DNA of 64,000 nucleotides from Balamuthia mandrillaris (lineage: Eukaryota). Positions 1 through 64,000 of the stretch are shown here, one piece after another. The notes beneath the pieces are model-generated. The model had not been told where the DNA came from, searched no databases, and was given only the letters and a program-made list of their open reading frames with translations. The DNA lies in assembly GCA_031835245.2 (NCBI GenBank), contig JAVKOQ020000029.1:248001-312000 (forward strand), in the 5' to 3' direction. The translations under genes and the position numbers were made by a program. Within the stretch, counting starts at the first letter, position 1. Every line of letters begins with the position of its first letter.

Positions 1-3000
1 GCCTTGCTACATCTTTGCCATCCTAATCCTGACATAAGACGACTGTGTCTTAAGTTTCTTCACGCGTGGAGCGTGCTTTGCAGTTCACATGATGAGACGA
101 GGTAATAGTGGTCCTTGTCTTGCACTATTTCTAATTATGATTCTGACAAGTATTCTACTTTGCAGTGCCTCACAAATATTATGTGCTCAGAAAGAAGCCA
201 TCATTCAAAAGGCCCGTTTTAGATTCCTATTAAATGCAGCAGAGGGAATTAGCAGCTCTGTATTGGTGGTGGGTACTCTGAATCGAATTTGGAAGCTCTG
301 TTTTGTTACTCATATTTGATTTTCCTATGTCATTTTCTTTTTTTTAAACAAATTCAGAGCCATGATAGTCCTATTCCCAGCATAAAAGAAATAGCCATGT
401 CTGATCAGACGGAGCTTTGGGCTTATATCCTTTGTGAGATTGGTAGAGCTTGTGTGGAGATGGTTTGTAGAGAATGTTTTTTCTCTTCGTTGCTAATCAC
501 GCTGTCATTCCTAGGGTCATGAGAAGACACTTGGCATTGTGCGTCGCTTACTGGAGGAACGCTTACAAAGTCTTCCAGCCTTGCCAATGGAAGAAACCCC
601 AGAACTGGCAAAGAAACGTGGTTTTTCTCATATCCTTGTTCATTCTTTCTTTTTTGTTTAACGTAGAAGTTTAAGGCGTTATGATTCTTTAACTCTTTCG
701 CACATTATCACATTTGGAGGAACTATGAAGCGCTCTATTTTGCTATAGCAGGAAGGGCAAGCGGTCCTTCCAGTAAGGCATTGTGGGAGCCGTACTTCCT
801 TCCAGAGGAGCAGGAACTGACTCCCACTGAAAAGAAAGAGCTGTACACCATACGACAAAGGCTGATGCTTCATATTTCTTCCCTCTTGCCAGTGGTTCTT
901 TCCGAGGTAGAATGGGTGCCAGAGGGTATTGTGCTAGCATGTGGTTCCATTCACTGGACTTGCACTAGCACACTAGTCGGTTCGCTGTTTCAATGGTACA
1001 CTGACGGAAAGCATTCAAAAAAGAAGAACAACAAAGCATGGACGGTTATGGCTCGGATATTACGGTAAGTTTCTTTCAAGCGAGATGTTATATGTATCCT
1101 GGTTGTAACCTCTTTTTTTTTTCCTGGTTCAGTCATATTGCCCAAGAGCCCAGTTTTAGGGTTGCCGTTCAAAAGGAACTCTTTCCCACACACTCTTCCT
1201 CTCCTCCTTCTGCTAAGACCAGAAAGAGCATCACTACTCCACCTCCAAGTATCCTTCAATTGCCCTCAACCCCCACGCCAACCACCTCTCCACTTTCGTC
1301 TCCTTCTTCTACTGCTCCTGCTCCTGTCCCTGCCCCTGCCCCTACTTCTGTTTCTATCACATCCTCCACCTCCGCTTCTACGCCCTCTGTTCCCGCCTTA
1401 TCCTCTTCCTCTTCCGGACCAGCTCCTTCTTCATCCACCAACCCAGCCATCTCTCACTCAGCCAAGTCATCTATCGACTTGGGACAAACCGTCTTTTCTA
1501 CAATTCCTCCCACCAGTACCATTTCCTCTGCTGCTGGTGGTCTCTCTGTGTCTTCAACTGGCGTTCAAACAGCATCAGCACCCTCACCACAAAATCCTAC
1601 TACAGGACCTCCTTCAGGAATCTTTTCCTCAAGCGGACCTCTCCTTACCTCTTCTTCCCACGGCTCTCCTTCGTCCTCTGCGTTTTCTACTATTTCTGCC
1701 GCTTCTTCTTCCTCCGCTGCCCAACAATACAACCGCCATTACTCAGCAGACTCGGGTGTAGTGTCTGTTCATGCCATAGTAGATATGTACATACGATTTT
1801 TGGCAGAGCTGCCTTCCGTTATGAAAGATATGGGCAAAGGCAGCGCGTTGCTCACTTCTTCGCCGCGAGCTGCTGGCTTTGCTGACAATGCCTTGTTAGT
1901 GAACTATCTGGCCTTAGCTCTGCATGAGCCTACCCTCTATGCTCTACGGGGTCCATTGCGACTCTCTGTCACACCCTCTACTCGCAGATGGTCCGCCAGC
2001 GAACGCCACACTTTGTACTCTTTTTTCAGCCAATGGCACTCCTCTGTCCGTCTTGTACGATACTTCTCCGCGCTCTCTCATTCTCACATTCGCCTTATTC
2101 TCTCCTATTCTCATTTCCTTATTCTCATTTAAATATTTACATCAGGATGAGGAAAGCAGTGAGATGGAACGACAACTCTCAAAAATCAAAGATCATCACA
2201 AGAGAGAAGAAAAACGGACTTCTTGCGAGGAATCACTGCGCCGAATACGCCTGTGCTCTCGCGTGGCCATTCAACATCTTGCCATGATGGGGCCTCTCTT
2301 TTTCGATGAACATCTGCACAACTTCGAAGACCATGTAGAAGCTTTGATAGAGTCGGTAAGTTTTTTAACTAATTTACTGTTGACTTCTTTGTCCTTTTGT
2401 GCTAAACTTATTTTTTCCCCCATGAGCAGGAGCAAGAAGGAAATTGCACTCTACGGTGGATTCTTGGATTTCATTTTCAATATGCCTTTCCTCTCTTTAT
2501 TGATGCGACATACTCGTAGGCTACTTCTCTTTGTTATTATTCTCGCTAAAACCGCTTATTTATTTGTTTGATTTTCAAAAAACTCAGGAATGACTCTGAT
2601 AGAGCGACAATGTTTATCAATGCTGTCTATGATCAGTTCTTAGAAGCGCCGGAACACGAAGACAAACCTCCTTCCAACAAAATTGATGCTGAAATCAGTC
2701 ATTACTTTCAATCGATGATACAACGTCGAACGAAGATAAGTAACCTTGAATCATCTTCTCTTCAATCTGAAGATGATGCTTTTGCGAAACGAGTTGTAGA
2801 AGCTGGTGGCGTTCTGCTTCATTTGAGTACGTATCTGGACTTTTACTTTCTGATGCTTGATTGTGTATCTCACCCGCAAGAATCCTTGAAATCCGCAGTC
2901 CTTATTCATATGATACACCCTTCTCCCCGTACTCGATGTCGTTCTTTTCATCTCATGTCACGTTTGGTACTAGAATATTGCATCTCCTGCGAGATCTCCT

Positions 3001-6000
3001 TCTTCTTTAATCTTCTCCTTTATTCTGTTCTGTGCATTATTTTCTGATTTTTTTTGCATTAAGGCCCCCACTTGCTTTGGTCTTAATCGCCAAGTTCCCG
3101 AGGATCGTCCTGCAACTCAACTGCGAAACTTGCTTGGTTCCTATACCGTACTGACTCTCTTTCCACTTTTGTGTTAGTTTTTCACTCAACCTCGGTTTGC
3201 AAACTTCAGCACGCGTTTACCTCTCAGCTGCCTGCAACATCGAAAGTTAACGCATTAAAGGCATCCGTCCTCGTAGCCAATGCTTGTTCCATGTTTACAG
3301 AAAAGCTATTCAAAGAAGCATTTGCTCGCGCCAAGTTTGTTTTCTTTGCCGAGTATTTGGTCCCCGTTTTTCTCATTTAACTGTCATTTATGCAGAGTTA
3401 TAAGCATTACCTTGAAGCGTTGGGTCATAGAATTTCTCCAGCCTTGGTGTGCAAATTTGCTACTTGATCCAGAGGTTTGTGGTTTGGAAAGACACATTAA
3501 ATATATCTGACTGTTCTCTCCTCCTCTTCTAGCGAACAAATCTTCGGGAGTTGACGCCGTCATCTTTTCTCGACAATGTGTATTGCAATTTTACTCTTGA
3601 CATAGCCCAGACAGACAAATGTGTGTTTCCTCCAGAGTTGATCCTTCTCTGGCAAAGTTTGGCAGAAAGGTCAGCGTTCTCTCTTCTCTTCTCTTTCTCT
3701 CTCTCGCTCTCTCAGGTAACTAAAGCAATACTGTTTGCAGATCGCCAAAGAATCATGCGTTCATTGTCAAATTTCTGTTAAAGAAATGTTGCGCTTCTCC
3801 ATCGGACATGGCTATTTGCAAAACAGTATGTATACTCGTCATTACCTTTTACGGCGGAGAATAACAAATAAGTGAAACTAGATAATGCTGCATTTGTATC
3901 GTCTCGACCCGCAAGCAACATTGGAACCGCTGATTTCTCATCTGTCGTTTGGTGGCATCATTGGCATCATGGGAAAGAGCAAGCATTATTTAGCAGGTTT
4001 GTTGCATTTATTATTCTTGCTTTTAACTTCTTCTCATTCTTACCTTATTTTTTGCTTTCATTTCAGCAACGGAAGGGAGCGACCTGCAATGTTCTCCAAT
4101 GGGTTCCATAGGCATGAACGTAGCGAATGTGACAAAAGACAGCGAATTGACTGAAACAATTAAGGATAATTCTGGCGTATCGCTGCCACGACGGTCCAGC
4201 AAGCCTCAACCACAGACTCCTGTTCCAGCCTCCGCTCTTCGACCAAAAATGGATGAAGTAAAGCAAAGGGTATATTTACAAGTTTTCGTTGTAGCTGTTT
4301 CTTGCTAATGTTTTGCCCGCTTCATCTTATCTCGGTGTACAGCATTTAAAAGAAATAGACGATCTGCGTCGCAGGAGCATGCGCAAAGCAAAAAAGACGT
4401 ATGACTATCGTGTAGCAGTTGCCGGCATAATCACCGACTTCATCACCGACGACATGGACTCGCTCTTGCCTCATCTTCACGTTCTCCTGACCTATACTTT
4501 GCTGCGGTTGGACTCTTCGGAGGCTCCCGTGCTGGAAAAGCTGTTTCCGTACTTGCTTCACGCGTTGCGGCTGAGACTTGTCTCGTTGGTTCAAGCAGGA
4601 GAGTTTTTGGAGAATAGGCCAGGTTTTGGTACTTCCGTGTCAGCACTTTCCGTGAAGGCCTACACCAGAAAGAGTGCTCCTTTGTTCAGGTTTTTGGACA
4701 CTATCTCGGCTTCCTTGTCAATGCGCTCGTTTCGGTTCAAATGGAACTTTAGCTTCTACCTGGACGTCAATCTGGAGGAATGCATGCATCCGCAAGAACT
4801 AGACGCTGCTTTCAAATGCAAACGCACCATTCCTTTCTTATCTTCTGTTTCAAGCCACCTGCATCACATTCACTATCATCAAGAAGAAGAAAAAGAGAAA
4901 GACAAGAAAACGGAAACTGAGAAGGACAGTTTGCCAGAACAACCACAGCCACAACAAGCTGCTTATCACAAACGTACTAAGTACGATTACAAACAGTTGA
5001 CGGAATGGAGCATTCACGGCATTGATGTTAGCGACTTCATCTCCACCATTTGCAAGTGCATCAAATGCATCAGCCCTGACATGGTGGTCAACTGGGGAGA
5101 AGAAACGCTGAACTGGGCCATAGGGTTCAAGGATCTCCGCCTCTCCACCAAAGCCCATCAGATGTTTAGAGCTATCCTTCTGCCAGAAAACGATGAAACT
5201 TTAGAGCAGCTCCTGCTTTCCCTGTTGGAATGCACCGAGAAGATGGAGGCCAGCGTGGAGACCACCATGTCTTTGCCCACGGCTGTAGCTCGCCAAAATA
5301 CATCCCACGGAAATGCCCTGCATCGCAAGGGAGGCAAGAAGCGACGCAAAGTGGTCGGCAATAAGACCATGCGCAGAGAGCAGATCAACGTTGCTCTGTG
5401 CAGAGGCAAGATGATAGAAATTTTGCTCACTTTGCAACGGATCGTTACTGCTAGAACCAACCATCGTCCAAAACATCACCAACATCAACAACATCATCCG
5501 GAGCAGCTGTGTCCAATGTTTTGGGTGGCAGTTGCGTTCCTGTACCCAACTGATAAGGCGTACAGTCGGCTGTACCATCAGGCATTAGTACTGCTGTCGA
5601 CGTTGGTTTCTGCTGGATTCTTTGATGCTCTATGTGAGGGTGACGAACTGCGAGAGGGGATGCTTCGCGTGGCGGCTGATCGCCACTTTGAGGGCATTCA
5701 GCCTCTTCTCTTTCAGGTTGTAAAACTTCTTTGTTTCATTTTATTGTTTTCTTTCTTATTCTTTTTCCTCAACAGGCTTTGTATTCTCCAACAACAGAGG
5801 AAGTCGGAGCAAGTCTATTAGCAATACTCTCCGAGTTACCTTCATCTCTGGCTTCTCTGGTAAATGCGTCCGCTTTCTCTGCCCCGTTGCTTGTTCTGGG
5901 CTTGCTTCCGTGGCTTCACCAAAAGCTCAAACTTACGCCCATTTTGACACAAGAATCATTCTTGGTACTTCCACCCCTTTGTTGTCCTCGCTTTTACCTT

Positions 6001-8068
6001 TTCATCTTTTCTTTTTTTCTCTCTTCTTTTCGTTTTCTGTTCCTGTCTAATCCCTGTTTTAAATGCAAGCCGGCTCATGTATGCAAAAAATTGGTCAGCG
6101 CTTTGCAAGCCAAACAAGCGGAACGGGAACCTGGTCATAGCAATGGTGGGAGTGGTGATGGCAAAGATGACTGCTGGTCTTTGCCGATGACATTGGATGC
6201 TTTGCAGTGCTATGCAGATGGCAAGTTTAATACGATGCCAGATATCTTTCTGGATCTCGTTTGTTCTGAACTTTATTCGTTGTGCTTTCCAACTTGTGCT
6301 TTTTATTTTTCAAGTACGTCTTTGTCCTGTTCTTCTTCTTCTTCTTCTTCTTCTTCTTCTTCTTCTTCTTCTTCTGTGTTTAACCATTGAAACGGTATAA
6401 GGTTTGCTTCATAGGATGTTGGTAGAAGGTCCCACATGTTTCGTCAACTCCATCTTTCGAATCACCCAAATCTTCATCTCTCAACCCGACAGTAAAGTTT
6501 ACATTCATGCCTTCAAAAATATCATCAAAGTACTCTTTCGCGTGCTCTTTTCTACTTTGCTCTCCGCCTCTTTCTTTCCCCCTTTCTCATTTCTGCGCCT
6601 ATGGTGCTGTTACTCACTCTCCTCTTTAAAGTGTGCCTCTGAAAGAGTGATTATCCGGGAAAATTACCAAGCGGCGGTGGCTCTATTAGAACATGCCATA
6701 TCAAGTTCTCCCAAACCTGGCGAAGAAGTGCCGCGAATGTTGGCACTCACAGGTCACAAACCACGAACTCCTGCCGAGTCGCTGAAGCGCTGCACAAAGC
6801 TAGTGCGCTGTGTGGTGCTCTCCCAGCAGGACAGCGAAAGCGAGGAGGACCTCAGCGCTGCTAGCGAGGAGGCTGGCATTCCGTTGAGCATGATGATCAA
6901 CACTAGAGTTTCCAGCAGACGTATATCTCGGCTTTATGAATACAGCCAAGAGTCTGAAGAAGAAGAATCTGAACACCACTACCAGCAACAACAGCTGGAT
7001 GACCTTGATGAGATTGACAATAGCAACAACAACAAGAACGAGGTTGCAGGCGAGGAAAAGGATCGAGGAGAGACGGAGAAAGAGTCTTTGAGCAGAAGGG
7101 TCACTTCAACGGTGTTAGAAGCATTTGGTCAAACCTTATTTTCTGATGAAGAAGACGACCGACTTAGGACTGGAGAAGATGAGGAGGACGTTGAAGAAGA
7201 TGATGATGGCGGGCTTCTGCCAGAACCAGAATTGGAGGAAATGCTGACTAAATCGCATCGCTCTTCTCTTGATAATGATGCTGCTCCTTCCACTTCTTCG
7301 CATTCTCGCTCTTCCTCTTTTACTGGCAGCAGCAGTGGAGGTGGTGATGACTTGCTAAGCTTTGTGGAAAGTACTTCTGGAACGTCTTCGGTCATTATTC
7401 GACCGGCAGTTAGTTCTGGAGATAATGCCGTTGCCACAAACAGTGGTGGCAACAATAATCATCACAACAACTCCAATGATGTCAATAACGTGAACTATGG
7501 TGGCAACGACGGAAACCTTATTTTGCAATTCAATGCCATTGCTCCTATTGAAGGACCTCTCGACACCAACCACAGCAACAATAAGATCCTCTCCTCCTCT
7601 TCTTCTTCGCTGGACGTTAAAATGGTATTAACACCACCGGTACAGCACAAAACGGATTCCTCAGAACAGATCAGCATTTATAACAAAAGTGGAGGAAAGA
7701 GCAGGTCACCACAATCCTCGACCACAACGTTGATAACGCCAACCACTCCAAAAGAGCTGAAGAAAGAAAAGAAGAAAGAGAAAAAGAAGAAGAAGAAAGA
7801 GACGAACAACAATAACAACGCCGCCGAAACGAGAAGCACTCGCAGTTCCAGCAACGACAACGCCAGCGGCAACTCATCGCTGCCGCTCCCTCCTTCTCTC
7901 CTTGACTCTGCCGGAAGCAGCGACGACTCGGGCTCGCAGCACGTCTCTCCCGTGAACAGCTCCAGCCCCAACCCTTCCCCTCGTTCTGTTGGCATCCTTT
8001 CACCTTCTTCTTCTTCTTCTCCTCTTCCTTCTCCACCAATGCTGACACTTAGTGAAGCGCATTTATAA
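1..8068 (+). CDS. Furry/Tao3/Mor2-PAG1-like cell morphogenesis scaffold; multi-exon, 5' part outside the window
   Basis: Chain of + strand exons with helical repeat character. The motifs FWVAVAFL...LYHQALVLL and FEGIQPLL resemble the Furry/MOR2-PAG1 C-terminal domain. A long S/N/E-rich tail ends at TAA 8066-8068. Confidence 0.65.
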
Positions 8069-8248
8069 CTGTAAACCAAACACAAAGGACGAATGGAGGA
8101 GGAGTGAAAAAAAAAAAGTATTTGCATTTCTTTTATAACAAAAAATAAAAAGACAAAAAAGACAAAAAAAAACAACCATCCAACGAGGAGAAGGGAATGG
8201 GCGGAGCCCTTGCTGCTGCTGTTATGCTTATGATTTGAGAAAAAAAAA

Positions 8249-9582
8249 ATGCAACAACCACCAGGGCACCGCCGAGACAACAGCAGTGCTCCCTCTTCAT
8301 CTGGTTCGTTTTTCTATTTTTTCACTTGACTGGTTTGCTTTGGAGGTTGATCGATTGAACCACAAAAAGAAGCGTTAACAAGATATGCCAAAGCCACGCC
8401 ATCGATCCAGTTCATCGGAGGGGTGGCGGGGGCAATGGCCGGCACCATAGCCGGCCACCCGCTAGACACTCTCAAGGTGAGGCTGCAAACCTCCCCCGCC
8501 GGTACCTACAGCGGCGCTCTCGACTGCCTCTACAAGACGCTCAAGTGGGAGGGTCCTCGGGGCCTCTTCAAGGGGCTCTCCGCTCCGTTGGCCACGCGCT
8601 CGATCATGCAGGCCAGCTCGTTCTACGGCTATGGCGTCATGCTGCCTCTTGTTCAGCGGATGGACTCAACCGCCTTTGGTGGTGGAGCGGAGGAGCGAGG
8701 CCAAGCGAAGCTGTGGCATTCCACTGTGGCTGGCGCTGCTGCTGGCGTTGTTACCAGCTTGGTCATTGCTCCCGGTGACCTCATTAAGATACGCTTGCAG
8801 ATACAGATACATGACTCTAGGTTCTCCTCTTTTTTTCTCTCCTTCTCTGCCCTCTGTTCTCTTTTTTCGCTCTTCTTTCCTTTCTTCTCATACAAGGTCA
8901 TATCACAGTGCGTTCCCTGGGCCAGTAGCAGGGACGAGAAAGCTGCTGCAAGAAGAAGGTATACGTGGCTTATACAGAGGACTTACAGCCACTGTCGCCC
9001 GTGAGATAGTGACGTGCAGCGTGTTCTTCACCTCGTACCTATCCAGCATGAAGTATATACAGCAGAGATGGCATTCTTACCATTCGACCAACGAAAAGAG
9101 TGGAAAGGAAGGAGGTTACAGCAGGTGGTTCGATACGATGGCGGCGTTCATAGCTGGTTGTGTGGCTGGTTCTTCCTGTTGGGCGGCCGCCTATCCCATT
9201 GATCTGTGGAAGAGCGAGGTTCAAAAGAGCGGGAAGGAGACCTACCAAACTTTTGCTAGCTATGTCTCGCAATGCATTGAACGTCACGGCATACGAGGTT
9301 TTGTTATCCTCTCGAACGTCACTCCCTTCCTCTTCTCTCTCTCTCTCGCTCTCTCGTTGTATAGTTGCAAGGGTTAATGTGGTGTTTGTGCTACATGAAC
9401 AGGTCTTTATAGAGGGTTATTTCCTACTCTGTTACGGTCGTTACCTGTGAACGGAGCCAAAGTACGTCCCTCTTTTGGCTCTATTTCTTTTGAATATGTA
9501 CGCTGACACTTTACGTATGATGTTGGTGTAGATGGTGGCTTATGATATGACTCTTCGGTGGTTGTTGGCTGATAAGGCGTGA
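8249..9582 (+). CDS. Mitochondrial carrier (SLC25; carnitine/ornithine carrier-like), multi-exon
   Basis: Three PX[DE]XX[KR] carrier signatures: HPLDTLKVRLQ, APGDLIKIRLQ, YPIDLWKSEVQ. Also GLFKG and GLYRG motifs. Confidence 0.93.
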
Positions 9583-9791
9583 AGTAGGCTAGTCCTTGCC
9601 AATTGATAGCGTTTCACGCCACAAAACAATAAAAAGTATGAATCATCTTACTTCTCATCAAGATTGCGCGACTTATGGATGAGAAGAGACAGGCCTGAAC
9701 TACGGTGCAGATAGACATGGCCTCGATGGCGACGTTGTGGAAGCAACGCGATGGAGGCACGCTGCAAATCCCTTAAAGTGAGTCTGTTGGG

Positions 9792-9917
9792 TTGGAATGA
9801 TTGAAATGCAAAGAATGCGTGCCGATGTTTGGAATGATTGGAATGCAAAGAACGACGACATAGAATGCAAACAATATATGGAATGTCAAGCAGACATCTG
9901 GAATGCAAAGAATGCAA
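9792..9917 (+). repeat. Degenerate (G)GAATG(C) repeat cluster upstream of the tRNA-IPT start
   Basis: ttggaatgattg(a/g)aatgcaaagaa at 9792 and 9829, plus further gaatg copies to 9917. Confidence 0.75.
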
Positions 9918-9947
9918 TAAGCAAAAACCAACGCAGCAAAGAAGAAC

Positions 9948-11128
9948 ATGATGTTGCGGCGCCACTTGTGCACTGCTGTTTCTTCGAAGCGGCCCAAAGT
10001 GATGGTGCTGGCGGGTCCCACCGGCATCGGCAAAACGGGTTTCTCCATGAAGCTGGCGCAACTGCTGAACGCCGAGATCATCTCAGCGGACAGCATGCAG
10101 GTCTACAAAGGCTTTGACGTTGGCTCTGGCAAAGTGTCGGCGGAGCAACGCGCAGTGGTTCCTCATCACCTTGTTGACGTGGTCAGTTCCCTGGACCAAA
10201 CTTTCTCCGCTGGCGACTTTTGGGAGCAGGCTCACCAAATCACTGAGGTTTTATTTGTTTCCACCACTTCTTTCGTTGCATTTTTTTTCTGATGAGAGTG
10301 GAGCAAACAGGACATCATGAAGAGAGGAAAGAACGTGGTGGTCGTTGGAGGTACAGGCTTTTACCTGCGGTGGTTCATACACTTGAAGCAACTTCCCAAC
10401 ACAAAAGTGGATGAGGAAATCAGAGAGAAGGTTAACCAGCAGTTAGCGGGGCTCAGCACAGGAGAGCGGTACATTTGATTTTGTATCCGTTCTTATTGCT
10501 CTTGCTCTTGCTCTTGCTCTTGCTCTTGCTCTTGCTCTTGCTCTTCTTGACCTGTTGGATCTGTTTAGATATCAAAAGTTGTTGGAGGTGGACAAAGAAG
10601 CGGCCAATAGGATCCCGCCAGGAGACACGTATAGAATACATCGGGCTTTGGAGCTTGCTGAGGTTGCCAAGCATAATCCCGAATGGAAACACATGAACTT
10701 TACCTTTGCTCCCTACCATGGTTTGTACACTGAGAGAAGAGCTAGGAGACGAGAGAAGGAGAATGCGGAGACGCACATGGAGAGAGAAGAGAGAGCGTAT
10801 GGCTTAAGTTTGGCATTTTGAACATCTCGAAATAGAAACGAAATACGACTTCCGGTGTTTCTATCTGAGTCGCTCTGATATTGAACAATTTAAGCATAGC
10901 ATTGATGCGCGTTGTGAACGCATAGTTAAAGCCGGTTTATTAGAGGTAAATCCTTTTGTTAACCTTTTTTCTTACGCATGCCCCTCACTGTCATACAAGG
11001 AAACATTGGGCCATATTGAAAACGGACTCAAATTCAAGTATCAGCCAGCCCGTGCCCTTGGCTATAACCAAGCCATGAAATACATTCTCTCGCCTATGGT
11101 CTCTCTCCTAGCTTCTCTCTCCTCTCTC

Positions 11129-11163
<35 letters not shown>

Positions 11164-11670
11164 TCTGCAACTCAACTTTTCAAATGTTATCATACTTAGA
11201 TACCATTCCTGTCTCGTGATTCTTTTTGTAGTTTTGTACGCGACTACCAAGACGCAACAAGGTTTCTTCTTCTTTTTCAACTCTTCTTTCTTCCTCTTCA
11301 CTCAAACAAAATCATCAACAGAAAGTTTGGCAGAAAACAGAAAGCGTTTTTCAAGCCAGACAAACTCTATCGTTGGATGCACCTAAACGACTTTGCCTCT
11401 GAGGAAAGTGCCCTGCAGCACGTACATCAGCATTGGCAGATGTCTCCTGAGGAGTACCTTCGCTCTTACGATCCCCAGCGAGAGGAACATCTGCGAAACA
11501 AAGAAACTCAACGACAACAAACGAGAAAGTTTGTTTCGGAATTTACGTTGCTAAAGGATCCACAAGTTCAGTACGGGATCATCTCTCCGTTGGCACCGCG
11601 TGTGCAACGTGTTCGACAAATGGTGGCAAGAGGGGAACTAAATCCATATGAGGAGGGCGAAAAGAAATAA
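9948..11670 (+). CDS. tRNA dimethylallyltransferase (MiaA/IPT family), probable mitochondrial presequence
   Basis: P-loop AGPTGIGKT, IISADSMQVYKGFDVGSGK, PHHLVD, VVGGTGFYL, IDARCERIVKAGLLE and ARALGYNQ across exons. Confidence 0.95.
10495..10546 (+). repeat. (CTCTTG)n intronic microsatellite
   Basis: Tandem hexamers inside a tRNA-IPT intron. Confidence 0.9.
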
Positions 11671-11737
11671 GCCACTTTGTTTGCAAGTTTTTGGTGAGAA
11701 ATAATAAAGAACAATAAAAAATAAATAACGAGAAAGC

Positions 11738-13396
11738 TTAGTGCAGGCGTGAGAGGAAAGAAGGCGCAACTTGTTCCTCTTCCTCCTCTTCTTCTTCCTC
11801 TTCTTCATCCCATTCTCGTTGTGTTGAAGAAACGGGGACAGAAAAAGAAGAAAGGAAAGGGTTGCTGGAGGAAGACGAAGTCATGCTTTCCAAAGATGGA
11901 GGAAAGAGAAACATGGACGAAGAAGAAGCTGAAGAGAAGCTCGCGCTGTTGCGAGTTGGCGATGTGGAAGGAATGAATGGCCGGTGGATAGAAGATGATG
12001 GGCTGGTGGCAGCAGTAGACAAGGAGGAGGAGTTGGTATACTTACATTTCTTTCGCCGAAGATGCACGGTCAGCCGCGTGGGTGATGGTGGAGATGATAA
12101 AGAAGTCGAGGAGGAAGAAGGTACGTGTGAGTCGGAGGGAAAAGGTTCGTCTGATGCTAAATAACGCTTTCGTTTGGGAGTTGTGGATAGAGAGGAAAAA
12201 GAAGAGGTAGAAGCAGGTAAAGATGTAGAAGCAAAAGAAAACGTATCAAAAGGAGAAAAATATAGAGACGAAGGAGATGCCAGAATAGCATGTTTGGTTT
12301 TGATACGTTTGTGAGATGTATGAAAGCGATGGTGAGAAGGAAGTGAAGAAGATTCGGCCTGAATAGAGGACGAAGAAGAGGTTGATCCAAAAGACAGTTC
12401 TTGCTGGTTACGAGAGTGATGTTGTGAATTAGATTGATGAGAAGGAGAGCGAAGCGGAGAAGACGAAGGAGAGGAAGAGGGGGAAGAAGAGGAATCCGCT
12501 TTCTTCCGCTTGACCCGTCCCAACACCCTCATCCGATAGATCAGCTCCGAGATGCATCGCTCCGAGGACTTGCCCTGCTCTCTCAGCCGCTTTAGCTCTT
12601 CGCGAAGGATCAATGCACGCAGCGCGCCCATCCGCGTTATGTTAGGGCAGAGAGCTAATACCTCGTTGAGTTGCTGCTGCGTGACGTTGAGGCCTCCGCC
12701 TTTCAATCTGCGAGAGGCGTAGAGACAGCTGATCTTCTCCATGAGCTTGTCCATGGCTTGCTCTTGGGTGTGTCCCTGGCTGCGTATCTCCTTCCAGCAC
12801 TCCTCAAAGCTGCGACGAAAGTCGGAGATGGCTTGTTGCAACGAGGAAGGCAGAGAGGCCAGAAAATTGGCCGAGACAGCACTTGCTCCTTCTATTGTCG
12901 TCATCGTTCTTGATGTTGTGGCTGGCGTTGTTGAACGTGTGTTGAGGTTGTTTCTGTTTTCGTCGTTGCTGATAGTGGCATCGGAAGCGAGTATCACTTG
13001 CTTTTCTGCAACAGCGAGTTGTTGTTCATCTATTTCTCCCTCTTCCTCTTCTTCTTCCTCTTCCTCTTCTTTCCGTTCTTGAGCTGTTGTTCTGTGCATC
13101 GACTCGTTGCTGTGGCGGTGGTTTTGAGAGAAAAAGGAATACGGAGAAGAAGGAAATAAGGGCATGCCTTGTTGATGGGAAGAGGGTTGGGGTGGTTCCG
13201 TCGTTATGTTCATGTTTGATGATATCGCTGAGTGTGAGGGAGCGACAGACTGGGCGAATTGAAAGAAAGAAGAGGGTGCCACGTAAGGAAAGAACGGGGC
13301 AGCGCTACTGCCAGTACTACTTCCTCCTCCGGAAAGGAAGAAATTGAACGGGGTGGAAGTCGTTCCATCATCATCATTCTCTTCGCTGCGTTGCAT
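11738..13396 (-). CDS. Hypothetical Ser-rich protein with a central helical domain
   Basis: 552-aa intronless ORF. Low-complexity ends flank an ordered core (LQQAISDFRRSFEE...ALRALILREELKRL). Basic NLS-like clusters are present. Confidence 0.7.
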   Translation of the reverse strand: MQRSEENDDDGTTSTPFNFFLSGGGSSTGSSAAPFFPYVAPSSFFQFAQSVAPSHSAISSNMNITTEPPQPSSHQQGMPLFPSSPYSFFSQNHRHSNESMHRTTAQERKEEEEEEEEEEGEIDEQQLAVAEKQVILASDATISNDENRNNLNTRSTTPATTSRTMTTIEGASAVSANFLASLPSSLQQAISDFRRSFEECWKEIRSQGHTQEQAMDKLMEKISCLYASRRLKGGGLNVTQQQLNEVLALCPNITRMGALRALILREELKRLREQGKSSERCISELIYRMRVLGRVKRKKADSSSSPSSSPSSSPLRSPSHQSNSQHHSRNQQELSFGSTSSSSSIQAESSSLPSHHRFHTSHKRIKTKHAILASPSSLYFSPFDTFSFASTSLPASTSSFSSLSTTPKRKRYLASDEPFPSDSHVPSSSSTSLSSPPSPTRLTVHLRRKKCKYTNSSSLSTAATSPSSSIHRPFIPSTSPTRNSASFSSASSSSMFLFPPSLESMTSSSSSNPFLSSFSVPVSSTQREWDEEEEEEEEEEEQVAPSFLSRLH

Positions 13397-14044
13397 CTGT
13401 TTTTCTTTATAACAAGGGAGTGCGGCAAAACTTTCTCTTTCTTTTTTACCCCCTCAAATGGAGCGCTCGCTCAAATAAAGTGCAGTGGATTGTCGTATGT
13501 ATGTAATTGAATCCAACATTTGGCTGAGCCCTTTTCGTTGATGCAAAGAACGGCAAAAGGGTGAGCAACTCCACAATCAAATCTTACAAAACAAAATGAA
13601 AGGAAAAATTTTATCATCACGTACCACTGAGCTCACCTAACACAAAAAGCTTTAAAAGAAAGAGTGCCCGAGAGAGAGAAAAAAATGCAAGCGGTAGTCG
13701 TAGGTGGCCTCTTGCTGTTGTTTTTATTTTGGGGTTTTAGAAGAAGAAGCCACATTTTTTCTTCCTTCTTTTTTTGGGGTTTCGATTTATTGTCGACAAT
13801 AACCAAAAAATCCGGCCAAAATGGCGCAAAACACCAAGTTATACCAGAACCAGAAAGGTGGTAAAAAATGGCTGGTGATGCCATTGATAGCCACTTTGCG
13901 CCACCCATAAGGACAAAAAAAAAAAAGAAAGAAAAGAAAGGAGAGAGAGCAGAAGGAGAGGAGAGGAGGAAAAGAACCAAAGGCAGAAGCCACCACACAA
14001 CCGGGGGGAGAGGAGGAAGAACCAAGCCAAAAAAAAAAAAAAAA

Positions 14045-15269
14045 ATGGGAGACACACCAGAGGAAGAGCAGATGATGGAGCTGGAGGCTTTGGAAGCTAT
14101 CTACCCGGAAGAGTTTAAAAGTAGAGTCTGATTGTATTTTTTTTTTCGCCCTCTCTCCTTTTAACGTTTCTCAATCTCTTCTATTCTTTTTTTAAAAAAT
14201 AGAGCTTGGAGACTCTCCCCATCGCTTCGAAATTACTCTAGTCCCAAACCTTAGTGGCACCAACAACCATGGTTAGTTAGCAACTCAATGCACAATAGAA
14301 AACCCTGTTTGATGAAGGCACCTCGCTCCATTGTTGCTTACCTCTCTTTGTTTCGCACGTTTTTTAAACCACATCAACAGTGTCGATAGCGTTGACATTC
14401 ACTTACACTCCAACGTATCCGCAAGAAGTGCCGCTGTTGGAGATAAAACCGCTCGAAGGAGTCAACGAAGAGGACTGTGAGCAGCTCAAGCAACAACTCC
14501 AAACGGAGGTATGCACAACTTCCTTCGTCTTTCATCTCTTCGCTGCTCTTATTTTCTTACTTTCATGATTGTCTCTATGCGGGAATAGGCAGAAGCAAAC
14601 GTGGGAATGGCTATGGTTCTACTCCTCGCTCAAAACGCAAAGGTTCGTCGTATGTCTGTGGTCTTTTTTTTTCTTTCTTCTATCTTGTTGTTTGTCTGCG
14701 TTCTTTCTTGCTTTCCTTGGTATCCCTTTCTCATCTCTTTGCTTTTGTTCAATTTACAAAAAAGGATTGGTTGGATGAGTTGAACGACAAACAATTGCAG
14801 CGGCTCAAAGATAAAGAGAAGGAGGAAGAGAGAAAGAAGAAAGAAAAAGAAATAATCACCCTAACCGACCTGGAGGTATCTACCTCATTCGTTTTCCACA
14901 AACTTTTGCTCCTTCATTCAGGCTCTAACTTCTTCTCAACAAAAACGATAACAGGCAGAACCAGTGAAGATAATAGGTACACCGGTAACGCCAGAGACAT
15001 TTTTTGCGTGGAGAGATAAGTTTGAGGCCGAGATGAGAGAACAACAAAAGAAACAAAGAATGGGCGCGCTATCGGGACAAACCGGACTGCAACTCTTTCA
15101 AATGGCAGATCCCTCCACAGAAGAGATCAAACAAATGTTGGAAGGAGCGGAGGACGACGAAGGAGCGGACCTTGCTGTTGCTGTTGAGAAGGAGCTATTT
15201 ATTGCAGGAGACGACATTCCTGAATTTTCTGACGATGAGGAAGAGGAGGAAGAAGAGGAAGAGGACTAA
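14045..15269 (+). CDS. RWDD1: RWD domain protein (RWDD1/Gir2-like, DRG partner)
   Basis: EEQMMELEALEAIYPEE, YTPTYPQEVP, GMAMV, GTPVTPETFFAWRDKFEAEM and an acidic tail. Confidence 0.9.
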
Positions 15270-15531
15270 AAGGCTTTGCCTTTATTTCCAAAATAAAGCA
15301 GCAGAACCTCCTCAGCTCTTCTCCGCTTTCCTTCTCTCTGGAATATCCCTACGATGTTGCGCACCCCTTTCTGCACGCACGGCATGTATTATGATATGAG
15401 ACAAGGAGAAGATAGCCCGATAAGGTGAAGAGTCGTTTCGGCGATGACGAACCGCTTATCACACTTGTGGCGAAACCACCTTGGAGTATTCTGGTTGAAG
15501 AAGGAGAGGGCGAACACTAGGCTTGTGAAGA

Positions 15532-16584
15532 GATGGAGAGCTCGCAGAGGCAGGAATGGAAGATGCAAGCTCTTGAAGCGCGCAAGGTTGTGCATCAATA
15601 CACTGAAGAAGAATGGGCTACCGTGTCCTCCGTGGTACGTTTGTCTCAACGTCTCCGTTTGTTTCAACATATGGTATTTCTTTGAAGGCGCTGCTGATTC
15701 TGCCAAAGCATGGTATCACCCTAAGTTGCAAGAGCCCTCCTGGAAAACCAAAGATCTGGAAGACCAGCATGGAAATGCCTTACTCTCCAGTTGTTCTCTT
15801 CGAACACTTTGGCCTCGCTGGTCGTTCCAAATGGTGCCCTCAGTATGTTCTCGTTCTAACTCTCCTGTTTTCGCTTTGGTATAACGCACTCTTTCAAAAG
15901 GTTTCATAGCGAGTTGGTGGAGACCATAGAGGAGGAACGGACAGAGACTACATGGAATGGTTGCACAATTCAGTACAACACCAGCCCCCCTTATGCTGCT
16001 GGTGTCATCTCGGCTCGGGACTATGTTGACGTTCTTTGCTGGCAACTGCTTGAGGACGGCTCCATGCTGCAAGGTGCCATTAGCATCACGCACCCTGAAC
16101 GTCCACCTCGTCAGGTATCATTTTTCTCCAACGTGTTCCTATCTTTGTCTCCTGCTTCTTCTACTACTTCAACTTCTTGTCCTTCTTCTTCATTCTTCTT
16201 TCTTCTTTCTTATTTCTTCTTCTTGTTTTCCCTCTTCATCTTCTTGTTCTAATGATGAGATAACAGGGTTTTGTGAGAGCGTTCAATCACCCTTGTGGAG
16301 TCCTGATAAAACCAATACCCGACACAAACAAAAGCATCATGCACTACATAGTCCAGACTGGTACCTCTCGTTCTCTTTCCCGCTTTCTTTTTTTCTCTTC
16401 CCCATTCTCTCATCTTATTCTCCTCCTCACCATTCAAACAGATTTGAAAGGGTGGTTGCCACAAAGGGTGGTGGATGGGGCATCATCCACTGCTTTCATC
16501 GATATGATGCGTAGCTTTGCAGACTACATGCACAGGACCTTTCCGCCCGCCTCGCCACAGAAAAACAACCACAACAATGAGTAA
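15532..16584 (+). CDS. START lipid-binding domain protein, multi-exon
   Basis: AGVISARDYVDV, HPERPP...VRAFNHPCG, QTDLKGWLPQRVVD. Confidence 0.88.
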
Positions 16585-16664
16585 AACGTTCTTCCTCTCT
16601 TTCCACAAAGTAAATAATAAACAAAGCCTCGCCATGGCTGCTCTTGCTCCATCGTTGTGTTTGC

Positions 16665-17126
16665 TCATTCTTTGGTGAGCTTGAGGCAGATAGAGTTGAC
16701 ACAGTGGCGCTCATCGGTGGGCGTAGAGTAGCCCTCTCCACGGAAGACGTGGCCCAAGTGGCCACCACAGTTCTTGCAGGTGATCTCGATCCTCTTCATG
16801 CCAAAGGACTCGTCCACATGCTCCTCGATGGCTCCAGGGATGCCCTCAAAGAAAGCAGGCCAGCCACAACCAGAGTCGAACTTGGTCTTGGAGCTAAAGG
16901 CGAGAGAGAGTGTGTGTGTGAGAGAGAGAAAGAAATGTTTGTTTATACAAAAAAAAAGACCGTACGTGTAGAGAGGAGCGTCACAACCAACGCAACGGTA
17001 GATGCCGTCGTCAACGGTCTTGTTGTATTGACCGGTGCCGGCCCTCTCTGTTCCTTTTTGTCTCAACACGCGAAACTGCTCTGGGGTAAGCTTAACCCTC
17101 CACTCCTCCTCCGAGATGTTGCTCAT
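16665..17126 (-). CDS. msrB: Peptide methionine-R-sulfoxide reductase MsrB (Cys form), one in-frame intron
   Basis: LTPEQFRVLRQKGTE, CVGC, KFDSGCGWPAF, CKNCGGHLGHVF, ERHCVNS. Confidence 0.97.
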   Translation of the reverse strand: MSNISEEEWRVKLTPEQFRVLRQKGTERAGTGQYNKTVDDGIYRCVGCDAPLYTYGLFFCINKHFFLSLTHTLSLAFSSKTKFDSGCGWPAFFEGIPGAIEEHVDESFGMKRIEITCKNCGGHLGHVFRGEGYSTPTDERHCVNSICLKLTKE

Positions 17127-17409
17127 TGTGTGCGTGCTTGTTGGTGTTGGTTCGTTATGTTTCTTGCGATGGGTGGGGTTAGCAGTTTGTTCTCTTCCCT
17201 TGTCCTTAGATCCTTACTCCTTACTCTCTGCCTGGCCGATGACGTTAGTCGGGCAATTTCCAGTAATCACGTCAACATTGCCTTTATTAAGCTATGGTGA
17301 CGTAATTTATCCCTGATGTACCCTTTCATCCGCCTCGAAATTTTTCTGGGAAAATGAAAATTTAATGCGTCGACACAAACCAAAGTTTGTGACAAGAAAG
17401 GAACAACAC

Positions 17410-19176
17410 ATGCAGCAAGAAGCCAGAGAAGACCTTTTGGCTTCTTTGGAAGCCATGGGCTTTGACCCGGAGCTCTCCAGGCATGCCTTGGTAGAAACTC
17501 GTAACAGGTCGCTCGATGCGGCGTTGGACTACCTGTACAAAGCCACCACTACCACCAGCAGCGAACCAACAACAACAAGCGCGCAGCCGACCAAAAATAA
17601 CAATAGCAGCGATGAAGCCGGCAGCTCCATCCCTGAGAATGCCACCTCTTTGGCTGACTTTGGGTATGGCTACAATGAACAAGGACAGCTACGACACTTG
17701 GAAACAGGTTTCAACCACTCTCCCTCCTTTCAACCTCTGTTTTTTTTCAGCGTACTGAAAGCAGGAAACAAAAATATCTATGTATGCAGGTGAACCTTTC
17801 AAATTTATCAACCAGAAGCATTATGAGGCAATGGGAGAAATGATCGTTCGTGACTCACTTTTTTCTTTGTCGTTTTCTTTGTCGTTTTCTTTGTCGTTTT
17901 CTTTTCTTTTCTTTGTCGTTTTCTTTGTCGTTTTCTTTTCTTTTCTTTTCTTTTCTTTTCTTTTCTTTTCTTTTCTTTTCTTTTCTTTTCTTTTCTTTTC
18001 TTTTCTTTTCTTTTCTTTTCTTTTCTTTTCTTTTCTTTTCGTTCTGTGCTTGACGGAAGGAAGTATTGATATCAATAATCTTTCTTTTCTTCTCAACCCG
18101 ATGAAGGTTCGTCACATTCAAGAACGGCTTATAAAAGACCACGGTATGGAAGAGATCATAGTGCCTATCCATGAGGTCTCCTACGAGATGCCCAGAAGCT
18201 CCATCTTTGTTTCCAAAGGCGCGTTGAGCAGCACCTCACCGGTGGTCATTCTTGTTCATGGCTCTGGCAACGTTCGGTGCGTTTGATTTTATGTTCTCTC
18301 AATAGAAGACTCACAACGTCGTATGTGGAAAAAAATAGAGCAGGACAATGGGCAAGAAAGCCATGTTTCAACGATGATTTAAGCATCGGTTCGGTGCTGC
18401 CCTACGTGGAGCGAGCACACGCCAAAGGAATGAACGTGGTCGTCCTCAATCCAAACTTAAATCATGGAATGGTAAACGGAAGAAAGGTCGATATAGAGGG
18501 CAATTCCTCTCCTGAAGCTCATCTGCTCTACGTTTGGTATTTATTCACTTCTTTTTTTCTTCATTCTTTCTTTCTGGATGTGTTGGTTATTGACAAGAGA
18601 TTTGAACAAACAACAACAAAAGGGATAAGTTTATCTCCTCTGCACCAGCTGAACATCTTTTCTTTGTATCTCATTCATATGGCGGTATTGCCACCATCAA
18701 TCTCATTGAACATCGAGGTAACGCTCCAAATGGCTTCTTTGTTGTCTTTTCCTTTTGCCATTCAAACGGTCTTCGCTCTTTCTCATCATTTCATTCTAAA
18801 ACAGATGCTCGTTTGTTGAAAAGATTACGAGCATTGGCTTTGACAGGTACTTCCCTTCCTCTCTTTTTCTCCTGTTCTTGTGTTCTCTGTTATTCTACTT
18901 CTACTCTTTCTAACAATTCATTCCATACAAACAGACTCTATGCACTTTTTCTCTCACAGGGGATTGTCGAGACGAGCGCTCGAATGGTTGGCCACTAATT
19001 GTATAGATTGGGTGACAAGCGAGCTGCCTTTGGACACGGCCGTCAACAACGGGGCTGACTGCTACTGCTGCAGCGCCGGCACCCTCAAGCACGAACACAC
19101 CAGCGGCACCGCTGTCGACTCTGTCTTTAACTTTTTCGATGCCCGTTTGGAGATCGCCATGTCCCAACAGCACTAA
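17410..19176 (+). CDS. UBA domain fused to a FAM172A/Arb2-like alpha/beta hydrolase domain
   Basis: N-terminal LEAMGFDPELSRHAL...DAALDYL (UBA). Then ADFGYGYNEQGQLR, HYEAMG, VHGSGNVRAGQWAR, VLNPN, SHSYGG, ALTDS and SAGTLKHEHTS (Arb2/FAM172). Confidence 0.88.
17864..18040 (+). repeat. Intronic (TTTGTCGTTTTC)n grading into (TTTTC)n
   Basis: Direct reading; roughly 20 TTTTC units. Confidence 0.95.
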
Positions 19177-19413
19177 AAAAAAACCATTCCTTCTTTCTTT
19201 TGTTTCCCCCATGTGCCCTCGTTCTTCTCTTCTTTCTCTCTTCTCTCTTCTTTCTTCTTTCTCTCTCTCTCTCTCTCTCTCTCTGCTGTCTCTTCTTTCT
19301 CTCCTTCCCCTCTTTGTCGTAGACGGTAATTATTGATTGTCGACTCGTTACTTATATTGGCCCACCGCACGCTTTTGTCGGGTGGCAAAACAAAACAACG
19401 AGAGCAACGAGTG

Positions 19414-21012
19414 ATGATGGAGGCCAAACCCTTTCTGAGCTTCCGTTCCCCAGCGGAACTGATCAAAGATGAGCCGACCTACCTCGCGCTCGAGCTGGTA
19501 CTCTACACCATGTGTGCCTTCACGTTCGCGCACGCCTGGCGTCAGCGCAAGACCTCGCCTCACCTCTTGTTGGCGTGGGTCTCCACCATCGGCCACGGCT
19601 TCACCACCGAGCTGGTGAGCTACTTCCTTCCCGACATTGACAACTTTTGGCACGGCCACTCCATGATCTCCCTCTTTCGCACGCGCTTCCCATTGCACAT
19701 TGTCTGCTTCTATCCTTGCGTGATCTACGTGGCCTACGCCGCGGCCGAGAGGCTCAACTTTCGCTGGTGGGCCGTTCCGTTTGCGGTGGGCCTGTTGGAC
19801 GTGATCATTGACGTGCCGTTTGATATTTTGGGCATCAAGTTCTTGTGGTGGACCTGGCACGACACCGACCCCAATGTATTTGATCGCCATTACTATGTGC
19901 CTTGGACCAGGTTTTTTTGTTGTTGCTCTTTTTTCCTTCGTGCTTTCTTTCCTGTCCTTCCTTCCTTCTTCTAAGCTTTCTCTCCATCAAAAAAAAAGTT
20001 ATATATTCCACATGACTTTCGCCTGCAGCTTCACTTTTCTCTTCAACGCGAACAGCAAGGCCATAAAGAACGGCAAAAAGGACGCCTCCTTCTTCTCTCG
20101 CTACCTGCGCCCCGTGCTGGTTACCGGCGTGTTCACGTTCCCCATGGGCGTCTCTCAGTTCCTTCCGTTCTACCACCTCCTTCATGATGGCCTCTCCCTC
20201 CACACCGAAGTCTGCTTCTTTGTGCTCTTCCTGGTGTATGCCCTCATCGTTTGGACTGAAGACAGGAGAGCCGCTGCTCTCTCCAACGGCCAACCAAAGA
20301 AGAACAACAAAAAATACAGCAAGAAAGCACCAAAGCAATGGTACAAGAAGAAAGAGCTATGGTGGGCTCTTCTTGTGCATTACACGTTCTACATGGTGTT
20401 GGTTCTTGTGGCGGACCCCTCTCAAGTTCGAGCCACGGGTTTGCATCAGGGCATGACCCGCAGCTTGACCAAGTGCGAGAGCAGCAAGGACGACGTCTTC
20501 ACCGCGTTTGGACAGCATCTCTACCGTAATACCTACCTCTGTTTGGACCATTATGATGAGGATGTATCGTTGCGATGCCCACAGTCTGCTGGTAGCGAGG
20601 CTCACAACATCTCTGATTGGCCTCAGTGGGACGACAATGGTTTTTTTAAATCCTTCCCTTCACTCTTGCTTCTATTCTCTAGTCGTTCTCTCTTATGTCT
20701 TCCCCTTTTCTTCTCTTCTGTTGCTCGACCTTCATCTCCTTCTTTCGCTTTCTACATTCGTGCTCAGCTTTTCTTTCTGTTTTCTTTTTTTTTTTTTCGT
20801 TTGTTGACACTCTGTTGTCTTCTTTAAAAACCGCTACAGATGAACACATCTACAGATGGTACACTCTTTGCGGAACGGCTTACTCCAACTGGGCCGAATA
20901 CACGGTCATCATTTGGGCCTTTTGCATACTTGGCTTGGTCCTCTACTCCAACATTCTGCTTCGTCCTCGTCGTCGCTCCACCCCGCAAACCAAGCACAAC
21001 AAAGCAGAGTAG
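19414..21012 (+). CDS. Multi-pass membrane protein of unknown function
   Basis: Hydrophobic exons with SYFLPDIDNFWH, DVPFDILGIKFLWWTWHDTDPN, TGLHQ and YLCLDHYDE; GC3-rich coding style. Confidence 0.8.
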
Positions 21013-21186
21013 AAACAAAGCTTGCATTCTCCTTTTCTCCATGTTAAAAGTAAGAATCCTATAAAGCAATGTTAAAAATAAAATATAAAAAAAAGATGGC
21101 AACATTCTTCTCATTTTTTGCATTCCAAATGGTTATAACATTCTTATCATTTTTTGAATTCCACAAGCAAACGCAAAACAAAAAAG

Positions 21187-23480
21187 ATGTGGTCGTGTAT
21201 GGGGCTGAGAAGCGGAGGGGAGCGGTTTTGCAGGAGGGCGGTCTTGGGGACGACGCGTCGCAAGGGCACTCGCTGGAGTGAGCCTTTCACGATTCTCTCT
21301 TCTCGCTACTACTCTTTTGCTCCAGCATCGTCCGCGGATTTTAATGACACTGAGGCAGCACAACAGCCACAACCACAAGAACAACAACCGCCAACCACAG
21401 AACCTCAACGGGTGTTGTACGTTGGCTCCGTGTGGCCGGAGGAAGAGAGCTCGGCGGCGGGTGTTCGGACGTGGCAACTGCTTCGTACGATGCAGGCCAA
21501 AGGCTGGCACGTTCATTTCGTCTCGGCTTGCAAGGAAAACAAGTTTATGCACTTGTTGCCTGGTTCGTTCACTTTGTTCCCTCTTTTTGTCGTACACAAG
21601 AATAAGAGTGCTCATCGTTCACCTCATCAATTTGTTTTTTTTTTTTTTGAAGAGAAGGGAATAGAAGCAAGCAGAATATCGGCGAGTGATGACTCTTTGG
21701 ACACCTTGTTGGGCAACGTAATGCCACACTTTGTACTCTTTGATAGGTTTTTGATGGTACCAGACTGCTTCTCTCTCTCTCTCGCTCTCTTTCTGTTTTG
21801 TTTGTTTCTCTCTCTTTCTCTCTCTTGTGATGACTTTAACGTTGATACGATTTCTTATTACCTCCATCCACGTTGTAGGAAGAGCAGGTTTTCTTCGTTT
21901 CTGTCTTTCTTCTTTTTTCTTTCTTCTTTCCTCTTTCTTCTTTCTTCTTACCAATGGGAGTGATAGTATGGTTGGCGAGTGAAAAGCAAATGGCCAGATG
22001 CCACACGAGTTATTGATATGCAGGACTGTCATTTCCTTCGCACCCTACGACAAAATGCTTTAGCGGATGGTCTTCTTCTTTTCACTTCTTTTTCCTTCCT
22101 TTATAACATTCTTCTTTGTCTTGTGCTTATTTACAGGGAAGAGTATTGCTGAGATAAAGGACCTGCGCCCAAGCCTTGATGATGATGCTGTTCTAAGAGA
22201 GATATCTTCTATCCACCGCTCTGATCTCACCTTTGTCATATCCAGCTTTGAACATAAAATGCTTCGAGATAGCCTCCATGTTCCTTTCCACAAGGTGCAT
22301 TTTAAGAACTTCCTTTGTTCTTCTTTTGTTCTTTCATTCTTTCTTTCCTTCTTTTTCTTATCGGTGTAGCGAAATTATTTTTCTTATTTTTTGTTGTCTC
22401 GTTACAGCTGAGTATGTTGCCGTTTTGCTTCAACAAATCAGAGAGGGAGACAAAGGATGCAAGAAGGAACTTTCGGTATCGCCACCATTTTGTGATGCTG
22501 GGCAACTTTCGTCACGCGCCCAACCATGATTCCGTCCACTGGACCAAACGGGAGGTTTGGCCATTGATCCGTCGTGTCTTGCCCCAGGCGGAGCTGCACG
22601 TCTACGGCTCTTATCCTGACAAGGACTCTATGCTGGCCTCTGATCCTGAGGCAGGCTTCTTGGTGAAGGGGCCCATTCCTGCTCAACATCTTCGTTCTAA
22701 ACTTTCTCACTATCGTATCAATCTTGCTCCTTTACGGTTAGTTTCTCTCTTCTGCCTTTTAAAGAGTTGCGCGCTTGAGCATTTGTTTACACAGGTTTGG
22801 AGCTGGTATCAAAGGTAAGATTGCAGATGGATGGATATCAGGCACGCCATGCGTCACCACTCCCATCGGTTTGTTTGTTCTTTTATCCCTTTCACTTTCA
22901 AAATAAGCGAATGAACTCACGTTCTCTTTACGCGAACCTTTTTTTTTTTTGAAAGGTGCGGAGGGAATTTTTTGGAAAGGTGCGGAGGGAATGACGGCAA
23001 CACCCTCTTCTTCGGAGAAATGGGGAGGTTGTTATACAGCCACAACAGCAGAAGAGCTAGCAGAAACGGCAGTGGAGATATATAGCAACGAACACAAGTG
23101 GCAGCAGAGCCAACTCAATGGATTCCGATTATTGGAGCGGTTGTTCGATGGGCAGAAGAACGGGGCTAGAATGATTGATAACATGTTAGCAACGAGGCAG
23201 CAGCAAAACGAACAAAGGGCTAGAGATTGCATTCAGGCCATGTTGTGGTACAACAACAACAGAGCCACTGAGGTTAGTTTTTCTGCCAAGAGAAGAGACA
23301 AGAGGACAGAAAAGCGAGAGAATAAGAAACGAGAGAAGAGAACAGGAGAAGAGAAGAAAGTTTTCTGTACATGGGCTAACCATTTGTTGCTTTGGTTCTT
23401 TTGTTCGGTTGTTACAACAAAAAAAGTACTTTTCTCGGTGGGTCCAATTGAAGGAAGAGCACAGAAAACAACAAACATAA
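21187..23480 (+). CDS. Bacterial-type glycosyltransferase (GT-B/GT4-like) with a probable N-terminal targeting peptide
   Basis: VWPEEESSAAGVR, VLFDRFLM, DMQDCHFLR, GNFRHAPNHDSV, LAPLRFGAGIKGKIADGW...PCVTTPIGAEG, ending YFSRWVQLKE. Confidence 0.85.
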
Positions 23481-23604
23481 CCAACGCCATAAAGCCATCC
23501 TCAGCAACCACCCTCATGCGTTGGCCCTTTTTTCCTTTCTCTTGTTCGTGTTCAAAAGGCAAAAAGCGTGCAATGCATGAACTACAGAGCATATCTTCTC
23601 TTCA

Positions 23605-24441
23605 TCAGTAAAGCTTGAACGAGCCAGTCACTTGGTCGACTTTGCTTTGAGGGCCTGTGTGGACAAGAAGGAAGGAAAAAAAAAGGATCAACAAAGGAAA
23701 GAAGAGAGAAAGAGGGAAAGAAAACCGGGCAACGTTACCTGGCCCTACAGCAATGACCGTCAAACTGCCGCTCTCCACTTGGGTCCTTCCCGCATCCGCC
23801 ACGATATGATACGGCACCCCAGCCTTTGATGCTGCCCTTTGGACTTCCATTCTGTCGGTAAACCAGCAACATAAACAGTTAACAAAGAAAGAAAGAAGAG
23901 AAAGAAGAGAGAAAAGTTACAAAGTGGCTTCATCGGGGATTTTAACGGCGATCTTAGGGGAGCCAAACAAGGCCCACCGCTTCACCGCCTCCACGCTCTG
24001 TTTCTTGGCGGACTTGTAGGCGCCGACGGCGGCATGGCCGCACTGAGCCGCCACTTTGCCGGCCTGCATCTTCAAGTCGCTGCGAACGCAGAGCACCATC
24101 TTGTAGCGCTCCCCGCTGTAGTCATCGGCTCCTTCTTCATCGCTGTCAGAGTCGTCATCATAGTCCTCATCTTCCTCGTCCTCGTCCTCGTCCTCGTCTT
24201 CAGCTTCGTCTTCCTCATCGTCGGGTGCTTGCTTTTCTGCTTTTGCGACTCGTGCTTCTTCTGTGGCTGCCCGTTTTTGTAGTTGTGGTTGCGTGGCGGC
24301 TTGTGGCTCTTCTTCTGAGGTCTTGTTGTGGATCCTCCGTTCGGTGAGCAGCAAGTAACAAGCGATGCCACCGGTAATAAAAGACAGCACGCAACACCCA
24401 AGAAGGGGCAACGTGTTGGGTTCCATCATCATCAGCAGCAT
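23605..24441 (-). CDS. PTH2: Peptidyl-tRNA hydrolase 2 (PTH2/Bit1) with N-terminal transmembrane anchor
   Basis: [59 protein letters not shown]. Confidence 0.96.
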
Positions 24442-24713
24442 CAGAATTTACAAACTAAGGTTCTCGGTGTGGTTTTTGTGTGTTTGTGTTGCGTTCCTCT
24501 TTCCCGTTTTTTCTTTCTTACTTTTTTCCCTGGAATGATCGGAATGTGCCCTATGTGAAATTTCCATTGCTGCGAGGGTTCTTTCGCAAAATAGTCCAAC
24601 TCCTCAAGCGGTGTTTATTCGTCGTATCCGCCATCCTACCCCCACACTTTAGTCCAAAGTCACAAGTTCAAGCAGTTGCTCAAGCCGCAGACGTTGCCAG
24701 TCCTTTCATCGCA

Positions 24714-25593
<880 letters not shown>

Positions 25594-25845
25594 GCCTTGT
25601 GCGCTGCTTTTCACACCGTACCTCTTTGTTTGACTTGAGCAACGTAAAAAATAAAAAAACAAAAAACAAAAACCTTTGAACTTTTGCATCCTCTTCTTGC
25701 CCCTCTCTTCTGCTTCCTCTTGTCTCCCGAGGCACTCTCTTGCTACCTTTGTTTGGGTCTCCAAATGAGTGGCGCAAGAGCACATGTTGACCAGCCAAAT
25801 AATTAGCAAAAAAAAGAGAAGCAGAAAAGCCGAAACACAAGAGAG

Positions 25846-26660
25846 ATGGCAGAGGTATGCGCTATGCTCTTTTTTTTTTTGTAGAGCCAACATCTGTAGT
25901 GGGGGCATTGCGTAAAGTGTTGTGTTTTTGCTAACGGTTGTTGATAAGCAGCAAGGACGGTTATTGACGGTAGAAGAAGTGCAACAGATTTTGAAGGAGG
26001 TATGTTGCGATTTGTGTTGGCTCTGCCCTCAAACTCACGGTATCCTCACCTCGTAGGCTACGGAGGAGACGCTAATCGGCCAAACATATCACCATACATC
26101 GGTCTCTCAATGGACCAAAGAGATAATGGACACATGCATACGAAATCTGACGGCCCTCAAGAAACCGTATAAATACATCGGTTCGTGTCTTCTTTTGTAT
26201 TATTGTTTCTTTCACTTTTTGTTTCTTTTGCATTTTGTGCTTCTACTTCCTCTTCCTCGCTCTCCTCGCTTTCTTACACATTTTCCCTTGTCGTACCTCT
26301 GTTTGGTCTTTCTTCTTCGCTTTTGTTGTCCTCTCTGCTCTCATCTCACTCTTCTTGTTCCTCTCTCTTACGTCTCTCTCTCTCTCTTGCCCATTCACGC
26401 TGCTACTGTGCAGTGAGTTGCACGATATTACAAAAGAAGGGGACCGGTTTCCACTCAGCAAGTTCATGCTATTGGGATAGTTCTACAGATGGTACCGTCA
26501 ACCCACCTCTCCTTCCAGACTGCTTCCTCGCGCTAAACCCCTCTATTTATTTTTCTTTTCTGTGTTGTGTTGAAAAACAGCAAGCCATTCGTATCGGTTC
26601 GAGAACAAGACGCTGCATTGCATGACCACTGTATTTGCTGTTGGTGTACCTTTTGAATGA
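25846..26660 (+). CDS. DYNLT1: Dynein light chain Tctex-1 family
   Basis: Spliced segments [60 protein letters not shown]. Confidence 0.93.
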
Positions 26661-26708
26661 ATGAAGGAACTAAACTGTTTTTAATATCAAAAAAAAAAAA
26701 AGGAAAGA

Positions 26709-26744
<36 letters not shown>

Positions 26745-27380
26745 TTGTCGTTTCTTTCGTTCGCTCGTCTATCTTTGTGTTTGACCGCTTCAACTCAAAG
26801 AAAAAGGAAAAGCTCGTTGTCCCACTCGCCCCATCTTATCGACAAACAACTCAGAGAGACAACCATGCCCGCGGCCTTGCCCCTTTTCGCTTTCTCTCCA
26901 CAGGAAAAATTTCTGTCGACACTCGATCGGGCTTCCGATTGGAACACGTCACACTGCCAGACTGAAAAGGAAAATATGGCTTGATTCGGACCGCACCTCT
27001 TCGAAGAACATAACACAACTTCGCGCCTTTTTGCCATAGCAACTTCGTAACAACCAATGGATGCGAGCTGGAGTGACGTGAGCAGCAGATATCTTTCCTA
27101 AATATGAAGTCGGCGGTTCGGGTAAGTCTTTGCATCTTGAAAAAAATTTTCTGTTCTTCCATTTTCATTCTTTTTTGTTTGTACTCGTGTGCCTACCACA
27201 CTTGCCCTCTGTCTTCGTCTTCGTCCCTTCTGTTCCTCTATAGTATTGGCGTATTTCTTCTTGCCATACTTTTTTTCATTTGTTTTTCTTCCTTTTTATT
27301 TTTTTAACTTAATCTCTTCGTATTTGGTGTCTGGCGTCTATACACCTTCTTGTCTATATCCCTCTCTTTTATAATTATAC

Positions 27381-30300
27381 ATGAGCCTTGTTCCGTATTC
27401 GCAACCTTCCCCTCCTGACTTCTTTCCCGATCCTGCTACTGAACATCCTGCCCCTTTCGCCGATACCCTCAACAGTGCCTACGTCAACACAAGTGCAAAC
27501 TTTACGGCAAGTCAGTATTGGGAACACCAGGCGCATCCTTCTTGGACTTTGGAAGATACCAAACTATTACAAGAAGCTGTTAAGATACACGGTCCTGACT
27601 GGAAGCGTGTAGCGGATACTCCTTTTTCTCGGGCGCATGGTGCAGAGGTTTGTCCCTTTTCGTTTTTCTTTCTTTTTCATCTTTTAACAACCCGTCTCTT
27701 GTTTCGTTCTTGTCTAAACAATAGGAGTGTCACGCACGCTATCAATCACTAGTTAGCGTTTGCAACGCCCATTTTGTACAGAGCATGGACCCCTTCGACG
27801 AAGACAGGGGCACCGACCATAACTTTCACGACTCGACCGCCATCGTGGACATGAGTAACTACGTTGTCGGCGGGGAAGACAATGACGATGAAGACTTTTT
27901 GTGTGGTGCTGATGAGGACGCTCCATCGCCCATGGCAACTACCTCAACCTCCGCCTCAGCATTCTCTTCACAAGAAGACGAAGAGGAAGAAGGAGAGACC
28001 GACCCATTTGCAGGAATGGGTGATCCAACGTACAGTAACGCCGACGAAGACAAGCCCTCCGAGTCTAAGAGCTGGAAGGAGAACCGGCGGCGAGCTTTGG
28101 GATCCAATAGCAACCTCTTTAAGGCCAACTCTCAAAGCAGTTCGATGGATGATCTTGCGCAAGCGTTCAAGGATCCCAAGCTCTATCTCTCACTATGCCA
28201 AGAAGAGTCTCCCTCTCCTCCCTCTACCTCCTCTTCTCACTCGAACCTACCTCAGTTCGAGGACCTACTCAAGCTCGACGGTTCCTCCTCTGATCACTCT
28301 GCAATGCCCGAAGAGGATGGTAGTTCTCCGCACTTAGGCGGCGCGGGTGATAAGGGTCATGAAGCCGGTGTTGTTGAATATCCCATGAAGGCGCCCATGC
28401 TATCGACGATAAACGAGATGCCGGAGGAAGGACTTTCCAAGCAACTTATAGACTCGTCTTCATCTCCTACGTCTTCTTCAGCCTCAACGATCACCATAAC
28501 GAGTCCCTCTCAATGCCCGTCCCTGGGTGATACCATCGCCTCGGCTTCATCTTCTCCATCATCCTCTATTCAATCTTCTCTTCTCTCTGGTTCTGCTGCA
28601 GATTCAATTGCCATTGGGCCTACCACACAATTACTTTCGCAACCTACATCAGCATCTCCTTCTTCCTCTACTCCCTCAACGCTGAAGATAACTACTTCAG
28701 CACTTAAGAGAAAGAGCTCTGAGGAAACCAAGAAATCCACTTCTTCCTCTTCTCCCTCAATCAGTACCTCTTCTTTGCAATCAAGTTTGAACAACAAAAC
28801 AGGAAACAATAGCAGTATCTCCAACAATAACAACAACGCCAAAGGACTCAAGAAAAGACAAAGGAAGCGTCGAACAGCAGCTGAAATTGAGCGGAAGTTC
28901 AAGTGTGAGATGCCTAGCTGCTGCAAGTCCTACGGCTCTGAAGGCGCCTTGAAGATGCACATTAAACTGAAGCATCCAGGAGCAAAACAACCCAGCCTCA
29001 AAGTGACCCCCGGCCATCGAAACCCTCTTCATCCGCTCCTCCTCAACATGAACATGAATATGAACATGAACATGAGCCAATTCATAGCTCCCTTTGGCTT
29101 GCCTCAAATGATGGTCTCTTCTCCCGTCTTTCCTCAACACATCCTTCCAGCCCCCCAACAGGCCACCAACAACAGTGCTGCCGCCGCAGCTGCAGCTGCA
29201 GCAGCCGCTGCTGCCAGCAGCAACAACGCTCTGATGACAAACATGGTGACCGCCCTTGGCGGTCTAAACGGCTTGCAACTAGGGGCTGGCCTTGCCACAG
29301 GAGTTAATCCATTTTGTGACTTGAACATGGGCCTCGCGCCGGCCACCCTTCAACAACTGTTATTTCCTCAACTGCTGGGAGCTGGACAGGCTGCATTCTT
29401 TGCTCCCCCTTCCACCGGTCTTCCCACTTCGAACGCAGATGGTTCTTCCCATCTCTCACCCACCCCCTTTTGCTCGACTTCATCGGCCACCTCGGCATCT
29501 GCGCCATCCACATCGCTACCGGTTTTAACCTCCCCATCGTCAGAGGAGGGAACTGTCCCAACCACGGCGGGTCCTGCTGGCTTGACGTTTGACACACGAG
29601 GCGCTTTAGATGCTGCCACTCTCTCGGCGGCTTTGACTTCGCTCAACACCTCTTTGTCTTCTCTGGCCCCCGACATGCACCAACCCAAGCAGCAACAATC
29701 TCAACAAGAGAACAACAATGCCAACCAAGAAAAGACTTCCTCCTCAACAGAAAAGGAGTTGGTTTACATCGACACAACCAAACAGTTGCAAAGAGAGCAA
29801 CAGCAGCAGCAACCGCAACAACAGCAACAAAAGCCGCAACAGCCGCAACAGCAGCAACAGCAAAATAAACAACAACCAGTTCCCCCCGAAGAAGCGAAAC
29901 AAAACGCGGAGGCGGAAGCCATGGTAGCTGGGCTTTTGTCTACCGATGTTTATGCTCCTGAGAACAGCGCAGCCAATGGAGGTAGCGACAATTCTTTCTT
30001 CCAACAAGTGACTATCAAGTTGGAAAAGGAAACAAATGCAACGAACGATGAAGTAACAAGGATGGCAACACCAGAGCACGCGGAGGGAGGACAACACACC
30101 ATGGAAGCAGAAACGGCAGTGGCCTCACCCATTGAGGAGCATCAAGCTTCCGTATCGTCCCTCGAGCACGAGCCCGTTCACGATGAACAAGATGAACACG
30201 TGGACCATCATGCCTTTCTCACTTTGGAAGAGGAGGACAGAGGTCTTAATCTGCACGAACTCCTACAGAAGAGGCACCAAATCAAGCTGGAGAGACTGGA

Positions 30301-31621
30301 AGAACTTGGCCAATCGGACGTATTGCACCCCTTCATGATGGACGTGGAAGGCTCCATGCTCAACAGTGCAGCTATCAAGAAAACTTGCGAAGAGAGCGTC
30401 AACAGTACCACCAGCGGTTTAGGTAACTCTACAGGTCTGTTGCCTTCCTTCTATGCCCCCTCCAATCTGCTCTCCCACAGCCGCTTGAAGCTCAGTTCCT
30501 CCGACATCCACTCGGACGCGTTTTTCACTTCGTTTGCTCCTCCCTCGCCCACCATGTTTCCCTCCGTGCCCTCCTCCCTCTCCAACTCTGCCGTGTCTAT
30601 TCCTGCCTTTGAGTTTGCAGCTAACGCTCTTCAACTTGGAGAGGAGGCCGTCAGCGCCATGATGGCTGGTTACGGCGAGGAGGAAGGCATACATGCAGGA
30701 CCTCTGCCTAATGTGGAGACCCTCCTCATGCTTGCTGAGGAGGAGTACATGCATACACAGTACGCCATGGAGACCGCTGGTCTCAATGCCAGCGCTGTTC
30801 CAGTCCCTCCACGACAGGACTACTCCCTGCCGTATCTCAAGTTAGAGATAGGGTCCTTCTCGCATCAGACACAACCAGAGAACCACACGAAAAAAGGAGC
30901 GGCGAGGGCAACCTGCACCATCCACTTCCGATATGACAGCAAGGCACTGGAGTATGAGCTGCGCAGCTCTTCCAAGCGGGAGCTTGGCGACGGTGTCTAT
31001 GTGCGTTGCCCCTTTGAACACATTGTTGGGTTCGGGTTAGAGCAGAAGCCGGATCGAGACGTACTTATCATCGAGTTTGCACGGCCGCCATCCATCTGCC
31101 CTGCTGACAGGCCTCCCCAACAGAACTCCTCCTCCAGAAGAAAACGAAGACAGGGGTTGTCCAAACGGGCGGCTGCTCTGTTGGAGCTCTCTCGAGAGGA
31201 GGTGGGTCGTTGCAGGAGGCATGTCCTCCATTTCAGCAAAGAGCAGCTGAACTACCCATTGGAGATTCTTTTAGCCTGTGACATGCGGCTGAGGGAGCTC
31301 GCTCAGCTCGGATTGCCTCCAATCACGAACCCATTCTTCCCTGATGCTTGTCTTCCCTCGCAGCACAACGTTCTTCACCAGTTCCATCATGTTCATCCAC
31401 CTGCCCCCGTTCAGGAACCATCCTCCTTCCTTCAACTCCATCACTACCAACCTCCTTCTACTAGTACAGTTGGCGGAAATCCATCTTCGTCCTCATCTTC
31501 CTCTTGTTCCTCTTCGGCGTCGTTATCCATGTCTTCGTCGGCGGGAGAGAGCGGCTTGATGAGCTGTGTTGGCACGGATGACTTTGTGGTGGGAGAGCCT
31601 TTCTCTGCATTTGCCTCTTGA
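27381..31621 (+). CDS. Putative transcription factor: Myb/SANT-like repeat, C2H2 zinc finger and C-terminal PH-like domain
   Basis: WTLEDTKLLQEAVKIHGPDWKRVA (Myb); CEMPSCCKSYGSEGALKMHIKLKH (C2H2); poly-Q and poly-A tracts; C-terminal LEIGSF...IEFARPP...RRHVLHF. Confidence 0.85.
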
Positions 31622-32328
31622 CCCGATACGTTCGATGCGATAGAGAGGACGAAGGAAGGAAGTACTTGCGATTTGGTGAGCATACTATGTGCTGCATCAC
31701 GGTGCAAACGATTGTTGAATGCTTACGAACGATGGATGTGCGTATGGGTAGACGGATAGTGGATGGCAGACGCAGAGAACAGAAAAACAGAAAAACAGAA
31801 AAAAAAATAGAAAAGAACAAACACAAAAACAAACAAAAGAGAGAGAACCAACGTCGGTGCAACACGATGACAACCCATCGGCTGCAAAAGTAGCAAGCAG
31901 AGGAAAACACAAAGCAAAAACTGTGGCGTTGTGGACATGTTCATATATACAGCGCGTAGAGCGTGTTCACAACGGCAGCTTCTGCTCCTTCCACAAAGAT
32001 TTCACTTTTGCTGCTTGCTCAATCTGGAGATGGTGATCATTAGTGAGACAAGACGCACACATGTCGGCGTCTGTCATACCCCAAACACTTTAAAAAAAAT
32101 GTGAGGTTCTCTCATTCTCTCTCTCAGCCGTGTAAATAGAACGAACTCTGTGAGGAAATGAAAGGTGAATAAACGGCATCCTTTTAGTCTTTCATGATCC
32201 GTTGAACGTTAGTTATCGCTCTTTTGTTCCTTGGTTAACCCCCCTCCCTCCCACATGATTTGCGAACGGCCTCGTGAGAAGGCACTGCACACAGTGCTCC
32301 CTTCGGACTTTTCCCATTCACCGACGCT

Positions 32329-32374
<46 letters not shown>

Positions 32375-32545
32375 AGAAAGGAGAGCACAAAGGAGAGACC
32401 ACAGAATGCGAGCAGAGACAAGAGCAACTGGATACATTGGTGCAAGGCTTGGGCTTGAGGCCCGCCACCACCCGTTTTATTTTTTTTTTCTCTGTATCAA
32501 TTTGTACGAGAAGAAGAAGAAAGGGCCACCGCTAGCCAGAGAGAG

Positions 32546-33668
32546 ATGGAGAAAAAGGTAGCGGGAGTGTGTGCGGTGGACCAACTGCCCACCGAGGTCT
32601 TGTTCCTCATACTATCGAACCTCGGCAACGTGGGAGACCTGGTAGCGGCCTCGCTGGTCTGCAAGGAATGGTGCTCCGTGGCCCATGACCAGCTCATGTG
32701 GAAGGCTCTCTACTGGAGGCTCTCATTTCTTCATGTAGCCGCGCTCTTGTTCCCTCCTCTCTTTCGTCTCCTCCTCTCTTCTTTGCTCACTCACCTCGAC
32801 AAAAAGGGAGAAGAGGGAGCAGCTGCCGTTTTAACGCGATCTGCTGCAATGCTGATGGCTGCCGAGGAGAGCCAAGACTGGCGCAAGAAGTTTAGGGAGC
32901 GAGTGGCAGGCGATAAAACGTGGATGAATGGCAGGCATGAGCCCGTGTTCTTCAACCCGACGGAGGCTTCCGCCAAAAAGTACAACACCACGAAGGTGTC
33001 CTCCAGTTTTAGAGGCTGCGCCTTTTCGCCTGTCGTATGCTCTTCTCTCTTGTTTGTCTTTATTGCTTTCTTTTTCACTTACTCTGCATGCCTCTCTCTC
33101 GTCTCTCTCTCTCTCTCTCTCTCTCGTTTGTGCGTTCTGTTTTGTGTTGTTCTTTGGTCACCCTACTTTTTTGTGTATACCATCCAACAAGAACGAGCCA
33201 TTGTTTTCAACGGCTTGCTACAATGGAATGGCTTGCCTGTGCAATGCAGCCGCTCGCTCTCCCACCGAGAAGCTGGTTAAACAAGTTCAACTGATCGGGC
33301 GCCTTCACAGCACTCGATGGAACCTTGATGGCACCAAGGTCTTTCCTCTCATTCTGCTTCTTCTTTCGCTCTTCTCTCCTCATGTCTCCTCTCACCTTTC
33401 TCAATACCTTTTTTCTCCAAATAAAAGGTCATGTTTGGATCACACAACAACAGCTTGTCAGTGGTGGACGTGGAACGATGGGAACCACTCCATCAGTACG
33501 CTAATCAGTTCTTTGGAGGTTCGGATCGTGGGGCATTGGCCATCTCCCAAGAAGATCCAAACCTGGTGGCTGGAGGCGGCAATCCAGGCGCAGAACATGC
33601 CCTCTTTGACATTCGAGTCAAAGACAAACCTATCCGAACTTGGAAGGTTCGCTTCTTTCTCTCTCTTT

Positions 33669-33699
<31 letters not shown>

Positions 33700-34643
33700 A
33701 CTCACCATGCACCATTTGGAAAACAAGGTCCATACACATACGATAAGGGACATGTGCTTCGTGGATGGAAGCTGGTTTGGGCTGTCGTCTGGAGAGTTGC
33801 TTTTGTCTTGCGGGAGTGGAGCTAATAGCTCCGGCCAAGCCATCGTGAGTACTGTTTTCGTGTTTTGTTTGTCCTTGTTCTAATAGCATCGTGCTTCGTG
33901 ACACATTTGAACAAAGCTGTGTGATTTGGCTGGCAATGTTCTCGCGAGTCGATGCATCATGGAAGTGGGGGAGAGTCCTCACTGGTTGGCGGGCGCCTAT
34001 TCAGTCACAGTAACACCGCCTTACTTTGGTTCGGGGAACAAAGCCAAATATGACTCTAAACGTTTGTAGATTTTTTTCTCGTTCATTTCTTTTCTCGTCC
34101 ATCCCTTATTGTTAAATACACACAACAGGTTGTGTGACAGTAGGTCTTAATGGTAAAGTCTTGCTACTTCCGTGCAACCAATTTACCAACTCCAATTACG
34201 AGAAATTCGTATTCCTTTCTCACCTTCCGCAAAGGCCTGTATGGAAGCTGAGGTAACCGCTTTTTTGCTCTTACTATTTCTCTTTTCTCTCTCTCTCTCT
34301 TTCTCCTCGGCTAAGTTCGTATTGCAAACAGGTATAACAGTAACGGCACTCTATTGTTCGCTGCATCGGATGGAGGCGTTGTCAACATGTACCATCGCAA
34401 AGAAGATGGTTCTCATATCATGGTAAAAAAGATTATCCAACACCTCAACGACATCGAGGACTGTGACATTTCTATCCACGATAATTGTACGTATAACTTT
34501 TTCTCTTTCGTGGTCTCTGCATTCTGTCTCTATCGCTATCTTTCTCTCGATGAATTCATCGGCTAACAACAGTAATGTCTACAGACTTGATAACAGCTTC
34601 GCAAGATGACACTATTGGCATTGTAGCGCCCGTCTTCCATTGA
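32546..34643 (+). CDS. F-box/WD40-like protein, multi-exon
   Basis: F-box DQLPTEVLFLILSNL...SLVCKEW...LMWK, followed by WD-like segments (MFGSHNNSLSVVD, HTHTIRDM, TASQDDTI). Confidence 0.82.
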
Positions 34644-34737
34644 TTTACACCATTGACATGTGCTTGTAACACTATACTGTACTAAACATGCCCTCCTTTT
34701 CGCTGTCCGTTGTTTCTTTGAGTTTGCTGCACGCTGG

Positions 34738-35060
34738 TCACGTGGAAAGGGAGGAGGGCAACACTCGGGATGCAATGTCCGTGACAAGCCAATGCATGCC
34801 CTCTGTCAGGCCTTGGCCGGTGAGAGCGCTGCATGGTTGGATCCGCCAATGTCGGTTCTTTATCTCATGCAAGGCCAAGGACTCGGTCAGTTCCTCTGAT
34901 GAAAGGGCGCCCGTGATGTCCTGCTTATTTGCAAATATCAACAGCGAAGCCCCTGCTAAGCGCTGACACATGGCAACAGAGTAAGAGAGTGGTGAGCGAA
35001 GCACGCTAGAGGACAAGCGATGTGTGTGAGAAGGGAGAGAAAGAGAGAGAGAAGAGAGTC

Positions 35061-35091
<31 letters not shown>

Positions 35092-35529
35092 AACAGAGAG
35101 ACAGAGAGAGGAACAAACTTCTTCTTGGAGAAGCACAGATAGCTCTTGCTTGCAGTCCAAAAGACGACGTTTATCGGCGCAGTCCACAACCCACACCAGA
35201 CCATCCGTTTGTTCAAAGTAGTTTCTCCAGTAGGACCGCAGAGACTTTTGACCTCCAACGTCCCAAATGTTCAACCGGTACCCTTGATACTCCAGTGTGT
35301 TGATGTTGAAGCCCAGCGTGGGGCTAACCTCGTCCACCTCTTCTCCGTTGAACCGCTTTACCAGCGTAGTTTTACCTGCGTTGTCCAACCCTCTTATATT
35401 ACGCAGGAGATGAGAGATTCGTCGCAAACAAAAGGAGGGCAGAAAAGGCACTACTAGTACGTACAACATCAACAACCGCATTTCTTTCTCCTTTAACTTT
35501 TGCTTCTTCAAGATCGTTAGTAAGCCCAT
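34738..35529 (-). CDS. ARL2: ADP-ribosylation factor-like protein 2
   Basis: [41 protein letters not shown]. Confidence 0.97.
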
Positions 35530-35855
35530 TTTTTATCTTCAAGCCTCTCTGCTCTCTTCTCCCCTCTCTCTTCTCTACGCTGTGTTCTCTCTCCTCCTCG
35601 CTCCTCTCTTCTCCTTTCGAGGTAGTCGCATAACTAAAATTTGCCGCCATCCATGGCTCAGTTGCAAGGCATAATCAGGAGAATGCCATAATGATTCGCT
35701 TTGCCTGATACTTGATAGAGGGCCTACAGAACCACAATGCCGCACCAGCCTTGGCGCGAAAGTTTTTTCCTATTTTATACCGGGTCACCCAAAATTGGTA
35801 AGCACAACCCTCATTGCTGACCGCTTACACGCCTACATTAAACGCAAAGGCAAAA

Positions 35856-35982
35856 GGGGAGAACGCCAAAAAAGAAGCGAGGCAAAACGAAGAGAGAGAG
35901 GCGGGGGAGGGTGGCGGACGCAAAACCGACAGGGAAAAAAAAAAAGGGGGGGAGAACGCCAAAAAAGAAGCGAGGCAAAACG
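35856..35982 (+). repeat. 34-bp exact direct repeat in an intergenic region
   Basis: ggggagaacgccaaaaaagaagcgaggcaaaacg at 35856-35889 and 35949-35982. Confidence 0.9.
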
Positions 35983-36410
35983 GTGAAGCGCAGACGTCCG
36001 TCTCCCGCCTCCGCCCAACGACGAAGGCTTTCATGGGAGACGTTGTAGGTCCGTAGTGGTAGTGGTGGTGTTTGTTTTGTGGTTGTGTGAAAAATGAAAA
36101 ATAGGCACGTTGCGTTATAATAAATAAGAAGGAGCTAAATAAAGTTTCTGGATTCCCTTTCTTTTATCATTCCATTTCAGGGGTTGAACTTCATGAGGAA
36201 TTTCTGTACTTATCGGAAAATTTGGTATCGGATTCAACGGTTCTGGCCCTTAGGACCTGTGGAAAAAAAAAACCCAGCATCCATTGTTAAGCCGCTATGT
36301 CCACTTTGCCCATTGGAAGGTGTGTGTCCCTTTTCACCAAGGCGTGAGTTGCGCAAGTGGCGAGGGGTCAAAAAAACATGTGCGAAGAACAGAGGCAGGG
36401 AAAAAATGGT

Positions 36411-37065
36411 TCACTTTTTGGGTCGATTCAAGAAACGAAGGGAGAAATAGGTCAAAAGGCGCGCCACAACAATTAGCCCCAAAATAACGAGCACATCCCA
36501 CCAAGCCTCCGTCTCCACGCCTTCCTCCTCGAGGACGCGTGAGCCAGGGATTGGCCGCGTCGTGTTATAGGAGCTCACCGGCGAGGGATCGAACTCTATA
36601 GCGCCATCGTCCATGTCGTTGATAGTTAGCGCCTCGTAATAGTACTTGATGAAGGAGATCCAACGCGCCCAACGGATCCACACGGGCATGTTCTCGGGAG
36701 AAATATAAAAGCCGCCGAGCAGCATGAGACCCAGAATGGAGACAGAGGCAATGACCAGGGCCTCCTTCACGTCCACCCAAACGGTAGTAATGAGAAGGCC
36801 GAGACTCGTCCCCGTTACTACGATCAGCAGTATGAGCAGCCAGGCGAAGAAGAACCGCTCAGGGCTCTCTCGGTTGAGATTGACCATCCAGTAGGCAATC
36901 ACGATGAATGCGCTGGGGTAGACGAAGTGGAGAGGCGTCTCGCTTATGCTCTTGGCCACAAAGTAGGCGGAGAGTCGATAGGAGCCTGACGCCCGTTCTT
37001 TATTTAATACTTTCCGCTCGGGTGGAACTGTTTGTGAGTGTATAGGTAAGTTATTTTGTTACGAA

Positions 37066-37109
<44 letters not shown>

Positions 37110-39327
37110 CGTACAGCTGTAAAGGGCTTGGAAGAGAGACATAAAAGTCCAGAAGACAGAAGCGAAGAAAATGAATCCAAATCGTTCGCTAATGGCCTCT
37201 TCCTTGTAGTCCATTTGGAACCAGAATATGCTCATGATGAAGGTCATGGCCAATACCTGCAGAACGTTGAGCTTGTTGAAGACCTCTCCTTTCTGTTGTT
37301 TGAAGTTTCGCTGCGCAAGCACCCACGTTTGCGTCCAAAAGGAGGTTGGGAATTTATGTTTCTCATATGTCTTGTCGCGACTTAATTCGAACTCGGGCTG
37401 AAAGCAAGACGACAGAAGTACTAGTTAGCGAAAAAACAAACAAACAAACAAACAAACAAACAAGCAAACAAACAAACAAACAGTCAACGGAGCAATCGCC
37501 GAACCTCTTTCGAGTTGTTGTGTAAAAGCGAGTTATGTTCTTCTTCTTCCTCTTTGTAGTGCTCAATAAGTAGTTGTTTGACCGGCTTTCCGTCATTTGT
37601 CTTTTCTTCTGTTGTTAATACTTCCACTGTATCATAAACAAAATGCGCGTTAGCAATATACGCCCAAAAAGGACATAAAAGGAGGATGGGAAAGAGCGTA
37701 CGCAAAAAGTCAGCTGGATTGTAGAATGGAGAACAAGAGTATCCCAAACGCGAGAAATAGGCAACGGCATCCTTGGCCGGTCCATAATAGACGATATGTC
37801 CATCGGCTAGCAACAGCACGTTGTCAAACATTCCATACATGGCGCTGCTCGGCTGGTGAATAGTTGTTATCACTGTTCGTCCGCTAGGACATTTGGCAGA
37901 GATATCCAAATCAGCTTCTATTTCCGTAGAGAGAGTGTGTGTGAGATTTACCTTTGAGCAAGAGCTTTCATGGTATAGACCAGGCTAAGGGCAGTGGAGG
38001 AGTCCAATCCAGACGTTGGCTCATCCAGCAACACCAAAGAAGGGTTCATCAGGAGCTCGTTCCCAATGTTGGTGCGCTTCCTCTCTCCACCGGAGACACC
38101 CCTCTGAAATGGGCCTCCGATGATGGTGTTGGCGCACTTCTCGATGGACAACTCCGAAATCACCTCCTCCACCCTCTGCTTCTTTTGCTTCCAGGTGAGG
38201 GAGCGTGGCAGCTTCACCAACGCCGTGTATGTGAGGGTCTCTCTAACGGTGAGATTGGGGAAGAAGACGTCATCCTGCAGGACGTAGGCCGTTTGTCGCT
38301 TGATGTTCTTCTTGGGCTTCTTGCCGTTGATGAGGATCTGGCCAGTAACGTTCTTCTTGGTCCTGCCAGCCAGGATGTTGAGGAGGGTGGTCTTGCCGCT
38401 GCCCGTTGGCCCCATGATGGCCAGCAGCTCTCCTGGGCGGATGATGCCATTCAGGTCAAACAGTATCTGTCGCTTGGCTGTGGGCTTGGGCATGAAGGGG
38501 ATTTTGTTCTTGATGATGGGCCATAAGCCCTTTGGCGGGATGGGGTACTCTATAATGTAGTTCAGGTTCCTGAACTCCAGGGTGGTGTTGGTGCTGGGCT
38601 TGTGGAGGGAGATCTTGGACTCCTTCAGCTTGCCCATGCGTTGGAGGCGGCTACGTAGGTCCTGTTCCTCCTTTTCCAGCATGCGCTGTTGCTTCTTGCT
38701 CCACCCCCTTGGTCTTCCTTCCCCATCTCCTCTCTCCTCTTTTTCCTCCTCATCCTCCGAATCATCGTCATCGTCGTCGCTATCGAACATACGCTCTCCT
38801 TTCTCCTTGAGTTTATCAACTTTGTCAGCCTTTTTGGAAACGTCCGTTTGCGTGAGGATAAACTGCGTCGTGTCTCCTCTAACATCTTTGATGGCCTCCA
38901 AGCCGATTACCGCCCAATAGGGGCTCCCTCCCGCATCCTGGCAGAGCAGCCTTCCTTGCCAGCTCTTCTCCGAGTCCAGGGCCTGCTGGAGGGGGTTGTT
39001 CCTCACCCCCTCTCCCTTCCCGCCTCCCCTCAAAAACTCCAACTCACCCAGCCGCCGGCCGGCCGCTTGTTGCCCGCTCATCCCTGTCATGACCTCGAAG
39101 CCCCGGTCCACGTAGAGCACGCGCTGCTGGGAGTCGGCCACGGCCATGCCATGCGGCATCTCCTCCAGCTTGAAGGCCAAGCGGTCGTTGATCTGTGTGC
39201 CGGTGGAGGGGAAGGCCTCATCCTCGGAGGAGGAGGAGGACGCGGGGACCACCTCTTTGAGCTCCTCTATCTCCTCCTCTGTCTTGGGGGCCTTGACGGA
39301 AAGGGACCTCTTCTTTGGCTTGCCCAT
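36411..39327 (-). CDS. ABCG (White-family) half transporter with N-terminal PAS/PAC domain
   Basis: Walker A GPTGSGKTT, signature VSGGERKR, LLDEPTSGLD, TIHQP, and a C-terminal TMD. N-terminal region PHGMAVAD...LYVDRGFEVMTG...YW...TQTDVS is PAS-like. Confidence 0.93.
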
Positions 39328-39813
39328 TTTGTGTGCGTGTGTGTGCGGTGACCTTTTTTTTTTTAAAAAATTCTTCCAAAGAAGAGAGAGAGAGAAGCAA
39401 GCAGCACGGAGAGAAGGTGGTTGTTGAGAGTGTTATGTCAAAGAAGAAGAAGTTGAAGAAGAAAACGAAGAATTTGACAAGAAGAAATTGATGGTGGGGA
39501 TGATGCTCCCCGCCGTCACCTCCTGCCTGCGTGAGGATATTGAGATTGCTGACGAAGAACAAAAGGAGGGAGAGCTACCACGGAGTGGCAAGCTTCCTTT
39601 CGGGAAATAGCAAAGCGGGGGATTTGATATTTGCGTTCTTTTCCGATCAGTTTTCTGCGCGGAAGCTAAGTATGCTTTGAAAAAGGAAATTTACACTAAT
39701 TTGATTTCGCCGATTGCAATTTCCCCCCTCGAAGATGATTTTTGCGGACATTTGGATCTCCCTCATGTCGTCGTGAAAAATTAACAATTCAAATAGATAA
39801 AATAAAATAAAAG

Positions 39814-40890
39814 ATGCAGTCCGTGTTTGCCGAGTTGCTGAGCAAGAGACCCAAGGTTCGCAAAGACGAGAAGCATCAGAGGACCTATGAGCTTCCACAA
39901 TTGGGCACCTCGTTGGTCATCCAAGAGGATCCTGAAGGCGGTGTCGCGGGATCTGTCTGGGACGCCGTAAGTAACGCTTCTCTCGCTCTCAGTGCGCGCC
40001 GGGTGGTCAGAACTAATACTTTGTTCTTCTTTGGTCAGTGCTACGACTTGCTCAATTACATTACCTCTGAGAGCGCCTTTCAATCATCCAATATCCATGG
40101 TACTTCTTGTTTCCCATGTTTCTGTTCGAGTTGCGCTGAGTTTCTTATTTCAACAACAGGCAAAAAAGTGGTAGAACTTGGGGCAGGAACAGGAATAGCC
40201 TCCATTATCTTTGCCCTGTTGGGTAAGTTTGTTGTTGTCCTTTGGCTTGATCGTCGTGTTTGTCTTTGTCCTTTGTTCTCGCTTCTGTTGCCATTTCATT
40301 TCTCTTCTCCTCGTCGTTCTCTTCTCGTTCCTCTCTTTCTTCTGTTTTGCGTGGTTGACATGATGTTTTAGGAGCGGAGGTGATAAGCACAGATCGTAAG
40401 GAAGCTCTTGAAGTTCTTCAGTTGAACATGGAGCTTAACACAGACCCTTCTAAACACAGCATTCGTGTTGCTGAGTTAAACTGGTAACTTGTTCTCAACA
40501 ATTATTTTTTTTGTTATAAATACACGTTTTAACTTGTTTGCTTAATGATAAGGGGCGAAGGAAAGGAAGAGCAATACAAACCAGTGGATTACCTTGTCGT
40601 TTCTGAATGTATCTACAATCTCAAATACGGGGACGCTTTGTTGAGTTCCATGACAGCCCTGTCAAACCCTCACACCGTCATTCTCTTTGCCTACGCACAA
40701 CGGCAACCGGAGGAAGAGGACAAATTCTTTGCCAAAGTGAAGGAACATTTTGGTTCCATTGAGCAGGTATTTTTTTCCCCAATCTTTCTGCGCTCCTTTT
40801 GTCAATACTTAATGCATTCTGCTATTCTTGCACCAGCTACCGACCAAGGAGGAGAAGCACAAACTTCTCAAGATATCTGGCAAACTGTAA
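39814..40890 (+). CDS. METTL21/Efm-like protein lysine methyltransferase
   Basis: GVAGSVWDA, VVELGAGTG, ELNWG, VVSECIY. Confidence 0.9.
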
Positions 40891-41247
40891 AGCAAATAGC
40901 ATTCCCTTCAAAAAAAAAAGGTTTGTTTTGCAAAATATGTCAACTATGCCAAGAATTCCGAGAATGGATCGGGTATTTAAACAACGCTAAGAATTCCAGG
41001 AATGCGAGGAACGCGCTTGAGGAGTCGTTGGTGAACTTCCCCTTCTAAAAAAGAAGTTTGGAGAGAGAAGTCGCGAAGAAGAGAAAGGAAGGAAGAAAGA
41101 GAAAAAGCGAAAAAAAAAAGGGGGGAGTGGGGTGTGACACGTATACATTTCCTTCACTTCTTTTGCGAACGCTTTTTGTTTTTGTTTTTGTTTTTGTTTC
41201 TTATTATCACCTCTGCAAACAAAAAAGAGAAGAAGAGACAAGCGAAC

Positions 41248-44113
41248 ATGCAGTTAAACGTAGCCAAGGTTCCTTCTTCCACGTTGGCATTTACCAATTG
41301 TGTGTATGTGCATCCAAGCGAGGTGGAGGCACTCACCCCAAAGAATGCTACTTCCTCTCCTGCTCCCGCCCAGAACTATGTTCTCATCAACGATTTTGTC
41401 TTTATGTTCAAGTACGCTTCCCTCTATTCTTCGCTACTCTCCTCTCCTCTTTCTTGTTCCTCTTTTTCTTCACCTTCTTCCTTCCATCTTCGTTCGTCTT
41501 CTTCATTTCACTCTTTTCTCTCACTAACACGTGAGCAATATTTTTAGAGCCTCTAAAAGGGTAAGCAAAGGCACAATAGCTTTAGGCGAGATGCAGCGCC
41601 GCACGGCCCAGCTCTCGCTCAACCAAGCGGTAAACTGCATGCCCTTTGTGCCCACCAACGAGAACATCTTTCTGGCCAGCCTCAAAGTGGAGGTTGACTT
41701 CCTCTCCAAGAGCAGCAAGCGTGATACCATCGAAGCTCATCTCCTCAACGAGGTGCTGCGCAGGGAGTTCTTGCACCAGTACTTCACGGTGGACCAGCAG
41801 TTCGTGGCCGACGTGGCTGGTAGCGCCCTCAAGTTTGTGGTGTTGGACTTGGAGGTGGTCGACCTGCGCGCCATCAGCGGAGAGACAAGCAACTCGGATG
41901 GTGAGGGCAAAGCTGCTGGTAAGAAAGCCAGAAGAGGTATCATGATGAAACAGACAGAGATCGAGTTTGTCAAAGCGGCGGACTCCAAACTGAACGTGGC
42001 GGGTGCATCAAGCAAAAGGTTTTCTTCTTCTCATTCAGAATTCTTTTCTTTTTTGCTTGCCATTTCTTGGTTACTTTTTTGTTGTTGAAGTTGTTTTTTT
42101 TATTCTCTATGTTCCTTCTTTCTTGTTGTTCGAACGAACGTCTGATGTTTCTTTTCTGTCTCTCAGTGGAGGAGGTTTCTTCAAAGCGAAAGACTGGAAC
42201 TTTCAACAGATGGGCATTGGAGGCTTGGACGAAGAGTTTAGCGACATCTTTCGACGAGCCTTTGCTTCCCGAGTCTTCCCGCCCGCCGTTGTGCAGAAGC
42301 TCGGCATCAAACACGTTAAAGGTACCTTCTGCTGCTTTTTTTTATTTCTCTTGTTCGCCAATTTTCTTATCCTTGCAAAATAGGCATTCTGTTATATGGA
42401 CCACCGGGAACGGGTAAGACATTGATGGCAAGACAGATCGGAAAGATGTTGAACGGCAAGGAACCCAAAATCGTAAACGGACCTGAAATCCTGAACAAGT
42501 ACGTCGGTCAATCGGAGGAAAACATTCGTAACTTGTTCGTCGAGGCAGAGCAGGAATATAAGGAACGTGGTGACGACTCAGACCTACACATCATCATCTT
42601 TGATGAGATAGATGCCATTTGTCCTCAAAGAGGATCACGAACGGGAGGCACTGGAGTTGCTGACACCGTTGTCAATCAGTTGCTCGCCAAGATTGATGGT
42701 GTTGAAGCTCTCAATAACATCCTCGTCATTGGTATGACTAACAGGTATCTTTCTCTCTTTATCTTTTTTCTTTGGTTTCGTTTTCTCTTTGTTTCCTTAT
42801 CTTTTACTTACGAAACATACAGAAAGGACATGATGGACGAGGCTTTGCTGCGACCAGGAAGATTCGAGGTTCACATGGAAATCGGTTTGCCCGACGAGAA
42901 AGGCCGTCTTCAGATCATTCGCATCCACACCGCAAAGATGGTGGAGAACAAGTACATCGGTGCCGATGTGGATCTCAGCGAATTGGCCGCTCTCACCAAG
43001 AACTTTAGCGGAGCTGAAATCGAAGGCTTAGTCAAGAGCGCCACCTCCTTTGCTTTCAACCGACAGGTAGATGTGGCGAATCCTACCAAGCCCATTGATC
43101 CCACCAAAATTAAGATTATGCGCGAAGACTTTTTGCACGCTCTTGAAGAGGTTCTTTCTTTCATTCTGTTCTATCTTTATTTCTTTCTTCTTCTTTCTTC
43201 TTACTTCTGACAATACTCTTCTCTTCTTTAAACAAAAAAGGTACGGCCAGCATTCGGTGTCTCCACCCAACAATTCGAGAGCTGCGCACCAAATGGTATC
43301 ATCCAGTACGGCGCCAGCTTCATGCATGTCATGAACGCCGGCAAGCGCTTCGTGCAACAGGTCATGAACAGCAATCGCACCCCTCTTGTCAGCGTCCTCC
43401 TGGAGGGAAGCATCGGCTGCGGCAAGACCGCGCTGGCTGCCACGCTGGCCATGGAGAGCGGTTTCCCTTACGTAAAGCTCATCAGCCCGGAGGAGCTGGT
43501 GGCGTATGCAGAGGCTGGCAAGTGCAGTAAGATCAAGAAGTTCTTTGATGATGCCTACAAGTCTCCGCACAGCGTCATCGTCATCGACGACATTGAACGC
43601 CTTTTAGGTTTGTATTTCTTCCTCTTCGTTTTCCTCTCTTTTTTTTTTCTTTTTTCTTTTTTTTTTCCTGGTGTAACAAATCTTCTCAAAAAAATAGAAT
43701 ATGTACAAATTGGTCCGCGCTTCTCTAACGCTGTGCTCCAAACGCTTCTCGTGTTGCTGAAGAAGCTGCCGCCACCAGGCCGCAAACTGTTGATCCTCGG
43801 CACCAGCAGCAACCGCTCCGTGCTCAAGGACATGGAGCTCGAGTCCGCTTTCGACGCCGTGTTACACGTACCCGACGTCTGCGACGGAGAGGAAGTCCGT
43901 AAGGTGCTTCAAGAGTTAAACGTATTCAATGCCAAGGACCTTGACGTGATTGAAAAGAGGTTCCGCGGCTACGTGCCCATCAAGAAACTGCTGATGATCG
44001 TGGAGATGGCCAGACAGAGCAGTTCGGGAGTGGAGGATGATGGTTTGGTGGACCGCTTCTTTGACTGCATGGCGGATTATGGCATTGGGACTCCTGTTAT
44101 TGACGACTATTAG
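41248..44113 (+). CDS. NSF: Vesicle-fusing ATPase NSF/Sec18
   Basis: [57 protein letters not shown], second AAA domain with GCGKT. Confidence 0.98.
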
Positions 44114-44245
44114 AACAACGCTCTTTTTCTTCTCACAAAAGGAGGGAAAAAAACTCACAACTTTTTTTTTTGCTTTGTTGTTGTAAAGAAGTGAGGAAGA
44201 TAAGAATGATGGGTGTTATGTATAAAAGAAGGAAAGAGGAGGTTG

Positions 44246-45226
44246 TTAGGCGGTTTTGGCCATGGCTTCCACTTGCTCGTAGGACAATACAAAAGAGTCT
44301 TTCCGAGTCTTCTCCCAGGAGGTCGGATCGAAAAACACATAAGAGCCCCGCTCGTATGTTCCCGTTTTCACCAACGGCTCCGTGCCAGGCACCCTCATGA
44401 ACCACAACTGCAACTCCTTGTGGAACCTCCAATCCCGGTTGTAGAGCTCCATTGCGGCAGTCAACTGGAGATAGTCCCGCGGCATGCTGTAAAAGATATA
44501 AAACAGGGTCTCTTCTGAGAATAGGCTGGCTTTGGACTCGGCCGGCTGCATGGGCGGCTGCGTGTAGTAGCAGGGCGGTAGGTGGTATTCTGGCGTCCGG
44601 TGGGAGGGACCATCCGCGAATGGCGATGCAAATGTGGAGTAAAGGCATCTATTTTTACAAGGAGAAATCCAAAATAAGTTAACTTGATCATAACAAGAAC
44701 AGAAGAGGAAGAAAACGACAAGGAAAAAAGGAAGATCAACAATATAAAGAAAGAGAAAGAATGAGAGGAAAGAGAAAAGCAAAGGAATAAATATTACTCG
44801 GAGGAATTGAGGTTAAGGCCAAGGGTGGTGAGGTCGGTGCCTAAGGCGAGGGTGTTGAGGTCAGGGTCGGTCATTCGAATGACGTTCAGCAAGCCCAACA
44901 ATCCAAACTGATCGCTAACAGATGTGCTCAGCTTCTGTACCCAAAAAAAATTAGGTCAGCATGCACAAATAGTAAAAGAAAACAGAAAAAACATACCTTT
45001 GGCATTTGGCTTTGTTGAATTGGCGGTTGTTGTGACACTTGCTTTTGTTGCTGGGCTAGTGATTGTTGGTGCATTTGCCGTTGTTGGAACTGCTGAAAGG
45101 TGGTCTCGTCATAAGGAGAACCAGCACCGAGATTAGAGCTTCCAGGAATAGAGCTTGTCCCGTCTCCTATAATCGTTTGTATAGGACAAAGTTGGTTAAG
45201 GTTGAGAGAGAGAGCGAGAGCGAGAG

Positions 45227-45264
<38 letters not shown>

Positions 45265-46858
45265 GGACCGCTTGCTGCGAGATGGTGATAATGAGAAGCG
45301 TTGGAATGAGGCATGACTCCACCATGATTGCTTAGAGCACCCCCAGACTTACGCAGAGATGCGGATGCTGGATAGGACGCATTTTGCTGTTGCTGGTAGA
45401 TGTTGTGGTCGGTGGGCCCATCGTCATGAAGGAGGCTGCCGCTGACCTCTTCTCCACCAGAGGGAGACTGCGGAGAAACAAGGTCATTGCTGGCACCGTT
45501 GTTGCCGCCACCTGGAAAGCCACTGCTCTTGTATCGTTGCTGTTGTTGCTGCTGTTGCTGTTGATGATGTTGGTGTTGAAGAGTTTGAGGGGAAGTGAGA
45601 GCAGGAAATTCCTCGTGTTGGATGGCAAACTCCTTTGTGCCTTTTTGAGAAGAAGGCTGAGCAGCTGCAGCGGCTGCTTTGGCGGCCATGGCAGCTGCCG
45701 AGCTGGAGGATGAGGAGGCGGACGAGAGCAGGGAGAGAGTGGCGCTGTCGGAGGAAGAGGTGTTAAGACCGAGAATGGGGAATTGCGTCATGTCATGCAG
45801 AGAGATGGCTTCCTTGGCATCGTTGCTGCTGCTACTGCTATTGTTGCTGCTGGGTAATGTGTTGTTGATGAAGCCGCCGGAAGCGGATAATATACCCATT
45901 CCGCCTGTGCTTCCACCACCTGACCGAGAGTTAATCATGGCGAGAAGATCGCCGGAAGGGTTGTATCCGGCTGAAGAGGGAGCCCCTATGTTTTGCATCA
46001 TGGCGGCAGGGTTGACTTGGCGCATTGCTCCTGAGGAAGTTGGAGTGGTAGACCGCACAGAAGCGGCCCCTTGCATAGTTCCGTTTGAACGACCTCCACC
46101 CACCGTCATGCTGCCTCCTACAATTACAATATAACCAAACACGCATAAGCCAAACAACGGGATTGCACAGAAGTTGTCAACCAAAAGAAAAGCATACCCA
46201 TCGCTCCCAATGAGTTCATGCTGTGTAGTCCGTGTTGTTGCATTCCCATTTGCTGTGAAGCTGAGGCACCGGCATACCGGCCCAAAAGCTGTTCCCGAGA
46301 CTGCATACCACCACTTGCTGAGGCAGACTGCAAGTTTTGAAGATTCATGCCTGGCGGCGCTCCCCGCGAACTTCCACTAAGTCCGTTGTGGCCTTTATTT
46401 CGTATTCAGTTCAAGCCATAATAGCAGAGGGAGAGGAGAGGGAGGAAGGGAGGAGAGAGAGGACAGAGGCAGTAAAGAAAATAGAAGAGAAAGGAAAAAA
46501 GTACAACAAGAAAAGCGTACCCATGTAGGTTTGTTGCTGAGCAAAGGCATACCGAGAAGGGGTAGAAGCATGCTCCCCCAACACTGAACCATTGGAACTC
46601 ATCATTCCTCCAAGCCCGCCCAGTTGTGGCTGTCCTACGCCCTAACAAAAGATGGCGAAGGGTCAGAGAGGGAGCGCGCTCTGATCTATCACCAAACCCA
46701 TCAAAACGAACCTCCTTCTCTTGACGCTGATAGTAGTAAATCTTTGGGTCAAAGTCCTCCTCGTCGTGTGTTTGTATGTTGCCAGCAAAGTAGGCCAGTT
46801 TGTCCTTCCGTGGATCGAGTTTTCTGTGCGTACCCTGGCTCCGAGAAGAAAGGCTCAT
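44246..46858 (-). CDS. CNOT2: CCR4-NOT subunit 2 (NOT2); 5' exons tentative
   Basis: DQFGLLGLLNVIRMTDPDLNTLALGTDLTTLGLNLNS, LYSTFASPF, ETLFYIFYSMPRD, ELYNRDWRFHK. Confidence 0.93.
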
Positions 46859-47388
46859 CGTTCTCTGTGCTGTTGGCGACAAAAAACAAGAGCAAGCAAG
46901 CAACACACAAAAAAAAAAATGAATGAATGAGTAATCCAAACAACAAAAGAAGAGAACAAAAGAAAAATCAATCAATCGTCTTTTGTTGTGTTGTTTGGCG
47001 GTTTGCCGCTACGTACTTTCTTTTTCCCCAACACAGAAAAAAAAAATATTCAATTTTTTTTTGTTTTGGTGAGGATGATGATGTGTGTTGTCGACGTTAA
47101 AATGTGAAATTTCAAATTTGTCGACAAAATTCAGGTAGCTGATGTCACTGCATTGTGATGACATCAGCCTTTTTCTCTGCTTTTTCTTTCTTTTTCGCTT
47201 CTCGAAAGGCAGAACGAATTCGCTGGGGCACTACTTTCTTTCAAGAGCTGCAAAAAAGAAAGGGGACGGAAAGGAGGCTTATTGGACCTTGCAGAGAGAC
47301 TCCCGAGGAGACAAAGAGGACTGATTATTTTTCACACAAATAAGTAGTAGCTTTTTTTTCGAAGCACCCTCAATAAACAAACACACAA

Positions 47389-49004
47389 ATGGCAAGCAAC
47401 GGCCAAGATGAGACAGACAATAGCATTCAAATGTGGCGTATGAAAAAGCTGGTTGCCAGCTTGGAGGCCGCAAGGGGGTCTGCTTTTCTCTTCTCTCTTT
47501 GTTTTGCATCAATTCAATATTTTTAACGAGCCTGTTTTTTTTTTTTTAAAAAAAATTGCTCCTCGCTACTACAGAAATGGTACAAGCATGATTTCTCTGA
47601 TCATTCCCCCCCGCGATCAAATCTCGCGGGTGCAAAAGATGTTGGGAGACGAGTACGGCACCGCCTCCAACATTAAAAGCAGAGTGAACCGTTTGTCGGT
47701 GCTGGGCGCCATCACCTCCACCCAACAACGCCTTAAGCTCTACTCCAAGGTTCCTGACAATGGCCTCATTGTTTATTGCGGCACTATCATGACCGATGAA
47801 GGCAAAGAAAAGAAGGTTAACATTGACTTGACCCCATTTAAACCCATCAACACAAGGTTTGTCTTCCCCTTTCTTCTCTCCCTAAGTTTTCCCCTACTGA
47901 TTAACAAAATATAGTTTGTACCTTTGTGACAACAAGTTCCACACGGAGCCTCTTCGAGAGCTGTTGGAGTCTGATCAAAAGTTTGGCTTTATTGTTATGG
48001 ACGGTAGCGGCTGCCTCTTTGGTACCGTCAGTGGCAACACCCGCAACGTCCTTCACAAGATCACTGTCGACTTGCCCAAGAAACACGGCAGAGGAGGTCA
48101 GTCCGCCCTTCGTTTCGCTCGTCTGCGTATCGAGAAGCGTCACAACTATGTGCGCAAAGTCGCTGAGTTGGCCGTCCAATTCTTCATCACCAACGATAGG
48201 GTAATGCTTTTCTTCTTCCCCTCGTTGTTCTCAATGACTTGAATCGCTCACTTCCTTCTCGCTCAGCCGAATGTCGCTGGTTTGGTGCTCTCTGGTTTGG
48301 CTGACTTTAAGAACGAGCTTGCCCAATCCGAGCTCTTCGATCCCAGGCTGAAGGCTGTTGTAGTGGCCATTGTGGACACTTCCTACGGTGGCGAAAATGG
48401 CTTTAACCAAGCCATCGAGTTGGCCTCTGACAGTCTTTCTAACGTGAAGTTTGTCCAAGAGAAGAAGTTGCTCTCCAAGTTCATGGATGAGTTGGCCAAG
48501 GACACTGGCAAGTACGCCATTGGTGTGAAAGAAACTCTCCACGCTTTAGACCTTGGTGCTGTTGAGACTCTTATCGTTTGGGAAAATCTGGACATCGCGC
48601 GTTACGTCTTCAAAAATCAAAACGGAGGTACGTTACTTTATTTGCTTTTATCTCGCTTCTACTAAACAATTTAAACAGAGGAAATTATAATGCATCTCAA
48701 CAAGGAGCAGCAGCAAAAGGAGAGCAACTTTAGAGACAAGGACGGTTCCGAGTTGGAGATCGTTGATCGCATGCCTCTCGTGGAATGGTTCGCCGATAAC
48801 TACAAGAGCTTTGGCGCTGTCTTGGAGTTTGTTACCGACCGCTCTCAGGAGGGCTCCCAGTTTGTGCGCGGCTTTGGTGGCTGTGCCGGTCTCCTCCGTT
48901 ACAAGGTGGACTTTAACCTGTTGGATGAGATAGAAGAGTTCGAGGAGGAGGATGAAGAAGCCAAAGATGATGACTTTGATGACGTTGCTGATTTCTTTAT
49001 GTGA
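47389..49004 (+). CDS. ETF1: Eukaryotic release factor 1
   Basis: [39 protein letters not shown]; stop TGA at 49002-49004. Confidence 0.98.
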
Positions 49005-49484
49005 CTATTCGCTAATGCTCCCCCTCCAACACCCTGCCGCCCCTCACCGTGCCCTCCATCGCCCCTTTTGCCAGCCTCTATCTCTTACCTATTCCCACCT
49101 TTGCCTGCCACTACCACTTCCACTACCACTTCTACTTCTGACGCCATTCTGTTACCACCACTTCAACAAGATCCACCATCAACATCACTACCGCCCTCAT
49201 CATCACCAGCAACGCAGCCCCAATCAGCACCATTACCGTTTTTATCATCAGAGCCAGTGCAAGCTAAAGTGGTAATGGCGGACACTGCTGTTGCTGCTGG
49301 TCATTGTGCTCTCGGCAGCTGCAACGCCTTACTCGTTGCTTTGAGGATGGCACCGCTGCTGCTGTTGATGCTGTACCCAACCAAGAGCTCGGCTTTGTTG
49401 CGACAGCTCCAACACCAACGTAAGCACCATAACAGTGGTACTGCTGCCACGCTTCGCGCAGCAGCCTGTATGGTGATAGACTAA
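49002..49484 (+). other. Candidate eRF1 stop-codon readthrough extension (TGA-CTA plus 159 open codons)
   Basis: ATG TGA CTA TTC GCT...; no in-frame stop until TAA 49482-49484. Confidence 0.65.
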
Positions 49485-49701
49485 GATGATGGCTTTATGA
49501 TCTGATGATATGACGATGTTGAAGAGGAGGAGGAGAGCAGAGAACTTACTCACACAACAGCAGAAAAAAAAAACACACCTTCCTTGTGACAAGGTCATTT
49601 TTATCTTTTAACAACGCCTTGTGTGCTTTTTTTTTTACAAACAAACTTGCAGCTTCAATTTCAGTTTACACCAGAAAGCAAAGAAGTGTGTGATTTTTGA
49701 C

Positions 49702-49900
49702 TCACTGGTGGAGAGCACCACCGCAAGAGCTGCCAGCACCTGCTGTACATCCGTAGCAATGCTTGTCTGTGGCGATGGGTGTTCCCCGAAAGTCAAGGGA
49801 GTCCACCTCCCAAATGCTCGATCTTGTGCTTCGTCCTGCTCCCACTTCAAAAATAAAGGAGCAGATAACAAAATCAGCGAACGAAACACAAGACCACAAA

Positions 49901-49948
<48 letters not shown>

Positions 49949-51086
49949 TACAAGGCATGGACATCATCTGGTTAAAGTCACAATCAAAGAGCCGCCCATC
50001 CCACGAGATGCTAACAGTGTTTTTGCACATAAGGGCATCAACAGTGGCCAGATTGAAGTTATCCACCAATAGTCGCATGTACTCCTCATAACGGCCGGTA
50101 TCCATTAAAAAGTCAGCAAAGCGTCGAATGGGCATGTTCGTGATGGTGAACAGCTGGTTGAATTCGATACCAAAGTGTCGCCGCAGCTCTCTGCGATAAT
50201 CCCCCTCCAGAGCTATTTGCGGAGCAGGCAGCGAAGGCCCCAAAGGATTGTACACCAAGTGCAACAACAACCCCGTTCCTTCCTTGCCATATCCCAACTC
50301 GTTGAGCCGCTTCAGTGCTTGAATGCTCTTCTGGAAGACGCCAGAGCCGCGCTGCTTGTCCACGTTGGCGAATGTGTAGCAAGGCAACGAGGCCACCACT
50401 TGCACCTTTTGCTCAGCCAGGAACTCTGCAGTGTCCTCTTGCCCTGCCTCCAACAGCACCGTCAAATTGCAACGGTCAATGATGTGAGTAATGCCGCGAG
50501 AGCGTGCCCCTAAGATAAGGCGACGAAAGTGGGGATTCAGTTCGGGAGCTCCGCCGGTTATGTCGACGGTGGTGAGGGTAGGAGTAGCCTCCACCAGGTC
50601 CAAAAGACGGTCGATCGTTCGGGATTGCATGTTTTCCGCAACACGAGAAGGACTGGACTCGACGTGACAATGTTGGCAGGTTTGGTTGCACAGAAGGCCA
50701 ATGTTGATTTGCATGATTTCGGTAGCAGTCCGGCAAAAGGTTCGTTTACCTGTGGACTGCTCAATTTTTTGGAGGAAGGAGGGGAGGGAGGAGGACATTT
50801 GGTCGAGCTTGGCTTTGCGTTTGGCTTGCACTCTCGACTCGCGTTGTTCTAGCCGTTTGAGGTAGGAAAGATGGAGCTCTTTATCTTCGTCGCTCAGCTC
50901 ATCAAACTGGAGCGGCCGAAGAGGGGCAGAGACAGAGGATGAGGCCTCTGATGCAAAAGCCCTCACTACGGAGGAAACCGGTAGGGCATCACCACCCAGC
51001 AAAGCATTCGCGGCACGACGATGAGGCCTCTGCCACAGAAAACATCTCCCTGTGACCAAACCGCTCCCTCTTATGTCTCTGTTCAT
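49702..51086 (-). CDS. ArsS-like radical SAM protein (arsenosugar-biosynthesis family), Cys form; one intron; probable mitochondrial presequence
   Basis: QINIGLLCNQTCQHCHVESSP (CxxxCxxC), DITGGAPELN, IDRCNLT, TITNMPI, DCDFNQ, HCYGCTAGAGSSCGG. Confidence 0.9.
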
Positions 51087-51267
51087 CCCAAATATATATA
51101 TAAATGAAAAAATGCCATTTTTTCTGCAACATGGTTGAATTATTGACAAAATGAGAATTGTTGTTGATAAAATATATCGAAAAAAATACAAAATGAAAAA
51201 ATATAATAAAAAGCAAAAAAGAAAAGAAATGAAAAAGAAAAAAGAAAAAAGAAAAAAGAAAAAGGAA

Positions 51268-54200
51268 TTACAAGCGAAGACAAGCAATCTCCACGGCATT
51301 GCAAGCGCTGACCGTGTTGCGAGCCAATGTCTTGGCGCACTTGACGAGCTGCGCCTTGATGCCGGCATCATAGCCGCCAGCCGCCTTGACCGCCGTGATG
51401 ATCTTCAGCTGGGTGGTGATGTTGCGAATGGCGTGGGCCACGCTCATCACCTGGTCACGAAGAATGGGGTCCTTGCACTTGTCGGCGATCTCCTTGCAAG
51501 CATCAAAGATGTTTTGGACGAGGGCGGCGATCCTGCGGGCACTCACGATGATCTCGCTGTTGGCAGAGCGAGCGGCAGCGTCGGACATGAGGGCCATCTC
51601 CTCGGCGATCTTCCTGCTGGCAGCGTAGAGGCGACCCTCGGGGGTGCTCTCATCGATGAAACCCTTGCTTTGCACCACTTTCTCGACGGAGCGAGCGGCC
51701 TGCATGATCTCATCGGTGGGTTCCTCTTCCTCCTCCTCTTGAGGCTTGCTGACCAGGGCGGCCTCAGTCTTAGCGTTGATCTTAAAGGTGTCGTTGAGCA
51801 ACCTTGCCAACATCTCAGCGGCCTCTTCCTCGCCGCCAGGACGGAGCAGGGCATCACGGATAGGGCCAAGCAGGTTGCTAAGGCCGTTCTGAAGGGCTAA
51901 GGCAGCCTCGATAAGGGCCTTCTTCTTGGCGGGATCGTTGGAGCGAATGCCAAGAGCGCGGGCGAGGGCGGCTTGCCTGCGCATGCCTTTCTCCAGCTCA
52001 TCGAGGGCGCGAAGAGCGGCCTCTCTGTCTCCGTTGCGAGCGGCGTTCAACATGTCCTGCATCAGCTGAGTGGTATCCTTGCCGCTGCGCAGCAGCTGTT
52101 CCTCTCCGTCGGGGTGAGACTCGGCCACGACGGCGGCGTTCAGCTCTTTGGCCTTTTGGACGGTGTCGTTGAACTCCTGTTGAGCACGGGAGTCATCTGG
52201 ATGAGCCAAAGCGTTGTTGGTCCGGTCCTTCAGCTCGTAAGGAAGCTTCTCCAAGGCGTCCGCCAATTGCAGGAGGGTCTTCTTTTGGTTGGGATCAGTG
52301 CCAGGGAGAGCAGCTAAAGCTCTGGCAAGAGCGGCTTGCTTGAGGAGGGCCTCTTCGGCATCGTGAAGAGCGTCCACGGCGTCCTGGCGATTGCCACGAC
52401 GCACAGCAGCTTGCAGCCTGTCCAATGCATCCTCTGCTTCTTGGCTAGCATCGAGGATCTTGTCCTTGAGTTGAGGCAAGGCCAGACCCAGCAAATCTGT
52501 TGCTGCTTTATTCAGATCGTCGGAGGCGTCCTTCAGCTTGGCATGAGAGGGATCTCCGACTGCTGCCGCATTGTAGCCACGGATAGCTTTCTCGAGGTTG
52601 ACTACTGCCTTTTGTACAGCGCCAGCATCACCGCCATTCCCACGAACAACTTCAGGAGCAAGGAAGGCTTGCTCCTGTGCGGCGGCCACCACGTCACGAG
52701 CTACCTGATCACTTTGCTGTTTGGGAGCACCCGCAGCAAGGACAGTGGGCAGTTTGGTTGCTCCTTCTCTCATGTCGTTGTAGGCCTTGAGCAGAAGGTC
52801 ATCGTCGCTGGGACGAACGGCGGCGGCACTGCGATCGGCAGCATCTCGGGCATTGGCGATATGTTCTTTGGCCTTGCCTTTTGCTGCCTGGTCCCTGGGG
52901 TTGGCCAAGGAAGCCTTGACTGCTGCTGGCATGCGACCAAGTACCTCTTCCAGCTCGTGTTGAGCACGAAGAAGGCTTTCCTTGCGTCTGGGGTCGTGCT
53001 CTTTGGCGGCTTGGTTCTTAACCAACGCGATTTGTTTGATGAGTCCCTTTTCTGCATCGGAGAGAGCAGCCTTGCCGCGCTCCCTGTCCCCATCGTCCAC
53101 AGCACGTTCCAGGTCATCCAGAGCGCGACGCAGGGCCTTGGCGTTCTCAGCGATTTGTTGCTTGATGGGAGAAGTGGACAGCTCAGCAATGCGGTTGTTG
53201 GCGTCGGCGGCATCTCGGAGCAGCTGCTCGAGCTTGGCCTGAGCAGCTCTATCTCCAGCCATTGCTTTACGAGCAACGGGCTCGATCTGTCTTGCCACTT
53301 CCTCGAGGTCCGCGATGGCCTGCAGCAGCTGTTCTTTCTTCCAAGGATCGGTCTCCTTTTCAGCCAACTGTCTGGCAAGCATCAGCTGCTGATTGATAGC
53401 ATCCTTGAGGGCCTTCACGGCAGCCTCTGCCTCCGCAGTATCTCCGTCGCGTACAGCCCTGGCCAAGCGCTGCAACAGCTCATTAACGGCAGCAGTTGAA
53501 GCCAAGATCTGATCTTCAGGAGCAGTGGTGGCTGATACTAGTTCGTTGTTGGCGGACTTGGCCTGAGCCACCACTTCGGCCAGCTGTTCCTGCTTGCGCT
53601 TATCTCCAGGAGAAGCTGCTGCCGCCGCTGAAGTACGGTCCAAAAGGGGGACAAGGTTTTGGAGGGTATTGGCTGCCCGTTCCACGGTCTCTCGCAGGGT
53701 AACGTTGTCGGGCATGGCTGCGGCTTGGTATTGCTTTACTAAATCTATCTGCTTGGGAATATCCCTCTCAAGCTGTTTGTTGAGCTTGGCGGTGCTCTCT
53801 TTGTCTCCACGTGTCGCCTCGTCCTGCAATTGGTTTAAGCGAGAGTTAATGGACGTGGCACCTTCCACGATTTGCTCTTCGGGGGCGAGGGTAGAGGCCG
53901 CGGAGAGTGCATGCACAGCGCTTCTGACATCTTCCACGGCATCGTCGAGGCTGTTCTGCTTGGCTTTGTCTCTTGGGGCCAGCAGAGTGTCCTTCGTGGC
54001 TTTTACCAGCTGAGGCGTGAGGGCCTTGAGCTGGGCGCTCTGTTCCTGGGCATGCTTGGTAGCCCATGCAGACACTCCGTCCTCGCCTTGCTTTTGTTGC
54101 TGGTTCTGGACCAACGCGTTGGCCAATTCCATCTGAGAGCCAATCCTGCGTACAACTTCCTTGACAGCGGCGGTAGCGGCTGGGTTGTTGCCCGCTTTGG

Positions 54201-56772
54201 CCTCCTGAGAAAGCTTGTCCAACTCCTTGTCAATGGCTAGGGCCAGCTGCTGGATCTTGTCTTCTTGGCTGGGAAGCGCCTTCTGTATGTCTGTGTTGAT
54301 AGCCTTAATGTTGCGGCTCACTGTCTCCAACTTTTCTCGCTGACGAGGGTCATTGGGATTGGCAATGGCACCTGCAGCTACGCTGCGGAAGAGCGGCGTT
54401 ACGCGCTCCATCTCGAGAGCCAATCTGCCTAATTGATCCTTTCTTTGCAGATCCTCCTCCTCGTCTTGCAGTTTGCGTAGCAGTTCTACTTCCTTCTCCA
54501 AGCCCTTCTCCACATCTCGGGTGGCCTTCTTGGCGCCAGCCCTGTCTCCTTTATCCAAACCATCGGCCAGACGATCCAAGCCCTCGTTTACCGTCTCTGT
54601 CACGTCTCTAAGTTCTTCCTCGGTGGATGGATGAGAAGCATCCTCGATCTCTCTGAGTATGCTTCCAATCTCTGCCAACAGTTGGTCGAGCTTGGCTTGA
54701 GCGGCCTTATCACCAGCCAAGGCAGCCTGCAGAAGTTAAAGAGGTAATTTAGCTTACTGCCGAAACAAACCAATGCAAACGAGAAGAGAGGAAAGGAGGA
54801 GGAGGTTAGGTACAGAGAGAACACAAATAACTCACCTTTGTAAGAGGAACCAATTGGTTTTGTATTTCCTCCAAGCGAGCAATTGCGTTCTCCAGCTTTT
54901 GCTTTCGAACAGGATCCTTGCACTGATCGGCCAGAGCTCGTGCGGCCGCGATCTGCTCTGCAAGTCTCTCCCTGGCCGCCTTCAGATGGATGGCAGCGCC
55001 CTGCACATCCCTATCCTGAATTGCACGCTGCAGCAGCACCAACTCAGCCTCCAGCTCTTGTGTTCTCTTTCTAAGGAGCTCGTCAGGAGAAAGGGTAGCA
55101 ACGTCCACCAGACGAAAGACTGCTTCACGCATGTCTTGCACGTCCTTGCGAAGCTGTTCCAAAGTTTGAGCCTGACCAGGACTGGCCAAGGAGGCCTTTG
55201 CTGAGTTCATGAGCTCAGGGTTGAGTTTTTCGATAAAATCAACTTCCTCGTGGATGAGGGTAGTGGTGTGAAGGTCTTCTTCCGTATCAGCAATAGCGCG
55301 AGCTATGCCAGCCACACTTCCTACCTCCTCCGAGACAGTTCGCATAGTATTGGCTCCTCGCATCTTGTCTCCGTCCTCCGCATTTTCGCGCAGTTGCACG
55401 AGATGGGCATCCAGCTGTCTAGCCAACTCTATCAGCTTGTCCTTGGCCGATGAGGAGAGCACGCATGCTGCCAATAATGCTGCGCTTGCTTGCTTCGTTT
55501 CCTCGCAGAGGTTTTCCAAGCAAAACTTGGCGGAAGGATCGTTGTTACGCTGAAGTGAGGCTTTAGTGGCGGGAGTAAGATCGGCAGGCATTTTTTCTAC
55601 TTCGTAGCAGGCGTGCAGGATGTCAGCTTTGCTGTTGCTATCGGAGCAGTCCTCTCCTATAATGGTGGCAATATCTATCTCTCTCGTGATGGCTCCGTTG
55701 ATCATGTGTAGCGCGTTGGCTGACGCTGGGGCATCCTTTCTTCCCACCGCCTCCTGCAGAAGCGTTAATTGGTGTAAGATCTGTTCATGGCACTCACCTT
55801 TGTAAATAAGAAAAACATAAAACGAGTCAGTATAGAACAACTACCGTGCAAGGGACAAAGGCTCTCATAATCAATAGAAAAGAAGAAAGGAAAGGCGAAA
55901 CAGGAAACAGAGGAAACAACAGGAAACAACAATGATAACAACGGAAAGAGAGAGAACGAACGAAGATCTTGAATGGTGGGTCTCTGCGCAGGCTCAAAGC
56001 CCAAATCGACAGACTCAAACATGGTCTTGCAGGAGAGTTGTGCCACCTGAATAATCTCGTCAAGAGCCGCATCAAGCTCTTTGGCTAGGGTGCGGTGCTG
56101 GTTCTTGGCAGTAAGGGAGAGCGGGTCCCGAAGGACGTCTCCCATGGCCTTGACGAGGCTCTGCGTGTGTGCCTTAACTAGAGTGTTGGCCTCCTCCAAG
56201 CGGCGGCGCAGCACGGGGTCCACCAAGATCTGCACTCGAGCGTGAACTAGCTTGACCATGCTCACCACTGAGGAGGAGAGCGCCCTAGCCACGTCCATCA
56301 TCTGTTCTGAGGAGGCGGTGGAGGCCGGCGCGGTGGAGCGGGCCACCTCTTCCTTGCAGCGCTGCGCCGCTTTGACCAGTTTGATCACGTCATACTTGTC
56401 GGCCAGGTGAAGCTCCCTGACGGTGCCCTGCAAGACGGCCTTGGCCGAGCGTAGCAGCAGCCGTTTGGAATCTCTGTCAAAGGGGTCCACGCTGAGGTTG
56501 CGCGCCGCTTCCACAATGCCCTCCGTAGCAGAACGGATCTCGTGGGCAGAGTCGTGCATTTTGGATTGGAGCTTGGCCTCGTCGCCGTACTTGCTGGCCA
56601 TGTCCTCGGCGATATCCACCAGCACCAAGACGGCCTGTTTGACGGCCTCGGCGCCTGGCGCGATGTTGGGCAAGGTGCTGTTGTTCTCCTCAGCCTCCAC
56701 AGAGAACAGGACCAACTGCGTTACCGCGTCGGCCACCGCCTCCAGCACTTGCTCCATTCCCGTTTCAGCCAT
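51268..56772 (-). CDS. Vinculin/alpha-catenin family protein, about 1743 aa, three exons
   Basis: N-terminal EQVLEAVADAVTQLV...LPNI; repeated helical bundles; vinculin tail DEIMQAA...CKDPILRDQV...TTQLKIITAVKA. Exons 56772-55962, 55797-54836 and 54726-51268 join in frame. Confidence 0.85.
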
Positions 56773-57171
56773 CTGTTTCTTTGTTTTTTTTTGTGTGTGT
56801 TTATTCAAAAGTAAAAGCGAGTTAAACAGAGCGAGTAGCAACTATTCCTGAGAGAAGGCTGTACCACTGCTTCCTCTCCCGACAAGCCTTTTTTTTTCTC
56901 TCTTTCCTTGCCACACAGGAATACTAGAGAGCAGCAAAGCGCTGACCGAAAAGAAATCTATTTCAAAAAAAAAAAAAGTTAAATTGGAGTGTCCTGGGAG
57001 ATCAAATTGGCCAAACTTTGTGCAGAGATCTGAGGAGGGGGGTGATGTCCGTATTTCCTTTTATGAGGCGGAGTGACGTGTGCGGGGTGTCCCTTTGTCC
57101 ACCCGACAAGAAAAGTAAAGCTCGACAGAAGGTCGGGCAGGATAGAAGGGGGTCTGGTCAAGGCAACAAGG

Positions 57172-58372
57172 ATGGTGGATATCATCACACGGAAAAACAG
57201 AACCATGTAAGTAAAACCATCCAATCTTCTCTCTCCTTTGCTCTCTCTCCTCTTTCTCTGTATCTACCTACCCCTTCATCAGCTACGCGTTAGCCGCACT
57301 ATCCGTATTCTTTTGTGTGCTTTGGTTGCGGAGCTCACGTTCTTCAACTACTTACACTGTTATCCGCTATGAAACAGCCCCGACGCCACAACCTACTTCC
57401 CAATATCCCTACATGAATAGTAATAACAAGTTCAAGCGAAGGGACCAGGCTGACCCCTCCCCTCTTTCAATCGACCCAACAACTGCCCCCCTCAGCGACC
57501 AGTGCATAATCTTTTGGCACGTTACCAAAACCGGGGGAACAACTCTCCGGCATATCCTCCTTCGTGAAGCCACAGCCAGAGGACGCACCGTGGAACACAT
57601 GGACGAGTTTGTCACCCTTCCAGGGGACATAACTTTTGGCCACGTGGCTCCAGGCCGTATCATCCAACTACTAGAAAACGGCCGGGCAGAGGAGCGTCGG
57701 CTCAAGGGAGGAAAACAATGCTACTGGTTGACAAGCAACCGTGACCCTTTAGAGCGTTTTATCTCCCGGTTCTACTTTCGCAGGGAGTGGGGACCCTCTT
57801 TGGAGGACTTTGTGCGAAGCGGGGATCCAGCCCTCCGCACCTTTCCCATCTTTAACAACCGCAACCTGCTGGATCGCACGCTCAACCTCCTCGACGAGTT
57901 TGACCTCATCCTTTTGTCAGAACGCTTCGATGAGTCGTTGATACTTCTGGTTGAGGAGGACCACGTCCTTTCCCACAACGCCCTCAACTACACTAGCTAC
58001 GGCGTCATCCAAGGGCGCCCCAAACAGGACGACTTGCCACCCGACGTGCGTGCTCGGCTACGTGAGCTGCTGGCCCTGGACCTGCGTTACTTTGAGGCCA
58101 CGCAGCGGCATTTGGAGCGGCGGATAGAGCGGTTCGGGGTGGAGCGGATGCGGGAGAGGCTAGAGGACCTGCAACGGTGGAGAGGGGAACCGCCTTGCGC
58201 CAAGCCCAGGGAGGCACTGGTCAATGGCTCTGGCGCCTGCAAGAACTTTGGCTACATTGCCAAGCAGTTGCAGAAGCAAGCGAGGGTGGTCCAAGTCGTA
58301 GCTGTGCCCATCAAGCAGATGGTGTGGGTTAGTGTTGAAGCTCCCAAGAGGAAACAAAATGGGATAAAATGA
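57172..58372 (+). CDS. Golgi-type type II membrane sulfotransferase (Gal-3-O-ST-like)
   Basis: 5'-PSB motif FWHVTKTGGTT, 3'-PB motif RDPLERFISRFY, ERFDESLILL. A TM anchor appears after splicing intron 57207-57282. Confidence 0.85.
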
Positions 58373-58444
58373 AAGAAGAAAGGAAGCGGTGGTAACGTTT
58401 GTTTGTTTTCTGTTTTTTTCGTTGCCCTCTTGGAGAGAAGAGAA

Positions 58445-59877
58445 ATGCAAGAAGCGCAGCAAGTGGAGGCACAAACGGGTGGGGTGGAGAGGTCCATAGT
58501 TCGTTTGGTTTGTTCGTGTCTTCGTCATTTTTTCTTCTTGAAAGAAAAGAACAACAACCAGCAGAAGCACAGAGAGAAGAAAGCGGTTGGAGCGTAAAAG
58601 AAATAGGGGACGGCAACCTCAACTTTGTTTATGTTGTCACTCGTCGCTCCCAAGATGGCCAGCAACAACAACAGGAGCGCAGCCTCGTCGTCAAGCAAGC
58701 GGTCCCTTATGTGCGAATGGTCGGCGAGAGTTGGCCTCTCTCCCCCGAACGGGCGTTCTTCGAGCATGAAGCACTGCGAGAGCAGCATCGACACGCTCCC
58801 GAGCACGTCCCTCGAGTCTTTCATTTCTTCCCTGGCCCTCACCATGCCACCGTCATGGAGTACCTTCCAAACGCCTCCTACCGTTCATTGCGTAAATCTT
58901 TGATTCGGGCACGAAAGCATCCAGCATTGGCTCCACACATGGCTCGTTTTCTCGCTCGCTCTTTGTTCTTCACGAGCGCTTTGTGTGAAGCGAATCGACA
59001 GCAAAACGATCGGTTGAGAGACATCTTTAACGGTAATCAACTCTATCGACTGACCCAAGCGGTCATCTTTGAGGAACCCTTCACACGAAACCACAAGAAC
59101 AACCGATGGACGTCACATCCGCTGCTGGACGAGGAAGTGGCGAGCATCCAAGCCAACGCTGCCCTCCTTCGGCGCGTGGAAGAGGCCAAGACAACATTTC
59201 TGACCCACAAAGAAGCTTTGCTTCATGCCGATCTTCACACCGGATCCGTTCTAGTGGGAGAAGGTGGCGGAGAAACCAAAGTGCTTGACCCAGAGTTTGC
59301 TTTCTTCGGACCTATTGCTTTTGATGTTGGCCAGTTTGTTGGCAACTTGCTTCTCGCTGTATACAGTCAGCGTGGCCTCGTTGAGAAGGAAGAGGAAGAG
59401 GAGAAAAGAAAGGATATGGAAGAATGGATCCTGACCGCCATCGAAGAACTATGGGACCGGTTTCTTGCTCTCTTTCGTGACTTGGTGGAACAGCACTCTT
59501 CCTACGGCTTGCTCTCTTTACCTTTGCATGAAGAGAAAGCTGGCGTGAAAGAAGGAAAAGAAGAGGAAGAAAGGATTTGGGAAGCCTTCACGACGCAGTT
59601 GCTGAAGGATGTGTTGGCGTTTAGCGGGGTGGTCATGATCAGACGGATTGTTGGCATTGCGCATGCGGAGGACATGGAGGTCATTCAACGGGTGGAGAGA
59701 AAGGTTGCCTGCGAGAGAAGAGCGCTTCGTATGGCTCAGCAGTTGATCCTCGCATCTCCTCCTTTTGACGAGAAGGAGAAGATAGAGGAGCAACAAGGCA
59801 CAGGAGGAGGAGCGTCTATGCGTGATGTGCTGATGGATGTTAGACGTTCTCTTCTGTTGGAGGATGAAGCTGACTGA
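58445..59877 (+). CDS. mtnK: S-methyl-5-thioribose kinase; start tentative
   Basis: EIGDGNLNFVY, VKQAVPYVRMVGESWPL, LLHADLHTGS, DPEFAFFGP, RRIVGIAH. Confidence 0.95.
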
Positions 59878-59909
59878 AAAAAAAAGAAAAAGAAAAAGGC
59901 GGTGTTCTG

Positions 59910-60060
59910 ATGGATTAAAAGTCACACAAGTGAGTAAACTCACAAAATGAAAGTTCTTGCGAGGATGTGGTGATGGGGTGGACTAGTGGGCTTCAGAAGC
60001 GCCCATCCACTTTCCCACCAGCACGCCCCCATTGGCTCCATCGGGCAACGCTGCGCAACA
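59910..60060 (-). ncRNA. Putative omegaRNA scaffold overlapping the Fanzor 3' end; boundaries approximate
   Basis: Nested stems 60010-60001 with 59991-59978; hairpin GTGAGT-tt-ACTCAC at 59943-59930; GATGGA (60042-60037) complementary to terminal TCCATC (59914-59909). Confidence 0.6.
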
Positions 60061-60425
60061 GAGGCTCCGGAGGAGTATGTTGCGCGCTCCATTTATGTCG
60101 CGATCCAGTCGTATCCCACAGTCCCTGTGTTTGCACTCGAAGATCCGCTCTCGTCGATTGTGTTGTTTCTGTTCGTGGGTCACACGGAGGCACCAGGTGC
60201 AAGTCTTACTGGTCCAAGCCTCCGATCGAACGTAGACCCTGGGCCCCATTCCCTCGCCTTGTGCATCAGCCACTGGCGGAATCGGTAATGGCCCCAGGAG
60301 TAGAGCATCCTGGCCGTCTTTTTGCCGATCTTCCTCCGCCGTCTCCCCCGGATGGCAGTCATGCCCTTTACACCAAAGGTGGGGATGATGACATGATCGT
60401 AGCGGCGGCACAGGAAGAGGGCCGT
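59983..60425 (-). pseudogene. Fanzor/TnpB RuvC-II, zinc finger and RuvC-III fragment with a 1-nt frameshift near 60241-60247
   Basis: FLCRRYDHVIIPTF...KTARMLYSWGHYRFRQWLMHKAREWG, then after the shift VYVRSEAWTSKTCTWC...FECKHRDCGIRLDRDINGARNI. Confidence 0.92.
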
Positions 60426-60587
60426 AAAGGCGGTGTTCTGCAAAAGAAACGCTAGGTGTTTTGCATGCCAAAGAAGAGAAACAAGGAAAGAGCAGAGGGA
60501 GAGAACGAAATGAAAGGCGTTCCTTTTAACAGTTTTTGTTGGTTTTATAAGGGTTTGTGTTGTTGACTATAAGAAAGAGAGAGAGTT

Positions 60588-63500
60588 TCACGATGTAGAG
60601 GAAGAAGCAGAAGCAGATAAAGAGGAAGGCCCAACTGTAACTTTCCGTCTCTTCCGATCAAAGCTTTTGTGAATGACCTTTGAGTGTTTAAGATAAGGAT
60701 CCTTCAGAAATAGAAACTCGAGGTCTTTGAGGTTAATCGTCCGACCGGTTTGTTGTTGCTGCGGACCAAGCGCTCGTCCTCTTGCTCCTCCCACCGTTGT
60801 GCCCGCAGCAGCAGAAGCAGGAAGATGTGATAACACAACGCCACTGCCACCAGCGGCAGCTGCTTTAGCGCTGGCTTTTTGTCGTTGCACCTGTTCTGTC
60901 ATTCTTCGGAACATCAGCGCAAGTCTCTCAAACTCTTGAGCCATCTCAGGGGTGAGAGTGCCGGCTTGCTTGGCTTGCTGTAGTTGTTGAAGTTTTCGCA
61001 AGTGTTCTTTCGTGAATGTGATTTGCGGTTGTTGTGATTGTTGTTGTTGTGATGATGGTGATGACGGGGGTGGGGGTTGGTTTTGTTGTTGTGGCTGAGA
61101 AGAAGGAAGATGACTTGTTGTGGCAGGGGTGGTTGTAGAAGCGGTGGGTCTTGTGCGAGGGCGGCCAATGTCGCCGATAGCTTGAAGGGCGGTTATGTTG
61201 GCGTGTCTGGTCCGAATCCTTTCTTCTTCTTCGTGGCGTCTTGCTTGTGTTTCCCGATCTCCTCCTTTCTTGCTGCTATCATCCTGTTTATTTATAGTCA
61301 GTTTCTCTCCATCTAATTTGAAAGTGAGAATAGCTAAAGTAACCTTTAATCCTTTTAGTTTTTCTTTTTCTTCAGCGTCTCTTTGCTCTTGTTCTTCCCG
61401 TTCTCTCTTTTCTATGAGTTGCAATTGTCGCCGTGGATCTGATGTGATGGTTATCTTAAAGTCATCCTTCAACGTATCCTGCCGCTGCTGAGAAATGATG
61501 GCGAGCTGTTCGATGATATTCCGTAAACGTTCCTCCACAGCACAGGTTAAATGATCGTACACTTCTTTATGAATTTGTTTCATTTGATGTATGCTTGCTG
61601 TTATTGATAAAGAGATAAATAAAATGGTGAGAAAACGCACTCACTGATGAAATGCAAAACAGAAAAAAGAAAAATAAGGATCGATCGTAGTCAGACTGAC
61701 GTGCAATTTCTCATCATAAAGATGCAGAGAAGCGATACTTTGTGTGTCATCATAAAGGATGCAAGAAGGAGAACATGAAAAAGAGGGAAGATACCAATTT
61801 CTACAACTTTTCTCCGTAAAGCCTCTCGTTGCAAAAAGGGACCTCGCGGGTCTTCTTCTGGCCACACAAGATCCATTCCCGAGTCCTTCCCCTCCCCACG
61901 CATAAATCGAAGGGACTCTTCCTTGAGATTGACACCAGCAAACTGCGTTACATCGTTCAGCTGTTTTAACGAAGTGGGTTGATCGGCATCTGCTTTTTTG
62001 CTCTCAGCTCCAGTCTTTTTGGCTTTGGCAGCGCTTTGTGTTGGTGCTCCTCCGCTAAGAATAAAAGAAAAAGCGAGTTAACAAAAAAGCTTTTGTAAAG
62101 CTGGCAGGTGGTCACTACCTTGAACTCAAATTATTCGCAGGAGGAGGTGGAGGCGGTTGTGTGAGTTGTTGTGAAGGTGTAGAAGCGGTTGAGCCAGTCG
62201 TGGGTGTTGTGCGTGGTTTTTTACTAATGGTGAATAAAAAGTAAATAACATAAACAAACCATAACAGCATTAGACGTTTGTGGGAGTTCAAAGGCTGGAT
62301 AACAAAGATAAAAGAACGGAGGGAGGGAGTCATACGCTGGAGGCTGTTTGATATCGGTGATAATAGGAGGATTAGAGACGTTGGGTGTTGGAGTGTTGAC
62401 AGTAGAGGAGGCGGTAGAAGGAGGTGGATGGATGGTTCCTCGTTTGACCATCCGAACGATGGGCTGCTGTTTATTTTGTTCATCGACGACGTTCGCAAAG
62501 GCTTGTGTGGGCGGCCGGCCCTGTTGATGTGATGGTTGCTGTGGTGGTTGTTGTTGCGGAATGGTAGTGCCTTGGGTAAGTTTGTAGGACGTTTGTGGAG
62601 GTGGTTGTTGCGGATGATGTTGTGGGTGCTGGGCGATAACGAGGAGAAATGGGCGAAAGAACGAAAGAAAAATGAGACAGAAACTGGCAACAATACAAGA
62701 AGAGAATTACGTACGGTGGCAGAGGAAGGGGTAGTAGTGTGTGGAGGGGCCTGAGTGGAGACAACACGGCTCTGTTGCGGGGCTCTTGGCTTGGAAAACT
62801 TTTTAATGAGCTCCATAGCAGTGGCAGGTCCAAGTGAGGCGCTCAGCTTATGCGTGAACTGCTCTTTGGTTATCTTTCCTGCCTATTAAACATTCATCGG
62901 AGTCAGAATAACAAAACGTCATCATTTCTGAAGACGGAAGCGAACGAGACAAGAAGGAACACTTTACCTGCAACTCACTCAAAAGATGTCTAAGCACGTC
63001 TTGGTAGTGTTGAGTCACTGATTGTGTCGTATGAGCAGTCAGAGGAGGAGGGGCTCCTCCTGGAGGAACGCCAGTGGCAACAGAAGGAGCAGGAGAAGAA
63101 GAGGGTGGCAGAGCAGTAACATGCGGCCGATGAGCGAGTGCAGCGCTTCTAGCAGCCGCTGCAGCTGCTGCACTGGCCGCGTTGGTGGTAGTAGCTGTCG
63201 AGTAAGAGGAGACACCGGAAGGAGCAGTTGATGTTGCAGAGGAGGTTACGGGCATGCCTGTAGAATGGAAGTTTGTGGTGGTGGCTGGTCGCTGATGAGA
63301 GAGTTGAGCAGCAGTTGTGTGTTGTGGATTAAGATTCGTAGCAGCGGGTGACATTGTTGTGGCTCTGTGTGCAGTAGCAGTGTAAGAAGGGGGAAGACCG
63401 ACGCGTTGTTGTGTAGCAGTGGCCAGGGGTTGTTGTTGTGGCGGCCGTGCTTGTTGTGTTGTTTGCTGTGGCGTCAGAGAGGTTGGTGGTTGTCTTGGTG

Positions 63501-63648
63501 GTGCCACGTTTCGGCTTTGCACGGTCTCCTTCTGCAGCGACTCCGCCAAGAGGTTGATCTGCTGTGCGTCTCCATCCATCTCATCGACCGAGAAGAGACT
63601 GTCTCCAAGCGGATCAGGTGCTCCTCCACCGGGAGCAGTGCTACTCAT
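60588..63648 (-). CDS. TAF4: TFIID subunit TAF4-like, multi-exon
   Basis: LNDVTQFAGVNLKEE, histone-fold segment HLTCAVEERLRNIIEQL, RHANITALQAIG, TINLKDLEF. Confidence 0.9.
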
Positions 63649-64000
63649 TTTCTTGCTACTCCTTTTTTTTGTGGCTTGTTTTTGTTTTTTGTTTTCCTTC
63701 TTTCCTCCCCAAAAGCAAGCAAAAATAATTACCCCTTTTTTTTCCCCCCTTTTTTTTTTGCCTCCTATTTTTATATCCTACGAGTGCTCTCTGGAGTTTG
63801 AAATTATGGGATAAGACGGGCCAAGAAGAAAGTGAACCCCCACAAGAATACGTCTGAGATTAAGAGGTGATGTTAAAAATCAAAACCTTGTTATGACTGC
63901 AAACAACTTAAATAATGTGGTGGGATGAGGTGGGGTGGGATGAAGGATGGGGGGGTGGGGTGTTTGTCATGCGAGAGGTGAAGTGAAGAGAAGCCCTGGC

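Follow-up and report, generated by a model that had tools for sequence, protein, structure and literature searches.

Neurospora crassa erf1 is reportedly autoregulated by readthrough and NMD through a 3'UTR intron, as the title of a FEBS Lett paper by Kurilla et al. from 2020 has it. A 3'UTR of this kind (RT-NMD) has been shown experimentally for seed-plant eRF1-1, whose readthrough extension is unconserved and inactive; according to the same source, UTRs longer than 350-400 nt trigger NMD in plants, low readthrough can protect an mRNA, plants retain a second, unregulated eRF1 gene, and release-factor autoregulation is regarded as the product of repeated convergent evolution (Nyiko et al., 2017; PMC5397192). 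In two genes from giant viruses of Acanthamoeba, Mimivirus R726 and Megavirus mg280, readthrough of UGA-C has been proposed as autoregulation (Jeudy et al., 2012; PMC3521657). In human cells, UGA-CUA alone gives 1.5% readthrough, and readthrough is stronger where the base after CUA is G (Loughran et al., 2014; PMC4132726).

Here we analyse the eRF1 gene of Balamuthia mandrillaris in a window of 64,000 nt, by which we mean the whole stretch of DNA studied (contig JAVKOQ020000029.1, positions 248,001 to 312,000; Table 1). On balance we lean, by a modest degree, towards reading its UGA-CUA stop and its long, intron-free-looking 3'UTR with an open frame as a self-regulating readthrough/NMD sensor of eRF1. 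Termination at the first stop would produce working eRF1 from an mRNA with a tail of about 570 nt, which would be NMD-prone. Ribosomes that occasionally read through would instead terminate at a second stop lying a normal distance from the poly(A) tail, which would shield the mRNA. A shortage of eRF1 would increase readthrough and stabilise the mRNA, an excess would do the opposite, and the extended protein would be a likely by-product. Since no intron was seen, the NMD trigger here would be UTR length. It is from this arrangement that we infer readthrough, NMD of the eRF1 mRNA and a dependence on eRF1 level. Neurospora erf1, again going by the reported title, would share with this reading eRF1 autoregulation by readthrough and NMD and differs by its 3'UTR intron.

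Seed-plant eRF1-1 resembles the Balamuthia gene in its leaky eRF1 stop context, its long 3'UTR, a next in-frame stop near the RNA end (in Balamuthia, near the last base covered by RNA) and an unconserved extension, and differs in its stop context, CAAUCA, and in its NMD trigger, which is a 3'UTR intron (PMC5397192). In the intronic RT-NMD family the 3'UTR intron lies more than 50 nt past the stop. Because none was seen in Balamuthia, we do not count its locus among that family; its 3'UTR likely works in the same manner. Dictyostelium has UPF1 and SMG1 (PMC5709506). The two viral genes share with Balamuthia a UGA-C in a class-I release-factor gene translated in amoebal cytoplasm; their stops, however, are internal, and recoding makes the working factor, as in bacterial RF2, whereas in Balamuthia normal termination makes it (PMC3521657). 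Mammalian UGA-CUA(G) readthrough genes share UGA-CUA but have conserved extension peptides and CUAG, as opposed to CUAU and a neutral-looking extension in Balamuthia (PMC4132726). Our literature search, which was thin on subscription journals, returned no readthrough report for a cellular amoebozoan eRF1 and little on NMD or readthrough in amoebae; the accessible part of the PMC5397192 supplement has no mention of 'Amoeb' or 'Dictyostelium', and the main text of an Acanthamoeba G418 transcriptome paper has no passage on eRF1 or UPF. Kurilla et al. 2020 might hold a wider survey. The logic of self-regulation is already known, and what is new here is the amoebozoan-wide UGA-C at eRF1 and a position-fixed CUCG.

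Table 1. Features of the Balamuthia eRF1 locus, in window positions
Feature	Position	Strand	Remarks
eRF1 coding gene	47389..49004	+	5 exons, 447 aa
eRF1 exons	47389-47477, 47575-47856, 47915-48200, 48267-48627, 48679-49004	+	RNA has GT..AG joints at all four introns
Leaky-type stop, UGA + CUA, next base U	49002..49007	+	TGA 49002-49004, CTA 49005-49007
3'UTR of 567 nt or more, without an observed intron	49005..49571	+	from RNA contigs; likely end about 49570-49630
Open frame, 159 codons	49005..49481	+	from leaky stop to TAA; Pro/Ser/Thr-rich in first half
C-rich 5' arm of predicted long-range stem	49015..49027	+	paired in MFE and centroid; weakly supported
Second in-frame stop TAA, polymorphic	49482..49484	+	TAC in other strains or alleles
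Tandem in-frame TGA TGA	49503..49508	+	second stop for the TAC allele
Purine-rich 3' arm of the same stem	49519..49540	+	just behind the second stop(s); weakly supported
Stop of convergent radical-SAM/DUF3641 gene, bounding the region	49702..49704	-	its X1 RNA contig reaches left only to 49654

The spliced frame of the gene gives an intact 447-aa translation, its product matches Pfam eRF1_3, and its last exon matches, with 100% identity, a protein that carries the name Balamuthia mandrillaris eRF1. A first-pass annotation had read the stop as TGA followed by CTA, and it is indeed found in the context UGA CUA U; among the variants listed for X11, X1, X2 and X9, none falls in the stop or the CUA bases. 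Judged by its sequence, this is a readthrough-promoting type of context and not the plant CARYYA form, with U at the position where G is the stronger base (PMC4132726). An alternative 5' splice site (ATG/GTGA) that would remove the stop had no corresponding joint in the RNA of X11, X1 or X2.

For RNA evidence, four sequencing runs were aligned to 47300-50200. X11 comprises raw reads, about 3% of the run, of which 254 aligned, and a splice joint needed 3 reads; X1 and X2, whose RNA nature is guessed, are represented by contigs, which skip the introns and lose rare variants. Depth in X11 is 13-27x over the extension versus 9-22x in coding bins, falling to 8x and then 3x past 49530, and depth in X1 is 255 in 49164-49483 versus 242 in the coding sequence (CDS). 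In X2, a single contig extends without a break from spliced exons through 48677-49571, and a contig from X8, a soil metatranscriptome, likewise ends at 49571, which is an A-run. X11, X1 and X2 have no joint after 48677, at a modest depth that a rare spliced form could escape. Together, the unbroken RNA and the missing joints give a 3'UTR of at least 567 nt in which no intron is seen. Polyadenylation just after 49004, which the first-pass annotation had named as evidence against its proposal, is not what the RNA indicates, since it continues unspliced to at least 49571. This last covered base lies 87 nt from the second stop in the TAA allele and 66 nt in the TAC allele. The UTR exceeds the plant NMD threshold of 350-400 nt, a threshold that may not apply to amoebae. 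Beyond the covered RNA end, 49594-49652 is intron-like (GT after AAG, a T-run, CAG), with no joint at about 3-8x. The convergent neighbour, at 49702-51053 on the minus strand, encodes a radical-SAM and DUF3641 protein and has an X1 RNA depth of about 15, versus 242 for eRF1.

The first-pass annotation had also pointed to about 700 bp before the next gene's stop, long for this window, and to a frame open for 159 codons to TAA at 49482-49484. Both hold: the eRF1 stop lies 697 nt from the convergent gene's stop, whereas five other convergent pairs within the window are separated by 67, 80, 94, 105 and 132 nt (a sixth was left out because its stop is inside an intron), such that the 3'UTR is no less than four times as long as the widest of those gaps; and the reading frame is indeed open, its second stop being TAC in other strains or alleles. 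Specifically, 49482-49484 reads TAC in X11 (24/24 reads), X9 and X8, and TAA is kept in X2. The TAC allele shifts the second stop to the tandem TGA TGA, so the open frame has 159-166 codons depending on the allele. Before 49482, each of the two remaining frames contains 5 stops. We compared the open frame with dinucleotide shuffles of 49005-49481 (5000 each for the whole stretch and for 160-, 80- and 40-nt blocks), in which about 4 stops are expected and 1.0-1.8% of shuffles are stop-free in frame.

These figures bear on the possibility that the arrangement is incidental, with UGA-C inherited or compositional and a C-rich, stop-poor long UTR open by chance, without regulatory readthrough. The probability of an open frame is only 0.01-0.02 for a locus that was chosen after the fact. 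Among 19 other gene ends in the window, which were hand-picked without an RNA check, two have at least 90 open codons past the stop (92 and 154), so an open frame of such length, taken by itself, is no more than moderately unusual in this window. That set excludes 23919, 37950 and 62117, which are in introns, and 23827, which is antisense, and includes 23607. The longer run, at 59521-59985 on the minus strand, follows a putative TAG gene end and continues for 154 codons antisense into a convergent gene; it is a useful background for long open frames. Against an incidental origin, only one of the 19 ends is TGA-C, none is TGA-CTA, and the UTR is several-fold longer than any other convergent gap. 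Indeed, within the window the stop context and the UTR length are more unusual than the length of the open frame. Further points in favour of chance are that Balamuthia lacks CUCG (see below) and that the comparison of UGA-C among amoebae was made without the stop background of those amoebae; a further point against it is that UGA-C persists at near-saturated synonymous divergence. Taken together, we regard an incidental arrangement as improbable.

The comparison across species draws on a metagenome scan, from which we took the best 80 of 544 confirmed eRF1 loci, found in 26 of the 64 parts of the collection. Eighteen of these 80 fall in one clade with Balamuthia, Acanthamoeba, Luapelamoeba, Clastostelium, Nematostelium and Flamella (SH-aLRT 94.7 in a fast IQ-TREE analysis of 49 of the sequences; the fuller tree was built by FastTree), although these 18 include no DNA of Acanthamoeba or Luapelamoeba. 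The 62 non-amoebozoan loci were reduced to 49 by dropping 5 (intronic stop, frameshift or contig end at the stop) and collapsing 8 identical duplicates. Among these best 80 of 544, the eRF1 stop is UGA-C in 14 of the 18 amoebozoan loci versus 4 of the 49 other eukaryotic loci; the Fisher p of 7e-8 for this enrichment is overstated, because kin are not independent, and the enrichment is measured against the eRF1 genes of other eukaryotes and not against the stop codons that other genes use in those amoebae. UGA-C occurs in both subclades, in 3/3 loci with Clastostelium, Acanthamoeba and Balamuthia and in 11/15 with Nematostelium and Flamella, and L007, the locus nearest Balamuthia among the best 80 of 544, is TGA-CTA. 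The same survey recovers the known plant-clade TAG-CAATCA genes, with 48-123 open codons.

Fourfold sites among the 18 loci have 43% pairwise identity, that is, near-saturated synonymous divergence. The +4 base is C in at least 15 of the 18 loci, whereas none of 60 fourfold sites holds C so often and 3/60 so hold any base; TGA-C would be expected from local composition in 1.35 of 18. TGA by itself is within synonymous drift, with 4 of 37 two-fold A/G sites having G in at least 15/18. The first-pass annotation had proposed comparing orthologues for both the context and the open frame. The former is kept (14/18), but the 159-codon length is not: the amoebozoan extensions run from 15 to 138 codons, with a median of 30 in frame versus 25 out of frame (Mann-Whitney p 0.13). 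Of 13 amoebozoan TGA-C loci, 9 have their longest open run in frame rather than in either of the other two frames, versus 10 of 33 controls; the binomial p of 0.009 comes from a test run after the first, and in-frame openness (Wilcoxon p 0.07) failed two of three tests. Whatever the extension length, 9/13 of these loci have 69-108 nt between the second stop and the contig end. Eleven of the 13 contigs extend just 150-360 nt past the stop, which is short for long-UTR NMD, and because the other amoebozoan contigs are transcripts they are uninformative on introns. We also searched 48700-49700 against X4, X5, X7 and X8, which yielded only short near-identical pieces and no divergent relative over the stop, and scanned viral and prokaryotic-genome collections with an Acanthamoeba-cluster protein, which yielded no placeable amoebozoan locus.

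Several other loci from these searches are of separate interest. An animal-clade eRF1 (L044/L046) has TGA-CTG and only 14 open codons, and its sister L051 has TAA-A. Eukaryote-type eRF1 genes (59-70% identity) occur in bacterial genome records (L082, L083 and L084), where they are likely contamination, and L081 2001-3074, on a 403-kb contig of the viral collection, resembles eRF1 with 40% identity.

The comparison also bears on whether the UGA might be decoded as selenocysteine by means of a SECIS element. Acanthamoeba has Sec machinery (PMC3521657), which lends the idea some plausibility; nonetheless, the UGA stands at the normal eRF1 C-terminus, TAA takes its place in 3 of the 18 amoebozoan loci, and Rfam matches to E 1 over 48900-49800 comprise three below-threshold matches only, with no SECIS family. 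We consider selenocysteine decoding extremely improbable.

Past the stop, CUCG stands at +21/22 nt in 9 of the 17 amoebozoan loci that are long enough, versus none of the 49 others; with every 4-mer and every position allowed, the highest count did not exceed 6 in 2000 shifts or 5 in 2000 shuffles. The loci with CUCG(G) 21-26 nt past the stop are L001, L002, L003, L006, L012, L014, L020, L026 and L028, and L037 has it at +27. As CUCG is found in two reading frames, the signal is at the RNA level. It frequently lies at the 5' base of a predicted stem. We looked for one partner with which it would pair throughout and rejected the idea, since the partner varies among loci. The first 150 nt fold more stably in 13 amoebozoan TGA-C loci (mean z -1.28) than in 33 controls (+0.17; p 7e-4), a contrast that is weaker over 80 nt (p 0.036). 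In Balamuthia, the CUCG motif is absent and the first 150 nt are unstructured (z +1.67). The whole-UTR fold there has z -1.46, with 10 of 100 shuffles as good, and the predicted duplex between 49015-49027 and 49519-49540 has an uncorrected p of 0.033 and is not the best arm along the UTR.

Two fungal-type eRF1 loci, L079 and L058, have TGA-C and 118-124 open codons; a hairpin at +13 to +30 in L079 opens with CUCG (local z -3.8), a structure for which Balamuthia has no counterpart, and L058 (+11 to +26) has UCGG at +21. On sequence grounds these elements may echo the amoebozoan motif. Balamuthia has an in-frame CCN-rich run at 49020-49070, from 15 nt past the stop. Luteoviruses have a C-rich proximal readthrough element, which this run may resemble.

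We tentatively suggest that there could be an Amoebozoa-wide control of eRF1 in which a leaky UGA-C acts with a cis-element of its own (CUCG at +21 and a stem reaching to around the second stop), Balamuthia having an intron-free, long-UTR version; this wider proposal is plausible but, for now, somewhat doubtful. A related possibility, which we think unlikely, is that readthrough is real and selected across Amoebozoa but that feedback operates without NMD, such that ribosome passage or the CUCG/stem element acts on mRNA stability, on the rate of translation or on the fate of the extended protein. The conserved nucleotide motif and the excess folding of the first 150 nt do suggest a cis-element that has a role of its own; in addition, no intron was seen in the 3'UTR, and most amoebozoan UTR contigs are short. 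However, if the mRNA were not rescued, the extra readthrough at low eRF1 would presumably add inactive product, a positive feedback. The NMD model also predicts a second stop at a normal distance from the RNA end, and that is where it lies.

The readthrough/NMD sensor that we favour for Balamuthia treats the extended protein as a by-product; the alternative is that the peptide itself is selected, either as a functional C-terminally extended eRF1 of about 607-614 aa or as a separate 69-codon ORF at 49275-49484. Among the variants listed, 5 of the 6 SNPs in the extension change the peptide, versus 0 of 11 in the CDS, where 11/11 are synonymous; these counts leave 15 further substitutions and 9 indels beyond them, and 3 of the 6 extension SNPs adjoin an indel repeat and may reflect misalignment. 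Under neutrality, the non-synonymous share expected in the extension is 987 of 1431 possible changes, and 5/6 is near it. In favour of selection, the listed extension indels are of 6 and 12 nt, multiples of 3 that keep the frame, but they are inside a short repeat. The coding contrast of the extension frame, 33 versus 15 in stop-free shuffles (p 0.053), likewise suggests some coding character, mostly in the second half (25.0 versus 8.5); it nonetheless falls below all 30 held-out CDS pieces (37-101). The extension matches no Pfam family, and its one weak match (E 3e-4) among 1.84 billion representatives was rejected as a homologue, being to a repetitive protein. Given also that the extension has 15-138 codons in relatives and that the second stop is polymorphic, we consider a selected peptide very unlikely. 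The peptide looks unconstrained, with neutral-looking variation, no real homologue and a polymorphic end, and for the same reasons the extended isoform that the first-pass annotation had entertained finds no support; the open frame is probably a track for readthrough and not a conserved peptide. We note that in the TAC allele 49476-49508 ends in DYDDGFMI, followed by two stops, which resembles eRF1's own C-terminus, DDVADFFM, and may be chance.

What this locus adds is chiefly the conservation across Amoebozoa and the CUCG element, and less the 159 codons of its open frame. With a conserved leaky-type stop and a fixed motif in two amoebozoan branches, a third large lineage joins plants and fungi, and it must be asked again whether the circuit arose once or repeatedly. 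If the version here is intron-free, it would show whether the length of a 3'UTR is enough to drive the circuit, and in amoebae the eRF1 3'UTR could serve as a naturally occurring reporter of both NMD and readthrough. If the Amoebozoa-wide reading is true, readthrough-based eRF1 homeostasis would span plants, fungi and amoebae, and it could already have existed in the ancestor of Amorphea instead of being invented in plants or fungi.

What the first reader, a model, noticed from the sequence alone, without database searches (positions are those of the whole stretch)
59895..60440. Fanzor/TnpB RNA-guided nuclease remnant inserted between two housekeeping genes
Seen: two minus-strand frames join through a 1-nt shift in a G4C3 run (60241-60247) to give YDHVIIPTF...WGHYRFRQWL...SEAWTSKTCTWC...CKHRDC...DRDINGARNI. 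Known: this is the TnpB/Fanzor C-terminus (zinc finger plus RuvC-III DRDxN). It has the rearranged active site of Fanzors and IS607-type TnpB, with Pro at the canonical RuvC-II Glu position and an alternative Glu in ExxTSK. The N-terminus, RuvC-I and any transposase are absent. Inference: motifs are barely decayed, so an intact, recently active Fanzor family probably exists elsewhere in this genome or in an associated giant virus.
Basis: partly seen in the sequence, partly recalled or inferred. Interest (0 to 1): 0.9.

Follow-up and report, generated by a model that had tools for sequence, protein, structure and literature searches.

The report
Fanzor2 homing scar in an amoeba
A leftover tail of a Fanzor jumping gene sits between two ordinary amoeba genes inside a short repeat that likely marks where the element's RNA-guided nuclease cut an empty copy of the site and repair stopped part-way; the family's ends also look like splice sites, so copies may be removed from RNA as introns.

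Summary
Minus strand 60425-59907 is the 3' end of an IS607-type Fanzor2 element. Its two frames match a 486-aa Balamuthia mandrillaris gene model at 60/60 and 85/86 residues, and sister models carry an IS607 serine recombinase. No close viral relative was found. The frameshift is in the assembly but other runs do not corroborate it.

Other copies show the element ends in CAG, so the repeat is CAG plus 12 host bases. Empty alleles exist in two runs. IS607 transposition makes no such duplication. The best reading is a Fanzor cut at the empty site followed by aborted copying from a filled allele (0.55); Fanzor-independent templated repair is the main rival. Chlamydomonas Fanzor1 copies show a similar, unexplained pattern.

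A second lead: one contig reads CAG|GTAAGT...CAG as a 68-nt mini-element, and one full element splits a Rictor gene model at a seamless phase-0 point, as an intron would. Neither cutting nor splicing was observed.

The parts
60426..60440 (-). Left copy of the 15-bp repeat: host CAG (60440-60438; target core and predicted TAM) plus 12 host bases (60437-60426; predicted protospacer start)
   Evidence: Exact repeat; present once in empty-allele contigs X6 record 16 and X2 record 8. TAM role inferred.
60246..60425 (-). Fanzor2 ORF fragment, parent residues 340-399, with Pro at the canonical RuvC-II position (60383-60381); starts abruptly mid-gene
   Evidence: 60/60 identical to P0001; six RNA reads and one X6 contig run on into the native upstream sequence
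60241..60247 (-). One-base loss relative to other copies; shifts the frame in this assembly
   Evidence: not corroborated in runs X2 or X6; 7 of 9 RNA reads carry the extra base
59983..60249 (-). Fanzor2 ORF fragment, parent residues 400-486: shifted catalytic Glu (60222-60220), C4 zinc finger, RuvC-III Asp (60099-60097), stop
   Evidence: 85/86 identical to P0001; PF07282 and NF040570 hits; residues align to L79 Glu467 and Asp501
59907..60110 (-). Predicted omega-RNA scaffold region (overlaps the ORF end); its 5' limit is not known
   Evidence: Fold of 59892-60110: z -2.71, 4 of 200 shuffles as stable; no Rfam match
59907..59951 (-). Right end of the element, ending in CAG; two 9-nt direct repeats; pyrimidine-rich; shared by many other copies
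   Evidence: 15 of 16 listed contig loose ends leave at 59907 or up to 3 bases further; summed depth 8442 in X2 against 71-215 on host bins; repeats; 18 of 27 pyrimidines
59895..59909 (-). Right copy of the 15-bp repeat: element-terminal CAG (59909-59907) plus 12 host bases (59906-59895; predicted start of this locus's guide)
   Evidence: guide role inferred from IS607/Fanzor2 architecture
58396..59877 (+). Flanking host gene, methylthioribose kinase (stop-to-stop frame)
   Evidence: TIGR01767 379.8 bits, cut-off 275
60588..61640 (-). Flanking host gene, last coding stretch of TAF4; the insert lies 147 bases past its stop, on the same strand
   Evidence: PF05236 E 2.1e-28; coordinates

Best explanation
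This is the last 519 bases of a young IS607-type Fanzor2 transposon of the amoeba, polymorphic at this site, and it is likely the scar of an aborted RNA-guided homing event. Inferred steps: (1) the serine recombinase inserted a full element after the host CAG; (2) that copy made an omega-RNA whose guide is the host sequence right of the element; (3) Fanzor2 cut an empty allele or sister about 12 or more bases past the CAG; (4) the right broken end copied back from the filled allele through the guide region and the right end, stopped at codon 340, and was joined to the left end, which still held CAG plus 12 bases. Shown: the fragment's identity, the CAG end, the repeat and the empty allele. The piece cannot encode a nuclease but keeps the predicted guide-RNA region.
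For: The duplication begins exactly at the element's terminal CAG; CAG occurs at 1.6% of window positions. IS607-type elements make no TSDs and recombine at a matching dinucleotide (passages of PMC3627910; PMC10711439), so transposition alone does not give 12 extra bases. The right end is exact, the 5' end is cut mid-gene, and there is no poly(A). Empty alleles with one copy of the 15-mer exist in X6 and X2; in X2 the filled junction (depth 66.5, 0 differences) and an empty contig (19.4) occur together. Twelve bases lies within the target-strand cut range of MmeFz2 (9-14; PMC10432273), and Fanzor2 TAMs are 3 nt ending in G (TAG, CCG, GGG). Chlamydomonas CRe-1/2/3 Fanzor1 elements show the same pattern: 5'-truncated copies with 7-19-bp duplications right after the target motif, none on full-length copies, and 1 of 200 in a Fanzor-less Helitron family. 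Summed depth falls steadily from the right end inward, as many 5'-truncated copies would give.
Against: It is one locus; no genome was held, so I could not measure duplication lengths across copies. The closest solved relative cuts further out (non-target strand 19-20, target strand 15, 18, 21), and NlovFz2 at 19, so 12 would need trimming. Any event that joins host-plus-12 to a broken element gives the same anchoring, so the anatomy does not single out Fanzor. No full-length allele at this site was seen. A 6-base microhomology near the 5' junction fits end-joining under either model. Chlamydomonas also has duplications of 44-443 bp that a cut site cannot explain. The left junction still carries CAG plus a 12-base match, and Fz2 enzymes worked with 11-12-nt guides in human cells, so the scar might be re-cut. 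The X2 junction contig has 30 letters on the element side, one short of the tool's bridging rule, and no contig across the right junction was among those listed. The depth gradient could also reflect diverged subfamilies or mini-elements.
Confidence: 0.55

Rival explanations
1. Fanzor-independent templated repair. A full element at this site broke (for example an abortive recombinase cut at the left end) and lost its 5' part. The left host end copied 12 bases from the empty homolog, or in cis from beyond the right-end CAG, then rejoined at codon 340.
For: It gives the same CAG-anchored repeat. The 6-base microhomology near the junction and a short templated tract are typical of microhomology-mediated joining (recalled, not from a call). 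An empty allele is available as template.
Against: It needs loss of the whole left part of the element (the transposase gene and the first 339 Fanzor codons) plus a template switch. It gives no reason for a length in the range of Fanzor cut sites, nor for the Chlamydomonas contrast between Fanzor-bearing and Fanzor-less families.
Confidence: 0.27
2. RNA-templated insertion. Either a host reverse transcriptase extended the Fanzor-cut target strand along the bound guide-containing transcript, or a LINE retrocopied an element transcript and left a 15-bp target duplication.
For: 5' truncation with a 15-bp duplication is the usual look of target-primed reverse transcription (recalled). A cut that leaves the target strand paired to the guide (MmeFz2 pattern) would supply a primer.
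Against: There is no poly(A), and the 3' end is the exact transposon end. An ordinary LINE event would need both that and a target starting with CAG by chance (1.6%). No reverse transcriptase was looked for in this genome.
Confidence: 0.13
3. The insert or its repeat is an assembly artefact or a chance repeat.
For: The frameshift and the base at 59987 are not seen in the covering X2 or X6 contigs at 95% or more, so this assembly may hold small errors. X2 may be the source of the assembly.
Against: A short-read contig matches the 5' junction with 0 differences at depth 66.5, and empty alleles show the same 15-mer once. The repeat falls exactly on both ends of the homology.
Confidence: 0.05

Closest known systems
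Fanzor2 in IS607-like elements: ApmFz2 / L79 of mimivirus (PDB 9b0l; PMC11832414) and ACa-1/-2 of Acanthamoeba (PMC3627910)
   Same: DPG RuvC-I, shifted Glu six residues before the zinc finger, DRDxN; triad aligned to L79; IS607 serine recombinase in sister copies.
   Different: A separate lineage: outside Balamuthia the nearest sequences are one metagenome protein at 65% and the rest at 47% or less. The end core is (C)AG rather than GG; the second zinc-finger pair is Cx4C. This copy is 5'-truncated and carries a 12-base duplication that IS607 transposition does not make.
5'-truncated CRe-1/2/3 Fanzor1-Helitron2 copies of Chlamydomonas (PMC3627910; discussed in PMC10288648)
   Same: Intact 3' end, 5' truncation, and a duplication of 7-19 bp starting right after the target motif.
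   Different: Fanzor1 with a rolling-circle Helitron rather than Fanzor2 with a serine recombinase. The authors called it one-ended transposition; the 2023 paper says the cause is unknown and tentatively suggests HUH plus Fanzor cutting. Seeing it without an HUH enzyme points to the nuclease or to repair as the common cause (inference).
TnpB/IscB transposon restorative homing (reviewed in PMC13565253)
   Same: The proposed cut of the empty site and repair from the filled sister.
   Different: The review lists homing as shown for TnpB of IS605 and IS607 and for IscB, and lists Fanzors only as nucleases. Here the product is incomplete and the mechanism is inferred.
IS607 IStrons (10.1101/2023.11.20.567912) and introners (PMC12130899)
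   Same: An element whose ends would let it be spliced out exactly; the right end doubles as guide-RNA scaffold and 3' splice site.
   Different: The ends are spliceosomal GT...AG rather than a group I ribozyme. The introner classes named in the passages I read are TIR, LTR, non-LTR, Helitron and Crypton; IS607 and Fanzor occur 0 times in that main text. Splicing is not shown here, and the window copy lacks a left end.

Membership tests
Fanzor2 | RuvC-I DPG motif | tested here: met
   Present in all 5 models scanned, P0001 residue 265; outside the window fragment
Fanzor2 | Catalytic Glu moved to six residues before the zinc finger, 120-160 residues after DPG | tested here: met
   Glu408, 143 residues after Asp265; aligns to L79 Glu467; criterion from PMC10711439 methods
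Fanzor2 | C4 zinc finger followed by RD (RuvC-III) | tested here: met
   CxxC-x18-Cx4C then DRD; the second pair is Cx4C, so the strict CxxC pattern would miss it
Fanzor2 | Encoded in a eukaryote or a virus of eukaryotes | tested here: met
   Between MTR kinase and TAF4; relatives named B. mandrillaris by the source; one sits inside a Rictor model
Fanzor2 | IS607 serine-recombinase partner | tested here: met
   NF033518 above cut-off in P0002, P0007 and P0010; not seen in the P0001 model or in the window copy
Fanzor2 | Groups with Fanzor2 rather than bacterial pro-Fanzors | tested here: inconclusive
   Quick tree of 62 rows (the careful search did not finish): own clade at 100, outside the bacterial rows (one side of a branch at 89), weak backbone, no reference Fanzor1 included
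Fanzor2 | omega-RNA that runs past the right end | not testable with these tools
   No small-RNA data; fold z -2.71; a candidate pseudoknot was reached by 75 of 2000 shuffles and competes with a stem
Fanzor2 | RNA-guided cleavage next to a 3-nt TAM | not testable with these tools
   CAG is predicted from the ends only
IS607 transposon | No terminal inverted repeats or TSD; same short core at both junctions | tested here: inconclusive
   CAG at the target and at the right end; a left end seen in one contig only; this copy has 12 extra duplicated bases, which is non-canonical
Introner | GT...AG ends whose removal restores the host reading frame | tested here: inconclusive
   Right end CAG; one contig reads CAG|GTAAGT at 68 nt; removing residues 192-894 of P0007 leaves Rictor with no gain or loss against the human chain. 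A native intron at that point is not excluded
Introner | Many similar copies inside host genes, spliced from mRNA | not testable with these tools
   High right-end depth, but no genome and no reads laid on a host gene that holds a copy
IStron | Group I intron ribozyme at the 5' end | tested here: inconclusive
   No Rfam match in 59800-60600, but the 5' end is not in the window; an 84-nt leader in P0007 leaves no room for one if the model is unspliced there
LINE-mobilised retrocopy | Poly(A) or simple-repeat tail before the 3' duplication | tested here: not met
   The insert ends at the transposon end

The most novel reading that the evidence does not exclude
Balamuthia carries an active IS607/Fanzor2 family that is the spliceosomal counterpart of a bacterial IStron. 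It inserts after CAG, begins GT(A/G)AGT and ends CAG, so full and 68-nt copies are spliced out as new introns, while its RNA-guided nuclease cuts empty alleles and leaves TAM-anchored scars like this one as a genomic record of Fanzor homing in a eukaryote.
Probability: 0.35. Interest if true: 0.88.

Novelty: new variant of a known kind. Interest (0 to 1): 0.66.

Why it matters
What Fanzors do in their own hosts is still open: a 2026 review lists homing as shown only for bacterial TnpB and IscB. If scars of this shape record Fanzor cuts, TAM, cut position and in-vivo activity could be read from assemblies, and the unexplained Chlamydomonas duplications would have a testable cause. A strain holding filled and empty alleles together offers a natural test. 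If the ends are used as splice sites, a serine-recombinase, RNA-guided element would be a source of new spliceosomal introns, a class I did not find in the papers searched. The protein alone is just one more Fanzor2, with a predicted CAG TAM.

Tried and rejected
No genome was held, so no genome-wide copy survey. No other copy or right end in the window: the best match scored 32, shuffled ends 30-32. A 21-base right-end pattern found 0 matches in metagenome and viral contigs. P0001 found no viral locus. An alignment of three close proteins gave 595 candidate stretches and 0 relatives in metagenome contigs. A wider alignment gave 79 viral and 80 prokaryotic loci at 24-43% identity, so no donor was identified; the giant-virus source is rejected for lack of support, not disproved. 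A search for other gene models that read through the left end returned only P0002. Matching the mini-element's left part to the P0007 leader peptide was not significant (125 and 78 of 1000 nulls). A second loose end did better (24, 26, 31 and 12 of 1000), but I picked both by eye from the 14 'behind' rows, so this is weak. The pseudoknot candidate is weak. A crude intron finder gave 14 unverified candidates, used only for a rough size range of 67-255 nt. No RNA holder was listed. RNA reads in X22 lie on both strands, cannot be assigned to this copy, and are not used as evidence of expression. Earlier findings: nothing for this genome or sequence; eight unrelated Fanzor notes were not used. No structure prediction was run, since the sequence evidence was sufficient.

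Full report
Observation. The stated motifs are on the minus strand in two frames that switch at 60241-60247. Searched separately, both halves hit NCBIfam guided_TnpB in order, and the 3' half passes the Pfam zinc-ribbon cut-off. The flanking genes are methylthioribose kinase and TAF4; both end toward the insert. The insert is 57% GC against 31% and 38% for the two short flanks.

Parent family. The 3' half found 5 proteins among 25 candidates. P0001 (486 aa, KAL6040379.1, named Balamuthia mandrillaris by its source) matches the halves at 60/60 and 85/86 residues, so the fragment is codons 340-486. P0002, P0006, P0007 and P0008 form a sister cluster about 88% identical over the 3' half, and P0010 is a third subfamily. 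P0002, P0007 and P0010 pass the IS607 transposase cut-off; P0006 and P0008 were not scanned. DPG, the Pro, the shifted Glu and the RuvC-III Asp are present in all 5 models scanned and align to the triad of mimivirus L79 Fanzor2, the best of 20 solved matches. P0001 has a gap of about 40 residues against P0002, so it may be a model that skips a lesion. Viral and prokaryotic loci reach only 24-43%. A quick tree puts the amoeba proteins and one metagenome protein in their own clade with a weak backbone (62 rows, chosen as 33 proteins, 11 marked viral loci and every third other locus, kept if a core could be cut out).

Frameshift. Other copies have one more base behind 60242. At 95% likeness the single covering contig in X2 and in X6 has it, and so do 7 of 9 RNA reads. 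X2 holds the filled junction, so the shift may be an assembly error, but contigs can drop such variants. It does not affect the reading, since the gene is truncated anyway.

The repeat and the ends. An exact 15-bp repeat flanks the 516-bp insert. Of 16 contig loose ends listed at the right end, 8 leave at 59907, 7 leave 1-3 bases further and 1 leaves at 59911; 5 RNA reads leave at 59907; 7 rows were not shown. So the element ends in CAG, and the repeat is CAG plus 12 host bases. The excess at 59904-59906 may reflect a liking for A after CAG or alignment overshoot. An X6 contig starts at 60426 and carries before it the host letters that precede the other repeat copy, which is the empty site. 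An X2 contig also starts at 60426 (depth 19.4, 2 differences; its loose letters were not listed) beside a filled-junction contig (depth 66.5, 0 differences, 30 letters on the element side). No filled junction was listed for X6. Summed depth in X2 is 8442 over the last 50 bases, 2771 over the next 50, about 1200 to 60113 and 254-819 further in, against 71-215 on host bins. The tool warns that this is no copy number, but it shows many right ends. The native sequence upstream of the truncation point, seen in 6 RNA reads, shares a hexamer with the end of the left repeat one base out of register (roughly 1 in 800 by a simple estimate).

Mechanism. IS607 elements recombine at a matching dinucleotide and make no duplication. 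A normal insertion here would read host-CAG, whole element, CAG-host. We see host-CAG, 12 host bases, a truncated element with an exact right end, then the same 12 bases. That is what a cut in the empty allele would leave if the right end copied part-way from a filled allele and was then joined to the left end. Published Fz2 cuts bracket the value without fixing it: MmeFz2 9-14 on the target strand and 17-18 on the other, NlovFz2 19, ApmFz2 15-21. Bao and Jurka reported the same shape for Chlamydomonas Fanzor1-Helitron2 copies (7-19 bp, after TTTT, on about 70% of 150 CRe-1 loci, and 1 of 200 in a Fanzor-less family), with some much longer cases. Craig wrote that the cause is unknown and tentatively invoked Fanzor with the HUH enzyme. 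Finding it in a serine-recombinase element removes the HUH enzyme from the explanation. A break in the filled allele repaired by short templated synthesis gives the same anatomy and stays a serious rival; RNA-templated routes are less likely; one locus cannot separate them.

Splice-shaped ends. Three observations point the same way. First, one X2 contig leaves the right end after 45 bases and continues for 23 bases to host CAG followed by GTAAGT, a 68-nt unit bounded GT...AG. Second, P0007 is a full element inside a Rictor model; the host halves align to consecutive residues of the human chain (815 and 816), so removing residues 192-894 leaves no gain or loss, and residue 192 is Val, whose codons all start GT. 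Third, P0010 stops at D-R where its relative continues, as an element starting GT(A/G)A would force if nested after CAG; P0008 has the next accession, and the longest contig given for both is 16,590 bp. Against this: the third point could be a contig end; P0007 could hold the element inside a native intron; the 68-nt unit could be a second scar at a native exon-intron junction; one test linking it to the P0007 leader failed and another was only modest and chosen by eye. No spliced read was seen. The window copy has no left end and is intergenic, so it is not itself an intron.

Literature. Fanzor with Balamuthia gave 0 papers and introner with Balamuthia 0. Fanzor, IS607 and spliceosomal intron together gave 2 hits, 1 listed, the IStron preprint. 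None of the 30 listed of 174 papers or the 38 preprints pairs introner with Fanzor, TnpB or IS607. Searches gave the papers used. I saw passages of PMC3627910, PMC10432273, PMC10530073, PMC10288648, PMC13565253, PMC11832414, PMC12130899 and 10.1101/2023.11.20.567912; passages and one methods part of PMC10711439; and only the listing and a supplement search of PMC9860276. Balamuthia was absent by name from the supplements searched for four papers (two files unsearched, one; tables that list only accessions would be missed). It appears in the genome list of PMC9860276 with 0 in what looks like the gene-count column, so it was probably not screened. Preprint supplements were not available and subscription papers are not in the library, so absence from print is not proven. 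The remarks on microhomology-mediated joining and on target-primed reverse transcription are recalled.

Verdict. As a protein it is a new member of Fanzor2. As a locus it is a new variant: a polymorphic, TAM-anchored truncated copy that is likely a homing scar (0.55), in a family whose ends may serve as splice sites (about 0.4 alone, 0.35 together with homing). Both are directly testable with the assembly and RNA-seq. Interest 0.66.

Noticed in passing
P0007 (KAL6067239.1) residues 1-42; compare window 59907-60100: The Rictor model begins with about 40 residues that resemble other reading frames of the element's 3' end, so a second copy seems to lie about 150 codons upstream of the full element in the same gene, on the same strand.
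   Followed up: partly
P0010 and P0008 (KAL6041057.1, KAL6041058.1): Two elements of different subfamilies with consecutive accessions and the same longest-contig length (16,590 bp), possibly nested; P0010 is a gene model that fuses a 720-residue host protein without Pfam or NCBIfam hits to transposase and Fanzor.
   Followed up: partly
window 59936-59951 (loose ends): Several contigs leave the element after only 30-45 bases of right end, some into A-rich sequence that looks like host DNA; these may be very short truncated copies or mini-element subfamilies.
   Followed up: partly
window 59939-60034 (joints): Contigs in X2 and X12 skip 79-89 bases inside the predicted guide-RNA region, removing most of a long predicted stem; possible internally shortened copies.
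   Followed up: no
window 60426-60480, run X2: Filled and empty contigs occur at depths 66.5 and 19.4; the empty one has two differences whose places were not listed. Worth checking for a drive toward the filled allele or an escape mutation.
   Followed up: no
P0009 (ENA metagenome, 1656-bp contig): A 65%-identical Fanzor2 with the same Cx4C finger, the only close relative outside the named amoeba; it may mark a related unsampled host.
   Followed up: partly
window 54806-56841 (-) and 57215-58372 (+): A vinculin-family gene (PF01044, E 6e-28) and a galactose-3-O-sulfotransferase-like gene (PF06990, E 1.7e-8) lie upstream of the kinase; ordinary.
   Followed up: no

Follow-up and report, generated by a model that had tools for sequence, protein, structure and literature searches.

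A 12-bp duplication beside a truncated IS607-type Fanzor2 element of Balamuthia mandrillaris as a candidate scar of early-stopped Fanzor homing

IS607 elements recombine over a shared dinucleotide and leave no duplication (PMC6188088), and none was found at the eukaryotic IS607 copies covered in the available text of PMC3673617. The question raised by the locus presented here is how a truncated piece of such an element came to lie between two copies of a short direct repeat in the genome of Balamuthia mandrillaris.

In the window, that is, the whole 64-kb stretch of DNA analysed in this work, an exact 15-bp direct repeat occupies 59895-59909 and 60426-60440, extends no further on either side and encloses 516 bp. 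The repeat pointed out in the initial annotation is thereby confirmed, and it is the sole non-simple one among the 34 exact direct repeats of at least 15 bp spaced by 100-1000 bp in the window, the other 33 being simple purine or pyrimidine runs. It lies in an intergenic spacer, 179 bp long without the insert, whose neighbours are a TAF4-family gene and, converging on it, an APH-family gene; the insert is found about 150 bp past the stop codon of the former and in the same orientation, and 17 bp separate the end of the latter from the repeat. No second copy of the element was found in the 64-kb window. Elsewhere in the window, a long minus-strand gene (51268-56841) encodes a series of helical bundles that match vinculin and talin weakly, a single minus-strand ORF (37948-39432) fuses a PAS domain to an ABC-transporter ATPase domain, and a 1297-residue plus-strand open frame (27725-31621) has no Pfam match.

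On its coding content, the insert is assigned as the 3′ part of an IS607-type Fanzor2 element. It encodes residues 340-485 of P0001 at 99-100% identity (tblastn), with a 1-base frameshift near 60243, most other copies having one extra base at 60242. P0001-P0005 are Balamuthia mandrillaris transposases by NCBI naming, and the family is placed with IS607-Fanzor2 because P0002-P0005 combine a serine-recombinase domain with the nuclease; the near-identical TnpA plus Fanzor2 records number five, and intact gene models are among the data. P0002 carries PF00239, PF12323, PF01385 (under the curated cut-off) and PF07282, and the window piece matches it at 88-92% identity. Additionally, a RuvC domain whose shifted glutamate immediately precedes the C4 zinc finger is present in alignment A1 together with the RD motif, and the nearest solved structure chain is 9b0l_P (E 3.8e-22), which we take to be the mimivirus Fanzor2. 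Longer copies continue past 60425 as coding sequence: loose contig ends occur there in X2 and X12, and X7 record 28 matches 59988-60425 with no other letters and one gap, and then runs on for 160 letters. At 59964, 59968, 59982, 59987 and 60242 the window is unlike nearly all aligned contigs, through either copy-specific changes or assembly errors; 59982 and 59987 fall in the long stem of the predicted fold.

The repeat also exists in an unfilled form. Among the pieces listed when four public DNA runs were aligned to 59300-61100, X12 record 9 covers 59302-59869 and 60426-61100 with 27 letters separating them, where 25 are expected with a single repeat copy; this is the empty allele that the initial annotation had advised looking for in other strains. 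The sequence is a true insertion and its repeat is real. The variants flanking the site share one contig depth in X1 (29.9) and in X7 (24.1), which suggests that the empty haplotype occurs in these runs too. Of the three DNA runs aligned at the filled right junction, X1 has it (depth 65), and it is absent from X7 and X12, so that X1 appears to hold both alleles, filled and empty. No full-length copy at this site was seen in the DNA runs aligned.

The right boundary of the element was determined by the loose ends of other copies. Among the rows listed for the mapping of the right end (59895-60014), these ends pile up before 59907 in 10 (X1), 9 (X7) and 10 (X12) contigs, as do those of 6 RNA reads (X22), and none of the 19 rows listed has its loose end at 59910. 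The consensus agreement at the 59907 ends is only 0.43-0.47 in the DNA runs, so many different flanks are joined there. The X1 depth is 7338 at 59907-59910, drops to 914 and then to 65, and smaller groups of loose ends at 59906-59903 fit chance extension into A-rich flanks. The right end of the family is fixed, as the initial annotation had proposed to check, and it is fixed at 59907, not 59910, with the CAG being part of the element. Therefore, only 12 bp are truly duplicated, and the element piece measures 519 bp (Table 1). The initial annotation had equated all 15 bp with the guide and had taken 516 bp as copied back; the repeat and the insertion of an element piece stand, whereas the first three bases of the supposed guide belong to the element, and the predicted guide starts at 59906, its first 12 bases being the duplicated ones. 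The empty site thus reads CAG and then target, and the filled site reads CAG, target +1 to +12, the 519-bp piece ending in CAG, and the target again from +1.

Table 1. Positions of the features at the insertion site, numbered from the first letter of the window
Feature	Position	Strand	Basis
TAF4-family host gene, last exons	60588..61640	-	PF05236 E 2e-28; ORF list
Host target CAG; predicted TAM and recombination core (AG)	60438..60440	-	matches the fixed right end of the family; TAM role inferred
Left copy of the 12-bp duplication (target +1 to +12)	60426..60437	-	repeat search; single in the empty allele (X12 record 9)
519-bp 3′ part of IS607-type Fanzor2 element; left end and TnpA missing	59907..60425	-	longer copies and right-end mapping
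Fanzor2 C-terminus with partial RuvC, zinc finger and stop codon	59983..60425	-	tblastn against P0001; PF07282 E 4e-11
Predicted omegaRNA scaffold	59907..60046	-	fold and pairing scan; function inferred
CAG end of the element (bases 1-3 of the right-hand repeat in the initial annotation)	59907..59909	-	loose-end mapping
Right copy of the 12-bp duplication; predicted guide bases 1-12	59895..59906	-	repeat and loose ends; guide role from IS607 TnpB/Fanzor2 papers
Convergent host gene, APH phosphotransferase family	58396..59877	+	PF01636 E 9e-13

CAG is found at both the element end and the target, which makes the common core dinucleotide AG in place of GG. On the strand of the insert (minus), the 179-bp empty spacer holds a single CAG, the target itself, the frequency of CAG in the window being 1.6%. 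With the right end fixed at CAG, the expectation of a TAM resembling TTTTG is not borne out, as the TAM should end in CAG; moreover, T-rich tetramers fill 30 of the 176 spacer positions on that strand, amid which TTTTG is uninformative. As for the ends of the element, no terminal inverted repeats were found among the 25 of 85 pairs listed, the left end being missing from this copy. The last 40-60 bases (59907-59975) have a summed contig depth about 100 times that of single-copy DNA, which is a sum of depths and not a copy number, and several contigs contain only 50-70 bases of it, flanked on either side by unique DNA. This excess of right ends points to many short copies, probably mini elements, and a test for variable left ends is confounded because many of the short copies resemble a left end plus a right end.

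LINE copies typically show a 5′ truncation and a duplication of 12-15 bp, so that a LINE-type origin, in which target-primed reverse transcription starts from the 3-base CAG match and copies a Fanzor transcript, would account for the truncated 5′ side and the size of the duplication, and also for a right end far more abundant than the coding part, as measured by summed contig depth rather than copy number. However, the absence of poly(A) at this junction, which the initial annotation had noticed, was confirmed, and none was seen in the flank consensus of the other copies among the rows listed. RNA reads extend a median of 100 bases past the right end, although these are 6 reads and a weak indication; because they pass the element end, donor flank would be expected in a retrocopy, and this copy has none. 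Furthermore, the 8 window ORFs that were scanned include no reverse transcriptase. The LINE alternative, already raised by the initial annotation, is weakened by the lack of a tail and of donor flank and by these reads, and we consider it quite unlikely.

The right end of the element is also predicted to form the RNA scaffold of the nuclease. The predicted fold has a z of -3.23, with 0 of 200 shuffles folding equally well, and a 6-bp pairing of 60042-60037 with 59914-59909 would close the scaffold and leave the last AG unpaired. In a pairing scan of nine right ends, the best duplex lay two bases from the end in five, was tied in one and lay elsewhere in three, a weak result because some ends were chosen by motif and three are close kin. 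The predicted fold agrees with an element ending in CAG. In one bacterial IS607 TnpB, the scaffold ends in UCGG with the core GG (10.1101/2023.11.20.567912); a pairing close to the 3′ end is required (PMC10711439). By the same arrangement, the guide is predicted to begin at 59906 and the TAM should end in CAG. The truncated allele retains the whole scaffold downstream of TAF4 in the sense direction, and could supply a guide against the empty allele.

Based on these findings, we propose, with a probability of roughly 0.55, that the 12-bp duplication is the scar of a Fanzor-triggered homing event that stopped early, which is the most likely mechanism. First, a full element would have been inserted by TnpA at the target CAG without duplication, and through this duplication-free insertion the DNA beyond the element would have become the guide. 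Second, the Fanzor-guide complex would have cleaved an empty allele, on the sister or the homolog, at a point about 9-21 bases beyond the CAG. Third, the far end of this break could have entered the filled allele and used it as the template for copying back through +N to +1, followed by the right end and 519 bp of element sequence. Finally, the copying end would have been released and end-joined to the near end, which had kept the CAG and 12 bases. The cutting and aborted copy-back of the initial annotation are thus kept, with the guide start, the duplication length and the TAM replaced.

Several features argue for this mechanism. Since IS607 chemistry makes no duplication, the 12 bp require a second event, and the right junction, being exactly the normal IS607 junction on a CAG target, would place the normal insertion first and the repair event second, and strengthens the reading of a Fanzor cut followed by copy-back. 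The target +1 is rebuilt beside the right end, so the template must have carried the element at the same site; the Balamuthia genome has been described as diploid-like (10.1101/2025.02.25.640156). The asymmetry, wherein the right end is kept, the left end is lost and the TAM-proximal bases are doubled, is a prediction of aborted homing, and the simplest break is one encoded by the element itself. The known Fanzor2 TAMs are 3-base motifs ending in G, namely GGG, CCG and TAG, and the reported cuts lie at 9-14 and 17-18 (MmeFz2), 19 (NlovFz2) and 15-21 (ApmFNuc) (PMC10432273, PMC10530073); the +12 end of the duplication falls within the MmeFz2 range. For CAG as the target, the apparent left end of a short X1 copy is immediately preceded by CAG (loose end behind 59951), and an element copy in a RICTOR-like gene follows a Gln codon.

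There are also points against aborted homing. It is seen at a single locus with no donor seen, which cannot separate a Fanzor cut from other breaks. Two of the three characterised Fanzor2s cut beyond +12, so the model has to invoke trimming, and the truncated allele retains the CAG and a 12-base match to its own guide and might be re-cut, yet the product persists. A repair at a normal insertion site without Fanzor is to be weighed, wherein TnpA joins the right end only, or cuts the left end only, or a chance break occurs in the element, after which the free host end in CAG is extended by 12 bases on the sister, the homolog or the far flank and is joined inside the element. The exact CAG junction and the empty allele are accounted for equally well in this way. 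The 6-base word CACCGC, which the host end shares with the sequence that related copies carry immediately upstream of the left junction (at loose ends behind 60425), points to end-joining chemistry and is silent on what made the break; such a word is shared at 0 of 410 control positions, in a test designed post hoc and with related copies in place of the exact donor. CACCGC may have helped the joining, the product being not a clean microhomology join. However, repair without Fanzor needs two or three steps in comparison with one break, and gives no reason for a duplication length inside the Fanzor cut window, and we regard it as a serious but less likely alternative. End joining is known to leave filler insertions with short duplications, and the short duplication here would fit a piece of the element having been taken up as filler DNA where an unrelated staggered break was repaired; this is very unlikely, as the fragment ends exactly at the family terminus and on a matching CAG, a word with a frequency of 1.6%.

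Relatives of the element were also sought in viruses and metagenomes. No viral loci were found with P0002 alone as query, and 23 were found with alignment A1. In the giant-virus bin G003 (L030-L036), the Fanzor2 right ends are fixed at ATCAG in 7 of 7 copies, several of them short; none of the three copies with a visibly shortened left side repeats the right flank, which counts against a homing scar. The left ends of four viral relatives were sought and none was definable. The right-end pattern had 0 matches in viral contigs, and 4 metagenome matches were rejected as chance matches of 19-20 bases without a Fanzor. The two genomes searched for relatives have one copy each. The loci L016, L024, L018 and L027 represent a single family with ends in either GG or AG.

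Among known systems, the IS607-Fanzor2 elements ACa-1 and ACa-2 of Acanthamoeba and ISvMimi/ApmFNuc likewise combine a serine recombinase with Fanzor2 and a structured 3′ RNA (PMC3627910, PMC10530073, PMC3673617). However, they end in GG, with no target duplication reported in the available text of these sources, whereas the Balamuthia copy has AG, a duplication of 12 bp and no left end. The restorative homing of the IS607 TnpB of CboIStron is alike in that the target motif coincides with the TAM and the empty allele is the substrate (10.1101/2023.11.20.567912; PMC13565253). The scaffold end at the core dinucleotide is UCGG in CboIStron and UCAG in Balamuthia, and the CboIStron products are bacterial and complete, whereas the Balamuthia product would be eukaryotic and incomplete. 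In its available text, a 2026 review lists homing evidence for bacterial systems only, and none for Fanzor (PMC13565253).

The closest layout is that of CRe-1, -2 and -3, the Fanzor1 Helitron2 elements of Chlamydomonas reinhardtii, which occur as 5′-truncated, 3′-intact copies with duplications of 7-19 bp right after the target motif, TTTT; their full-length copies have no duplications, and Bao and Jurka explain this layout by one-ended transposition (PMC3627910). Craig tentatively ties the CRe duplications to Fanzor cutting (PMC10288648), and CrFNuc showed no cleavage in vitro. CRe-1 to -3 share the layout of the Balamuthia copy but differ as a Fanzor1 on a Helitron with a TTTT target. New here is this layout in an IS607-Fanzor2, the layout itself being already known, and the IS607 recombinase chemistry makes its interpretation sharper than for the Chlamydomonas Helitrons. 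No paper on a Balamuthia Fanzor or on Balamuthia introners was found in the literature searched, while Repbase and some supplements could hold the family; neither aborted Fanzor homing scars nor IS607 introners are described in the titles and abstract openings of that literature.

A further lead concerns the left end. In the gene model P0004, the whole element falls precisely where Gln843 meets Tyr844 in the uninterrupted RICTOR-like P0022, without gain or loss of a residue, a comparison at the protein level only, and 28 residues (84 bases), the first of them Val, precede the TnpA start. An X1 contig with about 45 right-end bases continues, on the element strand, behind 59951 with 23 bases that start GTAAGT and have CAG before them; these fit the codons of the first residues of the 28-residue peptide when a 2-base gap is allowed, and an X12 loose end behind 59944 (2 contigs) fits the next residues with small gaps allowed. 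The first left-end pattern was found in 0 of 82 donor-like host sites, and the two patterns 2 and 0 times in 128,000 bases; the control patterns were made after seeing the data, and the left end rests on one loose-end string and one gene model. This suggests that normal insertions read CAG and then GT...CAG, which supports CAG as the target, and such insertions would be spliceable GT-AG introns. Alternatively, the RICTOR copy may have entered a host intron that lies at that position, and no splicing is seen in the 6 RNA reads spanning a right end. GT-AG ends are found in one mini copy of about 68 bp, and the element right end (59907-59951, minus strand) resembles a spliceosomal 3′ splice site.

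It is thus a tentative idea, rather doubtful at present, that the family inserts after CAG, begins with GTAAGT and ends with a pyrimidine-rich tract and CAG, so that its sense insertions would be ready spliceosomal introns spread from allele to allele by Fanzor homing. The introner classes listed in PMC12130899 are TIR, LTR, non-LTR, Helitron and Crypton; IS607, Fanzor and TnpB are absent from its main text, as are Balamuthia and IS607 from 12 of its 14 supplementary files, as far as these are accessible. Introners and IStrons both have element ends removed from RNA, the likeness to introners being a lead only, and IStrons use a group I ribozyme, not the spliceosome.

In conclusion, homing has so far been demonstrated only with TnpB and IscB of bacteria. 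A scar with its start at +1 directly behind the TAM and its other end within the cut window makes the role of Fanzors in their own eukaryotic genomes testable by genome sequence alone, and would read out the TAM, predicted to be CAG, and the cut position without an assay. If true, the Balamuthia locus would be a rare footprint of RNA-guided homing in a eukaryote, and aborted homing would offer one explanation for the unexplained Chlamydomonas duplications. If, additionally, the introner reading is true, the GG core would have been swapped for AG to yield a spliceosomal counterpart of the bacterial IStrons and an intron source of bacterial origin, in which case dozens of mini copies, each about 70-100 bp long, would represent its new introns and the copy in the window would be a homing fossil. 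Should the GT-AG lead hold, this family would represent a bacterial insertion sequence turned intron generator.
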